Source of the DNA: Escherichia coli | GTDB lineage: Bacteria; Pseudomonadota; Gammaproteobacteria; Enterobacterales; Enterobacteriaceae | Direction: 5' to 3' (one strand) | Length of the DNA stretch: 64,000 nt | Assembly: GCF_041886205.1 (NCBI RefSeq) | Contig: NZ_CP169029.1 | Part shown: in pieces, positions 1 to 64,000 of the stretch | Position numbering within the stretch: the first letter of the stretch is position 1 | Layout of the letters: every line of letters begins with the position of its first letter | Made by a program: the position numbers and the translations under genes | Notes under the pieces: model-generated | The model's database searches: none | What the model saw: only the letters and a program-made list of their open reading frames with translations | What the model was told of the DNA's origin: nothing

Positions 1-203
1 TCCTGGAACGCAGAGTGGTAGTGACCATAGCGAATAGAAGCACCAATGACCACACGGTCGTAGTTTTCCCACTGTGGTTCTTCAATGCGGTGCACATTGG
101 CGACATCCGCCTGGATCCCCAGTTCTTTCAGTTCCGAAGCCAAGTAGGAGGCAATCTCGCGCGTTTGTCCGTCCCTTGTTGAGAAAAGAATTAATGTTTT
201 CAC
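1..203 (-). CDS. hemG: Protoporphyrinogen oxidase HemG, N-terminal part only (gene runs off the window start)
   Basis: Reverse complement of 1..203 reads (GTG)[66 protein letters not shown], a flavodoxin-like N-terminus; lies directly downstream of trkH as in K-12. Confidence 0.85.
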
Positions 204-214
204 GTATTACTCCA

Positions 215-1666
215 TCATTCACGCCAGAAAGTCGGGGTAAAGAGCACCAGCAATGTAAAGACCTCGAGACGACCAAACAGCATGTTGGCAATCAGGATCC
301 ATTTAGCCACCGGGTTCATACTGGTAAAGTTATCAGCAACCACGCCAAGCCCCGGCCCCAGGTTATTCAATGTCGCAACAACCGAGGCAAAAGCAGAAAA
401 GTCATCCACGCCCGTGGCGATAATCGCCAGCATACTGACAATAAACACCAATGCATAGGCGGAGAAAAATCCCCAAACGGCTTCGAGGATACGTTCCGGC
501 AGTGCGCGATTCCCCAGCTTAATGCTATAGACGGCGTTCGGATGCACCAGTCGTTTCAGCTCACGGTTCCCCTGCTTAAACAGCAGCAGGATGCGGATCA
601 CTTTCAGGCCACCGCCCGTTGACCCGGCACAACCGCCGATAAAAGCTGAACATAAAAGCAGTACCGGCAAAAAGAGCGGCCAGCGGGCAATGCTGTCAGT
701 CGTAAACCCGGCGGTTGTCGCCATCGACACCACCTGGAAAAACGCCTGGTTAATTGTCATCAGCGCCGAACTGTAGACATTGTGAAACCACAGTACGAGG
801 GTACAAATAACCACCAGCGTAAACTGTACGCCGATAAACATGCGAAATTCCGGATCGCGCCAATAAACCTTCAGACTACGCCCACTTAACAGTGAAAAGT
901 GCAGACCGTAGTTACAGCCGGAGATCAGCAGGAAGATAGCAATGATAGTGTTAATAGTCGGGCTGTCGAAATAACCGATACTGGCATCATGTGTCGAGAA
1001 GCCGCCAATAGCGATAGTCGCAAAGCTATGGCCGATGGCATCAAAGGCATCCATTCCGGCAAACCACAACGCCAGCGCACAGGCGACGGTCAGCAAGACA
1101 TAAATCAACCACAGGGTTTTCGCCGTTTCCGCAATTCGCGGGCGCATTTTGTTATCTTTCAGCGGGCCGGGCATTTCTGCGCGATAGAGCTGCATCCCAC
1201 CCACGCCGAGGATAGGCAGTATCGCAACCGCTAACACGATGATCCCCATCCCGCCAAACCATTGCAGCATCTGGCGATAAAAGAGGATGGCGTGAGGGAG
1301 CGAATCCAGCCCCACCAGCGTAGTGGCCCCGGTGGTGGTCAGGCCAGAGAAAGATTCAAAAAACGCATCGGTAATCGTGAGGTTCGGGCTTTCCGAGAAG
1401 ATAAAAGGGAGCGCACCGACACTACCCAGCACGGTCCAGAACAGCACCACTATCAGAAACCCCTCACGGGATTTCAGTTCGCCCTTCTCTTTACGGTTCG
1501 GCCACCACAGCATAGAACCAATGGCGAGGGCGACAAAAAAGGTCTGGGTAAAAGCGCGGCCCGCTCCATCCCGGTAGATGAGTGCTACCAGCCCAGGGAT
1601 AATCATGGTCCCTGAAAATAAGATGACCAGTAGTCCAACGATTCGGGTAATGGCGCGAAAATGCAT
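215..1666 (-). CDS. trkH: Trk-system K+ uptake membrane protein TrkH
   Basis: 483-aa ORF, polytopic membrane protein; sequence and synteny match K-12 TrkH. Confidence 0.95.
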   Translation of the reverse strand: MHFRAITRIVGLLVILFSGTMIIPGLVALIYRDGAGRAFTQTFFVALAIGSMLWWPNRKEKGELKSREGFLIVVLFWTVLGSVGALPFIFSESPNLTITDAFFESFSGLTTTGATTLVGLDSLPHAILFYRQMLQWFGGMGIIVLAVAILPILGVGGMQLYRAEMPGPLKDNKMRPRIAETAKTLWLIYVLLTVACALALWFAGMDAFDAIGHSFATIAIGGFSTHDASIGYFDSPTINTIIAIFLLISGCNYGLHFSLLSGRSLKVYWRDPEFRMFIGVQFTLVVICTLVLWFHNVYSSALMTINQAFFQVVSMATTAGFTTDSIARWPLFLPVLLLCSAFIGGCAGSTGGGLKVIRILLLFKQGNRELKRLVHPNAVYSIKLGNRALPERILEAVWGFFSAYALVFIVSMLAIIATGVDDFSAFASVVATLNNLGPGLGVVADNFTSMNPVAKWILIANMLFGRLEVFTLLVLFTPTFWRE

Positions 1667-1704
1667 CTCTGCCGCTTCCTTAGTTCTGCAAAACGAAGTG
1701 GGGA

Positions 1705-2319
1705 TTATTCTTCAATCGCTAACAATTGCAATGAACCACGGCTAAAATCCGCCAGCTTTGCGGAAAATTCAGCCACTTTCGCCGCCGGAAGCGCCACCCG
1801 CAGCAGAACGAATGCCTGATAATCACTGTTGATAATTTTGCCGTCACACTGCCCCAGCAACGCTTCAATGCCGGTTAACTGACTATATTCACATTGCAAA
1901 GTATATTCGGTTAATGGCGTCTTGCGTTGGGTCGTTAGCTGGCGCAGCGCCTGATTCACGCCGCCGCCATACGCTTTCACTAACCCACCGGTGCCAAGCA
2001 ATATGCCACCGTAGTAGCGCACTACCACAGCGGTAATTTCCCCGACGCCGCTGCCCATTAGCTGGGCGAGCATCGGTTTACCTGCCGTTCCTGCCGGCTC
2101 CCCGTCGTCAGAGAAACCCAGCTGTTGAGAATCATCCGGCGCACCCGCCACCCACGCCACGCAATGGTGGCGGGCATCGGGGTGTTCTGCCCGCACCGAT
2201 TCAACAAACGCTTTCGCCGCCTCAACGCCATCGGTATGCGCCAACAGTGTTATGAAGCGGCTCTTTTTGATCTCTTCAACGACCGTGACCGGTGCCGCAG
2301 GAATTAACCAGCTTTCCAT
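1705..2319 (-). CDS. yigZ: IMPACT-family protein YigZ
   Basis: 204-aa ORF from the ATG at 2317..2319 ([10 protein letters not shown]...); the start overlaps the pepQ stop by 1 nt. Confidence 0.9.
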   Translation of the reverse strand: MESWLIPAAPVTVVEEIKKSRFITLLAHTDGVEAAKAFVESVRAEHPDARHHCVAWVAGAPDDSQQLGFSDDGEPAGTAGKPMLAQLMGSGVGEITAVVVRYYGGILLGTGGLVKAYGGGVNQALRQLTTQRKTPLTEYTLQCEYSQLTGIEALLGQCDGKIINSDYQAFVLLRVALPAAKVAEFSAKLADFSRGSLQLLAIEE

Positions 2320-3650
2320 CACGCCAGTTTCAGATCCCGGGTCATGTTTTCCACGTTGTTTTCGTGGATCACCACGTTGTCTTCGATACGAATGCCGCCG
2401 AACGGTTTCAGTGCTTCAATTTTCTGCCAGTTGAAGTGCTTGCTGAACTGCCCTTCACGCCACGGTGCCAGTAGCGATTCAATGAAGTAGATACCCGGTT
2501 CGATGGTTAACACCATGCCCGGCTGGAGAATACGGGTGCAGCGCAGGTACGGATATTTTGCCGGTGCCGCGAGGTGTGTACCGCTATCATCCTGCATAAA
2601 ACCGGCTACGTCATGCACCTGCAGGCCCAGCGGATGACCGATACCATGCGGCATAAACGGTCCGGTGAGATTGTTTTCGACCATCGCTTCTTCACTCATA
2701 TCGGTGATGATTTGATGTTTACGCAGCAATTTGGCGATACGCTGATGGAACTGGATGTGGTAATCCACATAGCTGACGCCAGCTTTCATGGTGGCGATCA
2801 GCGCAAGTTGTTCATCATTTACGTCTTTCACCAGCTGTGCGTAGTCGTTGTCGCTTTTTGCCGACCAGGTACGGGTCAGGTCAGCCGCATAGCCGTTATA
2901 TTCGGTCCCGGCATCCAGCAGGAAGCTGCGCATCTCTTCCGGCGCCTGATGATCCAGTTTGGTGTAATGCAGCACCGCAGCGTGTTCGTTGAGCGCCACA
3001 ATGTTGCTGTAAGGCACGTCGGTATCACGATGACCGGTCGCGGTCAGATAGGCAATGTTGATATCGAACTCGCTCATGCCAGAACGGAACGCTTCTTCTG
3101 CCGCGCGATGACCGTTGACCGCCATTTTCTGCGCTTCACGCATACAGGCCAGTTCGTACTCGGTTTTGAAGGAGCGATAGTAATGCAGGTAGTCGATCAC
3201 CCCTTTCGGGTTGATGTTGCTGGCCTCAATACCCAGTTGCAGCGCACGTTCCGGCACCGGACCGATATAACCGATATTGCCGCGCGCAGCAGGCAGCAGG
3301 CTACCAATGCCATCGGCTTTCGGCAGCGCGATCACTTCCACATCTTCAGTCCAGAAGGAGGTCGGCAGCGGTTCGACGTTGTGCCAGTAATCAACCGGCA
3401 GATAGAACCACAGTTTCGGCTTATTCACGCCATCCACCAGCAACCAGCAGTTTGGTACCTGAGTTACCGGCACCCACGCTTTGAATTGCGGGTTCACTTT
3501 AAACGGATAGGGATGATCGTCGAGAAAAACGTTGAACAGTTCGCCGGAGTGAATAAGTAACGCATCCAGCTTGAAGCGCGTCAGCGCATCGCGAGTCCGT
3601 TCCTGCAATGTAGCTATATGATTTTTATAGAGCGAGGCCAGTGATTCCAT
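2319..3650 (-). CDS. pepQ: Xaa-Pro dipeptidase (prolidase) PepQ
   Basis: 443-aa [22 protein letters not shown]...; M24-type metallopeptidase; divergent from fadB. Confidence 0.95.
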
Positions 3651-3797
3651 TTTTTACCCTTCTGTTTTTTTGACCTTAAGTCTCCGCATCTTAGCACATC
3701 GTTCATCCAGAGCGTGATTTCTGCCGAGCGTGATCAGATCGGCATTTCTTTAATCTTTTATTTGCATATTTTTAACACAAAATACACACTTCGATGC

Positions 3798-3814
3798 ATC
3801 TGGTACGACCAGAT
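3798..3814. promoter_or_regulatory. FadR operator in the fadBA promoter
   Basis: Palindromic ATCTGGTACGACCAGAT, 26 bp upstream of the fadB start; matches the known FadR box of fadB. Confidence 0.8.
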
Positions 3815-3839
3815 CACCTTGCGGATTCAGGAGACTGAC

Positions 3840-6029
3840 ATGCTTTACAAAGGCGACACCCTGTACCTTGACTGGCTGGAAGATGGCATTGCCGAACTGG
3901 TATTTGATGCCCCAGGTTCAGTTAATAAACTCGACACTGCGACCGTCGCCAGCCTTGGCGAGGCCATCGGCGTGCTGGAACAGCAATCAGATCTAAAAGG
4001 GCTGCTACTGCGTTCGAACAAAGCAGCCTTTATCGTCGGTGCTGATATCACCGAATTTTTGTCCCTGTTCCTCGTTCCTGAAGAACAGTTAAGTCAGTGG
4101 CTGCACTTTGCCAATAGCGTGTTTAATCGCCTGGAAGATCTGCCGGTGCCGACCATTGCTGCCGTCAACAGCTATGCGCTGGGCGGTGGCTGCGAATGCG
4201 TGCTGGCGACCGATTATCGTCTGGCGACGCCGGATCTGCGCATCGGTCTGCCGGAAACCAAACTGGGCATCATGCCGGGCTTTGGCGGTTCTGTACGTAT
4301 GCCACGTATGCTGGGCGCTGACAGTGCGCTGGAAATCATTGCCGCCGGTAAAGATGTCGGCGCGGATCAGGCGCTGAAAATCGGTCTGGTGGATGGGGTA
4401 GTCAAAGCAGAAAAACTGGTTGAAGGGGCGATGGCGATTTTACGCCAGGCCATTAACGGCGACCTCGACTGGAAAGCAAAACGTCAGCCGAAGCTGGAAC
4501 CGCTAAAACTGAGCAAGATTGAAGCCACCATGAGCTTCACCATCGCTAAAGGGATGGTCGCACAAACGGCGGGGAAACATTATCCGGCCCCCATCACCGC
4601 AGTAAAAACCATTGAAGCTGCGGCCCGTTTTGGTCGTGAAGAAGCCTTAAATCTGGAAAACAAAAGTTTTGTCCCGCTGGCACATACCAACGAAGCCCGC
4701 GCACTGGTCGGCATTTTCCTTAATGATCAATATGTAAAAGGCAAAGCGAAGAAACTCACCAAAGACGTTGAAACACCGAAACAGGCCGCTGTACTGGGCG
4801 CAGGCATTATGGGCGGCGGTATCGCTTACCAGTCTGCGTGGAAAGGCGTGCCGGTTGTCATGAAAGATATCAACGACAAGTCGTTAGCCCTCGGCATGAC
4901 TGAAGCCGCGAAACTACTGAACAAGCAGCTTGAGCGCGGCAAGATCGATGGTCTGAAACTGGCTGGCGTGATCTCCACGATCCACCCAACGCTCGACTAC
5001 GCCGGATTTGACCGCGTGGATGTTGTGGTAGAAGCGGTTGTCGAAAACCCGAAAGTGAAAAAAGCCGTACTGGCAGAAACCGAGCAGAAAGTACGCCCGG
5101 ATACCGTGCTGGCGTCTAACACTTCAACCATTCCTATCAGCGAACTGGCCAACGCGCTGGAACGTCCGGAAAACTTCTGCGGGATGCACTTCTTTAACCC
5201 GGTCCACCGAATGCCGTTGGTGGAAATTATTCGCGGCGAGAAAAGCTCCGACGAAACCATCGCGAAAGTCGTCGCCTGGGCGAGCAAGATGGGCAAAACG
5301 CCGATTGTGGTTAACGACTGCCCCGGCTTCTTCGTCAACCGCGTGCTGTTCCCGTATTTCGCCGGTTTCAGCCAGTTGCTGCGCGACGGCGCGGATTTCC
5401 GCAAGATCGACAAAGTGATGGAAAAACAGTTTGGCTGGCCGATGGGTCCGGCATATCTGCTGGATGTCGTGGGCATTGATACCGCGCATCACGCTCAGGC
5501 TGTCATGGCAGCAGGCTTCCCGCAGCGGATGCAGAAAGATTATCGCGATGCCATCGACGCGCTGTTTGATGCCAACCGCTTTGGTCAGAAGAACGGCCTC
5601 GGTTTCTGGCATTATAAAGAAGACAGCAAAGGTAAGCCGAAGAAAGAAGAAGACGCCGCTGTTGACGACCTGCTGGCAGAAGTGAGCCAGCCGAAGCGCG
5701 ATTTCAGCGAAGAAGAGATTATCGCCCGCATGATGATCCCGATGGTCAACGAAGTGGTCCGCTGTCTGGAAGAGGGCATTATCGCCACTCCGGCGGAAGC
5801 GGATATGGCGCTGGTCTACGGCCTGGGCTTCCCTCCGTTCCACGGCGGCGCGTTCCGCTGGCTGGACACCCTCGGTAGCGCAAAATACCTCGATATGGCA
5901 CAGCAATATCAGCACCTCGGCCCGCTGTATGAAGTGCCGGAAGGTCTGCGTAATAAAGCGCGTCATAACGAACCGTACTATCCTCCGGTTGAGCCAGCCC
6001 GTCCGGTTGGCGACCTGAAAACGGCTTAA
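3840..6029 (+). CDS. fadB: Fatty-acid oxidation complex alpha subunit (enoyl-CoA hydratase / 3-hydroxyacyl-CoA dehydrogenase) FadB
   Basis: 729-aa product from [22 protein letters not shown]...; the ORF-track start at 3714 is an upstream in-frame extension. Confidence 0.95.
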
Positions 6030-7202
<1,173 letters not shown>

Positions 7203-7208
7203 GCACTT

Positions 7209-7392
<184 letters not shown>

Positions 7393-7453
7393 TGGTTTGC
7401 CAGATACGTCATAGATCTAAATGCCACTGAATAACAGTTTAGTTGCCGTTCTT

Positions 7454-7478
7454 CCCGCCTGTCAGGGGCGGGTTTTTT
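7454..7478 (+). terminator. Rho-independent terminator downstream of fadBA (also 3' of fre on the other strand)
   Basis: Hairpin cccgcc-tgtcagg-ggcggg followed by TTTTTT. Confidence 0.7.
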
Positions 7479-7483
7479 ATATC

Positions 7484-8185
7484 TCAGATAAATGCAAACG
7501 CATCGCCAAACAGGCGATCTTCCCGCGCATTACGCTCACTGCAAAACAGGTCACGAGCAATTTTCGCCATCTCAAAACGTCCGGCAATATAGATATCATG
7601 CTCTGCCAGCGTACCGTGATCCTGCAATACCGCCGTTAACACGGTGCCAGTACGCCCACGCCAGCCCGCTTCCGGTTGTTCAACCACCGGCACCACTTGC
7701 AGACCAGGGTGCTTTAACGAAAGCGCCTCAAGCTCGCAGAGATCATACAGATGCTGCTCTTCACGCCCGCCCCAGTAAATGGTGATATCACGGTTTGGGT
7801 TACGCGCCAACGCTGTCAGCAAAATCGAGCGGGCATAAGAGAACCCGGTGCCGCCCGCAATCAAAATCATCGGACGCTCTTCATCATCGCGCAGCCACGC
7901 TTCTCCGTGGGGAATATCGACCACGATTTGATGATCTTTGAGGATGCGGTCCATGACTGCTTTCGCGTAAAGGTTGATTTCAGAAGCGCCAATATGCAGC
8001 TCGATAAACCCTTTTTCATCCGGCGTCGAGGCCATTGAGAACGGACGTTTGTCGCGCTCATCCATCACTACCATCAAATACTGACCAGCACGAAAAGAAA
8101 AGGCCGCGTCTGGCACGATGCGGACACGATATACGGTATCCGTGATAGCTTCTACCGAGGTCACTTTACAGCTTAAGGTTGTCAT
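7484..8185 (-). CDS. fre: NAD(P)H-flavin reductase Fre
   Basis: 233-aa product from [21 protein letters not shown]...; the ORF-track start at 8218 is an upstream extension. Confidence 0.93.
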
Positions 8186-8230
8186 GCGCTTTCTCTGTCG
8201 GATCGATAAATAGGGCAAAACAAACGCGCA

Positions 8231-9724
8231 TCAGGCGCTTTTACCGTTGTTAAAAATAGCCAGTTCATCCCAGATGGCGTCAATATGCGCGACAACATCT
8301 GGATCTTTTTTGATGGGACGCCCCCATTCACGCTGGGTTTCCCCCGGCCATTTATTCGTGGCATCCAGCCCCATTTTTGAACCCAGCCCGGAGACAGGCG
8401 AGGCAAAATCCAGATAATCAATAGGCGTATTTTCTACCAGAACAGTATCCCGCGCCGGGTCCATACGGGTGGTAATCGCCCAAATCACATCGTTCCAGTC
8501 GCGTGCGTTGACGTCATCATCGCAAACGATCACAAATTTAGTGTACATAAACTGGCGTAAGAACGACCAGACGCCCATCATGACGCGCTTCGCGTGTCCG
8601 GCGTACTGTTTTTTGATCGTCACTACCGCCAGACGATAAGAACAGCCTTCCGGCGGCAGGTAGAAATCGACAATTTCCGGGAACTGTTTTTGCAGAATCG
8701 GCACGAACACTTCGTTCAACGCCACGCCCAGCACTGCCGGTTCATCTGGTGGACGGCCGGTATAAGTGGAGTGATAAATCGCATCTTCACGCTGGGTAAT
8801 ATGCGTCACGGTAAATACCGGGAAACTGTCGACTTCGTTATAGTAACCGGTGTGGTCGCCATACGGCCCTTCCGGCGCAGTTTCGCCTTGTTCGATATAC
8901 CCTTCCAGCACAATCTCCGCACTGGCGGGCACTTCAAGGTCATTGGAAATACACTTCACCACTTCGGTCTTGGTGCCACGTAGCAATCCGGCAAACGCAT
9001 ACTCTGAAAGCGTATCCGGAACGGGAGTGACTGCACCGAGAATCGTGGCGGGATCGGCACCCAGCGCCACAGAAACCGGGAAACGTTCGCCCGGATGCGC
9101 CGCACACCACTCCTGATAATCCAGCGCGCCGCCGCGATGCGACAGCCAGCGCATAATCAGTTTGTTTTTACCAATCAGCTGCTGGCGATAAATGCCCAGA
9201 TTCTGCCGCTCTTTATGCGGGCCGCGCGTCACTGTCAGCCCCCAGGTAATCAGCGGCGCGGCATCTTCCGGCCAGCAGGTCATAATGGGAATGCGATTGA
9301 GATCGACGTCATCGCCAGAGACGATTTTTTGTTGGCAGGGCGCACCACGCAGCCGCTTTGTCGGCATGTTCAATACTTGCTTAAACTGCGGCAGTTTATC
9401 AAACAGGTCGCGGAAACCTTTTGGCGGCTCCGGCTCTTTCAGAAACGCCAATAATTTACCAACTTCACGCAGCGCCGAAACATCTTCCTGCCCCATGCCC
9501 ATCGCCACGCGCTTTGGCGTACCGAACAGGTTGCACAGCACCGGCATTGAGTAGCCTTTAGGGTTTTCGAACAACAGCGCAGGCCCACCGGCACGCAAAG
9601 TGCGGTCAGCAATTTCAGTGATTTCCAGATGCGGATCCACCGGGAGCGTGATACGTTTTAGCTCACCCTGCTGTTCAAGCAGCGTCAGGAAGTCGCGTAA
9701 ATCGTTATATTTCATGGCGTCCAT
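8231..9724 (-). CDS. ubiD: 3-octaprenyl-4-hydroxybenzoate decarboxylase UbiD
   Basis: 497-aa [31 protein letters not shown]... Confidence 0.95.
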
Positions 9725-9845
9725 TGTAGCCTCTTAATCTGCGCCCATTATACGGCGTTCATCTTTGTGATGCTGTAAATTTGTTAAATTAGCGTGAACT
9801 CTGACGGTATAACGCAAACCGGGGAATATAATTAACTTAGCGTAA

Positions 9846-11158
<1,313 letters not shown>

Positions 11159-11199
11159 CCTGTACTCCATATGACAACCGCCCTGACGGGCGGTTGAAT

Positions 11200-11976
11200 T
11201 TATTCTTCAGTTTTTTCGCTTTCTGCTTCAGCGTCGTTTTCCTCTTCCCGATTTCGCCCTTTACCAACGTAAAAGCGTGAGAAGAAGACACCGATTTCAA
11301 ACAGACAGTACATCGGGATCGCCAACAGCGTTTGCGAGAAGACATCCGGCGGCGTCAGCAACATCCCGACAACGAATGCACCAACCAGCACATACGGGCG
11401 TTTTTTGCGTAAGTCTTCTGGCGAGGTAATCCCCATCCAGCACAGCAGCACAATTGCCACAGGCACTTCAAAGGAGACACCAAACGCCATAAACAACGCC
11501 ATAACAAAGCTTAAATAGCTGGCGATGTCGGTGGATACCTGCACCCCTTCCGGCGCGGTATTGGCAAGGAAGCCAAATGCCAGCGGAAAGACCACAAAGT
11601 AGGCGAACGCCATGCCGATATAAAACAGCAGAGAGCTGGAAACCAGCAGCGGCACCACCAGGCGACGTTCATGCTTATACAGCGCTGGGGCGATAAATGC
11701 CCACACCTGATAGAGAATCACCGGCGCTGACAGAATCAGCGACACCATAAAGGTCAGCTTGATCGGCGTAAAGAACGGCGAGGCCACGTCGGTGGCGATC
11801 ATCGTTGAACCTTGCGGCAACTGCTTGATCAATGGCGCGGATACCAGGTGATAGATGTCATTGGCGAAATAGACCAGACACAGGAATATCACGATCACCG
11901 CGATAATGCAGTTCAGCAGACGCTTACGCAGCTCAATCAGATGCGTGATAAGCGGTTGAGTATCTTCTACAGACAT
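11200..11976 (-). CDS. tatC: Twin-arginine translocase subunit TatC
   Basis: 258-aa [24 protein letters not shown]...; polytopic membrane protein. Confidence 0.96.
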
Positions 11977-11978
11977 GT

Positions 11979-12494
11979 TTACGGTTTATCACTCGACGAA
12001 GGGGAAGGTGCAGCGGTTTTCGGTTCAGCGTCCGCAGCAGGTTTTACCACCGGCTCTGGCGTGGTTTCTGGCTTCTGTTCCGGCGAACTGGCCTGCGTTT
12101 GTGCAGCGGCAGGCGTTACGCCTTCATGCGCAGCTTCATTGTCTTTCACCACCGGGTTATGGATGGTGTGCGCTTCATCGCTCGCCTTTTCAGGATCGTT
12201 TGCAACGTAGGAACGCTTCATCGACTCTGCGGCCTGGCGTAATTCATCCATCGACGCTTTCAGTTCGGGCGTCAGATTAGTGAGGCTCGCCTTTTCAACC
12301 TTTTTCAGACTGTCCTGAAACTCCTGGAGTTTTAACTCCTGGGTCAGTTCGTTCTGCACCGTTGTCGCCAGTGAACGCAACGCGCGAATCCAGCCCGCTA
12401 CCGTTTTTACCGCCACAGGCAGTCGTTGCGGCCCCAGAACGACTAGGCCGATGATGAACACCAATAGCAGTTCGCTAAAACCGATATCAAACAC
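11979..12494 (-). CDS. tatB: Twin-arginine translocase subunit TatB
   Basis: 171-aa [29 protein letters not shown]... Confidence 0.96.
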
Positions 12495-12497
12495 GGA

Positions 12498-12767
12498 TTA
12501 CACCTGCTCTTTATCGTGGCGCTTCGCGTCTTCTGTTTTAGCCTGTTCCTGATTCGTATCCGCCTGCTTATCGGCGATAGTTTTCGCAGTAAAATCAGCA
12601 TCCTGACTGGTTTTATCCTGCTTTGGTTCATCATCGCTCATTGCTTTTTTAAAGCCTTTGATCGACGCACCAAGATCGGAACCGATGGAGCCGAGCTTTT
12701 TGGTGCCAAAAAGCAGTACAACGATGACGGCAATAATCAATAACTGCCAAATACTGATACCACCCAT
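12498..12767 (-). CDS. tatA: Twin-arginine translocase subunit TatA
   Basis: 89-aa product from [27 protein letters not shown]...; the ORF-track start at 12809 is an upstream extension. Confidence 0.95.
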
Positions 12768-12845
12768 ACATGTTCCTCTGTGGTAGATGATGATTAAACA
12801 AGGCCGCATTATACGTTACACGGCCCGCCTTGAGCGATGAAAAAA

Positions 12846-15088
<2,243 letters not shown>

Positions 15089-15101
15089 TTCCGGTCTCCT
15101 G

Positions 15102-15857
15102 TCAGAACTTATAACCACGATGCAACGCCACAACCCCTGCCGTCAGATTGTAGTAGTCGACACTTTCGAATCCAGCATCCTGCATCATGGCTTTCAGGGT
15201 ATCCTGATCGGGATGCATACGGATGGATTCTGCCAGATAACGGTAGCTGTCGGCGTCGTTCGCGACCAGTGAGCCAATACGCGGCAGCACATGGAAGGAG
15301 TATGCATCATAGGCTTTGCTCAGCGGCTCGATAATTGGCTTCGAGAACTCAAGCACCAGCAGGCGGCCGCCGGGTTTCAGCACGCGATACATTGAACGCA
15401 GTGCTTTATCTTTGTCGGTGACGTTACGCAGACCAAACGAAATGGTGATGCAATCAAAGGTGTTATCCGGGAACGGCAGCGCCTCAGCGTTCGCCTGAAC
15501 ATACTCAACGTTGCCAATCACACCGATATTACGCAGCTTCTCGCGTCCCATTTTGAGCATGGATTCATTGATATCAGCAAGGACCACTTTGCCAGTTTCT
15601 CCGACCAGGCGGGAGAATTTCGCTGTCAGGTCGCCGGTGCCACCAGCCAGATCCAGCACGGTCTGCCCACGGCGTACGCCGCTGCAATCAATCGTGAATC
15701 GCTTCCACAAACGATGAATACCAAATGACATCAAATCATTCATGACATCGTATTTTGATGCCACGGAATGGAAAACGTGGGCGACCATATCCGCTTTTTG
15801 TTCCTTCGCGACGGTCTGAAAACCAAAGTGCGTCGTTTCTTGTGACTTATCCACCAT
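15102..15857 (-). CDS. ubiE: Ubiquinone/menaquinone C-methyltransferase UbiE
   Basis: 251-aa [29 protein letters not shown]...; SAM-dependent methyltransferase motif LDLAGGTGD. Confidence 0.95.
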
Positions 15858-15951
15858 CTCAATGCCTGCTCATCAAAAAATTGTTCCAGAAGTGTAACAG
15901 ATTGGGCGTCGATGCCCTAGATTTCTACCCGGCTTAACTACCCCCAATGGG

Positions 15952-17379
15952 CTAGCGCGACTGCTGATTATATTCATCATCGCGTTGATAAGCTTCATCA
16001 TTCGGCTGCTCCGGAACCGACCGAAGTCGATACTCTTCATCCTGGCTCACCGCCTGTTCAGCCAAATCCGGATTAATCTCGCGTTTTATTTCTACTCCTA
16101 AACCGCGAAACGCTTCTGCCTGCGCCAGCACATTTCCGCGCCCTGAAGAGAGTTTTTTCATTGCCTGCCGATAGTTATCCTGCGCTTTGTCGAGACTTTG
16201 ACCAATCGCGGACATGTCATCGATGAACAAACGCATCTTGTCGTACAGCTTGCTGGCACGATCGGCGATTTGCTGGGCGTTGCGGCTTTGATGCTCATAA
16301 CGCCACAGGTTGGCGATAGTGCGCAGCGCCACCAGCAGCGTAGTCGGGCTAACCAGCATGATATTGTTTTTCAACGCTTCGGTGATCAGCTCCGGCTGGC
16401 GGTCAAGCGCCAGTAAAAAAGCGGGTTCAACGGGAATAAACATCAGCACGTAATCCAGGGTTCGCAGCCCCGGCAGTTGTTGATAATCTTTGCGTCCCAG
16501 CAAACGGATATGGTTACGCACCGACGCGATATGTTCCTGTAGCGCGCTTTCGCGGGTGTAGTCGTCTTCGGCGTTAAAATAGCGTTCATAGGCGACCAGC
16601 GTCATTTTGGCGTCGATCACCACATCTTTTCCCTGCGGCAGCCGCACGATGACATCCGGCTGCATCCGCGAGCGGGCGTCATTTTCGATGCTGACCTGGG
16701 TTTCATATTCATACCCTTCACGCAGACCGGAAGCCTCCAGCACCCGCGTCAATACTACCTCGCCCCAGTTGCCCTGGGTTTTATTGTCGCCTTTCAGCGC
16801 GCGCGTCAGGTTGATCGCTTCCTGGGCCATTTGCGCATTGAGCTGCTGGAGATTGCGAATTTCGTGGGTCAGGGTATGGCGTTCTTGTGCTTCTTTACCG
16901 AAGCTGTCCTGAACCTGACGGCGGAAACCGTCCAGTTGTTCACGTAGCGGCGACAACAGGCTGTTCAGACTCTGACGGTTTTGCTCATCAACCCGGCGAT
17001 TGCTGTGCTCAAAAATACGGTTGGCGAGGTTTTCAAACTGCTCACTGAGGCGCTGCTCGCTGTTAATCATCTGGCGAATTTTATCGTCAGCATGTTGCTG
17101 TGCGGCTTCCATCCGCGTGGTTACTTCACGCAGATCGGCCTCCAGAGAGGTGTTAATACTTTGCAGGCTGCGCACTTCGTTATTGAGTAACTCGCACTCT
17201 GCACGCCAGTGCTCGCTTTGGGTAATTTGTTGTTTTGCCGCGCTTAACTCCGCGACCATCTCTTCACGTTCAGCTAATTGCTCGGCTTTTTGCTGCGCAT
17301 GTTGATAACTGGCAAACAGCCAGCCAATTGCCACACCCACCAACGCAATAACTGCGTAAACCATGATTGAGAAATCCAC
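15952..17379 (-). CDS. rmuC: DNA recombination protein RmuC
   Basis: 475-aa ORF with N-terminal TM segment and long coiled-coil region; synteny between ubiE and udp. Confidence 0.92.
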   Translation of the reverse strand: MDFSIMVYAVIALVGVAIGWLFASYQHAQQKAEQLAEREEMVAELSAAKQQITQSEHWRAECELLNNEVRSLQSINTSLEADLREVTTRMEAAQQHADDKIRQMINSEQRLSEQFENLANRIFEHSNRRVDEQNRQSLNSLLSPLREQLDGFRRQVQDSFGKEAQERHTLTHEIRNLQQLNAQMAQEAINLTRALKGDNKTQGNWGEVVLTRVLEASGLREGYEYETQVSIENDARSRMQPDVIVRLPQGKDVVIDAKMTLVAYERYFNAEDDYTRESALQEHIASVRNHIRLLGRKDYQQLPGLRTLDYVLMFIPVEPAFLLALDRQPELITEALKNNIMLVSPTTLLVALRTIANLWRYEHQSRNAQQIADRASKLYDKMRLFIDDMSAIGQSLDKAQDNYRQAMKKLSSGRGNVLAQAEAFRGLGVEIKREINPDLAEQAVSQDEEYRLRSVPEQPNDEAYQRDDEYNQQSR

Positions 17380-17470
17380 AACGCCTCCTGACGCAACAAC
17401 TTACCCGCACAAAATAGAATTGTGCTGTACAAACGTCCAGTTGGAAAGGCATTTCCTGCGAGGCGCTACG

Positions 17471-17500
17471 CAAAAATACAAAAGGCCGAACGCGTCGGCC
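17471..17500 (-). terminator. Rho-independent terminator of udp
   Basis: On the minus strand: hairpin ggccgacgcgttcggcc followed by TTTTGTATTTTT, immediately 3' of the udp stop. Confidence 0.7.
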
Positions 17501-17519
17501 TTCAGACAGGAGAAGAGAA

Positions 17520-18281
17520 TTACAGCAGACGACGCGCCGCTTCCACCACGATTTTCACCGCATGGCTTTCGGTTTGTTTCATCGTCTCAGCATTCGGGAT
17601 CTCTTGCTGGGTGCGGTTAACGATAACACCCGCTACCATACCGGCACGCAGGCCCTGACTTGCACACATGGTCAGCAGGGTTGCAGATTCCATTTCATAG
17701 TTCATTACGCCCATCGCCTGCCACTCTTCCATAGAACCTTTAAAGTGACGAACTACGCGACCAGAGTAAGTATCGTAACGTTCCTGGCCTGGGTAGAAGG
17801 TATCAGAAGAAGCCGTCACGCCAACGTGAGTCGTCGCGCCAATGGATTTCGCCGCTTCAACCAGCGCAGTCGTACATTCGAAATCAGCGACAGCCGGGAA
17901 TTCCAGCGGTGCGAAGTGCAGGCTCGCGCCATCCAGACGGACAGACGCCGTGGTAACCAGGACATCACCCACATTAATATGCGGCTGAATAGCGCCCGTT
18001 GTACCGATACGCAGGAAGGTGCGAATGCCCAGCTGTGCCAGCTCTTCAACAGCAATAGAGGTAGACGGGCCACCGATACCGGTAGAGCAGACGATAACAG
18101 GTTTACCATCCAGCTCTGCACGCCAGGTGGTGAATTCGCGGTGAGATGCCAGCTTAACCGGCTTATCCATCAGCGCGGCGATCTTTTCCACACGATCCGG
18201 GTCGCCAGGGACGATGGCAAGCGTAGCCCCTTGTAAATCGTTTTTAGTGAGGCCGAGATGAAAAACATCAGACTTGGACAT
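17520..18281 (-). CDS. udp: Uridine phosphorylase Udp
   Basis: 253-aa product from [31 protein letters not shown]... Confidence 0.95.
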
Positions 18282-18542
18282 ATACAACTCCTCTGTGAAT
18301 CGGTTTAGTCAGAAGAAGCAAAAAGACACTTTACCGAAGGGTTTAACATTTTTTCGTGATACTCATCACCATGACGCAAATGCGTTGCATAAATTTACCC
18401 ACCAAAAGTGATTCAAATCACATAAATCACTCTTCATTCTGCAGGACTGCATAAAAGATGAGCCGATTCAGGCAATGTGATTTGTTGCATGCTGACTATA
18501 GTTAACATTGCGCAACATTTTTATAAGGGTACGGAGAATACC

Positions 18543-19358
18543 ATGGCAACAACACAACAATCTGGATTTGCACCTGCTGCATCGCCTCTCGCTTCGACCA
18601 TCGTTCAGACCCCGGACGACGCGATTGTGGCGGGCTTCACCTCTATCCCTTCACAAGGGGATAACATGCCTGCTTACCATGCCAGACCAAAGCAAAGCGA
18701 TGCCCCACTGCCAGTGGTCATTGTAGTGCAGGAAATTTTTGGCGTGCATGAACATATCCGCGACATTTGTCGCCGTCTGGCGCTGGAGGGGTATCTGGCT
18801 ATCGCACCTGAACTTTACTTCCGCGAAGGCGATCCGAATGATTTTGCCGATATCCCCACGTTGCTTAGCGGTCTGGTAGCAAAAGTGCCTGACTCGCAGG
18901 TGCTGGCCGATCTCGATCATGTCGCCAGTTGGGCTTCCCGCAACGGCGGCGATGTTCATCGTTTAATGATCACCGGATTCTGCTGGGGTGGACGTATCAC
19001 CTGGCTGTATGCCGCGCATAATCCACAGCTAAAAGCTGCAGTGGCGTGGTACGGCAAACTGACGGGCGACAAGTCGCTGAATTCACCGAAACAACCTGTT
19101 GATATCGCAACCGATCTTAACGCGCCGGTTCTCGGCTTATATGGCGGTCTGGATAACAGTATTCCGCAGGAGAGCGTTGAAACCATGCGCCAGGCGCTGC
19201 GGGCTGCTAATGCGAAAGCAGAGATTATCGTGTACCCGGATGCCGGGCATGCATTCAACGCTGATTATCGCCCGAGCTATCATGCCGAATCTGCGAAAGA
19301 TGGCTGGCAGCGAATGTTGGAATGGTTTAAGCGGTATGGTGGGAAGAAGTCGCTGTAA
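18543..19358 (+). CDS. ysgA: Dienelactone hydrolase-family protein YsgA
   Basis: 271-aa product from [18 protein letters not shown]..., preceded by GGAGAA; the ORF-track start at 18477 is an upstream extension. Confidence 0.88.
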
Positions 19359-19397
19359 TGAGAAAAGACCGGGTGGTATTACCACCCGGTTTGGATT

Positions 19398-21659
19398 TTA
19401 CCCCCGACGCAAGTTCTGCGCCGCCTGCACCATGTTCGCCAGTGCCGCGCGGGTTTCTGGCCAGCCGCGCGTTTTCAGGCCACAGTCCGGGTTGACCCAC
19501 AGGCGCTCTGCCGGAATGCGTTTTGCCGCTTTCTTCAGCAGGGCTTTAATCCATTCCACGCTCGGTACGTTTGGCGAGTGAATGTCATAGACGCCTGGAC
19601 CGATTTCATTCGGATAATCAAACTCTTCGAACGACTCCAGCAACTCCATGTCAGAACGCGAAGTTTCGATGGTAATCACATCCGCATCCAGCGCCGCAAT
19701 GGAATCCATGATGTCGTTGAACTCGCAATAACACATGTGAGTGTGGATTTGTGTGTCATCTTTCGCCACGGCGGCGTTGATACGGAAGGCCTCTACGCCC
19801 CACTGGAGATAGGCGTCCCAGTCGCTACGACGCAGCGGTAAACCTTCGCGCAGCGCCGGTTCGTCAATCTGGATGATACCAATCCCTGCCGCTTCCAGAT
19901 CGGCCACCTCATCACGCAGCGCCAGCGCAATCTGTTTGGCGATGGTTTCACGGCTGACATCTTCACGCGGGAACGACCAGCAGAGTATGGTCACCGGCCC
20001 CGTCAGCATCCCTTTCACCGGTTTGTCGGTCAGCGATTGCGCATACTTCGCCCACTCCACGGTAATCGGTGCCGGGCGGCTAATGTCACCAATGACAATC
20101 GGTGGCTTCACGCAGCGGGAACCGTAGCTCTGTACCCAACCGTTTTGCGTAAAGACAAATCCGTCGAGGTGCTCGCCAAAGTATTCCACCATGTCATTAC
20201 GCTCGGCCTCGCCATGTACCAGCACATCCAGTCCCAAACGTTCCTGCTCAACAATGGCCTGCTTGATATGTTCCGCAATGCCCGTGCGGTAGTTGTTGGC
20301 GTCGAGATTACCCTTTTTGAAATCCAGACGCAGGGTACGAATTTCCGTGGTTTGCGGGAAAGAACCAATCGTGGTGGTCGGCCACGCTGGCAGTTTAAAA
20401 CGCGCACGCTGGGCTTCGGCACGCACTTCATAGACATTCGCACGCTGGCTGTCCTGGGCGGTGATCGCCGCCAGACGCTTTTCTACCGCCGGATTATGTA
20501 CACGAGTAGAGTGACGACGCGCCTGAATTGGGGCGCTCCACTCTGCCAGAGCTGCCGTGTCACCACTGTTCAGCGCATCGCGCAGCAGTGCCAGTTCATG
20601 GCATTTTTGTAGGGCGAAGGCAAACCAGCTTTTCACTTCTGCATCAAGACGCGTTTCCACGCTCAGGTCGATGGGGCTGTGCAGCAACGAGCAGGAAGAT
20701 GCCACCCACAAATCACGTTTGCCGACAATGTCCTTAATTTGCGCATATTTCTCGGTAAGATCGGCGCGCCAGACGTTACGACCATTGATCAGACCCGCAG
20801 ACAGCAACCAGTCAGAAGGTAGGCGCTTGTGCAGTTCAGCAACGTCATCTTTACCATGTACAAGGTCCACATGCAGCCCCTGAACAGGCAGCGCAGTAAT
20901 CGTGTCGAGGTTTGGCGTTACGCCTTCAAAATAGGTGGTCAGCAGCAGTTTCACCTGGCCCTGGAGCGCGTCGTAAGCGGGTTTGTATGCGTCCAGCCAC
21001 GCCTGCGGTAGTTCCAGTACCAGCGCGGGTTCGTCGATCTGTACCCACTCAATGCCGCGTTTTGCCAGTTCTGCCAGCACTTGCTGATAAACCGGCAGAA
21101 TGTCGTTCAGCAGGCTCAGGCGGTCAAATTGTTCACCTTTCACTTTCCCCAGCCACAGCCAGGTAACCGGCCCCAGCAGCACAGGTTTCACCTTGTGGCC
21201 CAGCGCCAGCGCCTCGTCCACTTCGTCCAGCAGCTGCGTCCAGGTCAGTTTGAACTGTTGGCCTTTAACGAACTCCGGCACCATGTAGTGATAGTTGGTG
21301 TTAAACCATTTGGTCATTTCCGCTGCCGCCGCAGGTTCGCCAGTTGGCGCACGTCCACGACCAATACGGAACAGGGTGTCGATATCTACCGAACCATCTT
21401 TGTTCTGATGACGTGGCGGAACATTACCCAGCAGCAGACTGGTGGTCAGTACATGATCATACCAGGCAAAATCGCCCACCGGCAGCAGGTCGATACCCGC
21501 TTGCTTTTGTTGATCCCAGTGACGAGCACGCAATTCACGCCCTACCGCCAGCAGTTCTTCACGCGTGGAGTTCCCCGCCCAATAACTCTCTTGCGCTTTT
21601 TTCAGCTCGCGACGCAGGCCAACGCGAGGGAAACCGAGGGTGTGATTAAGAATTGTCAT
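19398..21659 (-). CDS. metE: Cobalamin-independent methionine synthase MetE
   Basis: 753-aa [32 protein letters not shown]... Confidence 0.97.
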
Positions 21660-21776
21660 TATATGCCCCTTATGGAATTTTTAGTATTTAGCCGTCCAGA
21701 TGTTTACACATCCATAATTGGCGGTTACTGTATATTCCTCAAGCGCAAATTATTCATGCCGAAGTGAAGGACTTTC

Positions 21777-22730
21777 ATGATCGAAGTAAAACACCTGAAA
21801 ACGCTACAAGCGTTGCGGAACTGCGGCTCTCTCGCAGCCGCTGCGGCGACGTTGCATCAGACGCAATCCGCCCTGTCTCACCAGTTTAGCGATCTGGAAC
21901 AACGCCTTGGCTTCCGGCTATTTGTGCGTAAGAGCCAGCCGCTACGCTTTACACCGCAGGGAGAAATCCTGTTGCAACTGGCAAACCAGGTGCTGCCGCA
22001 AATCAGCCAGGCACTGCAAGCCTGCAATGAACCGCAGCAGACGCGTCTGCGCATTGCCATTGAGTGCCATAGCTGTATTCAGTGGCTGACGCCCGCGTTA
22101 GAAAATTTCCATAAGAACTGGCCGCAGGTAGAGATGGATTTTAAATCGGGCGTGACGTTTGACCCGCAGCCTGCGTTGCAACAGGGCGAGCTGGATCTGG
22201 TGATGACCTCCGATATCCTGCCGCGCAGTGGCCTGCATTATTCGCCGATGTTCGATTATGAAGTACGCCTGGTGTTAGCGCCTGACCATCCACTGGCGGC
22301 AAAAACGCGTATTACACCGGAAGATCTCGCCAGCGAGACGCTATTAATTTATCCGGTGCAGCGTAGTCGACTGGATGTCTGGCGGCATTTTCTTCAGCCG
22401 GCAGGCGTCAGCCCGTCACTGAAAAGCGTCGATAACACCTTATTGTTGATTCAGATGGTTGCCGCGCGGATGGGTATTGCCGCGCTACCGCATTGGGTAG
22501 TAGAGAGTTTTGAGCGCCAGGGTCTGGTGGTCACCAAAACCCTGGGCGAAGGCTTGTGGAGCCGACTGTACGCCGCCGTGCGCGATGGCGAGCAGCGTCA
22601 GCCGATTACAGAAGCATTTATTCGCTCAGCGCGCAATCACGCCTGCGATCATCTGCCGTTTGTGAAGAGCGCGGAGCGACCCACTTACGATGCACCCACA
22701 GTGAGGCCAGGATCACCAGCGCGCCTGTAA
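21777..22730 (+). CDS. metR: LysR-family transcriptional activator MetR
   Basis: 317-aa [44 protein letters not shown]... with HTH; divergent from metE. Confidence 0.95.
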
Positions 22731-23517
22731 TAAACGTTGGCCAGTGCGGCTGTTGGTGCCAGATAGCCAGGTTAACCAGCAGCCCTGCCGGAACGTGCAT
22801 ATTATTCATAATGCCCAGCGTTCCGGCGTCCACCTGCGTCGCGCCGTAGTTCCACATAAAGTAGCCAATCCCGGAAGCCACCACGCCAAGAAACACCAGA
22901 ATGCCCCATTGCAGCGTGGTTTGCGGCATTTTCTGCGCATTTCCCAGCAAGAACCATGCAATTACCGCCACCAGGAACGCGCCAAGATAGAACCACGCAA
23001 AGGCGTTATGCTGCGGCATCGGGCGAGTTTCCATCAGGCGTTTGTAACCCACCATGCCGATGGCAAAAGTGATATTGGAGAGTTGCACCAGCAACAAGCC
23101 AGTCCAGAAATGGTCGGTGACCTGATCATAGCGAATAATCCCGGCACCAATCACCGCCAACAAGGCACTAAAAGCATATCCCCAGCGCAGACGGCGCTTA
23201 CTCATGATGTCATAAATCAGCGTGATGTAGAGCGGCGTCAGTACGGTGAACAACAGCAGTTCGGAGACCGTCAGGTAGAGATAGGCGCGGAAACTCAGCA
23301 TATACATCACGCCAAGCTGCATCGCGCCCACCAGCATATACAGGCCGACTGTTTTCAGGCTATTGCCACGGGTACGCAGAAACGGCAGAAAAACGAGCGC
23401 CGCCAGGCCAACTCGCACCAGCACCGCAAAATAGCTATCGACGTGCCCCGCAAGGTACTCGCCATAAAAGCTAAAGGAGAAGGCCCACAGAATCGTGGTG
23501 ATGATAAGTAGCGCCAC
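22618..23517 (-). CDS. yigM: EamA/DMT-family membrane transporter YigM (BioP)
   Basis: 299-aa [20 protein letters not shown]..., about 10 TM segments; its 3' end overlaps the metR 3' end by 113 nt (convergent). Confidence 0.9.
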
Positions 23518-23608
23518 ACTGGAAAACTCTTTGATTAACGAGTATCCATTGTAGCGAAGTATCAGGTTGACAACTGTTTAATGTTTGCTCAATCGTGTGC
23601 GTTTTTAC

Positions 23609-23941
23609 TCATCGTCCAACGTTACCCGCTGCAACGAAAAGTAGTTGATTAATAATGGATTCACGCGCGCTCTCCACGCTCAGATTCCAGTACTTGGTGT
23701 CGAGAGCCAGTTTCATAAAAGGCGCGTGCCAGTCTTGTTCTCTTTTTTCAAAAACCACTTCAGCGACTTTATAGCCCGTCCAGCTACGATACAAATGCAA
23801 AACGTTATTCTCAAAATAGATAAACCATTTGTATTCCATCGCTGGAGGAATAAACCCCATTTCCAGATTACGCATTTGCGCTTCATCTAACGTCAAATTA
23901 AGCTCAACCCTCTGCCAGTCAACGGTAAATGCTTTGAGGTT
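23609..23941 (-). CDS. Candidate small protein of unknown function (110 aa) between yigL and yigM
   Basis: ORF from ATG 23939..23941 (MTKATKQSWHNLKAFTVDWQRVELNLTLDEAQMRNLEMGF...) with AGGGA about 9 nt upstream; fits exactly in the gap between the yigL terminator hairpin and the yigM start; no family recognised. Confidence 0.35.
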   Translation of the reverse strand, partial: NLKAFTVDWQRVELNLTLDEAQMRNLEMGFIPPAMEYKWFIYFENNVLHLYRSWTGYKVAEVVFEKREQDWHAPFMKLALDTKYWNLSVESARESIINQLLFVAAGNVGR

Positions 23942-24035
23942 ATGCCAGCTTTGCTTCGTCGCTTTTGTCATGCGTATTCCCTGCCTGGTTTTTAAGTGCT
24001 CTCCCGCAATCAACGTAATGCGGGAGAGGCTGGCA

Positions 24036-24836
24036 TTAACTGAGATAGAGTTTACGCAGATAATGCGGTACCGCGTCGTCGGCATTAGTACCAATCACTT
24101 CCAGCTCTGGATGCAGATCTTTCAGCCGTTGATGCGCGCTGCCCATAATGCAGCCTTTCCCCGCCATCGACAGCATTTCGGCGTCGTTCATCCCGTCACC
24201 AAAGGCAATACAATCCTTCAGGCTGTAGCCCAGTTTCTTCGCCACCGCTTCCAGCGCATGGCCTTTCGACACGCCGCCCGCCATCACTTCCAGACAGGTT
24301 AAGGTAGAGAAACTGACGTTGACGCGATCGCCCCAGCGAGCGTTAATCGCCTGCTCCAGCGGCAGCAGTTGTTCATGGGAATCGCAGGTGAAGAACACTT
24401 TGCTGACGCCTTCCGGCTCCAGTAATCCAGGCTCATACAGCGCATATTTGAACACCGCTTCTTTAAAAAAGCGCATCTCTTCCGGGCGATGGCGATTCAT
24501 AAACCATTCGTCGTCGCGATAAACGTTAGTAATGATGTCCGGATTGTCGTTGACCACACCAAACAGATCGCTGGCAATGTCGCGATCCAGGTTATGAGCA
24601 AAAATCAGATTACCATCCAGATCGTGAACGCGCGCGCCATTGGAGGTAATCATGTAAGACTTGATCTCCAGATTATCGCGAATTTGCCCCACATCGACGT
24701 GATGGCGACCAGTCGCAAACACAAAGTTGATACCGCGCGCGGTAAGCAGCTTCAGAGTTTCTTTGGCGTAAGGAGATAACGTATGGTCGGGAGAAAGTAA
24801 CGTGCCATCTAAATCAGACGCAACAACCTGGTACAT
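24036..24836 (-). CDS. yigL: HAD-superfamily (Cof-like) sugar-phosphate phosphatase YigL
   Basis: 266-aa product from MYQVVASDLDGTLLSPDHTL... with HAD motif DxDGT; the ORF-track start at 24962 is an upstream extension into pldB. Confidence 0.93.
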   Translation of the reverse strand: MYQVVASDLDGTLLSPDHTLSPYAKETLKLLTARGINFVFATGRHHVDVGQIRDNLEIKSYMITSNGARVHDLDGNLIFAHNLDRDIASDLFGVVNDNPDIITNVYRDDEWFMNRHRPEEMRFFKEAVFKYALYEPGLLEPEGVSKVFFTCDSHEQLLPLEQAINARWGDRVNVSFSTLTCLEVMAGGVSKGHALEAVAKKLGYSLKDCIAFGDGMNDAEMLSMAGKGCIMGSAHQRLKDLHPELEVIGTNADDAVPHYLRKLYLS

Positions 24837-24843
24837 AAGAAAT

Positions 24844-25866
24844 TTAAACCTCTGTAGAGCGGTTTCCGCTGGGTGAGTTATGCCTGTTGAAAAAATCAAC
24901 AATGGCGTGGAGCGCGACTGAGCGCATTGCGTCCTTTTCAAAAAGGATCTCATGGTAAGCACCTTTAATTACCAACGGTCGTCCCCCTTCGACAGGATAG
25001 CCCGCGGCGGTGCGGAGTTCACAAAAACGGTCATGCATGCGGTTATCCACCACGCGTTCCTCTTCAGCCTGCAAGAGAAGCGTTGGCGTGGCGTCATCAC
25101 CCGCACCGGCTAACACCTGTTCGCCAGCCAGAATACTTTCGCGTACCCAATGGTAGGTCGGCCCACCGACGCGAATCGTTGGGTCATCAGCATAGAAGCG
25201 TAAGTTACGTCGATATCGCTGTCTGCTGTGGGTCAGTACGTTGATAGCAAACGGCAACGCGCGCCAGCGCCCGGTGCCTATTGCATAGCCATCACGGAAA
25301 CGTGGATGCGCTTCGGCCCAGTTGAGGATCTGCCGTGCCATAAATGACGGCATACGAATCACGATCCCAAACATTGGCGCAGTTAGCGCAATGGCGTCAC
25401 ATACACCTGGATGGCGTTGCAGAAATAATGTGGAGATCGCACCGCCCATCGAATGTGCCAGTATATAGCGTTTACGCCACGGACCGGGCTGAACCTCCTG
25501 CTGCCAGAATGCCGCCAGATCATCAACATAATCATTAAAGCGATTAACATGCCCGAGATGCGGATCGGCTAACAGGCGACCGGAACGTCCCTGCCCGCGA
25601 TGGTCGATGATTAAGACATCAAACCCCAAATGGAACAGGTCGTAGGCCAGTTCCGCATATTTTACGTAGCTCTCAATACGCCCCGGGCAGATGACTACCA
25701 CCCGGTCATGGTGCTGTGCGCGAAAACGGACAAAGCGCACCGGAATGTCATCCACACCAGTAAACTCTGCTTCATCACGCTGACGCCAGAAATCAGTCAG
25801 CGGTCCCATGGTAAAAGCAGCAAACGCGTTTTCTCTTGTTTCCCAGTCTTTTTGCTGCTGAAACAT
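24844..25866 (-). CDS. pldB: Lysophospholipase L2 PldB
   Basis: 340-aa ORF MFQQQKDWETRENAFAAFTMGPLTDFWRQRDE...; alpha/beta hydrolase with GHSMGG. Confidence 0.95.
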   Translation of the reverse strand: MFQQQKDWETRENAFAAFTMGPLTDFWRQRDEAEFTGVDDIPVRFVRFRAQHHDRVVVICPGRIESYVKYAELAYDLFHLGFDVLIIDHRGQGRSGRLLADPHLGHVNRFNDYVDDLAAFWQQEVQPGPWRKRYILAHSMGGAISTLFLQRHPGVCDAIALTAPMFGIVIRMPSFMARQILNWAEAHPRFRDGYAIGTGRWRALPFAINVLTHSRQRYRRNLRFYADDPTIRVGGPTYHWVRESILAGEQVLAGAGDDATPTLLLQAEEERVVDNRMHDRFCELRTAAGYPVEGGRPLVIKGAYHEILFEKDAMRSVALHAIVDFFNRHNSPSGNRSTEV

Positions 25867-25976
25867 CGGGTAATCTGCCTCTTAAACCACGTAAAATCGT
25901 TTTTTTTAGCGTGCCTGACACAACGCTGCGACAGTAGCGTATTGTGGCACAAAAATAGACACACCGGGAGTTCATC

Positions 25977-26597
25977 ATGACCTTAGAATGGTGGTTTGCC
26001 TACCTGCTGACATCGATCATTTTAAGCCTGTCGCCAGGCTCTGGTGCAATCAACACTATGACCACCTCGCTCAACCACGGTTATCGCGGCGCGGTGGCGT
26101 CTATTGCTGGGCTTCAGACCGGACTGGCGATTCATATTGTGCTGGTTGGCGTGGGGTTGGGGACGCTATTTTCCCGCTCAGTGATTGCGTTTGAAGTGTT
26201 GAAGTGGGCAGGCGCGGCTTACTTGATTTGGCTGGGAATACAGCAATGGCGCGCCGCTGGCGCAATTGATCTTAAATCGCTGGCCTCTACTCAATCACGT
26301 CGACATTTGTTCCAGCGCGCAGTTTTTGTGAATCTCACCAATCCCAAAAGTATTGTGTTTCTGGCGGCGCTATTTCCGCAATTCATCATGCCACAGCAGC
26401 CACAACTGATGCAGTATATCGTGCTCGGCGTCACCACTATTGTAGTCGATATTATTGTGATGATCGGTTACGCCACCCTTGCTCAACGGATTGCTCTATG
26501 GATTAAAGGACCAAAGCAGATGAAGGCGCTGAATAAGATTTTCGGCTCGTTGTTTATGCTGGTGGGAGCGCTGTTAGCATCGGCGAGGCATGCGTGA
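25977..26597 (+). CDS. rhtB: LysE/RhtB-family homoserine/homoserine-lactone exporter RhtB
   Basis: 206-aa [30 protein letters not shown]... Confidence 0.95.
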
Positions 26598-26606
26598 AAA
26601 ATAATG

Positions 26607-26640
26607 TCGGATGCGGCGTAAACGCCTTATCCGACTTACT
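26607..26640. repeat. REP element
   Basis: gtcggatgcggcgtaaacgccttatccgac palindrome between the convergent rhtB and rhtC. Confidence 0.8.
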
Positions 26641-26658
26641 CTGAAGACGCGTCTGGCA

Positions 26659-27279
26659 TCACCGCGAAATAATCAAATGAATGCCAAATCCGGCAAATAA
26701 CGCCCCGGCAAAACCATCAATCCACTTCGCCAGACGTTGATAACCACGGCGCATTTGCGGCAGGGCAAACAGGCTGGCAACGACGGTAAACCACGCCAGT
26801 GTTTCGACAATAATCAACGCGAAAATGCCCCAGCGCGCGGTAGTGCCAACGTTATCGCCGACAAACAATGAGAATACCGAACCAAAATAGATAATCGCTT
26901 TCGGATTGGCGAGATTGGTCAGTAAGCCTTTCAGGAAACTGCGCCCGCTTTTCGCCAGCTCAATCTGTGGTGCAGGCGCAGATACAGCCTCTTTTTTCAG
27001 TGCACCGCGTAGCATCTGGTAACCCATCCAGCAGAGATACAGGCCTCCGCCAACCATAATCAGCGTATGCAGCCAGGCCATTTTTTCGATAATCAAATGC
27101 AGGCCAAGCAACGCAATCCCAGCCCAAACCATTACACCGCAGGTAATGCCCAGCACGCCCATCATCGCTTCTTTACGGGAACGACTGACAGCGGTCTGAG
27201 AGACAAAAAAGAAATCGGGACCGGGACTCATAAGCGCCACAATGTGCACCATGGCGACGGTGAGAAATAACATCAACAT
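26659..27279 (-). CDS. rhtC: LysE/RhtB-family threonine exporter RhtC
   Basis: 206-aa ORF MLMLFLTVAMVHIVALMSPGPDFFFV... Confidence 0.95.
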   Translation of the reverse strand: MLMLFLTVAMVHIVALMSPGPDFFFVSQTAVSRSRKEAMMGVLGITCGVMVWAGIALLGLHLIIEKMAWLHTLIMVGGGLYLCWMGYQMLRGALKKEAVSAPAPQIELAKSGRSFLKGLLTNLANPKAIIYFGSVFSLFVGDNVGTTARWGIFALIIVETLAWFTVVASLFALPQMRRGYQRLAKWIDGFAGALFAGFGIHLIISR

Positions 27280-27342
27280 ACATTTGACTCGCGGGGGAAA
27301 CGTTTACGGAGTCTTCATCCTGGCACTTTTTTATGCTGCTGA

Positions 27343-29172
27343 CTACTCTTCGTCGTCGCCATCGACATGCGCACGAATCAGCGCCATAAACGGTTTACCA
27401 AAGCGTTCCAGCTTGCGCATCCCAACGCCGTTAACGCTGAGCATTTCGCTGGCGGTGATCGGCATCTGTTCAGCCATCTCAATCAAGGTTGCGTCGTTAA
27501 ACACCACGTACGGCAGGACATTACTATCATCGGCAATCGATTTACGCAGTTTGCGTAATTTGGCGAACAGTTTGCGATCATAGTTGCCGCCGAACGATTT
27601 CTGCATCGCTTTCGGTTTGAGCGCCACGATACGCGGCACGGCAAGTTGCAAAGAGGATTCGCCGCGCAGCACCGGGCGCGCGGCCTCTGTCAGTTGTAGG
27701 GCAGAATGCTGGGCAATATTTTGCGTCACCAGGCCGAGGTGAATCAGCTGGCGGATCACGCTCACCCAATGTTCATGGCTTTTATCACGGCCCATGCCAT
27801 AGACTTTCAGTTTGTCATGACCATAGTCGCGGATACGCTGGTTATTAGCACCACGAATCACTTCCACCACATAACCCATCCCAAACCGCTGATTCACACG
27901 ACCAATGGTGGAAAGGGCAATCTGAGCATCGGTTGAACCGTCGTACTGTTTCGGCGGATCGAGGCAGATATCGCAGTTCCCGCACGGCTCCTGCCGCCCT
28001 TCGCCAAAATAGTTCAGCAATACCAGACGACGGCAAGTTTGCGCTTCGGCAAAAGCGCCCATCGCATTGAGTTTATGACGTTCGATATCCTGTAACTGCC
28101 CCTGCGGCTTCTCTTCCAGGCAACGGCGCAGCCACGCCATATCGGCCGGATCGTAAAACAGCATCGCTTCCGCGGGCAGGCCATCACGCCCGGCGCGACC
28201 GGTTTCCTGATAATAGGATTCGATATTGCGCGGAATATCAAAGTGGACCACGAAGCGAACGTTTGGTTTATTGATGCCCATGCCGAACGCCACCGTCGCC
28301 ACCACAATTTGCAGGTCATCGCGCTGGAATTTCTCCTGCACGTCGGCGCGGACATTATTTTCCAGCCCGGCATGATAGGCCGCCGCGCTAATACCCTTGC
28401 TTTGCAGGCGCGCAGCGGTGTCTTCTACTTTCGCCCGGCTGTTGCAGTAGATAATGCCGGACTTACCGCGCTGTTCCTGCACGTAGCGCATCAACTGATC
28501 GAGCGGTTTGAATTTCTCCATCAGCATGTAGCGAATATTCGGACGGTCAAAACTGCTGATTTGAATCAGCGGATCGTTCAGCCCCAGCAAGCGCACGATA
28601 TCCTGGCGCGTGGTGTCGTCGGCTGTGGCAGTCAGCGCCATAAACGGCAGCGTCGGGAACCGCTGGCGCAACTGACCGAGCGCGGCATATTCCGGGCGGA
28701 AATCGTGGCCCCATTGGGAGATACAGTGCGCTTCATCAACGGCTAATAACACCGGATTCCAGTGCGCCAGATGCTCAAGAAAGTTATCCAGCATCAGGCG
28801 TTCCGGCGCGATATAAAGCAGGCGGATTTGCCCGGTGCGACAGCCTGTCATCACTTCAAGTTGCTGCTCGCGGGTTTGCGTCGAGTTAAGGCACGCCGCC
28901 GCCACGCCGTTGGCTTGCAGTTGATCCACCTGATCTTTCATCAACGAAATCAGCGGTGAAACAACCACGGTAAGGCCGTTTAGCAATAAGGCAGGAATTT
29001 GATAGCAAAGGGATTTTCCGCCACCAGTGGGCATAACAACCAGACAATCGCGACCGGAAAGCACAGTGTCGATAATTTCTTCCTGGCCGGGGCGAAACTG
29101 TTGGTAGCCAAAGGTTTCTTGTAAAACCTGTTTAGCTCCGGACTCCAGATTCAACACTTCCGCCTGCGCCAC
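27343..29172 (-). CDS. recQ: ATP-dependent DNA helicase RecQ
   Basis: Walker A GGGKS, DEAH box, zinc-binding and HRDC regions; likely GTG start giving the 609-aa (M)[14 protein letters not shown]... product, with an in-frame ATG 6 nt upstream at 29178. Confidence 0.95.
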
Positions 29173-29304
29173 ATTCACCCCGATTGCCTGAAATAAAAAC
29201 AGGCGCTATTTTCAGCGCCTGCGCGAGAAACTGCAATGCTTTTAGTCTCTGAGAGGGTAATCCTGGATGATGGATTCCAGATTTGCCAACCACTCAACCG
29301 TTCA

Positions 29305-30174
29305 TCAAAACAAATCGTTTAGCATAACCCCTACACCGACACGGGTCTGGTTGAAGTTATAGTCGATGAGCGATTCGCCATAGCCGCTGTAAACCTGAGT
29401 ATAAAGGCGCACATGTTTGGTGATCGGGTAACTTAAGCCTAACTCCGCGCCGCCGTAACCGGTGTTCCAGTTGTACTGTCCTTTCGCACTGAGCACCGCA
29501 TCACCGAGGTGATAGCCGATTTTAAGCTGGTAGTAACCCATATATTTGGTGATATCCGGGTTATCGTCAGTATTACCCACCACATACCACGGCTTCACCT
29601 CTACCAGCCAGTTACCGTTTTCTGCCATCAGGCGGGTATAAAGGCGGTTCCAGCTGCGGGAGGTCGGGTCGGAACGCCCGTTAGAGTCGTGGTTATACCC
29701 CATCTCCACATCGCGCAGCGTCCAACCTGCAAAACGGTAATCGGTGGCAAAACCGAGAAACAATTGCGGTTCATAGTTGGTTTCACGAAACGGTGAAGAC
29801 TCTTCGCTATTGGACAGTTGCCACCAGGATTTTTGCGTATAAGACGCACCCAACACCGAGTTTGGGCCTAAAATCCCACGCCACAGCGGAAATGCCAGGC
29901 TCAACTGAAACTTTACTTCATCCTTACGCGCATTTTCCGCCCAGTCGTAACTGGCAATCGCTTCTTTGTTCAGATCGCTGGTTTGGGTGTAGATGAGGTA
30001 GTTGGTGTCATAAGGATAGAGCGTGAACGGATTGTCATGCTCCTGCAGCATATTGGCGATAATACTGCCACGCACCGCTGGCGCGTCATGCACCTCTTTC
30101 ACCGTTGCCTCTTGTGCATATACTGCCATAGGCAACATAAACACCGGCAACAACCAGCCCTGCAGAGTCCGCAT
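29305..30174 (-). CDS. pldA: Outer-membrane phospholipase A PldA
   Basis: 289-aa ORF with signal peptide MRTLQGWLLPVFMLPMAVYA and beta-barrel-like sequence. Confidence 0.95.
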   Translation of the reverse strand: MRTLQGWLLPVFMLPMAVYAQEATVKEVHDAPAVRGSIIANMLQEHDNPFTLYPYDTNYLIYTQTSDLNKEAIASYDWAENARKDEVKFQLSLAFPLWRGILGPNSVLGASYTQKSWWQLSNSEESSPFRETNYEPQLFLGFATDYRFAGWTLRDVEMGYNHDSNGRSDPTSRSWNRLYTRLMAENGNWLVEVKPWYVVGNTDDNPDITKYMGYYQLKIGYHLGDAVLSAKGQYNWNTGYGGAELGLSYPITKHVRLYTQVYSGYGESLIDYNFNQTRVGVGVMLNDLF

Positions 30175-30338
30175 CGGTCGTGTTCTCCGTAACGAATTAT
30201 TGATAAGGTGAATATTTTTCTGCGGGCTATTTTACATACTTAACTCCATTGCCGTTAGTTATCCCTTCCTAAAGTAGAAACCAACAACAAAGAAGCATAA
30301 AATCAACATTTCATTAACCAATGAAGTGTAAGGATGAT

Positions 30339-30806
30339 ATGTCTGCCGTACTGACCGCTGAACAAGCCCTGAAATTAGTGGGTGAGATGTTTGTTTATCA
30401 TATGCCATTTAACCGCGCATTGGGGATGGAACTGGAGCGTTACGAAAAAGAGTTCGCACAGCTGGCCTTTAAAAATCAGCCAATGATGGTGGGCAACTGG
30501 GCGCAAAGCATTTTGCACGGCGGGGTCATTGCATCGGCGCTGGATGTCGCCGCAGGTCTCGTGTGCGTGGGAAGTACCTTAACCCGCCACGAAACCATCA
30601 GTGAAGATGAACTACGCCAGCGGCTATCGCGGATGGGGACCATTGATCTTCGCGTTGATTATCTGCGCCCAGGCAGGGGCGAGCGTTTTACTGCTACCAG
30701 TAGCCTGTTGCGTGCAGGCAATAAAGTCGCCGTCGCCCGCGTTGAATTACACAATGAAGAACAGCTTTATATTGCCAGTGCCACCGCCACCTATATGGTA
30801 GGTTGA
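30339..30806 (+). CDS. yigI: Hotdog-fold (4HBT/PaaI-like) thioesterase YigI
   Basis: 155-aa product from [29 protein letters not shown]... Confidence 0.9.
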
Positions 30807-30857
30807 AGACATAAAAGCAGGTAAACTGCTGTTACCAATTAAAAATGAGTATTCCCG

Positions 30858-31748
30858 ATGGATGCAAAACAAACGCGGCAGGGCGTATTACTCGCTCTTG
30901 CCGCTTATTTTATTTGGGGTATTGCGCCAGCGTACTTCAAGCTAATTTACTACGTGCCCGCCGATGAGATCCTGACGCATCGCGTGATCTGGTCGTTTTT
31001 CTTTATGGTGGTGCTGATGAGTATTTGCCGCCAGTGGTCCTATTTAAAAACGCTGATTCAGACGCCACAGAAAATTTTTATGCTGGCAGTCTCTGCCGTA
31101 CTGATTGGTGGCAACTGGCTACTGTTTATCTGGGCGGTGAACAATCACCATATGCTGGAAGCGAGCCTTGGTTACTTTATTAACCCGCTGGTGAACATTG
31201 TGCTGGGGATGATTTTCCTCGGCGAGCGATTCCGCCGGATGCAATGGCTGGCGGTGATTCTGGCGATATGTGGCGTGCTGGTTCAGTTGTGGACTTTTGG
31301 TTCACTGCCGATCATCGCGCTGGGGCTGGCATTTAGTTTTGCCTTCTACGGCCTGGTACGCAAGAAGATTGCCGTTGAAGCGCAAACCGGCATGTTAATC
31401 GAAACCATGTGGTTGCTGCCCGTGGCGGCGATTTACCTGTTTGCTATTGCCGACAGCTCAACCAGCCATATGGGACAAAACCCGATGTCGCTGAATTTAC
31501 TGCTGATCGCCGCCGGTATTGTCACTACCGTACCGCTGTTGTGTTTTACCGCCGCTGCCACACGCCTGCGTCTCTCAACGTTAGGCTTTTTCCAGTATAT
31601 TGGCCCGACGCTGATGTTCCTGTTGGCTGTGACGTTTTATGGTGAAAAACCGGGTGCCGATAAGATGGTGACTTTCACCTTTATTTGGGTGGCGCTGGCA
31701 ATTTTTGTGATGGATGCAATTTATACGCAGCGTAGAACGTCCAAATAA
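30858..31748 (+). CDS. rarD: EamA/DMT-family transporter RarD
   Basis: 296-aa ORF MDAKQTRQGVLLALAAYFIWGIAPAYFK..., 10 TM segments. Confidence 0.95.
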   Translation: MDAKQTRQGVLLALAAYFIWGIAPAYFKLIYYVPADEILTHRVIWSFFFMVVLMSICRQWSYLKTLIQTPQKIFMLAVSAVLIGGNWLLFIWAVNNHHMLEASLGYFINPLVNIVLGMIFLGERFRRMQWLAVILAICGVLVQLWTFGSLPIIALGLAFSFAFYGLVRKKIAVEAQTGMLIETMWLLPVAAIYLFAIADSSTSHMGQNPMSLNLLLIAAGIVTTVPLLCFTAAATRLRLSTLGFFQYIGPTLMFLLAVTFYGEKPGADKMVTFTFIWVALAIFVMDAIYTQRRTSK

Positions 31749-31842
31749 AAAATAAATATATTCTGAAAAAATATGCTGACTCTTGCATGAGAGTGGGCAT
31801 ATTGCCATGCTGACAGGAGACTAACACAAGGATGTAAAATTT

Positions 31843-32223
31843 ATGTTACGTATGTTTATCCCAACATCTAACGGTAAGATTTCAAGACGTCAGTATATAT
31901 TTTCATTTATTTTAACAAATCTGATTTGTATCCTGCTTATATCTTTTTTTTCCAATGCTGGCTCAGTATTTTTCGTTTTAATATTTACCATTCTTTTACA
32001 TTATCTCGTCATCAATATGAATTGCCAACGGCTCCGTGATAGTGGTTTCACATATATAAAAACTTATATTTTTAGTACATTAGCCATCTATGTCATCTCT
32101 TTCATCACAATGATTGTCGAACATTTTGACTGTTCCGGTAATGGTCCGATGATTTTTTTGATTTTTTATTTTTCCACCTTTGGCATGTTAGTTCTTGCCC
32201 CTACTGATTCACCCCGCAAATAA
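31843..32223 (+). CDS. yigG: Small inner-membrane protein YigG (function unknown)
   Basis: 126-aa ORF with about 3 TM segments in a markedly AT-rich stretch; position matches K-12 yigG. Confidence 0.8.
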
Positions 32224-32237
32224 TTTATGGAGATTTT

Positions 32238-32618
32238 ATGAGTAAGGATTATATGGAAGATGGTTCATTAACTGAAAAGTGGAAGTACCGCTTTTCTTTT
32301 TATGATGAACATGGGTTCCCTGGATTTTGGGGTGCAAGCCCAGAATATAAGAAAGCATTTAAAGCATTAAAACCAAGACAAAGGATAACAATTCAAACAA
32401 ATATTATTGCATTTTTCTTCTCATGGATCTATTTATTTGTCTTGGGATTATGGAAGAAAGCTATTGTTGTTCTAGTGCTGGCAATATTTTCTTTAATTTT
32501 TGGTTACATGATTGGCTATAATGTATTTGGTTTTATCATCGCCGCTTATGTTTCATACAATACCAACAGATGGTTCTATGAAAAAGAAGTAAAAGGTATT
32601 AATACCTGGAATTTATGA
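32238..32618 (+). CDS. yigF: Small inner-membrane protein YigF (function unknown)
   Basis: 126-aa ORF MSKDYMEDGSLTEKWKYRF... with 2 TM segments; AT-rich; 14 nt after yigG. Confidence 0.8.
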   Translation: MSKDYMEDGSLTEKWKYRFSFYDEHGFPGFWGASPEYKKAFKALKPRQRITIQTNIIAFFFSWIYLFVLGLWKKAIVVLVLAIFSLIFGYMIGYNVFGFIIAAYVSYNTNRWFYEKEVKGINTWNL

Positions 32619-32660
32619 ATAACAGGTGGCTTAGCCAGGCTAAGCCACCGCTCTCGTTTT

Positions 32661-33611
32661 TTACAACCAGTTCTTCCGCTTAAAGTACAGATACGGTGCC
32701 AGGCCCGCGAGTATCATAAAGATAATCGCGCCTGGGTAACCAAAGCTCCACTTCAGTTCCGGCATAAACTCAAAGTTCATCCCATAGCTGGAAGCAACCA
32801 GCGTTGGCGGCAGGAACACGACGGATACCACCGAGAAGATTTTGATAATGCGGTTCTGCTCGATGTTGATAAAGCCCATCGCCGCCTGCATCAGGAAGTT
32901 CACCTTCTGGAACAGAGATTCGTTATGCGGCAGCAGGGATTCGATATCTCGCAGGATTTCACGCGCCTGCTCCAGTTGCCCGCCCGGTAAACGCGCCTTA
33001 CGCACCAGGAAGTTGAGCGCACGCTGGGTATCCATCAGACACAGGCGAACTTTCCAGCCGATATCTTCCAGTTCCGCCAGCGTGGAGAGCGCCTCGTCGT
33101 ACTCATCGCCCTGATGCCCTTCCATAATTACCCGGCTCAACTGCTCCAGATCGCTGTAGATGTTTTCAATTTCATCTGCCAACTGTTCGATTTTGGTTTC
33201 GAACAGATCCAGCAGCAACTCGTAGGCGTTACCGTCTACCATCGACTGGCTACGGGCACGCATACGATACAGACGAAAAGCGGGCAGTTCACGCTCACGC
33301 AGAGTAAACAGACGACCATCACGGATGGTAAATGCCACAGTGGAGTTACCGGCGTGATCTTCCGCATCTTCAAAGAAGAAGAAGGAGTGAATATGCAGGC
33401 CGTCGTCGTCTTCAAAGAAACGTGCCGATGCTTCGATGTCTTCCAGTTCCGGGCGGGTTGCCAGGCTCTGGCCAAGTTCAGATTGTACGCGCAGTCGCTC
33501 GTCGTCGTCCGGTTCGACAAGATCAATCCATACTGCATTTACAAGGGGTTGTGACTCTTCGACTTCCAGCCGGGTCAGTCGGTTATTTTCCAGTTGAAAT
33601 GCGCTCAGCAT
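32661..33611 (-). CDS. corA: Mg2+/Co2+ transport protein CorA
   Basis: 316-aa product from [21 protein letters not shown]... with C-terminal YGMNF motif and 2 TM segments. Confidence 0.96.
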
Positions 33612-33980
33612 GACCGGGACTCCCAATGCTTAAAATATCGGACAGTTCGGTGGGCACACAGAAACAAATTGGGTTTCAGACCATTAAACAGCCTGACTCA
33701 GCGCGACGGGAAAAATTGAGGTCGCTGACAACCGCTAAGGCTATCAGCAAAAAGGGATAGCCTTAGGAGTTGATCCTGGATGACAGGATAGTGAGCCAGT
33801 ATCTACTGGGTGTGTCCAAGGCGAATGTCCTCTTAGAGTGATCGTGCGCGCATGTTACGCCAGCAAAATTTTGCCGTCAACACGCAACAGAACACCACAG
33901 AACAATAGTTGAACTTCGCGCTTTTTGGTACTCGTCAAGGTCGCTAACAGGATAAAAAAATCCCACATCCAGGACCTATA

Positions 33981-34745
33981 ATGGCGCATCGGCTACTCAT
34001 TGGTAAAGGAATGATCACCTTGAATCTCAAACGGATTTTTCTCACCCTCACCTTACTTCCCTTGTTTGCTGTTGCCGCTGATGATTGCGCACTCTCAGAT
34101 CCGACGCTGACCGTACAGGCGTATACCGTTAATCCTCAAACAGAGCGGGTGAAAATGTACTGGCAAAAAGCCAATGGCGAAGCGTGGGGAACGTTACATG
34201 CTCTGCTGGCGGATATGAATAGTCAGGGTCAGGTGCAGATGGCGATGAACGGCGGCATCTATGATGAAAGCTATGCGCCGCTCGGTTTGTACATCGAAAA
34301 CGGTCAGCAGAAGGTGGCGTTAAATCTCGCTTCAGGTGAAGGGAATTTCTTTATTCGTCCTGGCGGCGTGTTTTATGTCGCGGGAGATAAAGTCGGCATC
34401 GTTCGTCTGGATGCCTTTAAAGCCAGTAAAGAGATTCAGTTTGCGGTGCAGTCAGGGCCAATGTTGATGGAAAACGGTGTAATTAATCCGCGTATTCATC
34501 CCAACGTCGCCTCACGCAAAATTCGTAACGGTGTTGGGATTAATAAACATGGGAACGCCGTGTTTTTGTTGAGCCAGCAGGCAACAAATTTTTATGATTT
34601 TTCCTGTTATGCCAAAGCGAAACTGAACGTTGAGCAGCTGCTTTATCTTGATGGCACGATTTCACATATGTATATGAAAGGCGGGGCAATCCCGTGGCAA
34701 CGCTATCCTTTTGTCACCATGATTTCCGTCGAGCGGAAAGGTTAG
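33981..34745 (+). CDS. yigE: DUF2233-family protein YigE
   Basis: 254-aa ORF with N-terminal signal/TM segment; K-12 position between corA and uvrD. Confidence 0.88.
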   Translation: MAHRLLIGKGMITLNLKRIFLTLTLLPLFAVAADDCALSDPTLTVQAYTVNPQTERVKMYWQKANGEAWGTLHALLADMNSQGQVQMAMNGGIYDESYAPLGLYIENGQQKVALNLASGEGNFFIRPGGVFYVAGDKVGIVRLDAFKASKEIQFAVQSGPMLMENGVINPRIHPNVASRKIRNGVGINKHGNAVFLLSQQATNFYDFSCYAKAKLNVEQLLYLDGTISHMYMKGGAIPWQRYPFVTMISVERKG

Positions 34746-34784
34746 AATGATAGTTTTGTGTCAGATACTAAATATGCTGCTGAT

Positions 34785-34887
34785 GCCGGAAGCGGCGTAA
34801 ACGCCTTATCCGGCCTACATGACGTTGCAATTTATTGAATCTGAATGATTTTTTAGGCCAAATAAGGTGCGCAGCACCGCATCCGGC
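34785..34887. repeat. BIME/RIP-type element: two inverted REP units flanking an IHF-like core
   Basis: gccggaagcggcgtaaacgccttatccggcctac ... acgttgcaatttattgaat ... ggccaaataaggtgcgcagcaccgcatccggc between the convergent yigE and uvrD. Confidence 0.8.
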
Positions 34888-34891
34888 AACG

Positions 34892-37054
34892 TTACACCGA
34901 CTCCAGCCGGGCGTAAGCTGCCACCAGCCATTTGATTCCCTGGCCCTGGAATGCCACCTGCAAACGGCTATGTTCGCCGCTGCCTTCCATATTGACGATA
35001 GTGCCTTCACCAAACTTAGCGTGGCGTACGCGCTGGCCGAGCTTGTAGCCGCTGTCGTTCTCGACCATCGGCGTACCCATCCGCTGATGGCTAACCGGGC
35101 GGCTTACCGTGGCGCGCAGGCGCACCTCTTCCACACACTCTTCCGGCAGCTCGCCAATAAAGCGCGACGGGCGATGGTAAACTTCTTTGCCATACAGACG
35201 GCGAGTTTCCGCGTAGGTCAGCGTCAGTTTCTGCATCGCGCGGGTTACACCAACGTAGGCCAGACGGCGTTCTTCTTCCAGACGCCCGCCTTCATCCAGC
35301 GACATCTGGCTTGGGAACATGCCCTCTTCCATACCAACGATAAACACCTGAGGAAACTCCAGACCTTTCGCCGAGTGTAGCGTCATCAACTGCACCGCAT
35401 CCTGCCAGGTATCCGCCTGCCCTTCACCTGCTTCCAGTGCCGCATGGGAGAGGAACGCCTGCAGCGGCATTAAATCTTCGTCTTCTTCGTTGTAGCTGAA
35501 CTGGCGCGTTGCCGTCACCAGTTCCTCTAAGTTTTCGATACGCGTCTGACCTTTTTCGCCCTTCTCCTGCTCGTACATGGTGCGCAGGCCGGAGTCTTTA
35601 ATTACCCGGTCAGTCTGTACATGCAGCGGCATATCGGCAGTTTCTTGCGCTAAGGCGTCGATTAATTCCATAAATCGCTGCAAGGCGCTGGCAGCTCGCC
35701 CGGCGAGCGCTTTTTCCTGCAACAGCTCACGACATGCCTGCCAGAGTGTTAACTGGCGATCGCGCGATGTCTGACGTACCACGTCCAGCGTCCGGTCACC
35801 AATACCCCGCGTTGGCGTATTCACCACACGCTCAAAGGCCGCGTCGTCGTTGCGGTTGGCAATCAGGCGCAGATACGAGAGCGCATCTTTGATTTCCTGG
35901 CGTTCGAAGAATCGCATCCCGCCGTAAATACGGTACGGCATACTGGCCTGCAATAACGCCTCTTCCAGTACACGCGACTGGGCGTTGCTGCGGTAGAGAA
36001 TGGCGCACTCGGCAAGCGCCCCGCCGTTGTCCTGCCAGGTTTTGATGCGGTTAACCACAAAACGCGCTTCATCGAGTTCGTTAAAAGCGCAATAGAGGGA
36101 AATAGGCTCACCGTCCGCGCCATCGGTCCACAGTTTTTTACCCAGACGCCCGTTATTGTTTTCAATCAGGGCGTTAGCGGCGCTCAGAATATTGCTGGTA
36201 GAGCGGTAGTTTTGCTCCAGACGAATAGTTTCGGCACCGGGGAAATCATTAAGGAAACGCTGAATATTCTCCACCTGCGCCCCGCGCCAGCCGTAGATTG
36301 ACTGGTCGTCATCACCGACGATCATCACTTTGCCGGTGTCGCCCGCCAGCAGGCGGATCCACGCGTACTGAATGTTGTTGGTATCCTGGAATTCGTCCAC
36401 CAGGATGTTGGTAAAACGTTCGCGGTAGTGTTGCAGGATATGCGGCTTGTTAAGCCACAGTTCGTGGGCGCGCAGCAGCAGCTCGGCGAAGTCCACCAGG
36501 CCCGCGCGGTCACACGCTTCCTGATACGCCTGATACACCTTCTGCCAGGTCTGCTCCACCGGATTACCGTAGCTTTGAATATGATGCGGACGCAGGCCTT
36601 CATCTTTCTGGCTGTTGATGTACCACATTGCCTGGCGCGGCGGCCACTGCTTCTCGTCGAGGTTCATGGCTTTGATCAGACGCTTAAGCAGGCGTAGCTG
36701 GTCTTCACTGTCGAGGATCTGGAAATCCTGCGGCAGATTGGCGTCCATATGGTGCGCACGCAGCAAACGATGCGCCAGCCCGTGGAAGGTGCCGACCCAC
36801 ATGCCGCCCTGGCTGGTGCCCATCAGTTGCCCGATACGATGACGCATTTCCGCCGCCGCTTTGTTGGTAAACGTCACCGCCATAATCGAGTATGGCGAGC
36901 AGTTTTCCACGCTCATCAGCCAGGCGATACGATGCACCAGTACGCGCGTCTTACCACTGCCCGCGCCCGCCAGCACCAGAAGGTTGCTGCGTGGCGCGGC
37001 CACCGCTTCGCGCTGTTTGTCGTTAAGGCTGTCGAGCAGGTAAGAAACGTCCAT
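34892..37054 (-). CDS. uvrD: DNA helicase II UvrD
   Basis: 720-aa product from MDVSYLLDSLNDKQREAVAAPRSNLLVLAGAGSGKT... (Walker A); the ORF-track start at 37243 is an upstream extension. Confidence 0.97.
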   Translation of the reverse strand: MDVSYLLDSLNDKQREAVAAPRSNLLVLAGAGSGKTRVLVHRIAWLMSVENCSPYSIMAVTFTNKAAAEMRHRIGQLMGTSQGGMWVGTFHGLAHRLLRAHHMDANLPQDFQILDSEDQLRLLKRLIKAMNLDEKQWPPRQAMWYINSQKDEGLRPHHIQSYGNPVEQTWQKVYQAYQEACDRAGLVDFAELLLRAHELWLNKPHILQHYRERFTNILVDEFQDTNNIQYAWIRLLAGDTGKVMIVGDDDQSIYGWRGAQVENIQRFLNDFPGAETIRLEQNYRSTSNILSAANALIENNNGRLGKKLWTDGADGEPISLYCAFNELDEARFVVNRIKTWQDNGGALAECAILYRSNAQSRVLEEALLQASMPYRIYGGMRFFERQEIKDALSYLRLIANRNDDAAFERVVNTPTRGIGDRTLDVVRQTSRDRQLTLWQACRELLQEKALAGRAASALQRFMELIDALAQETADMPLHVQTDRVIKDSGLRTMYEQEKGEKGQTRIENLEELVTATRQFSYNEEDEDLMPLQAFLSHAALEAGEGQADTWQDAVQLMTLHSAKGLEFPQVFIVGMEEGMFPSQMSLDEGGRLEEERRLAYVGVTRAMQKLTLTYAETRRLYGKEVYHRPSRFIGELPEECVEEVRLRATVSRPVSHQRMGTPMVENDSGYKLGQRVRHAKFGEGTIVNMEGSGEHSRLQVAFQGQGIKWLVAAYARLESV

Positions 37055-37112
37055 TGGCACCGCCGCGTAAAAATAGGTTGGGCGGAGAAGCGCAACGCCC
37101 TCCGCCAAAAAG

Positions 37113-37128
37113 CTGGGTATATATACAG
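37113..37128. promoter_or_regulatory. LexA (SOS) box in the uvrD promoter
   Basis: Minus-strand CTGTATATATACCCAG, about 60 bp upstream of the uvrD start; matches the known uvrD SOS operator. Confidence 0.85.
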
Positions 37129-37137
37129 ATTTGCTGA

Positions 37138-37854
37138 TTATATCAGCGAGGTCAGAGATGCCAACCGGGAAATTTCCAGATGCGGCAGTAAACGGCTGTC
37201 CCAGGTTTGCATCAGATCGCCATTTTCCGGTCTGATCCAACAAGCCTGCATTCCGCTGCGAATTGCCCCACCCACGTCAGTGGTGAGATCGTCCCCAACA
37301 TGTAAGATCTCGCCGATCGGCACGTTGAGTTTTTCCGCAGCCAGAAAGTACATATCGCTGAACGGTTTTGAGCGCCCGTGCGGGCCAGCGCGCAGCACAA
37401 ACTCAAAATAATCCCCCAAACCAAACAGTTCCGGCTGGGCGTTACCGTTGGTGATCGCCACCAGCGGCCATTTCTTCGCCAGCTGTTTTAAGGTGTCGTG
37501 AGTTTGCTGCGGGACGTCGATTCGGCTGCGCCATTTGGCAAAGTTAATCATTGCTGCGTGTGCGCCTGCACTGGCTTCTTCGGCACTCAGCCCGGCGTCG
37601 AGCATCGCTTGTTCAATCGATCGAAAACGCCAGCGCGTCACATCGTGATAAATCTCGGGTTCCGCTTCCCGTACCGCCTGGCGCAGGCGTTGCAGATCTT
37701 CATTCCGGAAGCTGCGCAGCGCCGGATGATAATTTTGCACAAAGGTAAGCGCCTCTCGCTCGGTGCGCAAAATCACCGGACGGTTATCGTAAAGGGTATC
37801 ATCCAGGTCAAAGGTGAGCGCCGAGATGCGCCCCAAAGGCCGGTAAAAACGCAT
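37138..37854 (-). CDS. yigB: HAD-family phosphatase YigB
   Basis: 238-aa [30 protein letters not shown]... with HAD motif DxDDT. Confidence 0.93.
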
Positions 37855-38750
37855 TATTTCCCCCGTTTGGCGCGTGGATGCGCCGCATCGTACACCGAGG
37901 CAAGGTGTTGAAAATCAAGATGAGTATAGATTTGCGTGGTGGAGAGGTTGGCATGACCCAGCAGCTCCTGCACACCACGAAGATCGCCGCTCGACTCCAG
38001 CATATGCGTGGCGAACGAGTGACGTAATTTATGCGGATGAACGTGATTATTCAGCCCTTGTTTTATGCCCCATTCGGCAAAGCGTTTCTGCACATTACGC
38101 GCGGAGATACGCTTGCCCAGTTTCGACAGAAAAAGCGCGTCGTCTTCGCTACCAAACAGGTCGCGCAAATCAAGCCAGTGCTCAATCCACGCCACAGCGT
38201 TGCGACCAATCGGCAGGCGGCGCTCTTTGCTGCCTTTCCCCATTACCCACACTTCACCAGACTCCAGGTCGAGGTGTTTGATATCCAGCCCCACCAGCTC
38301 GGAAAGACGCAGACCCGCGCCGTACATCACTTCCAGCATTGCACGGTCGCGTACAGCGAGGGGATCGTTGATATCAATATCCAGCAGCCGATTCATATCG
38401 TCGACGTCGATGTTTTTCGGCAGATGACGCGGCGCTTTCGGTGCCGAAACTCCTTTCGCCGGGTTAGCTTTGAGTTCGTTCTGGCTGACCAGCCAGTCAA
38501 AAAAGCTACGTAGCGCAGAAAGCCGTAACGCCAGACTTGCTGCTCCCAGCCCTTTACGGCGACTGCGTACAGCAAAATTGCGTACCATCGCTGCATCGCA
38601 TTGTTGCCAGCTTTGCAGGCCGTTTTCGCTGGCAAAATTGATGATCGCCTCAAGCTGACGCTGGTAGTTAAGTAGGGTTATCGGGCTAAGCTGACGCTCC
38701 ACGCTCAGATAACGTAGGTAGCGTTCTACATCGGTGTGTAAATCGGTCAT
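37854..38750 (-). CDS. xerC: Tyrosine site-specific recombinase XerC (chromosome dimer resolution)
   Basis: 298-aa [37 protein letters not shown]... with C-terminal catalytic [15 protein letters not shown]; sits in the conserved dapF-yigA-xerC-yigB operon. Confidence 0.96.
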
Positions 38751-39454
38751 ACGCGTTCAATCCAACGCTCCAGAAGCTCCGGCAACATCAGCGCAATTTC
38801 ATGAAGTAACTGCGTTCCCTGCCCTTGTTGATAGTGACTGGCATCGCGACTGGTAAACAGCACGATACCCAAATCAGCATCGCTTCCCAGCATCGACATC
38901 GCCACCGATCCCACCGCTTTCGCTTCCGGTAGCACCACCAGCAGCTCCGGTCCGTTAAGCGGCCCAAGATAGTGCTGTTCCTGCCCCAGACGCTGAATAC
39001 GCAGCGGTTCGAAAGACTGACGGCTTAATGCCAGATGAGTGTGGTTCGACGGCGCACCTAAGCGCCAGCGATCCGGAAACAGGCGCAGACTCGCACCAGC
39101 CAGGCCGAGATCGCGCGCCCAGCGGTGAAAGCGCATCAGCATATCATCGAGACTGCTGGCGGCGGTGAGACTGCGCTGCAGGTAGAGTAGGCGATAAAAC
39201 AGCCCTTCGTTGGCGATAGCCTGTTCCATCAACAGCGCCATGTTCTCCTCCAGAACATGAATATGATTACGTGCGCGGGCCATGTGCCATTCGACCAACG
39301 AAACGGTGCCGCGTACCGGATGCGGCACACGTATCGCTTCGACTGCGCGCGCATTGCGGATAAAAAACTCAGGATTTTTAATCAGATAATCGACAACCGC
39401 CCGGTCATCAAGCTCCGTGAGTGTTTCCTGCAGTTCTTCCCCTGGTTGCTTCAT
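38747..39454 (-). CDS. yigA: DUF484-family protein YigA
   Basis: 235-aa ORF; 4-nt overlaps with both the dapF stop and the xerC start. Confidence 0.9.
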
Positions 39455-40275
39455 AGATGAATAAATCCGTCGTAGACATGTACCGCCGGGCCAGTCATAT
39501 ATAACGGGTGACCCGGACCTTTCCAGGCGATATCAAGACGACCGCCGGGGAGTTCCACGCGTACTTCTTCGGCCAGCAAACCTTGCTGAATCCCTACCGC
39601 CACCGCCGCACATGCGCCGCTGCCGCAGGCCTGGGTTTCTCCTGCCCCACGCTCATAGACGCGTAAACGAATATGCTCGCGCTTAACCACTTGCATAAAA
39701 CCGATATTGGCGCGCTCCGGAAAACGTTCGTGGCTTTCCAGAACAGGACCAAGCGTTTCTACCGCCGCAGTATCGACATCATCGACCTGAATCACGCAAT
39801 GCGGATTTCCCATCGACACCACGCCGCATAAGATTGTCTGCTCGGCAGCGCGCATAATATAGGTCTTTTCCGCTTTGTTAGCGCGAAACGGCACGGCAGA
39901 AGGTTCGAAGTTGGGTTCGCCCATATTTACGCGGACCAGATCGTCATCGGTGACGGTCAGAACCATCCGCCCGTTGGCGGTGCTGACGCGGATATCGCGC
40001 TTATTGGTCAGCCCTTTCAGACGCACGAAACGGGCAAAGCAGCGCGCGCCGTTGCCGCACTGCGCCACTTCACTGCCATCAGCATTGAAAATGCGATAGT
40101 GAAAATCCAGTTCAGGATCATACGGCGGCTCAACCACCAGCAACTGATCAAACCCTACCCCCAGGTGCCGATCCGCCAGGCGACGAATCAGTTCCGGTGA
40201 AAAAAAGACATTCTGCGTTACCGCGTCGACGACCATAAAATCGTTGCCAAGGCCATGCATTTTCGAGAACTGCAT
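39451..40275 (-). CDS. dapF: Diaminopimelate epimerase DapF
   Basis: 274-aa product from [21 protein letters not shown]... with catalytic Cys motifs. Confidence 0.96.
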
Positions 40276-40311
40276 CATTTACTCCAATCACGCGGGTACA
40301 GAAACTGACTT

Positions 40312-40515
40312 TTAGTAATTCACCTGGGATGGACCATCGCCAGTGGCACGGTCGTTTTTATCCGGCACCGTGGATTGCGTTTGTGTCTCTACCGGTTTGG
40401 TCGGCGGCGGTGCATTTTTATCTGCAGGCGGGAAATAGAGCGGACCTTTCAGACCGCAGCCCGTCAGGCTGAAGAGAGTAAGTAATACAGTGAGTGCCTT
40501 AAACACGTTTTTCAT
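40312..40515 (-). CDS. yifL: Small lipoprotein YifL (LptM)
   Basis: 67-aa ORF MKNVFKALTVLLTLFSLTGC..., lipobox LTGC, Pro-rich tail. Confidence 0.92.
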   Translation of the reverse strand: MKNVFKALTVLLTLFSLTGCGLKGPLYFPPADKNAPPPTKPVETQTQSTVPDKNDRATGDGPSQVNY

Positions 40516-40703
40516 TATGGATTGCCTGTAAAGTTCATCGCTTTCTGCTTTCTATCATCGCAGGAGAAGGCGTAAAAGCAAGCGTTTAGCGACTCTTTAT
40601 GAAGTCTGAAAAGTGAGGAAATGCTGCGAGTATAACGCTTACTCGTGGGGATTTATGTTTTGCTGGTAGTTTCGTGATCGGCACCTCGCGCCAGGATGGC
40701 TTT

Positions 40704-42182
40704 ATGCACTATCGCAATGTGGTTTGTTTGTTGTCTTGTTCGTTGTTTTTATCGTCGGCATGGGGATGTCGGCTTGATGAGCCGGAACATAATATTTACC
40801 AGAAACAGGGAAAAGGCGTGGTGTACCTGCGCCCTTATAAAGAAACAAATCTTTCTCTACCTGACGTGAATTACAAGAGTTTGCGTCGTTTACCTAATTT
40901 ATTAATAGACGCAACAACACAAGATGAATGGAATAAAGAACCACCTCTGACTGATCTAACAACTGACAACCTCTATGAGGGCGCACAAGCCTGGTATCCC
41001 CATTACTCCTGGCATAGCGATGGTCGCTATATCCTCTACGCGGGTGAAGTAGTGCAAAATCCTCACGACGCACCACCCGTCGATATCGCCTCATTCAAGG
41101 CATGGGGAGATTTTGCCGCAGATAAACACAGTCTCTATTTTGAAGGCAAGCGCACCGATAACAATGGCGGGGGAAATCGCTTAGATATCAAAACACTGCA
41201 TCAGGTGGAATTCCGGCCTCCCTGGGATCCTGACTTACTGGGGCTGATATTACGTGACGCTAATTTCTTGTATATCAATGGGCATCGCCTCGCAGATCCC
41301 GATAGTTTCCGTGTGCTGGCACAAAAGTCATGGGATCAACGAGGAAAGTTTTCTACCGCGTTTAATCCCTGTGTGGCTATGCCATTTGGCCCATGGGATA
41401 CCCTGGCTCGTACACGGACCAAAATCCTGATCAACGGCGAACAGCTTGATGCCGACCCGGACACTTTTTCCGTCGTGCGCTGGATGCCCGGCTCACTCTT
41501 GACCTGGCGTGATAAAAACGGGCTGCAGCGTAAAGTCCTCGACAAGGAAAATCTGGCGTGGGATGAGGATTTAACAAAGCACTGTCTGGATTTTTCTCTG
41601 CTGGAAAAGAAAGTGTTCTGGCGTCGGGGGCCTGACTGTAAACAGGAAGAATTACCGGGACTCGATCCGGAACAGTTTCACCCCATCAGTGATGCTGTCG
41701 CACAGTATCAGGACTCGCTTTATACCATCATCGAAACAGAGTCTGGTGACCGCAAGCTGGAGATCGTGAAACTTGATGATCCTAATCTTATTATCAACAA
41801 ACGTTTCAACGCCGGGAAACGCCACGGCTATTTACTTACGCGTGCCGAAGGGTGGCCAAACCATTCCGGTTTACACGTGTTTGAATCTGATGGACCGCTG
41901 ATCTTACTGGATAACCGCTCTCCGGATGAACGCGAAGCCCATCTTAATGACCATCCCTTTTTGCGCAGATGGTATGCCCGCGATAACCGCTACGTTTACA
42001 GCTTTGATGGCGCGCAGCTCTGGCGATACCGCACCGCGGATCCGAAACAAGTTCGCTTAATCTGGAAGGAACAACATTCGGGATATGGCTATGGCGTAAA
42101 TTACAAAACGGGATATCTGGACGGAAAAATTACCGATGACGGCGAATTTATTCCTGCCCCGCGCAATGAGGCGACAAAATGA
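40704..42182 (+). CDS. Exported repeat protein with DKNYY-like motifs, function unknown (paralog 1 of a tandem pair)
   Basis: 492-aa ORF from ATG 40704 with AGGA 5 nt upstream (in-frame GTG at 40674); N-terminal hydrophobic signal MHYRNVVCLLSCSLFLSSAWGC; repeated D-x-x-SF...DK-x-x-LY-[FY]-x-G-K motifs such as VDIASFKAWGDFAADKHSLYFEGKR; not matched to any K-12 protein I recall. Confidence 0.75.
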   Translation: MHYRNVVCLLSCSLFLSSAWGCRLDEPEHNIYQKQGKGVVYLRPYKETNLSLPDVNYKSLRRLPNLLIDATTQDEWNKEPPLTDLTTDNLYEGAQAWYPHYSWHSDGRYILYAGEVVQNPHDAPPVDIASFKAWGDFAADKHSLYFEGKRTDNNGGGNRLDIKTLHQVEFRPPWDPDLLGLILRDANFLYINGHRLADPDSFRVLAQKSWDQRGKFSTAFNPCVAMPFGPWDTLARTRTKILINGEQLDADPDTFSVVRWMPGSLLTWRDKNGLQRKVLDKENLAWDEDLTKHCLDFSLLEKKVFWRRGPDCKQEELPGLDPEQFHPISDAVAQYQDSLYTIIETESGDRKLEIVKLDDPNLIINKRFNAGKRHGYLLTRAEGWPNHSGLHVFESDGPLILLDNRSPDEREAHLNDHPFLRRWYARDNRYVYSFDGAQLWRYRTADPKQVRLIWKEQHSGYGYGVNYKTGYLDGKITDDGEFIPAPRNEATK

Positions 42183-43501
42183 ATGGTCAAATAATCACTG
42201 TTGCACTCATCCTGTTGGGGCACATATTTCTGACGCCTGCTGTACAGGCCATAGGGTTCGACTATTACAATGATCACGGTGTTATGTCTTACGGTAAAGG
42301 TTATGGGGAGGATGAGAAAATCATTGCCCAATTTCCGAAGATGAACAGAGCCGATTTGCGCCTTGTGACAAATATATCCGGGGAGCGGGAGTTGGTGGAA
42401 GGCTATATACCCACCGATGAAATAAGCATAAAAAATGAGGAATACCACTGGGTGACAGACGGCCGCGTTATTCTCTGGCGTGGCAAAATCGTTAGCAATC
42501 CACCGGGAACACCCACTGTCGATATTGCCAGCTTTCAGGCTATGGGCCGCTTCGCGGTCGATAAATATAGCCTCTATTTTGACGGACAGCGCACCGAAAG
42601 TAATAGCGGCGCGTCACGTGTTGATCTGGCGACACTAAAAGCTATCGAAGGTAACTCTACCACGCTGGTGGATAGTAAAAATCTCTATTTGTCCGGTCGA
42701 CGTCAGGGGAGCAGCAGTAATGTTACTGTATTAGAAAAAAGATGGTGGGGTATTAATCCACGTCTTATGAGTGTAAACAGAAATTTGTATTCCAATGATC
42801 TGCTTATCCGCAGTGGGCAGAATATTTATTTAAATGGCGTTCACCTTACGGCGAATGCAGACTCATTTGAGATAATTCGCTGGAGACCTCATTCACTGCT
42901 GGTTTTTCGCGACAATAAGGGTCTGCATCGTTATCCCTTTGGTCAATTATCAGGCAAGGCAATACCCGTAGATGATGACGTCTCTTTTGAAGTAGGGGAA
43001 AGTCGCGTTCGCTGGCGTAAACAGCTCACGTCCGACCGTCAGTGGAGCAAGTGGATAGACCTACCAGGTATTGAACCTGAACAATTCCATCTGATTACTG
43101 GCAATATTGCGCAGTATAAAGATCGTCTGTATGTAACAAAATTATCGACTTTTGGTGAAGACCAGCTTGAAATAATTCTGCTGGATTCGCCAGACCTGGT
43201 CATTGATAACTCATTTAATGGCGGCAAACAACATGTTTACTTTATCCGCCAATTACGGTCAAAGAGCGTGCAAATTATTCCAACTAACGGCCCGCTAATT
43301 AAAAACGATCGCTTCGCTTATGACGATCGCAATGTTTATACATGGACCGATACAGAGGTAAGGATTACGCCCTCCCCCTGCCCGGCGAAAACACACGTCA
43401 GAGAAGAGAATGTGCGTGAACTTCACAACAGAGACATTATTATTCCGTTGACGGATGAATCATGCCAGAACGCAGCAGACGAGCAAACTTTGAAGCCCTG
43501 A
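42179..43501 (+). CDS. Exported repeat protein with DKNYY-like motifs, function unknown (paralog 2 of a tandem pair)
   Basis: 440-aa ORF; ATG overlaps the upstream TGA (ATGA); GAGG about 9 nt upstream; signal peptide MNGQIITVALILLGHIFLTPAVQA; aligns with the upstream ORF (VDIASFQAMGRFAVDKYSLYFDGQR, PGIEPEQFHLITGNIAQYKDRLY). Confidence 0.75.
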   Translation: MNGQIITVALILLGHIFLTPAVQAIGFDYYNDHGVMSYGKGYGEDEKIIAQFPKMNRADLRLVTNISGERELVEGYIPTDEISIKNEEYHWVTDGRVILWRGKIVSNPPGTPTVDIASFQAMGRFAVDKYSLYFDGQRTESNSGASRVDLATLKAIEGNSTTLVDSKNLYLSGRRQGSSSNVTVLEKRWWGINPRLMSVNRNLYSNDLLIRSGQNIYLNGVHLTANADSFEIIRWRPHSLLVFRDNKGLHRYPFGQLSGKAIPVDDDVSFEVGESRVRWRKQLTSDRQWSKWIDLPGIEPEQFHLITGNIAQYKDRLYVTKLSTFGEDQLEIILLDSPDLVIDNSFNGGKQHVYFIRQLRSKSVQIIPTNGPLIKNDRFAYDDRNVYTWTDTEVRITPSPCPAKTHVREENVRELHNRDIIIPLTDESCQNAADEQTLKP

Positions 43502-43548
43502 CCCCATGCCGCTATACTGCCGCCATCACTTAAAAACAGGATACAACA

Positions 43549-43869
43549 ATGAACGACAGTGAATTTCATCGCCTGGCTGATCAACTCTGGCTGACCATTG
43601 AAGAACGCCTGGACGACTGGGATGGCGACAGCGATATCGACTGCGAAATCAACGGCGGTGTACTGACCATTACCTTTGAAAACGGCAGCAAAATCATTAT
43701 CAACCGCCAGGAACCGCTCCACCAGGTATGGCTGGCAACCAAACAGGGCGGCTACCATTTTGACCTGAAAGGCGATGAGTGGATTTGCGATCGCAGCGGC
43801 GAAACCTTCTGGGATTTGCTGGAACAGGCGGCGACGCAGCAGGCGGGTGAAACAGTCAGTTTCCGCTAA
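43549..43869 (+). CDS. cyaY: Frataxin homolog CyaY (iron-sulfur cluster assembly)
   Basis: 106-aa [36 protein letters not shown]... Confidence 0.96.
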
Positions 43870-43908
43870 GATTGCATGCCGGATAAGCCTCGCTTTCCGG
43901 CACGCTCA

Positions 43909-46455
43909 TCACGAAAAATACTGCTGTAATAGCGGCGTGTCATGATCCTGATTGGCAGGCGGCATGTTACCGATAGATTTTGTGCGGAACGGAATCACCT
44001 GTTCACGACCATCAACCTTCACAATCTGATAGAACTGCGGCAGGTTGAAGTTGATGAAGCTTGAGCCGTAGGTGAAGCGGTCGTGCGATGACGAGTAGAA
44101 GCGACTGACGTCACGCACCAGCTCCTCTTTGCTGCCTTCGCAGTGGTGATACACCTCAACCCGGTTGCTTTCGTCGAGAATGTAGATATTAAAGCCATTC
44201 TCATCTTGCGTTTCTTCGAAAAAGAACTGGATGATCCCTTCGCTGGCAAAGCCGTCCACCACCGCCGGTAATTTGACGTGATTGGTTTCAACCTGCACTG
44301 ACAGGCCGTGCAGTTTGTTATGCGAAATAGCGCCATAAAACTCGATGGCGTTTTCCAGTTTCTGTACCGATACATTCAGGCGTTCGAAGAACAACCCCCA
44401 GGTTTGACCAGAAACGCGCAGCGCCTTGAAGCGTCCGGTTTCCTGGCGGGTGCTGGAAAGACGCAGTTCAATACACTCAGAAACCAGTTGCTGCACGCGA
44501 GTACGGATTAAGCCGCGCAGATGCTGGCTATAACAGAAGACTTCCACGCTATCTGGCGGTGCGGCGTCCTGATGCATTTTGCCGAGAATAGTTTTCAGGG
44601 CTTCGATCATCGATTGCTCGCCGTTGAAGTGCAGCGTACGCACTTCGTTCCACGAGTTGCGGTACAGCAGGTCAACGCTACCTACCAGGCAATTTTGATT
44701 CTCGCCAAAGCTGAAGACATCCAGCTTACGGAAATCAAAATGCACCACCTGATTGCGGAACGCAGCTGTCGGGTCATATTCCAGGTTAACGATAATCGCC
44801 AGATGGCGGATCTCACACGGGCTGTAGAGCGCCTTCGGTGTCGGTGCAGGTAAGCGCAGCGGGAAATGGTGCGACACGTCGGCGACCATCTCCTGCAACT
44901 TAGGCAAATCGACAATGCCGTTACCTTTAATATACAAGCGGGTGCGCGAGGTCAGCAGGCCGTTAAACCATGCCCACGCCACCAGTTTATTCAGGTAACG
45001 GTTATATTCCAGCGGCTGATGGCTGATGATCGACTCAATATTTGGCGCGCGGTTATACAGATACCAACCTGAACGGTTAGCCCGGCCCGGCGGCACATAA
45101 ATAAAGGTCAGATTCGGTTCCGAGAGATCGGGTGAAATCTGCGGGTTTACCAGAGTTACTTTACCTGGCAATGCTTCAAACGCGGCATACAGCTTACGCG
45201 TCAGCACACCGATATCCTGCGGGCTGGCGGAAACGCTAAGGTTATTGCGACGCGCAAAGCGGATCAGATTGCGGTAGCTCTGCATCATCGCGTCGAGCAA
45301 CTCGTTGTGCGCCTCACGCACCTGATCAATCTTCCAGTTAGCGCGGTTATCGAGCATTGCCAGACGAGCATCGTCCCAACCCCACTCGCTCACTAACTGG
45401 CTCAACACTGCGCGACGCCAGCCTACGCAGGCGCGTTCACGGCTGAGCTTTTCGCACACTTTTAAATAGAAGCAGCGACGTACTAAATCCAGACGGGTGA
45501 AATCTTCAATCGCCGTCAGGTATTCAGTAACACGCTCCAGCATCATGCAGTATGGATCGAGACCAAACGATACAATCTCGCCGTCGTGCAAACGCTGTTT
45601 GATATCTTTCGCCAGCAGACGTGGGTTCGGGTATTCCCAGGAATAGGCTTCCAGCAGCAGTGTTTTCAGCACCGCTTTGTATGGGGAATCGATACTCTTG
45701 TAGAGCTGCCAAAGGCTGGCACCAAAGTACTCTTCAGCAGAAAGCGAGCTTAAGCCACCGAGATCCAGCCATTCATTTGGCGTCAGCACGCCCTGCGCGT
45801 AAAGCGTCATCACATAGTCATCGTAATGCTCTTCTTCGTCGCACGGCACCATATTCCACAGAATACGCTTACCGGCGAGACGCACGGCGGTACGATAAAA
45901 TTCGTCAAGCAGCAGTATATGCTGGGTGGAGCCACAATCTTCGCCCCCCAGGCTGCCGCTTTCATTATGACGGAAGCGATTTTCATCAATCAGGAAGAAG
46001 CTGACTTCCACACCCAGCGAGGCGGCCCAGCTTTCCAGCAGGCTGCATTTACGTTGTAGTAACTGGCGCTCTTCGCTATCGAGCCAGGATTGATGACAGA
46101 CCCAGATATCCAGGTCAGAGGAACAACTTTGCCCTACGGACGAGGTGCTGCCCATGGTGTATACACCAGTAATTGGAAGCTCACCTTTCGGCGGATCCTG
46201 TACTGACATTCCACGATACAGTTCAAGCTCGTTCAGGTAGTGGCGTTGAGTTTCATCAGGCGTGTAAAGGCAAATGCCTTTGGGAACGTTACCATCAAGG
46301 TAACCCGGCATTAGCGGATGGTGATAGTGCAACAATGTCGGCAGTAGACTGTAGACCTGTTGGAATGCAGGCCCCATAGCAGCAAGCGCGCGATCCACAC
46401 GCAATTGATTTATGGCATCCAGTCTCTGTTTCAGAGTCTCAATATAGAGGTACAA
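43909..46455 (-). CDS. cyaA: Adenylate cyclase CyaA
   Basis: 848-aa ORF (M)[27 protein letters not shown]...; the initiation codon is TTG (plus-strand caa at 46453..46455), as in K-12. Confidence 0.96.
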
Positions 46456-46841
46456 GACGTATCGCCTGATTTGCTACCCGTCATGACTGTGATTCCGCCA
46501 ACATCAACGGTAACACGCGGCATTCGGGATATTTCGTATGTCAAAGGTAACCGTTACCACTTTTCGCGCCTGGTTTTTTTAGTTTCACGACGAAAAAATG
46601 GTCTAAAACGTGATCAATTTAACACCTTGCTGATTGACCGTAAAGAAAGATGCGCTACATACAAGTGTAGCACCGTTTATTCTCTGTAAATTCCTTATTA
46701 CGACGGCGTGAAACGCCTGTCAGGATCCACTGCCAGACCTCATTTTACGGTTTGCGCAGGCGTCTACGTTTCACCACAACACTGACATCACTCTGGCAAG
46801 GATGTTAGGATGGACCACGGATGATAATGACGGTAACAAGC

Positions 46842-47783
46842 ATGTTAGACAATGTTTTAAGAATTGCCACACGCCAAAGCCCACTTGCACTCTGGCAGGC
46901 ACACTATGTCAAAGACAAGTTGATGGCGAGCCATCCGGGCCTGGTCGTTGAACTGGTACCGATGGTGACGCGCGGCGATGTGATTCTTGATACGCCGCTG
47001 GCGAAAGTAGGCGGAAAAGGCTTATTTGTAAAAGAGCTGGAAGTCGCGCTCCTCGAAAATCGCGCCGATATCGCCGTACACTCAATGAAAGATGTGCCGG
47101 TTGAATTCCCGCAAGGTCTGGGACTGGTCACTATTTGTGAGCGTGAAGATCCTCGCGATGCCTTTGTGTCCAATAACTATGACAGTCTGGATGCGTTACC
47201 GGCAGGCAGTATCGTCGGGACGTCCAGTTTACGTCGCCAGTGCCAACTGGCTGAACGCCGCCCGGATCTGATTATCCGCTCCCTGCGCGGCAACGTCGGC
47301 ACTCGCCTGAGTAAACTGGATAACGGCGAATACGATGCCATCATTCTTGCCGTAGCCGGACTAAAACGTTTAGGTCTGGAGTCCCGCATTCGCGCCGCGT
47401 TACCGCCCGAGATTTCTCTTCCGGCGGTAGGACAAGGTGCGGTCGGTATTGAATGCCGCCTTGATGATACACGCACTCGCGAGCTGCTTGCCGCGCTGAA
47501 TCACCACGAAACTGCACTGCGCGTTACCGCAGAACGCGCCATGAATACCCGTCTCGAAGGCGGATGTCAGGTGCCAATTGGTAGCTACGCCGAGCTTATT
47601 GATGGCGAAATCTGGCTGCGTGCGCTGGTCGGCGCGCCGGACGGTTCGCAGATTATTCGCGGTGAACGCCGCGGTGCGCCGCAAGATGCCGAACAAATGG
47701 GGATTTCGCTGGCAGAAGAGCTACTGAATAACGGCGCGCGCGAGATCCTCGCTGAAGTCTATAACGGAGACGCCCCGGCATGA
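46842..47783 (+). CDS. hemC: Porphobilinogen deaminase (hydroxymethylbilane synthase) HemC
   Basis: 313-aa product from [23 protein letters not shown]...; divergent from cyaA. Confidence 0.96.
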
Positions 47784-48520
47784 GTATCCTGGTCACCCGC
47801 CCGTCTCCCGCTGGAGAAGAGTTAGTGAGCCGTCTGCGCACACTGGGGCAGGTGGCCTGGCATTTTCCGCTGATTGAGTTTTCTCCGGGTCGACAATTAC
47901 CGCAACTTGCTGATCAACTGGCAGCGCTGGAGGAGAGCGATCTGTTGTTTGCCCTCTCGCAACACGCTGTTGCTTTTGCCCAATCACAGCTGCATCAGCA
48001 AGATCGTAAATGGCCCCGACTACCTGATTATTTCGCCATTGGACGCACCACCGCACTGGCACTACATACCGTAAGCGGACAGAAGATTCTCTACCCGCAG
48101 GATCGGGAAATCAGCGAAGTCTTGCTACAATTACCTGAATTACAAAATATTGCGGGCAAACGTGCGCTGATATTACGTGGCAATGGCGGTCGTGAGCTAA
48201 TTGGGGATACCCTGACGGCGCGCGGTGCTGAGGTCACTTTTTGTGAATGTTATCAACGATGCGCAATCCATTACGATGGTGCAGAAGAAGCGATGCGCTG
48301 GCAATCCCGCGAGGTGACGACGGTCGTTGTTACCAGCGGTGAAATGTTGCAGCAACTCTGGTCGCTGATCCCACAATGGTATCGTGAGCACTGGTTACTA
48401 CACTGTCGACTATTGGTCGTCAGTGAGCGTTTGGCGAAACTCGCCCGGGAACTGGGCTGGCAAGACATTAAGGTCGCCGATAACGCTGACAACGATGCGC
48501 TTTTACGGGCATTACAATAA
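47780..48520 (+). CDS. hemD: Uroporphyrinogen-III synthase HemD
   Basis: 246-aa [22 protein letters not shown]...; ATGA overlap with the hemC stop. Confidence 0.95.
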
Positions 48521-48541
48521 CTCTCATAACAGGAAGCCATA

Positions 48542-49741
48542 ATGACGGAACAAGAAAAAACCTCCGCCGTGGTTGAAGAGACCAGGGAGGCCGTGGACAC
48601 CACGTCACAACCTGTCGCAACAGAAAAAAAGAGTAAGAACAATACCGCATTGATTCTCAGCGCGGTGGCTATCGCTATTGCTCTGGCGGCGGGCGTCGGT
48701 TTGTATGGCTGGGGTAAACAACAGGCCGTCAATCAGACCGCCACCAGCGATGCCCTGGCTAACCAACTGACGGCATTGCAAAAAGCCCAGGAGAACCAAA
48801 AAGCCGAGCTGGAAGGCATTATCAAGCAACAGGCTACGCAGCTTGAACAGGCGAATCGTCAGCAAGAAACGCTGGCAAAACAGTTGTATGAAGTCCAACA
48901 AAAGGTCGCCACCATTTCCGGCAGCGATGCTAAAACCTGGCTGCTGGCTCAGGCCGATTTTCTGGTGAAACTCGCCGGACGGAAGCTGTGGAGCGATCAG
49001 GACGTCACGACCGCTGCAGCGTTGCTGAAAAGTGCAGACGCCAGCCTGGCGGATATGAATGACCCGAGTCTGATTACCATTCGTCGGGCAATTACCGATG
49101 ATATCGCCAGCCTTTCTGCAGTATCGCAGGTGGATTATGACGGCATCATCCTTAAGCTTAATCAGCTTTCAAATCAGGTAGATAACCTGCGTCTGGCCGA
49201 TAATGACAGCGATGGTTCGCCGATGGATTCCGACGGTGAAGAGCTTTCCAGTTCCATCAGCGAATGGCGTATCAATTTGCAAAAAAGCTGGCAGAACTTT
49301 ATGGACAACTTCATTACGATTCGCCGTCGTGATGACACCGCCGTACCGCTGTTAGCGCCAAATCAGGATATCTATCTGCGCGAAAATATTCGCTCTCGCC
49401 TGCTGGTCGCTGCACAAGCTGTACCGCGTCATCAGGAAGAGACTTATCGCCAGGCGCTGGAGAACGTCTCCACCTGGGTACGTGCTTACTACGATACTGA
49501 TGATGCCACCACCAAAGCATTCCTCGACGAGGTGGACCAGTTAAGCCAGCAAAATATCTCGATGGATCTTCCGGAAACCCTGCAAAGCCAGGCGATGCTG
49601 GAAAAACTGATGCAGACTCGCGTGCGTAACCTGCTGGCACAACCGGCAGCGGAGACAACGGAAGCTAAACCTGCACCTGCACCTGCACCTGCACCTGCAC
49701 CGCAAGCTGATACTCCGGCAGCCGCGCCGCAAGGAGAATAA
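48542..49741 (+). CDS. hemX: HemX membrane protein (putative uroporphyrinogen-III C-methyltransferase family)
   Basis: 399-aa [27 protein letters not shown]...; N-terminal TM segment, coiled coil, C-terminal (PA)n tract. Confidence 0.93.
49670..49699. repeat. Perfect (CCTGCA)x5 hexanucleotide tandem repeat inside hemX
   Basis: cctgcacctgcacctgcacctgcacctgca, encoding [10 protein letters not shown] near the HemX C-terminus. Confidence 0.9.
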
Positions 49742-49743
49742 CC

Positions 49744-50940
49744 ATGCTAAAAGTGTTATTGCTCTTTGTGTTGCTGATTGCGGGGATCGTGGTTGGCCCG
49801 ATGATTGCCGGTCATCAGGGTTATGTGCTGATCCAGACCGACAACTACAATATCGAAACCAGCGTCACGGGCCTCGCGATTATTTTGATTCTGGCGATGG
49901 TAGTACTGTTTGCCATTGAGTGGCTACTGCGGCGGATCTTCCGCACTGGCGCGCACACCCGTGGGTGGTTTGTCGGGCGTAAGCGTCGCCGTGCACGTAA
50001 GCAGACCGAACAGGCGCTGCTGAAACTGGCGGAAGGCGATTATCAGCAAGTTGAAAAGCTGATGGCGAAAAATGCCGATCACGCGGAACAACCGGTGGTG
50101 AACTATCTACTGGCTGCCGAAGCCGCGCAACAACGTGGTGATGAAGCACGCGCCAACCAACATCTGGAACGCGCAGCGGAGCTGGCCGGCAATGACACCA
50201 TTCCGGTAGAAATCACCCGTGTACGTCTGCAACTGGCCCGTAATGAAAACCATGCTGCACGCCACGGCGTGGATAAGCTGCTGGAAGTTACGCCACGCCA
50301 TCCGGAAGTATTACGTCTGGCAGAACAGGCGTATATCCGCACAGGTGCATGGAGTTCGCTGCTGGATATTATCCCATCAATGGCGAAAGCCCATGTTGGT
50401 GATGAAGAACATCGTGCAATGCTGGAACAACAGGCATGGATTGGCCTGATGGATCAGGCGCGTGCCGATAACGGTAGCGAAGGTTTGCGTAACTGGTGGA
50501 AAAACCAAAGCCGGAAAACGCGTCATCAGGTAGCGTTGCAGGTGGCAATGGCGGAACATCTTATTGAATGTGACGATCATGATACTGCCCAGCAAATTAT
50601 CATCGACGGCCTGAAACGCCAGTATGACGATCGTCTGCTGCTGCCGATTCCGCGTCTGAAAACCAATAACCCGGAACAGCTGGAAAAAGTGCTGCGCCAA
50701 CAGATCAAAAACGTCGGCGATCGCCCGCTGTTGTGGAGCACACTGGGTCAGTCGCTGATGAAGCACGGCGAATGGCAGGAAGCATCGCTCGCCTTCCGTG
50801 CAGCGCTGAAACAACGTCCGGACGCCTACGATTACGCATGGCTTGCCGACGCGCTGGACAGACTGCACAAGCCGGAAGAAGCCGCAGCGATGCGTCGCGA
50901 CGGTTTGATGTTAACGTTGCAGAATAACCCGCCACAGTAG
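49744..50940 (+). CDS. hemY: HemY protein (TPR-containing inner-membrane protein)
   Basis: 398-aa ORF MLKVLLLFVLLIAGIVVGPMIAGHQGYVLIQTDNY...; starts 2 nt after the hemX stop. Confidence 0.95.
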   Translation: MLKVLLLFVLLIAGIVVGPMIAGHQGYVLIQTDNYNIETSVTGLAIILILAMVVLFAIEWLLRRIFRTGAHTRGWFVGRKRRRARKQTEQALLKLAEGDYQQVEKLMAKNADHAEQPVVNYLLAAEAAQQRGDEARANQHLERAAELAGNDTIPVEITRVRLQLARNENHAARHGVDKLLEVTPRHPEVLRLAEQAYIRTGAWSSLLDIIPSMAKAHVGDEEHRAMLEQQAWIGLMDQARADNGSEGLRNWWKNQSRKTRHQVALQVAMAEHLIECDDHDTAQQIIIDGLKRQYDDRLLLPIPRLKTNNPEQLEKVLRQQIKNVGDRPLLWSTLGQSLMKHGEWQEASLAFRAALKQRPDAYDYAWLADALDRLHKPEEAAAMRRDGLMLTLQNNPPQ

Positions 50941-50950
50941 TTCCTTCTCA

Positions 50951-50981
50951 CCCGGAGGAAAGCACCTCCGGGACCTTTCTG
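50951..50981 (+). terminator. Probable terminator of the hemCDXY operon
   Basis: Hairpin cccggagg-aaagca-cctccggg followed by a T-rich tract, 10 nt after the hemY stop. Confidence 0.45.
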
Positions 50982-51618
50982 ATGCATAAAAAAACGCCTG
51001 CTCTTATTACGGAGCAGGCGTTAAAACAGGTCTGTATGACAACAAGTGGGTGCTTCACTCAACGTTGTGTCCATGGTGTCTGATGAGGCATAAGCGACAT
51101 CTGTCAGTGGACGATAAGCACCGTAAACGGCTCTGCGTCATTCCGGAGTTTATGAGGCACTAAGGCGAACATAAGAGATAGAATGAGCATCTACTCGTTT
51201 ATTATGCCACAGAGAATCGGGAAATAACATCCCTTAACACTTGTTATGAGATAATTCTGTACCCCTCTTTGCTTCCTGAGTAATAACTTCCTGAGTGAAT
51301 ATTTACCCTGAGCTTGATTCTACACATACTCATTATGAATGATAAAATTCATTCAATTAATAACACATATATTAATTGCTGTTAAAACTAAAAACAGCAT
51401 CAATAATCAACGCGATATAATAAACCTGCCTTACATATCAACTGCGCCAGAGGTAGGATTGAAAATGCTCTCCTGATTTTTAAATTCATTTTTGGGATAA
51501 ATAAATAATTTATTTTTATCACTATTATTTATGCAATCATCCTGTCAGGGAGAGGGATCTCAATTATCAATGCTTAATTACGTCATCATTTTGATGACAT
51601 GAAACCGGAGCATTTTGC

Positions 51619-53274
51619 ATGGAATTTTCGTTTTCACCCAAACTTCTTGTTGTTGCTGTCGCCGCCGCTCTTCCTCTCATGGCCAGCGCAGCTGATACCC
51701 CGTCAACTGCCACCGCACGCAAAGGCTTTGCCGGATACGATCACCCAAACCAGTATCTGGTTAAACCGGCGACCACTATTGCCGACAACATGATGCCAGT
51801 AATGCAGCATCCGGCGCAGGATAAAGAAACCCAGCAGAAGCTGGCAGAACTTGAGAAAAAAACCGGTAAGAAGCCCAACGTAGTGATCTTTCTTCTGGAT
51901 GACGTGGGCTGGATGGACGTCGGCTTTAACGGCGGCGGCGTGGCAGTGGGTAACCCTACACCAGATATCGACGCCGTTGCCAGCCAGGGGCTGATTTTAA
52001 CTTCGGCGTATTCTCAACCAAGCTCTTCCCCAACCCGCGCCACCATTCTCACCGGACAATACTCCATCCACCACGGCATTCTGATGCCGCCAATGTACGG
52101 GCAACCGGGCGGGCTGCATGGGTTAACCACGCTGCCGCAGTTGCTGCACGATCAGGGCTACGTCACTCAGGCCATCGGGAAATGGCATATGGGAGAAAAC
52201 AAAGAGTCGCAGCCGCAGAACGTTGGCTTTGATGATTTCCGTGGCTTTAACTCGGTGTCTGATATGTACACCGAATGGCGCGACGTTCACGTAAACCCGG
52301 AAGTGGCCCTGAGTCCGGACCGTTCTGAATACATCAAGCAATTACCGTTCAGCAAAGATGACGTTCATGCAGTGCGCGGCGGCGAACAACAGGCCATTGC
52401 CGACATTACGCCGAAATATATGGAAGATCTGGATCAACGCTGGATGGACTATGGCGTTAAGTTCCTCGACAAGATGGCGAAGAGCGATAAGCCTTTCTTC
52501 CTCTATTACGGCACTCGCGGCTGTCACTTCGATAACTACCCGAACGCCAAATATGCGGGTAGCTCTCCGGCGCGCACCTCTTACGGCGACTGCATGGTGG
52601 AGATGAACGATGTGTTCGCTAATCTGTATAAAACACTGGAGAAAAACGGTCAGCTTGATAACACGCTGATCGTCTTTACCTCCGATAACGGACCGGAAGC
52701 CGAAGTACCGCCGCACGGACGCACACCGTTCCGTGGTGCGAAAGGTTCGACCTGGGAAGGCGGCGTTCGCGTACCGACTTTCGTTTACTGGAAAGGGATG
52801 ATCCAACCGCGTAAATCTGACGGTATTGTCGATCTGGCAGATCTCTTCCCTACCGCGCTGGATCTGGCAGGGCATCCTGGAGCGAAAGTGGCGAATTTAG
52901 TGCCGAAAACCACCTTTATCGATGGTGTGGACCAGACATCCTTCTTCCTGGGAACAAATGGTCAGTCTAACCGTAAGGCCGAGCACTACTTCCTCAACGG
53001 TAAACTCGCTGCTGTGCGTATGGATGAGTTCAAGTATCACGTCCTGATTCAGCAACCTTACGCTTATACCCAGAGCGGATATCAGGGTGGATTCACCGGC
53101 ACAGTAATGCAAACGGCGGGATCGTCGGTGTTTAACCTGTACACCGATCCGCAGGAAAGCGACTCTATCGGCGTGCGCCATATTCCGATGGGTGTACCGC
53201 TACAGACCGAAATGCACGCATATATGGAGATCCTGAAAAAATATCCACCACGCGCGCAGATTAAATCTGATTAA
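51619..53274 (+). CDS. aslA: Arylsulfatase-family protein AslA
   Basis: 551-aa ORF with signal peptide [24 protein letters not shown] and sulfatase signature region ([17 protein letters not shown]). Confidence 0.93.
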
Positions 53275-53310
53275 GCCGGCGCTATCGCTACATCGGGCCA
53301 CACTGACCTT

Positions 53311-53411
53311 GCCGGATGCGATGCTGACGCATCTTATCCGGCCTACAGAACGTTGCAATTTATTGAATTTGCAAGGATTGTAGGCCGGATAAGGCGTTCA
53401 CGCCGCATCCG
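53311..53411. repeat. BIME/RIP-type element: two inverted REP units flanking an IHF-like core
   Basis: gccggatgcgatgctgacgcatcttatccggcctac ... acgttgcaatttattgaat ... taggccggataaggcgttcacgccgcatccggc between the convergent aslA and aslB; the core is identical to the one at 34821..34839. Confidence 0.8.
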
Positions 53412-53439
53412 GCAATCAACCGCAGGCGGCCGCCGATTT

Positions 53440-54675
53440 CTACTTACTCACCACCAGCAAATGCGCCTGCATAATGTCGCTGGCCGGGCGACCGTGCGCC
53501 AGCAAATCAGCCATTGCTTTAAGATATGGCGGTAGATGGCGGAAATAACGCTGATATCCGGCACACAAATAATTCAGCCCCGGTTTGCCGCTGGCATCGA
53601 GCATGAAGCGGTGTTTCGGGCAGCCTCCCCAACATGCTTTTAACACGTTACAACTGCGACACTGCGCCGGTAACTGCTTAAATTTATCTTCACCAAACAC
53701 CTGCTGTTGCGGGGAATCGATCATTTCTGCAATTGTTTGCTGGTGCATATTCCCCAGCCGATATTGCGGATAAACATAGTGATCGCAGGCGTAAACGTCG
53801 CCGTTGTGCTCAACAATCACCGAGCGCCCACAGGTTGGCTGATGATGGCAAACCGCACCCGGCGCACCGACAAAATTGGCAAACGCCCATTCGATATTCA
53901 TCACGAAAATCTTGCCGACGTCGCGTTTGATCCAGTGGTCGAATATCGCCACCAGAAACTCACCGAACTCCTCGGGGCGCACCGACCATTCCGTTAGCTC
54001 ACCCTGAATATCACCAGGCGCATGTAACTTAAGTCCATCGCGGGCAGCTGTTTCATCAGCCAGGCGCTCGACCACCGGAATAAACTGGATGAATTCGACT
54101 CCCACATCGCACAAAAAATCATATACCTGCAACGGTTGCTGCGCGCTGGTGCGATTAACGCAGACCAGCACGTTATAGTCGACATGATGCTTTTGCAGCA
54201 GCTTCAAGGCACGCATCACCAGTTTATGCGTGGGTCTGCCGCCTTTGGTCACGCGATATTGATTGTGGATCTCAGCCGGACCATCCAGCGATAACCCAAC
54301 AAGAAAATGATTTTCTGCCAGAAATGCACACCATTCATCATCGAGCAGCACGCCGTTAGTCTGGAAGCTGTTACTTATCTTCCTGCCAGCACCATATTTC
54401 GCCTGTAGCGCCACGGCACGGCGGTAAAAATCCAGCCCGAGTAACGTTGGTTCGCCGCCCTGCCAGGTAAAAGCCACTTCGTTTTGGGTTTCGCTGGCGG
54501 CGATATAGTGACGGACATACGCTTCCAGCGTGTCATCGTCCATATGCGTGACTGGCTTTTCGCGGTAAATGGATTGTTTTTCGAGATAAAAACAGTAGTC
54601 ACAGTTCAGATTACAATCGGAACCGCTCGGTTTCGCCATCACATGAAAAGCACGCGTTGGAATCTGTTGCAGCAT
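53440..54675 (-). CDS. aslB: Anaerobic sulfatase-maturating enzyme homolog AslB (radical SAM)
   Basis: 411-aa product from MLQQIPTRAFHVMAKPSGSDCNLNCDYCFY... (CxxxCxxC radical-SAM motif); the ORF-track start at 54705 is an upstream extension. Confidence 0.92.
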   Translation of the reverse strand: MLQQIPTRAFHVMAKPSGSDCNLNCDYCFYLEKQSIYREKPVTHMDDDTLEAYVRHYIAASETQNEVAFTWQGGEPTLLGLDFYRRAVALQAKYGAGRKISNSFQTNGVLLDDEWCAFLAENHFLVGLSLDGPAEIHNQYRVTKGGRPTHKLVMRALKLLQKHHVDYNVLVCVNRTSAQQPLQVYDFLCDVGVEFIQFIPVVERLADETAARDGLKLHAPGDIQGELTEWSVRPEEFGEFLVAIFDHWIKRDVGKIFVMNIEWAFANFVGAPGAVCHHQPTCGRSVIVEHNGDVYACDHYVYPQYRLGNMHQQTIAEMIDSPQQQVFGEDKFKQLPAQCRSCNVLKACWGGCPKHRFMLDASGKPGLNYLCAGYQRYFRHLPPYLKAMADLLAHGRPASDIMQAHLLVVSK

Positions 54676-54791
54676 GGTCGCTCCTTGCCTGAAGTCATCC
54701 TTCAATACGTTAAGGGCGAAATCATACCGTGGGACAATGAGTTATTACGGGCGTTTATTGCGAAGGGAGAGTGACGAAATGCACAGAAAAC

Positions 54792-54813
54792 AAAAAACCC
54801 CGCCGAAGCGGGG
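54792..54813 (-). terminator. Rho-independent terminator of the tRNA operon
   Basis: Minus strand: ccccgc-ttcg-gcgggg hairpin followed by TTTTTT, immediately 3' of proM. Confidence 0.8.
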
Positions 54814-54821
54814 TTCAAAAT

Positions 54822-54898
54822 TGGTCGGCGAGAGAGGATTCGAACCTCCGACCCACTGGTCCCAAACCAGTTGCGCTACCAAGCTGCGCTACTCGCCG
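54822..54898 (-). tRNA. proM: tRNA-Pro (anticodon UGG)
   Basis: Reverse complement reads CGGCGAGTAGCGCAGCTTGGTAGCGCAACTGGTTTGGGACCAGTGGGTCGGAGGTTCGAATCCTCTCTCGCCGACCA. Confidence 0.97.
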
Positions 54899-54940
54899 AA
54901 ATACTGCTTTTTGAATTTTTAGTTCAATTCTTTAAAGTCG

Positions 54941-55027
54941 TGGTGCGAGGGGGGGGACTTGAACCCCCACGTCCGTAAGGACACTAACACCTGAAGCTAG
55001 CGCGTCTACCAATTCCGCCACCTTCGC
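54941..55027 (-). tRNA. leuT: tRNA-Leu (anticodon CAG)
   Basis: Reverse complement reads GCGAAGGTGGCGGAATTGGTAGACGCGCTAGCTTCAGGTGTTAGTGTCCTTACGGACGTGGGGGTTCAAGTCCCCCCCCTCGCACCA (87 nt, long variable arm). Confidence 0.97.
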
Positions 55028-55047
55028 ATTGTCACAACTTCTAATAA

Positions 55048-55124
55048 TGGGGTGGCTAATGGGATTCGAACCCACGACAACTGGAATCACAATCCAGGGC
55101 TCTACCAACTGAGCTATAGCCACC
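55048..55124 (-). tRNA. hisR: tRNA-His (anticodon GUG)
   Basis: Reverse complement reads GGTGGCTATAGCTCAGTTGGTAGAGCCCTGGATTGTGATTCCAGTTGTCGTGGGTTCGAATCCCATTAGCCACCCCA, including the extra 5' G. Confidence 0.97.
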
Positions 55125-55181
55125 ACTACAAATCTTGTTACGCGGTATTACTACCACCGCAGCTCAAGCGCCGGGACTAAA

Positions 55182-55258
<77 letters not shown>

Positions 55259-55360
55259 TTAGCGCCGTTGCGGGGGTGGATAATACGGACTTCCCACCCC
55301 TCTGTCTAGTCTCTTTTTAAATAAATTGCGCGTTTGGTTACGGTTTGTGCGTTTTGCTGC

Positions 55361-56746
55361 TTATTCCTCCAGTTTATGTGCTTTACCGTGGCGATTAAGC
55401 CCAAAAACTTTATAAATCGCCGTCACCGCCAGCATAAAGATGATGCCGACAAACAGCGACATACGCGTATCTTCATTAAAGTACATGCCGATCAAAACGC
55501 AAATCAGGAATGCCATTGTTACGTAGTTGGCCCACGGGAACAGGATTGAGCGGAACGGATGGCTGGCAATCGCCGCTTTATGTGCACGCCGAAAACGCAG
55601 CTGGCTTATCAATATCACAAACCATGGCACCATCCCCGGAAGCACGCTGGCACTGTAGACGTAGACAAACACACGCTGCGGATTGGGAATGATGTAGTTC
55701 AGGCATGAGCCAATTAGCAGAATAGCAATAGATACTGCCACACCCGCAACTGGTACGCCGTGACGGGAAACTTTCGCCATCGCCGCCGGTAACTGACGGT
55801 TTTTCGCCAGTGCGTAGAGCATACGTCCGCAACTGTACATGCCGCTGTTACAGCCAGAGAGCGCAGCCGTCAGCACCACAAAGTTGATAATGCCCGCCGC
55901 TGCGGTAATACCGATTTTGGCAAAAGTCAGTACGAACGGGCTGCCGTTGCTGCCAATTTCATTCCACGGGAAGATGGTGACGATAACGAAAATCGCGCCT
56001 ACGTAGAAAATCAGGATCCGCCACAGCACTTTGCCTACGGCACTGCGCAGCGTCACCTGCGGATTCTTCGCTTCACCGGCAGTAATGCCAATCAGCTCCA
56101 CGCCCTGGTAGGACGCCACCACAATACACAGCGCGGTCAGGAACCCTTTCCAGCCACCCGCAAAGAAACCGCCATGCTCTGTGAGATTGCTAAAACCAAT
56201 CGACTGCCCGCCATTGCCAAAGCCAAAGAAAATCACGCCCAGGCCAATGACAATCATCACGATAATCGTGGTGACTTTGATCATCGCGAACCAGAACTCG
56301 ATTTCGCCGTACAACCGCACCGCCGCCAGATTCGCCAACGCCACCAGCGCCACCGCGATCAATGCAGGTATCCACTGCGCCATCTCCGGGAACCAGAACT
56401 GGACATAAACGCCAATGGCGGTGATTTCAGAGATCCCCACCGCCATCCACATAAACCAGTAAGACCAGGCGGTGAGATAGCCAAAGAACGGGCTCATATA
56501 ACGATGCGCATAAACGGCGAACGAACCGGTAACCGGTTCGAGGAACAACATTTCGCCCATTGAACGCATGATGAAAAAGACGAACAGCCCGGCGATGATA
56601 TAGGCCAACAATACGGATGGCCCGGCCCATTTCAGGGTACTGGCGGCCCCCATAAACAGGCCGACGCCAATAGTGCCCCCCAGGGCGATGAGTTCGATAT
56701 GTCGAGCTTCCAGCCCACGCTGTAGCTCTGGTTTGTTATCTGCCAT
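55361..56746 (-). CDS. yifK: APC-family amino-acid permease YifK (Thr/Ser transporter)
   Basis: 461-aa [36 protein letters not shown]..., 12 TM segments. Confidence 0.95.
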
Positions 56747-56936
56747 AAATCCTCGTGTTGTGTTTGCATGCTTTCCGGTGTTACCGGTTATCGTTATGGG
56801 TACATCGAGTGTTGCGAATGTTTTCGTAATTCAGGAGAAATGGCAAATAAAGCATTAAAAATTTGAATGCTTTGTGTAATAAAAAGACAGGCAGGCGACG
56901 AAGTGACCACTCCGTCGCTATACAAAGAGAGGAAAA

Positions 56937-57677
56937 TCAGAGATCGCCGGTGTAATGCCAGCGTAAATAACGCAGCAAACGAAGCTGACGCTTAATGCGG
57001 CTCGGCTGCGAAAGCAGGCGGTAGAGCCACTCCAGTCCCAGCGTTTGCCAGATTTTCGGTGCGCGTTTTACGTGACCGGTGAAAACATCGTAAGTCCCGC
57101 CAACGCCCATATACAGCGCATCTGGATGCACCAGACGGCAGTCGCGCATGAAGATCTCCTGCTTTGGCGATCCCATCGCAACGGTGACGATTTGCGCTCC
57201 GCTGGCATGAATGCGTTCAAACAGCGCCTGACGCTGCTCGGGTTTAAAATAACCATCCTGACTGCCAACGATATTCACATTCCATTGGTTGCGCAGTTTA
57301 GCTTCAGTTTGCGCCAGCACTTCAGGTTTACCGCCCACAAGAAATACCGGCGTCCCTTCTTTGCCTGCGCGCGCCATCAGCTCTTCCCAGAGATCGGCAC
57401 CGGCAACGCGGGAAACCTGCGCCTGCGGGTACTTTTTACGTACTGAACGTACAACGCTGATGCCATCCGCATATTTAAATTCGGCAGCGTTAATTAACTC
57501 CCTGACCTCGGCGTTATCTTCAATGGTCAGCATTTTTTCAGCATTAATGGCAACTAGCGTTCCCTGCTTAAGCTGCCCGTCAGCAAACAGATAATCGAGG
57601 GCGTGCTGCATATCACGCCAACCAATCAACTGTAAGCCACGCAGCGTATAGGTCGGTGCCGTGGTGTTGTTATTCAT
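56937..57677 (-). CDS. wecG: UDP-N-acetyl-D-mannosaminuronic acid transferase WecG (ECA biosynthesis)
   Basis: 246-aa [34 protein letters not shown]...; WecB/TagA/CpsF glycosyltransferase family. Confidence 0.95.
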
Positions 57678-57679
57678 TG

Positions 57680-59032
57680 TTATCCTTCAACCTGCGTCCG
57701 GAGCGATGATTTTGTACGTTTATGAATGAGTCCGGCGCTTTCAAAAAGCCAGTACAACAGTTTTGCGATCATCAGACATGCGCCGAAGACCACGATAAAA
57801 AAGACTACGCGTGAGACAAACGAATCCAGCCCTTCACGTGCCAGCACGATCATATTGAAGATCGCCCCAAAGCAGAAACTGTGCAATATCGCAGCCTTAT
57901 AGCGATTAGTCTCGCGGTTGCCCAGCTCATACAGCCAGTCGAACCATTTGATGATCAGTCCAACCACAATCGCCCCGAGCGGGATGAACAACGCGCCGCC
58001 CATCACCACCAGTGAGCCTATAAGCGTAGGCGAGATCGCCAGTCCGGAGTGGTTATTCAGCACTTCCCAGGTAAAGTAGTTGGCTGAGTTCAGCACCATA
58101 CTCGGGCGACCCGGCCACAGCCAGGAAGGGATAAAGACATAGAAATCGCGGACAATTGGAGCCAGGCCCTGGAAGTCGATGTTGTCGTAGTTCTGCAACA
58201 GCAACGCCAGATTCTCCCACGGCGAGAAGGTGTCGCGAGTGAGATAGAGAAATGTATAGAACGCTTCATCGCCGCTCACATTCATTCCATAGCGTTTTAG
58301 CGCCAGCCAGAACATGCCAACAATCCCCAGCACGCCCGCCGCCGCCAGCATCCACAACGAAATCCAGCCGCGAATAATGCCAATAAACAGGAAGATAGCG
58401 AATGCGATGATGATATTAGCGCGAGTGCCGCCGACAATCATATAAGTCAGCAAGCCAAAGGCGACCGTGCTGACGAGGAAAAACAGCCACGCTTTGCTGT
58501 CCTGGCGCAGAAAGTAGACCACCAGCATCGCCGGGATGAAAAAGTAAAAGAAGCGTTTTAACGCCACGCCGGAGACTTCACTGGAGAAGATCTGACTGTA
58601 GGAGTTAAGCCGGAACAGCAAAAAGCCGTTGTGCATGAAGAAGATGCCGACGCTTACCAGCGCGATGCCCATCAGGATCACCCACGTGAGATTGGTCTCC
58701 ACGCGGTTCATGGTAAACAGCGGACGGCGCGGTACATCAGCAACGCGTTTGCGTAGGCGGGTTTTGTAGGTGACATAGTAAACCGCGTAGAAACAGCCCG
58801 CAGAAAGCAACGCCTGCAACAAGATTTCTGGCGGCGCGACACCAACATCAAAGCGAAATACCAGCACGCTGGTCAGTGGGAAGCCGAAGAAAAAGGTGAG
58901 CAAAAACAGCAATGAAAAGAAGACATTGAAGTTAAAGCGCACACGGCGAAACTCAAACCAGGTCAGCGTGGCAATAAACAGCGTGCAGAGCAGCCAGACA
59001 ACAAACAGGCCACTGAATTGCAGCAGACTCAT
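57680..59032 (-). CDS. wzyE: ECA polymerase WzyE
   Basis: 450-aa polytopic membrane protein [23 protein letters not shown]...; starts 4 nt inside wecF. Confidence 0.95.
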
Positions 59033-60108
59033 GCGACCTCCCCGGCGGCAATCGCCAACGCCCGCTGCCAGCCTTGTAGATAGTTAGGGCTAAAGAAGGC
59101 AATGGTGTTTTTATCCACCGACGCCAACTGGCGCTGCGCTTCACGCACAATATCCTCGTTGAGATCGTCGGTAGTAAACAGCACTGGCAAATGCTGTTCC
59201 GTCATATCCTGCCAGAACGGATTTTCCCGGTTAAGCACACAAGGAATGCCCGCCTGAATCAGTAAGCACAGCGTACCAATGCCCTGCTGGCGGGCAAAAA
59301 TAAAGTAACCAAGATCGCACTGACGAAGTAGCGCCAGATAGGCGTCAAATTCCAGTTTTTCGCTCAGAACTTGCAGATTTTCTTCGCTGAATAACTCCAG
59401 CCCCACCTGACGAACTTCCTCGATGTACGCTTCGTTATTAGGCGGATATCCCATCGGCACCACCACTTTTACCATATCGCCAAATTGCTGATGAACGGCG
59501 CGCAAGGCAGCAATATGCTCATTGCTGCGGTCGCCGGAGTTCCCCACCAGAATGGTCATTTTCCCTTCACGTTGCCGAGCGTTCGCCATCGTATTGAGAG
59601 AAGGGTCCATCCGCGTCGGGAAGTACAGCAGTTCGCCCCGCACCTTTGGATGCGTTTTGGCAAAAAAGCTCAAATCGCCGCGGGTGGCAAATACACAGCC
59701 GACTCGCTTTTGCGCCAGGCGACGTAGTGGGTAAAAAAGCTTATATCTCAAACCACTGGAAAGTTCGTACAGGTCTGCCCCCCAGATATGCCAGTAAAAC
59801 TGGCTGGGCTTAATGCCACCATTCAGCAGAGCCAGCCACAGTGTGGGATTGAACTGACCGTGGAAGAAAAAACGCTGCTGACGGTTAGCTTTTGCTTTCG
59901 CGATGACCGCTTCCGCCAGCGATTTTTTCCCAGGGAAAAATTGCACAGAAAGCGCCGGACAGCTATCACTTAAGCCGTCGTCCTTGCCAACAACCATAAA
60001 CTCGCGCGCGTCCTCGCTCGCCGCGGCCAGCGAGTCATTGAAAAACCGCAAAACGGTTCGGTTATGGTGAGGGATATCCGATCCCAGTACGTGAATCAGT
60101 ACAGTCAT
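59029..60108 (-). CDS. wecF: TDP-Fuc4NAc:lipid II 4-alpha-fucosyltransferase WecF
   Basis: 359-aa [30 protein letters not shown]... Confidence 0.95.
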
Positions 60109-61355
60109 GCCCGCCTACGCCAGAGTAAAAACACGCCACAACAAAGAGAAAAATAGACGATATAGGTTGCCATATAGGCCTGCGCCGCGCCCAGTGCACC
60201 ATGCGCAGGGATTAGCCAGTGGGCAAATACCATCAATAAAGTGAACTGGCTGACTTCCGCCAGAATATAAAACCGCAGTGACGCTTTGGCGATCACCAGA
60301 TAACCAAATACATAAGCGCCCACTTTTAACACATCACCCACCAACTGCCAGGCAAAGAGATCGCGCATAGCGGTAAATTTATTCGACAACAGCAGCCAGA
60401 TAGCAAAATCACGCAGCAACCAGACGGTAAAACTCGCTGCCGCTACTGCCGGTAAGACGAATTTCAGCGATTTAACCACTTCCCGGGTGATATCGCGCTT
60501 TTCCGTTAGCCGCGACAACGTGGGCAGCAAATATACGCTGAACGATGCCGTAATAAATTGCAGGTAGGCATCGGAAATACTGCTCACCCCTTGCCAGATC
60601 CCCACCTCATCCCAGCTATACTGCGCCGCCAGCAGTTTACGCATCATGATGTAAGCAACAGGCAAGGTCACCGACGTAATCAACGCCATGAGCGTAAATT
60701 TGCTCAACTGCCCTGCCAGACCGTTATCCCAGCTGGGTTTCAGATAGCTTAACGGGATGACACCACGTTTGATCAACATGATGGCGGCAGGGATTACCAC
60801 CAGCGCGGGAATCAGCGCCAGACCCAGCAACGCCCCTTCATAACCGCCCAAACGGTAACTGACGTAGTACGCGAGAACGCCAATCAAGCTGCCAACAATC
60901 AGAGATAACGCATTACCTGCGGCATCGCGAAAGCCTTTCATCAGCGCCAGTAACAGGTTGCCCCAGGCGATCCCCATTTGCACCAGCGCCACTAAACGCA
61001 CCAGCCCCTGATAGTCGGTATTACCAAACAATCCCTGGCTGATTGGCGCTGCTGCCAGCACAAAAACCAGCGCCATCAGCGTAGAGAAACCAAGTACCAT
61101 CGCTGATGAAGTGCCGACCACGCGGCGCAGCTGTTGCGGATTATTATGGTACTGGGCAACGTATTTGGTTACACCGTTAAAGATGCCAGCCCCGGCAAGC
61201 ACGCCGAGCACGGTAATCAACTGGCGGAAATTTGCCGCCAGCCCAAGCCCCGCCGGACCAAATGACACCGCCAGCAACTTACCGACCAGTAACCCGGCAC
61301 CAATCTTGACCAGTGTACTGGCCGCCGTCCACAAGGACGCTTTCGCCAACGACAT
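60105..61355 (-). CDS. wzxE: ECA lipid III flippase WzxE
   Basis: 416-aa polytopic membrane protein [26 protein letters not shown]... Confidence 0.95.
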
Positions 61356-61356
61356 A

Positions 61357-62487
61357 TCAGGAGAAGTAGTTCAACAAAGTCGCAATTACCGTACGCTGAT
61401 TGACGGGCGACAAGTTGTAGAACAGCGGCAGGCGCAGCAGGCGCTCGCTCTCTTTGGTGGTGTAGCGATCTTCACCGTGGAACTCACCAAAGCGTTCCCC
61501 CGCAGGGCAACCGTGCAAAGGAATGTAATGGAACACCGCCATGATTTCCGCTTCTTTCAGAAAGTTAATCAACGCGCTCCGGTCATCAATATCCCGCAGT
61601 TTAATGTAGAACATATGCGCGTTCTGCACGCAGCCATCGGGAATCGACGGCAGCTCGATACGCCCGGCTTTCGCCAGAGGCGCTAACGCATCGTAGTAGT
61701 TTTGCCACAGCGCCAGACGTTGCTGGTTGATACGATCCGCTGCCTCCAGTTGCGCCCACAGGTACGCAGCTTGCAGATCGGACATCAAATAGCTGGAGCC
61801 GATATCTCGCCAGGTATATTTATCGACCTGACCACGGAAGAACTGGCTGCGGTTAGTGCCTTTTTCACGGATGATCTCGGCTCGTTCGATCAACGCTTTA
61901 TCGTTAATCAGCGTCGCGCCGCCTTCACCACCCGCCGTGTAGTTTTTGGTTTCATGGAAGCTAAAGCAGCCAATATGACCAATGGTTCCCAGTGCACGCC
62001 CTTTGTAAGTGGACATCACGCCCTGAGCGGCATCTTCCACCACAAACAGATTATGCTTTTTCGCCAACGCCATAATGGTGTCCATTTCGCAGGCCACGCC
62101 CGCGTAATGCACCGGCACGATAACGCGCGTTTTGTCGGTGATCGCCGCTTCAATCAACGTTTCGTCGATGTTCATGGTGTCCGGGCGAACATCCACAAAA
62201 ACGATTTTTGCGCCACGCAGCACAAAGGCATTGGCGGTGGAGACAAAGGTGTAGCTCGGCATGATCACTTCATCGCCAGGCTGGATATCGAGCAGCAGCG
62301 CCGCCATCTCCAGCGAAGCGGTGCAGGATGGCGTCAGTAACACTTTGGCGCTGCCAAAACGTTGCTCCAGCCACTGCTGGCAGCGACGGGTAAAACCGCC
62401 ATCGCCACACAGTTTGCCGCTACCCATTGCCGACTGCATATAGTCGAGTTCGGTTCCCACCACCGGCGGTGCGTTAAATGGAATCAT
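61357..62487 (-). CDS. wecE: TDP-4-keto-6-deoxy-D-glucose transaminase WecE
   Basis: 376-aa ORF MIPFNAPPVVGTELDYMQSAMGSGKLCGDGGF...; DegT/ArnB aminotransferase family. Confidence 0.95.
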   Translation of the reverse strand: MIPFNAPPVVGTELDYMQSAMGSGKLCGDGGFTRRCQQWLEQRFGSAKVLLTPSCTASLEMAALLLDIQPGDEVIMPSYTFVSTANAFVLRGAKIVFVDVRPDTMNIDETLIEAAITDKTRVIVPVHYAGVACEMDTIMALAKKHNLFVVEDAAQGVMSTYKGRALGTIGHIGCFSFHETKNYTAGGEGGATLINDKALIERAEIIREKGTNRSQFFRGQVDKYTWRDIGSSYLMSDLQAAYLWAQLEAADRINQQRLALWQNYYDALAPLAKAGRIELPSIPDGCVQNAHMFYIKLRDIDDRSALINFLKEAEIMAVFHYIPLHGCPAGERFGEFHGEDRYTTKESERLLRLPLFYNLSPVNQRTVIATLLNYFS

Positions 62488-62491
62488 GTGA

Positions 62492-63166
62492 TCACCTGTA
62501 TAACCAGTACGCGGTGCTTTCTACATTCGCACCACTTTGTATGTATCGTTTAAGCGCGGCGGTGTTGCCCATTTGGGTCGCCACCCGCAAAGTTGTTTTA
62601 CCGCGAGCATACGCCCAGTTTAGCGCCGTTTGCATCAGCTCAGCACCTACACCGCGTCCAGCCAGCAGGCCAATTCGCGCATCTGTCGCATTGAGTTCCC
62701 GTAAAGAGACATAACCGCGAATACCGCCGGACACCGCACGTAAAATCAGACATTGATGATCAAAGGTGCCGCGCACGGCATTTTCAATCCACTGTGCATA
62801 AAAGCGTCTGCTGGCGTCAGGCGCATACCACGGCGCACGAAAACGGCTTTGCGCAAATGCGGCGCTGGCTAACTGACGTAATGCGGGAATATCGGTCTCT
62901 TGTGCCACTACAGCACCACTATCACTGACATTGTTCACGGGTAGTGCCAAATCAACTTCACCTTCTACCAGGGAGAATCCCAGCTGTTGCAGGGCATCCA
63001 GTTCACCCGTATTTGATGCCGCAATTTTGGCCTGCACCCGTGACCACGGCGCTAACACGTCTGGCGTCAGGAGCGGTGCTTCAGACGTAATGCGCACGAT
63101 GGCGCTGTTAACACCAAAGAAGGCGTTTTCCCAGGTTAGTGGCTCAATACTGGCGCGGACGGGCAC
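62492..63166 (-). CDS. wecD: TDP-fucosamine acetyltransferase WecD
   Basis: ORF of 224 codons [38 protein letters not shown]... (GNAT family); the true start may be internal, giving a shorter product; the longest form overlaps rffH by 23 nt. Confidence 0.88.
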
Positions 63167-64000
63167 GAAGTAACTCCAGCAGATATTGGCCGTAGCCAGT
63201 TTTCGCTAATGAACTGGCAGCACGCTTCACACCCTCGTCATCGAGCCAGCCGTTACGCCAGGCGATCTCTTCCAGGCAGGCAATCTTAAAGCCCTGGCGT
63301 TTTTCTACTGTCTGCACAAAGGTACTGGCTTCAATCAGGCTGTCGTGAGTGCCAGTGTCCAGCCAGGCAAATCCGCGCCCGAGCAGTTCAACGGTCAGGT
63401 TGCCCGCCTCGAGGTACATCTGGTTGATGGAGGTAATCTCCAGTTCACCACGCTCCGACGGCTTCACCTGCTTTGCGTACTCCACGACTTTACTGTCGTA
63501 GAAATAAAGCCCGGTCACCGCCCAGTTTGACTTCGGCTGTTTTGGCTTTTCTTCCAGCGAGATAACGCGGAAATTGTCGTCAAACTCCACCACGCCAAAG
63601 CGTTCCGGGTCCATCACCTGATAGCCAAATACCGTCGCCCCTTCCGTGCGCGCCGCAACATGACGCAGCTTCGGACTGAAGCCCTGACCGAAGAAGATGT
63701 TATCGCCCAGCACCAGACAAGAAGGTTCACCGTTGAGGAAGGTTTCACCGATGATAAAGGCCTGCGCCAGACCGTCCGGGCTGGGCTGTTCGGCGTATTC
63801 CAGCTGGATACCGAACTCACTACCATCGCCCAGCAGGCGCTGGAAATAACCTTTATCTTCCGGCGTAGTGATGATGAGAATTTCGCGGATACCGGCCAAC
63901 ATCAGCACCGACAGCGGATAGTAAATCATTGGCTTATCGTAAATCGGCAACAGTTGCTTCGATACGCCGCGCGTAATCGGATGCAATCGGGTGCCGGAAC
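63144..64000 (-). CDS. rffH: Glucose-1-phosphate thymidylyltransferase RffH, 3' part (5' end lies beyond the window)
   Basis: The frame is open to the window edge and reads ...[51 protein letters not shown]... Confidence 0.93.

What the first reader, a model, noticed from the sequence alone, without database searches (positions are those of the whole stretch)
42170..42190. ATGA start/stop overlap couples the two paralogs into one operon
The TGA stop of the first gene (42180..42182) overlaps the ATG of the second (42179..42181), with GAGG about 9 nt upstream inside the first gene's 3' end. This is the classic arrangement for translational coupling and implies co-expression at a fixed ratio. 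A weak sigma70-like pair (ctgaaa ... tataac at about 40598..40636) lies upstream of the first gene.
Basis: seen in the sequence. Interest (0 to 1): 0.4.

Follow-up and report, generated by a model that had tools for sequence, protein, structure and literature searches.

The report
Ordinary ATGA overlap between paralogous genes
Two related E. coli genes of unknown function, both apparently exported from the cytoplasm, share a four-base stop/start overlap; the overlap is real and conserved, but it is the commonest way bacteria join genes within an operon, so it is ordinary.

Summary
The TGA stop of gene A (42180-42182) overlaps the ATG of gene B (42179-42181), and GAGG lies at 42168-42171. A and B are true paralogs (36% identity, E 2e-61). 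Both are under purifying selection and both carry signal peptides. RefSeq annotates them as hypothetical or DKNYY-family proteins.

The window is E. coli chromosome. The pair sits between lptM and cyaY in about 26% of complete E. coli genomes. Most others, including K-12, keep only a deletion remnant.

In related Enterobacteriaceae the A|B junction is always tight, from -4 to +14 nt, with a Shine-Dalgarno-like motif. Single-ORF A-B fusions occur in several genera. This supports co-transcription, and translational coupling is plausible.

Three qualifications apply:
- The arrangement is commonplace: eight such overlaps occur in this window alone.
- A "fixed ratio" is not shown, and orthologs with 12-14 nt gaps argue against a strict requirement.
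- The proposed promoter scores below chance, has a 19-nt spacer and is not conserved.

The operon probably reads through into cyaY. cyaY also has its own strong, conserved promoter that overlaps the end of B.

The function of A and B is unknown. They are all-beta proteins with no solved structural relative. Interest is low.

The parts
40312..40515 (-). lptM, transcribed divergently. It bounds the locus on the left, so gene A needs a promoter of its own.
   Evidence: RefSeq annotation of the identical locus; ORF list
40516..40703 (+). lptM-A intergenic region, which must hold A's promoter. No convincing sigma-70 site was found. The sub-segment 40595-40703 travels with A in a duplication.
   Evidence: PWM scan and consensus scan find nothing above chance. 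A ~170-nt direct duplication of 40595-40763 flanks the DUF3304 insertion in L003 and L033.
40606..40636 (+).
   Evidence: Score 4.5 against a null median of 6.57. The -10 element is not conserved in Citrobacter, Klebsiella or Pseudocitrobacter.
40693..40696 (+). AGGA Shine-Dalgarno motif of gene A, 7 nt before ATG 40704.
   Evidence: Sequence; duplex with the anti-SD -6.5 kcal/mol; conserved in orthologs
40704..42182 (+). Gene A, 492 aa. Exported all-beta DKNYY-like protein. Its signal peptide ends in a conserved A-W-G-C, so it may be a lipoprotein.
   Evidence: RefSeq CDS; alignment; dN/dS 0.09-0.19; Pfam DKNYY 21.8-21.9 bits; AF2 pLDDT 81.9
42155..42222 (+). Predicted mRNA hairpin that pairs the GAGG and the AUG of gene B.
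   Evidence: MFE -29.9 kcal/mol, z -2.37. No compensatory changes, and it is broken in Citrobacter.
42168..42171 (+). GAGG Shine-Dalgarno motif of gene B, inside the 3' end of A.
   Evidence: Sequence; duplex -5.6 kcal/mol; invariant in the E. coli alleles sampled and in Citrobacter FP75
42179..42182 (+). ATGA stop/start overlap.
   Evidence: The 61-nt junction is present at >=95% identity in 1132 complete E. coli genomes.
42179..43501 (+). Gene B, 440 aa. Exported all-beta DKNYY-family protein with a signal peptide ending AVQA.
   Evidence: Pfam 26.8 bits; dN/dS 0.14-0.50; AF2 pLDDT 80.9
43490..43518 (+). cyaY's own promoter, TTGAAG-17-TATACT. Its -35 hexamer overlaps the last codons of B.
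   Evidence: Scan; PWM score 14.06 against a null 95% value of 10.9; conserved in the 15 loci aligned (-10 in 14, -35 TTGAAG/TTGATG in 12), including the K-12 deletion allele
43549..43869 (+). cyaY, 47 nt downstream of B on the same strand with no terminator between them. It is the probable third cistron of read-through transcripts.
40861..43427 (.). Segment missing from K-12, B and most other E. coli. The deletion allele keeps the 5' end of A (up to about 40860) and the last ~74 nt of B.

Best explanation
A and B are two real, paralogous, exported DKNYY-type proteins. They are transcribed together from a still unidentified promoter in the 188-nt lptM-A spacer, most likely within 40595-40703.

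No terminator follows B, so some transcripts probably continue into cyaY. cyaY also has its own strong promoter embedded in the last codons of B.

I infer that B is translated mainly by ribosomes that have just finished A. They terminate at UGA 42180-42182 and restart at AUG 42179-42181, held in place by GAGG 42168-42171 (termination-reinitiation). I also infer that a local hairpin covering the GAGG and the AUG limits independent initiation until a ribosome translating A opens it.

The outcome would be that B is made only when A is made, and in an amount no greater than roughly that of A. This would suit two proteins that act together in the cell envelope.

Shown here: the overlap, the Shine-Dalgarno motif, the paralogy, purifying selection, the conserved tight junction, and the existence of A-B fusions. 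Inferred: the shared transcript, the coupling, the role of the hairpin, and any A-B interaction.
For: - Overlap and Shine-Dalgarno motif.
- The junction is identical in E. coli alleles whose A genes differ by dS up to 0.48. It is present in 1132 genomes at >=95% identity.
- Citrobacter sp. FP75 has the same ATGA. Other genera have gaps of +2, +4, +12 or +14 nt, each with a Shine-Dalgarno-like motif. B|A junctions between modules are 57-136 nt.
- No promoter-like or terminator-like sites above chance lie inside the pair.
- Single-ORF A-B fusions of 591-710 aa occur in E. albertii, Pseudocitrobacter vendiensis, Phytobacter, a metagenome contig and 166 E. coli genomes. This is consistent with the two products working together.
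- Hairpin over the initiation region: -29.9 kcal/mol, z -2.37.
- Literature: 4 of 5 native E. coli ATGA pairs tested were strictly coupled, and local structure at the start site was predicted for coupled pairs (PMC6728339). Short overlaps are enriched among subunits of heteromeric complexes (PMC10666635).
Against: - No expression data of any kind were found.
- The hairpin has no compensatory substitutions and is disrupted in Citrobacter.
- The Shine-Dalgarno motif is only moderate (-5.6 kcal/mol) and could also support independent initiation. One of five tested E. coli pairs, bioBF, was not coupled.
- Orthologs with 12-14 nt gaps suggest strict coupling is dispensable. Published work reads +9 to +12 nt gaps as likely independent initiation, and coupling was almost abolished at about 20 nt.
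- A and B alleles recombine independently: A dS is 0.24-0.48 while B dS is 0.04-0.09 against the same strains.
- No recognisable promoter was found.
- The locus is dispensable and has been lost by most E. coli.
Confidence: 0.62

Rival explanations
1. A and B share one mRNA, but B is initiated independently by free 30S subunits at its own GAGG/AUG. The overlap is then just compact packing left by how the start and stop codons evolved, and the A:B ratio is set by the two initiation sites rather than by coupling.
For: - E. coli uses intragenic Shine-Dalgarno motifs for de novo initiation, and bioBF behaved this way.
- Orthologous junctions with +12 and +14 nt gaps and their own Shine-Dalgarno motifs fit independent initiation.
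- The hairpin lacks covariation support.
Against: - Most tested E. coli ATGA pairs are coupled.
- The predicted hairpin covers both the Shine-Dalgarno motif and the AUG in the E. coli alleles.
- The Shine-Dalgarno motif is only moderate.
Confidence: 0.27
2. B has its own promoter inside A and is transcribed separately.
For: One promoter-like match lies inside A at 41766-41794: GTGAAA-17-TATTAT, 9 of 12 matches.
Against: - The scan found 5 sites against 5.5 expected by chance.
- The junction is tight in all genera. Fusion alleles and duplicated A-B modules keep A immediately before B.
Confidence: 0.05
3. The pair is a decaying, effectively silent relic, so the overlap has no present function.
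For: - About 74% of complete E. coli genomes carry only the deletion remnant.
- Frameshifted alleles exist (L006, L035), and one allele has a 13-nt deletion that destroys the ATGA (L036).
- GC content is low and no recognisable promoter was found.
Against: - dN/dS is 0.09-0.5 for both genes, within E. coli and against Citrobacter.
- Intact reading frames, signal peptides and about 40 invariant residues are kept across genera.
- The locus is retained at the same position in at least five genera.
Confidence: 0.05
4. Programmed recoding at the junction (a -1 frameshift) produces an A-B fusion protein like the natural fusion alleles.
For: B is in the -1 frame relative to A, and natural single-ORF A-B fusions exist.
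Against: - A stop in the B frame lies 12 nt upstream at 42167, so any slip would have to occur within GGCGACAAA, which holds no canonical slippery heptamer.
- The natural fusions lack the N-terminal half and signal peptide of B, so they are deletion products rather than read-through products.
Confidence: 0.01

Closest known systems
Native E. coli gene pairs with a 4-nt ATGA overlap shown to be translationally coupled by termination-reinitiation (hyfHI, astDB, ydbH/ynbE, menDH; Huber et al. 2019, PMC6728339)
   Same: Co-directional genes with an ATGA overlap. A Shine-Dalgarno motif lies in the last codons of the upstream gene. Local RNA structure is predicted over the downstream start site.
   Different: Coupling has not been tested for this pair. 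The Shine-Dalgarno motif is moderate. The partners are paralogs of unknown function rather than known subunits or pathway enzymes.
Classical coupling by unmasking of a structured initiation region (for example trpB-trpA and atpHA, as summarised in PMC6728339)
   Same: A predicted hairpin sequesters the downstream Shine-Dalgarno motif and AUG, and translation of the upstream gene would open it.
   Different: The hairpin here is supported only by energy (z -2.37) and not by covariation. In that mechanism the downstream protein level can exceed the upstream one, so no fixed ratio follows.
Pfam DKNYY family (PF13644), a family with no assigned function (Pfam description recalled from memory)
   Same: All 34 relatives collected match the model at E <= 0.01. 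B passes the gathering score. NCBI names many alleles 'DKNYY family protein'.
   Different: A scores below the gathering threshold. This subfamily is small (137 representatives among 1.84 billion; every locus whose genomic context was examined is enterobacterial) and always lies between lptM and cyaY. It has two beta-rich halves and a signal peptide. No function is known for any member.

Membership tests
Translationally coupled overlapping gene pair (termination-reinitiation) | Co-directional genes whose stop and start codons overlap by 4 nt (ATGA) or 1 nt | tested here: met
   ATG 42179-42181 and TGA 42180-42182; same coordinates in RefSeq
Translationally coupled overlapping gene pair (termination-reinitiation) | Shine-Dalgarno motif within the 3' end of the upstream gene at a working distance from the downstream start | tested here: met
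   GAGG 42168-42171 with a 7-nt spacer; duplex -5.6 kcal/mol; conserved
Translationally coupled overlapping gene pair (termination-reinitiation) | Independent initiation prevented, for example by local structure over the start site | tested here: inconclusive
   A hairpin is predicted (z -2.37), but there are no compensatory changes and it is broken in Citrobacter
Translationally coupled overlapping gene pair (termination-reinitiation) | Translation of the downstream gene depends on translation of the upstream gene reaching the junction | not testable with these tools
   Needs a reporter assay with premature stop codons in A
Operon (single transcription unit A-B) | No terminator or promoter between the genes, and adjacency conserved across genomes | tested here: met
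   The genes overlap; the scans are at chance level; A|B is -4 to +14 nt in every genome examined that keeps A and B as separate genes
Operon (single transcription unit A-B) | One mRNA spanning both genes | not testable with these tools
   No transcript data were found
   CTGAAA-19-TATAAC scores 4.5 against a null median of 6.57; it is absent from the scan; the -10 element is not conserved
Pfam DKNYY (PF13644) | Whole-protein score at or above the gathering cut-off of 25 bits | tested here: inconclusive
   B scores 26.8 bits (pass). A scores 21.8-21.9 bits (fail). All 34 relatives match at E <= 0.01, best 2.1e-11.
Bacterial lipoprotein (gene A product) | Signal peptide ending in the lipobox [LVI][ASTVI][GAS]-C | tested here: inconclusive
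   A-W-G-C follows the hydrophobic core and is invariant in all A-type orthologs, but Trp at position -2 is non-canonical. No lipoprotein predictor was available.
Sec-exported periplasmic protein (gene B product) | N-terminal signal peptide with n, h and c regions and an A-x-A cleavage site | tested here: met
   MNGQIITVALILLGHIFLTPAVQA|IG, with equivalent signal peptides in all B orthologs. Judged by eye from the sequence.

The most novel reading that the evidence does not exclude
A (a possible outer-membrane lipoprotein) and B (periplasmic) would form a stoichiometric heteromeric envelope complex built from a beta-repeat fold with no solved relative. The module would be restricted to Enterobacteriaceae and fixed next to lptM.

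Its features resemble those of variable surface, receptor or immunity loci:
- presence/absence polymorphism within E. coli;
- 2-4 tandem copies in some species;
- recurrent A-B fusions;
- deep allelic lineages;
- an occasional neighbouring gene weakly similar to the Tli1 immunity family.

On this reading the ATGA coupling would exist to enforce 1:1 co-translational assembly.
Probability: 0.15. Interest if true: 0.45.

Novelty: new member of a known kind. Interest (0 to 1): 0.15.

Why it matters
The overlap itself adds one more example to hundreds of closely spaced or overlapping co-directional pairs in E. coli, where the -4 ATGA overlap is the commonest spacing. It matters little on its own.

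The by-products are mildly useful:
- The 'DKNYY family' pseudogene upstream of cyaY in K-12 is the scar of a two-gene module that a quarter of E. coli strains still carry.
- cyaY (bacterial frataxin) keeps its own promoter inside the end of gene B.
- An uncharacterised, Enterobacteriaceae-restricted pair of exported beta-proteins has comparative hallmarks of working as a unit: a tight junction and repeated fusions. Nissle 1917 is a tractable strain in which to test it.

Tried and rejected
- **Literature.** 'DKNYY' gave one unrelated paper. Searches for cyaY/dapF/hypothetical, for four WP accessions and for guessed CFT073 locus tags gave nothing. A search on cyaY/promoter/transcription start/yifL gave no transcription start data for this locus in the listed titles and abstracts; the papers were not opened.
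- **Function by sequence.** NCBIfam and PADLOC had no hits for A or B. A PDB profile search found nothing at E <= 1.
- **RNA.** Rfam found nothing in 40200-44000. The junction hairpin got no covariation support.
- **Promoter.** Neither the consensus scan nor the PWM scan found a credible sigma-70 site for A on the + strand. By eye, sigmaE-like motifs were not convincing.
- **Split-gene idea rejected.** I considered that A|B is a gene split by a nonsense or frameshift mutation. B has its own conserved signal peptide, so this does not hold.
- **Recoding rejected.** Programmed frameshifting has no slippery site, and a stop in the B frame lies 12 nt upstream.
- **Recent island rejected.** I considered a recently acquired island. 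The position is syntenic across genera, which makes ancestral presence with repeated loss more likely, despite the low GC content.
Full report
**1. The observation**

The window reads ...caatGAGGcgacaaaATGAatggtc.... The ATG of the second ORF is at 42179-42181 and the TGA of the first is at 42180-42182. GAGG lies at 42168-42171, 7 nt before the ATG.

ATG 42179 is the first start codon after the in-frame stop at 42167. The next in-frame start (TTG 42215) would delete the signal peptide. RefSeq annotates the same two CDSs, overlapping by 4 nt, in the 100%-identical strain E. coli LHM10-1.

The two products are paralogs: 36% identity over 325 residues, E 2e-61.

It is not statistically remarkable. 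Rough gene calls give eight 4-nt ATGA-type overlaps in this 64-kb window, including xerC/yigA, yigA/dapF and hemC/hemD within a few kb. In E. coli the -4 overlap is the commonest spacing of co-directional genes. Spacings of -8 to +6 nt account for 707 of 2,987 co-directional pairs (PMC10666635).

**2. What the locus is**

The window is E. coli chromosome. The gene order is xerC-yigA-dapF-lptM on the minus strand, then gene A, gene B and cyaY on the plus strand, then cyaA on the minus strand.

Gene A most likely starts at ATG 40704, giving 492 aa. AGGA lies 7 nt upstream, its duplex with the anti-SD is -6.5 kcal/mol, and it is conserved in orthologs. This is also the start RefSeq uses in most of the records sampled. 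GTG 40674 has no Shine-Dalgarno motif.

Both genes are real. dN/dS is 0.09-0.19 for A and 0.14-0.50 for B, within E. coli and against Citrobacter. About 40 residues are invariant across 19 relatives.

Both proteins carry signal peptides.
- B ends in AVQA|IG.
- A ends in an invariant A-W-G-C. This is a non-canonical lipobox, so A may be a lipoprotein.

Family assignment:
- B passes the Pfam DKNYY gathering score (26.8 against 25 bits). A does not (21.8 bits).
- All 34 collected relatives match DKNYY at E <= 0.01.
- NCBI names the proteins 'hypothetical' or 'DKNYY family protein'.

**3. Distribution**

The intact pair is present in 1393-1394 of 5426 complete E. coli genomes, including Nissle 1917.

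Most other genomes carry a deletion allele. In the three examined (K-12, E. coli B and EC556) it is the same roughly 2.57-kb deletion. It removes window ~40861-43427 and leaves the 5' end of A (up to about 40860) joined to the last ~74 nt of B. RefSeq annotates this as a DKNYY pseudogene.

A third allele, in 166 genomes, is a single 685-aa ORF made of full-length A plus the C-terminal half of B.

The family is very small. There are 137 representatives at E <= 1e-3 among 1.84 billion proteins. A scan of 100,044 species genomes returned 11 loci. Ten are Enterobacteriaceae. The eleventh is a 4-kb contig 94-97% identical to E. coli, labelled as a Collinsella MAG, which I take to be contamination. 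Wherever flanking genes are present, the locus lies between lptM and cyaY, or, in Klebsiella spallanzanii, next to lptM without cyaY.

**4. Test of the operon and coupling idea by comparison**

Junctions between A-type and B-type genes:

| Genome | A\|B junction (nt) |
|---|---|
| All sampled E. coli alleles (90-100% nt identity) | -4 |
| Citrobacter sp. FP75 | -4 |
| Second module of L017 | -4 |
| First module of L017 | +2 |
| Escherichia sp. MOD1-EC7003 | +2 |
| Klebsiella spallanzanii four-gene array | +4, -4, +4 |
| Escherichia sp. E4385 | +12 |
| Pseudocitrobacter cyperus | +14 |

Each junction has a GGAG-, AGGA- or GGGG-type motif 6-9 nt before the ATG. Junctions between successive modules (B followed by the next A) are 57-136 nt.

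The 61-nt junction is present at >=95% identity in 1132 E. coli genomes. Where rows were listed, two CDSs were annotated under it.

Rare decay alleles exist. Some have a frameshift in B (L035) or in both genes (L006), and one has a 13-nt deletion that removes the ATGA.

Within the pair, promoter-like and terminator-like matches are at chance level: 5 against 5.5 expected, and 2 against 4.5 expected.

Co-transcription of A and B is therefore well supported by inference. The repeated fusion of A to part of B in four genera and within E. coli is consistent with the two products acting together.

**5. Coupling mechanism**

Folding 42130-42230 gives a hairpin at 42155-42222 in which both the GAGG and the UG of the AUG are paired. 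Its energy is -29.9 kcal/mol, z -2.37, with 2 of 200 shuffles folding as well.

Across alleles, the two polymorphic positions in its left arm switch G-U to A-U. No compensatory double changes occur, and the stem is disrupted in Citrobacter. The hairpin therefore remains a prediction.

Published tests found strict coupling in 4 of 5 native E. coli ATGA pairs. They also found structure predicted at the start site of coupled pairs, near-abolition of coupling by gaps of about 20 nt, and enrichment of short overlaps among heteromeric-complex subunits (PMC6728339 and PMC10666635).

Termination-reinitiation at ATGA, assisted by GAGG, is the most likely mechanism. Independent initiation on the shared mRNA is the main rival. 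A 'fixed ratio' is not established. The +12 and +14 nt orthologs lie in the range that published work reads as likely independent initiation, so strict coupling is probably not essential.

**6. Promoter**

- The sigma-70 matrix score is 4.5. The median best score in random 261-nt pieces of the window is 6.57, and the 95% value is 10.9.
- The consensus scan does not report the site.
- The -10 element is not conserved outside Escherichia.

No better site was found. Because lptM is divergent, a promoter must still lie in the 188-nt spacer. A roughly 170-nt direct duplication of 40595-40763 flanks the DUF3304 gene inserted in some strains, which suggests the promoter lies in 40595-40703. It may depend on an activator or an alternative sigma factor. 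Rfam finds no known RNA element here.

**7. Downstream extension**

cyaY starts 47 nt after B on the same strand, with no terminator between them. Read-through into cyaY is therefore likely.

cyaY also has a strong promoter, TTGAAG-17-TATACT (43490-43518, score 14.06). Its -35 hexamer overlaps the last codons of B. Among 15 alleles and genera aligned, the -10 is kept in 14 and the -35 (TTGAAG or TTGATG) in 12, including the K-12 deletion allele. I infer that this explains why the deletion spares the last 74 nt of B.

**8. Verdict**

The finding is real but ordinary. It is a further, untested member of the very common class of ATGA-overlapped, probably coupled gene pairs. The genes are already annotated, though uncharacterised.

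Its promoter is not supported, and it missed the link to cyaY.

The most interesting residue is the module itself. It is an Enterobacteriaceae-restricted, presence/absence-polymorphic pair of exported beta-proteins with no structural relatives and with recurrent fusions. Its function is unknown.

Noticed in passing
window 40861-43427; L004 3001-3179 (K-12 EMG2): K-12, E. coli B and most other E. coli carry a ~2.57-kb deletion of the A-B pair. In the three alleles examined it is the same deletion. It joins the 5' end of A (up to about 40860) to the last ~74 nt of B. The 'DKNYY family' pseudogene annotated upstream of cyaY in K-12 is this scar.
   Followed up: yes
window 43490-43518: cyaY has its own strong promoter, TTGAAG-17-TATACT. 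Its -35 hexamer overlaps the last codons of B (TLKP*). In 15 alleles and genera aligned the -10 is kept in 14 and the -35 in 12, and the promoter is retained in the deletion allele.
   Followed up: yes
L033 3580-5637; L027 5701-7725; L026; L028; L019 5001-6995; L016 6409-8436: Single-ORF fusions of full-length A with the C-terminal half of B (591-710 aa) occur in 166 E. coli genomes, E. albertii, Pseudocitrobacter vendiensis, Phytobacter diazotrophicus, a metagenome contig and Escherichia sp. E4385.
   Followed up: partly
L003 1392-1946 and L033 2684-3238 (between lptM and A): Some E. coli strains (for example O111:H8) carry an extra DUF3304 gene, which matches the Tli1a immunity family only weakly (19 bits). 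It is flanked by a ~170-nt direct duplication of window 40595-40763, that is, A's upstream region plus its first 60 nt.
   Followed up: partly
L009 3509-8990 (Klebsiella spallanzanii); L017 3553-9115: Copy number varies. K. spallanzanii has four tandem paralogs and no adjacent cyaY. One Escherichia-like genome (GCA_053006925) has two A-B modules in tandem.
   Followed up: partly
window 40704-43501 compared with L012-L014: The alleles are mosaic. Against the same strains, A differs by dS 0.24-0.48, B by only 0.04-0.09, and cyaY by 0.26-0.32. This implies recombination breakpoints near both ends of B.
   Followed up: no
window 40540-40590: A ~50-nt block next to lptM (ctttctgctttctatcatcgcaggagaaggcgtaaaagcaagcgtttag) is almost invariant across genera. 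It is presumably lptM's promoter or 5' leader. No Rfam match was found and no clear sigma-70 site on either strand.
   Followed up: partly
window 40624-40648: A 9-bp hairpin lies in the lptM-A spacer and was flagged as terminator-like. Its role is unknown, and it is conserved only within Escherichia.
   Followed up: no
L036 1601-1720; L035 1630-2942; L006: Rare decay alleles exist. One has a 13-nt deletion that destroys the ATGA and creates a 95-nt overlap with a new upstream ATG. Others have a frameshift in B or in both genes.
   Followed up: partly
L021 (contig labelled Collinsella sp. MAG): A 4-kb contig assigned to a Collinsella metagenome-assembled genome carries A and B at 94-97% identity to E. 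coli. This is almost certainly a binning contaminant.
   Followed up: no
window 40704-43501: GC content is lower than in the flanking genes: A 48.9% and B 45.6% (GC3 49% and 45%), against 52-56% in the neighbours. The locus is nevertheless syntenic across genera.
   Followed up: partly

Follow-up and report, generated by a model that had tools for sequence, protein, structure and literature searches.

The hemX gene in the 64-kb stretch of Escherichia coli DNA analyzed here (hereafter, the window) carries a run of identical hexanucleotide units close to its 3' end, which raises the question of whether the number of these units changes among strains, by what process it does so, and what such changes would mean for the HemX protein and for hemY, the next gene downstream. 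The original prediction had placed a perfect in-frame (CCTGCA)5 array near the HemX C-terminus, and this was confirmed by the letters of the window: the array has zero mismatches and is flanked by A on the 5' side and by CC on the 3' side (Table 1). Tandem Repeats Finder reported it with a period of 6, 5.5 copies, 100% matches, and a score of 66, and it was the sole array of more than 3 copies across the 64 kb. The 30-mer of the array has a single exact occurrence in the window, and a search for it in 100 dinucleotide-preserving shuffles, with up to 3 mismatches allowed, gave 0 matches. The distance from the first nucleotide of hemX, (49670-48542)/3 = 376, indicates that the array is in frame, with the codons CCT GCA encoding a 10-residue Pro-Ala tract (P377-A386 of the 399 aa) that is followed by P387 (CCG); 13 residues lie between the tract and the stop codon.

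Table 1. Positions of the array, the surrounding genes and primer sites in the window, and the corresponding Citrobacter gene ends.
Feature	Position	Strand	Remarks
hemX CDS	48542..49741	+	399 aa; Pfam HemX domain at aa 130-363
EHC-1 forward primer site (GTGCGTAACCTGCTGGCACA)	49622..49641	+	0 mismatches
HemX C-terminal tail codons, aa 367-399	49640..49738	+	Predicted coil, Pro/Ala-rich, unconserved in the wider family
CVN014-R primer site (GCAGCRGGGACAACGGAAGC)	49646..49665	+	1 mismatch; unique in the window
(CCTGCA)5 microsatellite	49670..49699	+	Encodes HemX aa 377-386; Tandem Repeats Finder extent 49669-49701
EHC-1 reverse primer site (CGCGGCTGCCGGAGTATC)	49709..49726	-	0 mismatches
AAGGAG, likely hemY Shine-Dalgarno sequence	49731..49736	+	Within the last hemX codons CAA GGA GAA (QGE)
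hemY CDS	49744..50940	+	HemY_N plus TPR; begins 2 nt past the hemX stop
CVN014-F primer site (TCCCCGCAATCAGCAAMACAAAGA)	49763..49786	-	0 mismatches; unique in the window; inside the start of hemY
Citrobacter hemX 3' ends with arrays	L017 1440-1500; L019 1430-1491; L018 1440-1503		

The open reading frame that holds the array was identified as HemX (PF04375) with an E-value of 5e-108 and a score of 360.6 bits against the cut-off of 25.9, the match covering positions 2-235 of the 236 in the profile. The genes are arranged as hemC-hemD-hemX-hemY, beyond which lie an arylsulfatase gene and then a tRNA cluster. An AlphaFold2 model of HemX, built from a 58-sequence alignment and having a mean pLDDT of 81.7, indicated an all-helical, membrane-anchored protein, in which aa 1-35 are disordered, a helix extends over aa 36-128, and a confident helical body continues to aa 366 (pLDDT of 95-98 over aa 280-360). 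The remaining residues, 367-399, were modeled as coil, with mean pLDDT values of 62, 58, and 52 for the 10-residue blocks over aa 371-399. The Pro-Ala tract lies within this low-confidence coil tail, beyond the end of the Pfam HemX domain (aa 363). The start of the helix at aa 36-128 would be the membrane anchor, as read from its hydrophobic sequence, and the lysines of KKSKN (aa 29-33) before the hydrophobic segment suggest, by the positive-inside rule, that HemX is oriented N-in and C-out, so that the tail would be periplasmic. Among 129 representatives of the HemX family, which were defined as clusters at 50% identity, the tail past the last helix was free in length and composition, with a median Pro+Ala fraction of 0.13, and none of these representatives had tandem peptide repeats (at least 4 copies of a 2-6-aa unit).

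To return to the question of variation, a 151-bp query centered on the array was searched against the complete E. coli genomes. The query matched 5,425 of the 5,426 genomes and, therefore, the window is from an E. coli chromosome; the match spans differed in steps of 6 nt. One genome had no match and some had two matching places, and of the approximately 5,430 matching places, one was on a plasmid record. The array was found to range from 1 to 16 units among the complete genomes. To define the alleles at the level of bases, 16 hemX loci were fetched and the units were read base by base, which gave 1, 2, 3, 4, 5, 6, 7, 8, 9, 10, 11, and 16 units, with the single unit in XJ34 and the 16 units in O157:H7 ECP19-598. 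In all these loci, the array began at nucleotide 1129 of the CDS and was composed of perfect CCTGCA units, with the exception of a 1-nt deletion in isolate 23S01245-7. A synthetic 20-unit query, which placed the longest arrays at the top, gave spans corresponding to 16, 15, 14, 13, and 12 units; most of these were from O157:H7, and the alleles of 12-15 units were assigned from match spans. With a 1-unit query, single-unit genomes numbered at least four.

The length of hemX was exactly 1170+6n nt, without any other indel, in 14 of the 16 genomes read, the non-repeat part consisting of 1128 nt before the array and 42 nt after it. For every perfect allele in the range of 1-16 units, the open reading frame stayed open and the C-terminus was identical. 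These results support the expected gain and loss of hexamer units with the frame being kept, and an identical unit number in all strains was not what the counting across E. coli hemX revealed. The supposition that the K-12 protein is slightly shorter than 399 aa also proved right, as MG1655 has 2 units, a hemX CDS of 1182 nt, and a HemX of 393 aa. The further claim that length variation is confined to the tract held for the 14 genomes and needs to be qualified for the other two, which have a 9-nt deletion outside the repeat (strain N96) and the 1-nt deletion within the array (23S01245-7), respectively.

Strain N96 (L012, NZ_CM169999.1, hemX at 283-1461) carries a divergent allele of 392 aa, in which 9 nt directly upstream of the array are deleted, with the loss of TTE, and several synonymous differences are present nearby. 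This deletion was the sole non-repeat in-frame length change in the 16 genomes read. In isolate 23S01245-7 (L015, NZ_OZ197100.1, hemX at 233-1431), the deleted nucleotide is inside unit 2 (CCTGCACC-GCACCTGCA...), and the gene is annotated as a frameshifted pseudogene; this is possibly a real frameshift or else a sequencing or assembly error in the repeat. In addition, a metagenome protein of 485 aa at ENA (P0001) is a 98%-identical HemX in which approximately 86 residues of the C-terminal region are duplicated internally and the tract is interrupted (PAPAPAPTPAPAPAP), which represents either a tandem duplication or a repeat-seeded metagenome misassembly.

Because BLAST splits long gaps into joined pieces, so that identity bands give no exact counts, the allele spectrum was determined by systematic sampling instead of a full census, using two samples of 60 rows each, taken in even steps through the ranking of the 5,425 genomes. 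In total, 119 rows were counted, with one sampled row having no unit call and one genome being common to both samples. Most of the values were obtained from span length rather than base reading, by a rule that fits all 16 loci read, and the counts were 19 for 2 units, 5 for 3, 9 for 4, 18 for 5, 18 for 6, 12 for 7, 11 for 8, 8 for 9, 12 for 10, 3 for 11, 1 for 12, 2 for 13, and 1 for 15. The Nei diversity was about 0.89 and the top allele accounted for at most about 16% of the 119 sampled genomes, values that apply to the RefSeq complete genomes, a sample biased toward K-12 derivatives, O157:H7, and ST131. The 5-unit allele of the window was among the commonest in the two 60-row samples. K-12 laboratory derivatives in the two samples had 2 units throughout; the rate of slippage rises with copy number, and the constancy of 2 units in the K-12 lineage fits such dependence. 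The many HemX accessions and lengths (391-421 aa) in the E. coli annotation mostly reflect this repeat and not functional divergence.

The speed of the variation was evident from strains of the O157:H7 type. The array had 7, 16, 5, and 9 units in TX 265-1, ECP19-598, PV15-279, and strain 147, respectively, whereas these four strains had 0 differences over the 1170 non-repeat nucleotides of hemX. Since the genes are identical outside the repeat and yet have 5, 7, 9, and 16 units, the unit number outpaces point substitution by far. Additional strains labeled O157:H7 had spans for 8, 12, 13, and 15 units. These data bear directly on the possibility that the differences in copy number were not made in place and instead represent old alleles moved by homologous recombination, or assembly artifacts. 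It is true that E. coli recombines and that the alleles are distinguished by SNPs in their flanks (14-27 nt from the window sequence), and the 1-nt deletion inside the array of one assembly resembles a sequencing error. Both versions are, however, at odds with the identical flanks around 5, 7, 9, and 16 units in the O157:H7-type strains, and the further O157:H7-labeled strains point in the same direction. Artifacts are also opposed by the size of the arrays, which at 6-96 bp are far below sequencing-read length, and by independent PCR sizing in many laboratories, which shows the same variation, including that in ST131. Furthermore, the MLVA literature implies de novo changes of single units. 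We therefore regard an origin by recombination or artifact as extremely unlikely.

The typing literature is relevant in another respect, as the hemX array is the same as the MLVA loci CVN014 and EHC-1 and is, thus, already known as a locus. CVN014 is one of the loci of GECM-7/GECM-10, the generic E. coli MLVA scheme that later papers attribute to Lindstedt et al (2007), with an extension by Lobersli et al (2012), and its primers and size formula, (product-111)/6, are tabulated in PMC8143711. In the window, the CVN014 primers are convergent and flank the array, giving an amplicon of 141 bp (49646-49786); the formula, (141-111)/6 = 5, returns the same number of units as the count in the letters. 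With the same location and the same 6-bp unit, there is no difference between CVN014 and the hemX array at the DNA level. EHC-1, according to the S5 Table of PMC10062581, through which Izumiya et al (2010) is cited here, is a locus of the Japanese 17-locus MLVA for EHEC (O157/O26/O111). It differs from CVN014 in the primers only, which enclose the same array in a shorter amplicon (105 bp in the window).

The variability reported for these loci is in accordance with that in the genomes. CVN014 shows the largest variation in its scheme (PMC5217547), ranked first in polymorphism in non-O157 STEC, with 9 alleles of 4-15 units and D = 0.83 (PMC3519732), and has 2-11 units within ST131 (PMC3407997). 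High variability, including that within clones, was likewise found here, with 1-16 units overall and 5-16 units in O157:H7 with identical flanks. The medians of EHC-1 in O157 clades range from 5 to 12 units, in agreement with the 5-16 units in the O157:H7 genomes of this study. The array locus has served as a routine typing marker for EHEC and for E. coli in general from about 2007-2010 onward and, as a discovery, carries little weight. What is added here is the mapping of CVN014 and EHC-1 to the hemX codons for the Pro-Ala tail, an allele spectrum based on complete genomes, with 1-16 units and a diversity of about 0.89, and the presence of the same microsatellite at the orthologous position in Citrobacter. 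The open-access papers found here contain no statement that ties CVN014 or EHC-1 to hemX or to Pro-Ala coding.

A third typing locus, O157-19 (TR7, VNTR-19), was also considered, and its motif is one that we take to be the reverse complement of the CCTGCA array. The identity was rejected, as the window contains no site for the primers in the S5 Table of PMC10062581 at up to 3 mismatches, and an exact search with the initial 23 bases of the forward primer gave no hit in the 16 E. coli hemX loci. O157-19 of the PulseNet O157 MLVA likewise has a 6-bp repeat unit and serves in the typing of O157, but it is another locus.

The hemX genes of related genera were compared for the presence of the array. 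In Citrobacter, the HemX tails are Pro/Ala-rich and differ in length between close relatives. As a mildly unexpected result at the level of DNA, Citrobacter gillenii and C. rodentium have the same GCACCT/CCTGCA hexamer array, with 4 units, at the orthologous position of hemX. C. sedlakii has three copies of a 9-nt derivative, GCACCTGCC, at the 3' end of hemX, and the lengths of its HemX variants (394, 397, and 400 aa) imply that the number of 9-nt units ranges from 1 to 3. The Salmonella tails are also Pro/Ala-rich, and no array was present in the Salmonella hemX sequences compared. Because these Citrobacter orthologues carry the same hexamer array, the origin of the microsatellite goes back further than the genus Escherichia. 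No peptide repeats were present in the 129 family representatives; the array is specific to the Escherichia/Citrobacter lineage.

The array is also close to the start of hemY. The distance from the end of the array to the hemY start codon is 44 nt, and that from AAGGAG to the hemY ATG (49744) is 7 nt. The last hemX codons are, hence, probably constrained as the ribosome-binding site of hemY, and the overlap of the hemY Shine-Dalgarno sequence with those codons may be the reason that the C-terminal ...PQGE is conserved and the tract before it is not. When the single-stranded DNA of both strands and the RNA including the hemY start were folded, just weak hairpins based on TGCA were predicted; the repeat region had z-scores of -1.6 to -1.9, and an equally good fold was obtained for 7-15 of the 200 shuffles. 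The predicted folding gives no support to a structural or regulatory element at the array.

These findings need to be weighed with respect to adaptive tuning, in which the length of the Pro-Ala tract would determine how far the HemX tail reaches or how active it is, or the units would alter mRNA structure or ribosome flow into hemY, and diversifying selection would act on the unit number. Such tuning would be consistent with the perfect state of the array, the retention of the same hexamer array at the orthologous site in Citrobacter, the recurrence of Pro/Ala-rich HemX tails in Citrobacter and Salmonella, and the tight junction with hemY, with a gap of 2 nt and a Shine-Dalgarno sequence inside hemX. 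The loss of hemX also has a phenotype, since the deletion strain of the Keio collection, which was grown and assayed, showed reduced sensitivity to gentamicin (PMC12282077). As that deletion strain exists and could be grown and assayed, hemX is, at the same time, dispensable in K-12. A preferred length is, however, not apparent in the allele spectrum, which is broad and flat over the whole range of 1-16 units; K-12 and the other strains that have just 1 or 2 units are fully viable; the tail is unconserved across the wider HemX family; the predicted RNA and DNA structures are unremarkable, as described above; and a 6-nt unit is unable to turn the gene on or off. Therefore, adaptive tuning appears quite improbable. 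A selected and rapidly adjustable tract length, serving as a ruler that sets how far HemX reaches into the periplasm or as a modulator of translational coupling to hemY, is a still more doubtful proposal; if true, it would explain the persistence of the hexamer at the orthologous site in Escherichia and Citrobacter. The perfect state of the array and the orthologous hexamer in Citrobacter may, nevertheless, mean that a Pro/Ala tail of some length is selected.

Taken together, we consider, with a probability of about 0.88, that the array is a hypermutable, frame-preserving, slippage-driven, and near-neutral hexanucleotide VNTR at the 3' end of hemX, corresponding to CVN014/EHC-1. During replication, perfect CCTGCA units would misalign by whole units through slipped-strand mispairing, and each unit gained or lost would add or remove a Pro-Ala dipeptide in a C-terminal tail of HemX that is presumably under no structural constraint. 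The reading frame and the folded HemX domain would be unaffected, as would the last codons and the ribosome-binding site of hemY. Because these elements remain untouched, changes in unit number would be tolerated and build up as a near-neutral length polymorphism, and the length of the array is, thus, probably near-neutral.

This hypermutable VNTR can be compared with two known types of system. In the phase-variable contingency loci of Haemophilus, Neisseria, and Campylobacter, simple-sequence repeats switch genes on and off. The hemX array is similar to them in the presumed slipped-strand mispairing and in the high rate relative to point mutation. Contingency loci shift the reading frame or the promoter spacing, whereas the unit in hemX is 6 nt long and is located in an open reading frame, outside a promoter spacer. 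A step of the array, hence, changes 2 aa and does not switch expression, so that the array falls outside the contingency class of simple-sequence repeats. The second type is represented by the OmpA hinge and the Pro-rich spacer of TonB, which are Pro-Ala-rich flexible or extended linkers in envelope proteins. The HemX tract would resemble them as a low-complexity Pro/Ala segment of an envelope protein that is predicted to be non-globular; those linkers join two folded domains, whereas the HemX tract is in a terminal tail, with 13 residues after it.

With regard to the naming of HemX, the RefSeq product name (for example, at locus L001) is 'uroporphyrinogen-III C-methyltransferase'. An enzyme with this activity is expected to carry the TP_methylase catalytic domain, as in CysG and CobA. 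A Pfam scan of HemX for a methyltransferase domain found none, giving only the HemX profile and a sub-threshold match to Tweety, and Pfam labels the methyltransferase activity of HemX 'putative'. Judging from the domain content and the all-helical model, this name appears to be a misannotation of legacy origin. HemX has also been called a distant homologue of Mic60 without the mitofilin domain (bioRxiv 10.1101/2022.06.14.496148).

Several minor observations were made elsewhere in the window. The hemC open reading frame at 46821-47783 is 320 aa long from the ATG selected by the program. The start of K-12 HemC is presumably the downstream MLDNV..., which gives 313 aa, and the true start of hemC is probably at 46842. 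The hemC and hemD genes overlap by 4 nt (47780-47783). The segment 7207-7393 holds 1.9 copies of a 98-bp unit at 85% identity, and its GCCGGATGCGGCG/CTTATCCGGCCTAC motifs are of the kind that characterizes REP/BIME intergenic elements. Past the sulfatase gene, the minus strand carries a cluster of four tRNA genes at 54822-55258, Arg(CCG)-His(GTG)-Leu(CAG)-Pro(TGG), which we take to be the argX-hisR-leuT-proM operon of K-12.

Follow-up and report, generated by a model that had tools for sequence, protein, structure and literature searches.

The spacer between hemY and aslA in Escherichia coli holds the small RNA gene glmZ and an AT-rich divergent promoter region

The spacer between hemY and aslA in a 64-kb stretch of Escherichia coli DNA (hereafter the window) contains the gene for GlmZ, a long-known and already described small RNA. 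We are highly confident that the spacer is made up of glmZ, on the minus strand at 50988-51194, and an AT-rich divergent promoter region at 51195-51618 that includes a likely aslA promoter. The main result is a correction, as a spacer taken to be empty holds a central regulator of the homeostasis of GlcN6P, a precursor of the cell envelope.

The genes upstream of the spacer are hemD, hemX, and hemY (hemY at 49744-50940), all on the plus strand. There are 678 bp between the hemY stop (50940) and the aslA ATG (51619), and aslA is followed by aslB on the minus strand. The gene for GlmZ is convergent with hemY and divergent from aslA. The spacer is found in 5,425 of 5,426 complete E. coli genomes, with 100% identity in six. 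A first-pass annotation, made from the sequence alone, had marked 50982-51618 as a gene-free, AT-rich region upstream of aslA, an interval that does fall within this spacer.

The hairpin directly after the hemY stop is the first of two hairpins implied by that annotation, and it is probably the terminator of the hemCDXY operon. Its T-run is too weak for the terminator scan to report it. Its stem is kept among E. coli alleles; the loop and a few stem positions vary.

Table 1. Coordinates of features in and next to the hemY-aslA spacer (window positions)
Feature	Position	Strand	Basis or detail
Hairpin directly after hemY stop, probable operon terminator	50951..50972	+	CCCGGAGG-AAAGCA-CCTCCGGG, then weak T tract ACCTTTCT
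glmZ, 207-nt GlmZ (SraJ/RyiA) sRNA	50988..51194	-	Rfam RF00083; K-12 annotation
GlmZ intrinsic terminator, stem-loop 3 and U tail	50988..51022	-	Terminator scan; terminal helix of the Rfam model
GlmZ nt 145-176, single-stranded linker from stem-loop 2 to terminator	51019..51050	-	Identical to K-12
GlmZ nt 15, U here, C in K-12	51180	-	Five-allele alignment and fold
glmZ sigma70 promoter	51201..51230	-	-35 ATGTTA 51225-51230, N15, TGG 51207-51209, -10 CATAAT 51201-51206
Least conserved middle	51255..51350		Identity 0.47-0.67 vs 0.82-0.97 either side (E. coli, E. albertii, Escherichia L027)
Candidate aslA sigma70 promoter	51430..51459	+	-35 CTTACA 51430-51435, 18-nt spacer, -10 TAGGAT 51454-51459
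Small hairpin/palindrome GTCATCA-TTT-TGATGAC	51582..51598	+	RNAalifold; 8 nt upstream of the aslA Shine-Dalgarno GGAG (51607-51610)
aslA, arylsulfatase-like, 551 aa	51619..53274	+	ORF; 99.5% identity to K-12 AslA; K-12 annotation

The GlmZ gene, its transcription, and its predicted function

A covariance-model search of 50700-51900 with all Rfam families (E<=1) gave a match to GlmZ_SraJ (RF00083) exactly over the glmZ interval on the minus strand, with 215.9 bits (gathering score 60), an E value of 3.2e-57, and coverage of model positions 1-214 of 214. No Rfam family beyond GlmZ_SraJ was found in 50700-51900 at this threshold. In the K-12 reference genome the ncRNA glmZ (b4456) is flanked by aslA and hemY and oriented to them as in the window, and the GlmZ primary transcript is reported to have 207 nt (PMC4152352). 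The window RNA folds into the expected stem-loops, with a minimum free energy of -58.9 kcal/mol (z = -2.6 relative to shuffled sequences).

In an alignment with four other E. coli alleles, the window glmZ departs from that of K-12 at nt 15 only. The U here pairs with G51, so that stem-loop 1 has a U-G wobble where K-12 has a C-G pair, and the structure is preserved. This C15U change is a minor allele; 134 of 5,423 complete E. coli genomes carry it, among them the B/BL21 and C strains. The body of the gene is at most two bases off the window sequence among the five alleles; the AT-rich part of the spacer varies. Apart from C15U, the window agrees with K-12 GlmZ in position, promoter string, terminator, and glmS-pairing linker, and we found nothing that contradicts the assignment.

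GlmY, the homologous decoy RNA of the same Rfam clan (CL00011), has a related sequence and the same three-stem-loop architecture, and cmscan reports a lower-scoring match of that clan overlapping the GlmZ match. GlmY lacks the glmS-pairing linker, however, and its gene lies upstream of glrK-yfhG-glrR, not beside hemY (PMC3045617). The window locus has both the linker and the synteny with hemY, and it is therefore GlmZ and not GlmY. We scanned one genome per species for a conserved GlmZ motif and obtained about 95 Enterobacterales glmZ loci; glmZ adjoins the hemY 3' end in almost all that reach that far, as in the published synteny (PMC3045617).

The NCBI automated annotation of the RefSeq genomes shown has no feature under the glmZ match. 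The gene is without a label in most E. coli RefSeq genomes, which may be the reason it is easy to overlook, so readers who work from sequence alone can be expected to go on flagging an orphan terminator. A consensus scan of 50800-51800 gave exactly one terminator-like site, on the minus strand; it has an 11-pair stem (7 G-C) at 51022..50993 with an 8-nt loop, followed by TTTTTAT. This is the hairpin plus T-run that had been described as ending minus-strand transcription with no gene upstream. The site exists, but since the spacer holds glmZ by both the Rfam match and the K-12 annotation, the seemingly orphan terminator is the 3' end of that gene and the description of the spacer as gene-free is wrong. 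The accompanying remark that small RNAs could not be excluded was a correct hedge, although the small RNA present is the long-known GlmZ. Two ORFs of 33 and 37 aa at 50982-51163 are antisense to, or within, glmZ.

The glmZ +1 is at 51194, and the string ATGTTA-N15-tggCATAAT is the same as the verified K-12 promoter. It is identical in the window, K-12, and strain PSS-16, and two further E. coli alleles have one changed spacer base. Goepel et al. used 5' deletions and point mutations in K-12 to show that glmZ has a single constitutive sigma70 promoter, for which sequence upstream of -40 was dispensable (PMC3045617). In the same study, EMSA gave no binding of GlrR to -424..+32 of E. coli glmZ, and glrR and rpoN mutations had no effect (PMC3045617). 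In strain PSS-16, an IS1A sits some 50 bp upstream of the glmZ +1, and the spacer beyond it is missing together with the first 307 aslA codons. The deletion leaves the glmZ core promoter intact, a natural experiment that agrees with the dispensability of the upstream sequence. Shimada et al. predicted a different glmZ promoter, TTGAGA-17-GATGAT, about 340 bp upstream of glmZ (PMC3946193); we set it aside as it conflicts with the mutationally verified one. The window glmZ appears to be an independent unit with its own promoter and intrinsic terminator, and we predict that transcription starts at 51194 from the constitutive sigma70 promoter and ends at the hairpin and U-tract at 51022-50988.

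Full-length GlmZ, aided by Hfq, is reported to use its linker (about nt 150-172) for pairing with -41 to -19 of the glmS leader (PMC4152352). The pairing opens a hairpin that masks the glmS ribosome-binding site, leading to more GlcN6P synthase (PMC4152352). When GlcN6P is plentiful, RapZ delivers GlmZ to RNase E for a cut at about nt 151, by which the pairing site is lost; when it is scarce, the small RNA GlmY acts as a decoy for RapZ and counteracts the cleavage (PMC4152352). The linker in the window carries the glmS base-pairing site, and nt 151 falls at about position 51044. Because glmS is absent from the window, we used the K-12 glmS leader in a duplex prediction with the linker. The best predicted duplex in -48..+8 spans the published target. 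Its energy of -22.9 against -18.0 +/- 2.9 for shuffles (61 of 1000 shuffles scored as well) is marginal and would back glmS pairing only weakly. A duplex of whole-length GlmZ with the glmS leader was uninformative, with shuffles scoring better, and was replaced by this linker-only calculation. Based on its likeness to the K-12 RNA, the window GlmZ may act as in K-12, activating glmS and being inactivated by RapZ and RNase E.

The AT-rich divergent promoter region

The 424 bp proximal to aslA (51195-51618) are a divergent promoter region common to glmZ and aslA, and aslA is the gene served by it. The GC content is 32.3% there, 46.9% in the glmZ segment, 47-48% in the hemY-proximal part of the spacer, and 38% in the whole spacer. 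The 400-bp block from 51201 has 31.5% GC against the mean of 52.4% for the window; it is the second-lowest 400-bp GC in the window, and 0.11% of 400-bp windows are as low. The earlier wording of strong AT-richness applies to 51195-51618 and not to glmZ, and the A/T run quoted for it lies at 51500-51534.

The spacer aligns end to end among E. coli, E. albertii, and Escherichia L027. In the layout that the alignment points to, the glmZ core promoter is followed by a weakly conserved middle and then by a conserved block proximal to aslA. Well conserved within Escherichia are 51391-51430 and 51451-51630, with identities of 0.72-0.97 that are mostly above 0.85. There is a 15-bp tandem duplication, CTTCCTGAGTAATAA at 51272-51286 and CTTCCTGAGTGAATA at 51287-51301, which is single copy in one E. 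coli allele (strain M172-1, by a 15-bp deletion). The 9-nt inverted repeats in the spacer were discarded as chance occurrences in AT-rich DNA. One of the inverted repeats, 51462-51470 / 51608-51616, touches the aslA Shine-Dalgarno sequence; it is perfect only here (K-12 has a C at 51466) and starts upstream of the predicted aslA transcription start.

We compared the four genera in which aslA is linked to glmZ (Escherichia, Pseudocitrobacter, Superficieibacter, and Kluyvera), among which the rest of the spacer is barely alignable. Besides the aslA start and ribosome-binding site, the only motif kept is TTACA-N17/18-TA(G/A)(G/T)AT. The block with the candidate promoter is 0.93 identical within Escherichia. 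The consensus scan did not list CTTACA-N18-TAGGAT, which falls below the cut-off with 8 of 12 consensus positions (9 required). Its conservation makes this element the likely aslA promoter; transcription would then begin at about 51465-51467, and the 5' UTR would measure roughly 152 nt. A literature search found no mapped start site for aslA. The K-12 aslA promoter predicted by Shimada et al. is TTAACA-18-TGTAAT (PMC3946193); at the corresponding window positions, 51234-51263, the -10 reads TGTACC, and the element is unconserved outside Escherichia, so we did not retain it.

In K-12 genomic SELEX, Shimada et al. reported that the divergent spacer between aslA and glmZ is bound by RpoD holoenzyme in vitro and marked it as containing an H-NS site, also from in vitro SELEX (PMC3946193). 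The window spacer resembles the H-NS "type-A spacers" of Shimada 2014 in being AT-rich, in lying between divergent units, and in its RpoD and H-NS SELEX binding. As in H-NS-silenced regions, 51195-51618 is more AT-rich than the average of the window (52.4% GC). The idea of a silenced or heavily regulated promoter region is reasonable for these 424 bp, given the in vitro K-12 SELEX data. The glmZ promoter is reported to be constitutive despite the neighboring H-NS site (PMC3045617). On the basis of the in vitro SELEX binding of H-NS in the spacer, aslA is probably silenced or conditionally expressed. A literature text search for in vivo H-NS data gave nothing specific to this spacer. In other work, the CFT073 aslA homologue had a sigmaS/sigma70 ratio of 2.54 in in vitro run-off transcription (PMC3141248), and an indirect dependence of aslA on RpoE was reported in E. 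coli K1 (PMC9147696).

There are other ways to read the spacer. That it is a gene-free, AT-rich, silenced aslA promoter region with an unexplained minus-strand terminator deserves almost no credence: its AT-rich block, A/T runs, and terminator do exist, and H-NS SELEX binding is reported for the spacer, but one third of it is a 47% GC small RNA gene that ends in that very terminator, and the Rfam match and the K-12 annotation already refute the gene-free and orphan-terminator parts. It is also very improbable, if somewhat less so, that 51195-51618 encodes a further unannotated small RNA or small protein besides glmZ. There are two ORFs of 40-45 aa, at 51339-51476 (plus strand) and 51400-51522 (minus strand), and 51391-51430 is 0.87-0.97 identical within Escherichia and without an assigned function. 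We rejected both ORFs as genes, given lost starts or internal stops in close relatives. The ATG of the 45-aa ORF is replaced by ATA or ATT in E. albertii, L027, and other alleles of E. coli, and in L027 two stops interrupt the frame. Stops also interrupt the 40-aa ORF, in both E. albertii and L027; the small ORFs that had been left open for this spacer are not conserved across these genomes. Promoter-like sites are commoner than in shuffles (6 vs 2.0 +/- 1.5), but an excess of such hexamers is expected in AT-rich DNA. There is no Rfam family at E<=1 and no second terminator in this part, and a natural IS1-associated deletion removes the region. The aslA-glmZ intergenic region also serves several laboratories as a neutral chromosomal integration site, a routine use that argues against another gene (e.g. 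PMC13069688).

A cis-regulatory RNA in the aslA 5' UTR, in which the hairpin at 51582-51598 or a helix of 51466-51477 with 51544-51556 controls translation, is unlikely, though less so than another gene. RNAalifold predicts both helices, with a consensus energy of -28 kcal/mol, and within Escherichia the block 51551-51630 has identities of 0.90-0.97. A double change in E. albertii (GACATCA/TGATGTC) preserves one pair of the hairpin, but other alleles disrupt three of its pairs, and the RNAalifold covariation term is +0.4, hence no support. The longer-range helix is invariant and hence uninformative either way. Neither helix is kept in Pseudocitrobacter, Superficieibacter, or Kluyvera, and protein-binding sites could equally account for the conservation. 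RNAalifold on the putative aslA 5' UTR and the Rfam search gave no covarying RNA structure in the AT-rich part. We retain the reading of the spacer as glmZ plus a divergent promoter region.

Absence of GlrR and sigma54 control elements upstream of glmZ in aslA-linked loci

In Salmonella, Yersinia, and most Enterobacterales, glmZ has a promoter of the sigma54/GlrR (QseF) type, a class defined by a -24/-12 element that ends about 12 nt upstream of +1 and by three GlrR sites 100-300 bp upstream. The small RNA gene, the +1, and the TGTGnnATAAT-type -10 of these loci are as in the window, but the window is without their -24/-12 element and GlrR sites. E. coli glmZ is reported to be independent of GlrR and sigma54 (PMC3045617). 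At least 300 bp are available upstream of glmZ in 82 of the approximately 95 Enterobacterales loci. A first sigma54 pattern was too strict ([TC]TGC missed -12 elements with GTGCA), and a relaxed one was used. Of the 72 loci without aslA, 67 have a correctly spaced -24/-12 element, TGGCAC-N5-TGCA, and five loci without aslAB have also lost the sigma54 motif, such as that of Raoultella, in which the tRNA flank meets glmZ at -151. Most loci with the element also carry TGTC-N10-GACA GlrR sites. Both the element and the GlrR sites are absent in all 10 aslA-linked loci, which represent about four genera: five E. coli (including the window), E. albertii, Escherichia L027, Pseudocitrobacter, Superficieibacter, and Kluyvera. 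Within 330 bp upstream of the window glmZ there is no full or near-full TGTC-N10-GACA site. The aslA-linked loci have 30-34% GC upstream of glmZ, except for one IS1-disrupted locus with 51%.

In loci without aslAB, the upstream neighbors of glmZ are yifK and an Arg-His-Leu-Pro tRNA cluster. The cluster lies about 150-550 bp from glmZ in the 72 loci without aslA, and 253-292 bp from it in Salmonella, Citrobacter, and Enterobacter. Homology of the window to Salmonella arizonae, Citrobacter, and Enterobacter extends from yifK through the tRNA operon terminator to 54777-54786, which corresponds to -253..-292 of glmZ in those genomes. On the glmZ side, only the TGTGnnATAAT segment (to about -17) is common. 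The glmZ +1 and tRNA-Pro are 306 bp apart in S. arizonae and 3,627 bp apart in the window. The order glmZ-aslA-aslB-tRNA-Pro is found in Escherichia and Superficieibacter, and aslA adjoins glmZ in Pseudocitrobacter and Kluyvera.

These limits of homology on the tRNA and glmZ sides place aslAB and the AT-rich spacer where the GlrR/IHF/sigma54 region lies in the other loci. We lean, by a narrow margin, towards the view that an aslA-aslB module of about 3.6 kb with its AT-rich promoter region replaced the ancestral glmZ control region in the four genera. The replacement would have removed about 250-290 bp that carried the GlrR and IHF sites together with the sigma54 -24 element. One breakpoint would fall about 17 bp ahead of the glmZ start (~51212), the other immediately after the Arg-His-Leu-Pro tRNA terminator (~54777-54786). 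The sigma54 arrangement is present in distant outgroups (Yersinia, Serratia, and Proteus), so parsimony favors a replacement in the aslAB lineages over the reverse. Goepel et al. described the upstream region as "variable", noted that the two promoter groups "could not be aligned", and attributed this to mutational divergence (PMC3045617).

As in an islet, aslAB is present or absent between genera at a fixed tRNA-adjacent site. Its composition is not atypical, with 53% GC in aslA and 52% in aslB next to 55% in hemY and 53% in yifK; only the spacer is AT-rich. The ORF list contains no integrase or transposase in 51195-54822. These features, the small number of genera (about four) among the ten loci, and the five loci that lost the sigma54 motif without aslAB temper the replacement view, which we put forward as a possible reading and not as the main result.

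Meaning for the control of glmZ

The GlrR/sigma54 region is missing from every aslAB-linked locus, a pattern that hints at the way in which E. coli glmZ was rewired, and the replacement of this region by aslAB and the spacer fits the constitutive expression of E. coli glmZ. The comparison is a by-product of the correction at this locus, and it is a modest refinement of the published story rather than a new kind of system. If the replacement is true, a single rearrangement, and not gradual promoter mutation, would explain the constitutive, sigma70-only glmZ of E. coli, and it would also explain why a promoter region for aslA lies back to back with glmZ.

The aslAB segment at the glmZ control site

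The genes aslA and aslB, together with the AT-rich part of the hemY-aslA spacer (about 3.6 kb), occupy the exact site of the GlrR/IHF/sigma54 control region of glmZ, which is 250-290 bp in most Enterobacterales. This was found by comparing the window and loci L007, L008, L027 (the third Escherichia lineage), L036 and L039 with L078, L100 and L010. The occupied site is bordered by the Arg-His-Leu-Pro tRNA operon terminator on one side and by about -17 of glmZ on the other. The sigma54 motif was found in none of the 10 aslA-linked loci, versus 67 of the 72 others.

Five loci have neither aslAB nor, ahead of glmZ, a -24 element for sigma54: L098 (Raoultella ornithinolytica), L040 and L048 (Citrobacter youngae and a relative), L058, and L079. 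In Raoultella, the flank of the tRNA cluster joins glmZ at -151, rather than at about -260 to -290, which suggests that the GlrR sites were deleted independently.

Features and their coordinates (window unless stated)
Feature	Coordinates	Remark
aslA-aslB and AT-rich spacer	51212-54786	
IS1A site of E. coli PSS-16	51245 onward	L003 3051-3816
Hexamer TGTACC	51258-51263	
15-bp tandem duplication	51272-51301	
GlmZ nt 15	51180	
aslA-aslB convergent gap	53309-53416	57% GC
AT-rich coding stretch	31731-32620	31-32% GC
YigF/YigG-like ORFs	31843-32223 and 32238-32618	126 aa each

Variation within the spacer

The whole spacer is found at 99% identity or higher in only 10 of 5,425 genomes. It contains a 15-bp tandem duplication (CTTCCTGAGTAATAA / CTTCCTGAGTGAATA), of which E. 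coli M172-1 has one copy only; this indel polymorphism lies where the spacer is least conserved. For K-12, Shimada et al. predicted an aslA promoter with TGTAAT as its -10 hexamer; the window has TGTACC at that position. In E. coli PSS-16, an IS1A has inserted naturally some 50 bp upstream of the glmZ +1. The remaining spacer is lost along with aslA codons 1-307, and the glmZ core promoter is intact despite these changes.

Other elements in the window

The aslA-aslB convergent gap holds an element, about 108 bp long, that matches its own reverse complement in comparisons with E. albertii and Escherichia L027. This palindromic element is possibly REP/BIME-like. The only other stretch of the 64-kb window as AT-rich as the spacer is coding, with two neighbouring hydrophobic YigF/YigG-like ORFs flanked by a RarD-like gene and a CorA-like gene.

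Annotation and allele of GlmZ

Among the matches listed (H1-H56), NCBI automated annotation of RefSeq E. coli genomes has no feature overlapping glmZ. The gene is annotated solely in the curated K-12 record, with a length of 172 nt versus 207 nt for the primary transcript. At GlmZ nucleotide 15 the window strain has U in place of C, which puts a U-G wobble into stem-loop 1; among 5,423 complete E. coli genomes, 134 have this allele, B/BL21 and C among them.
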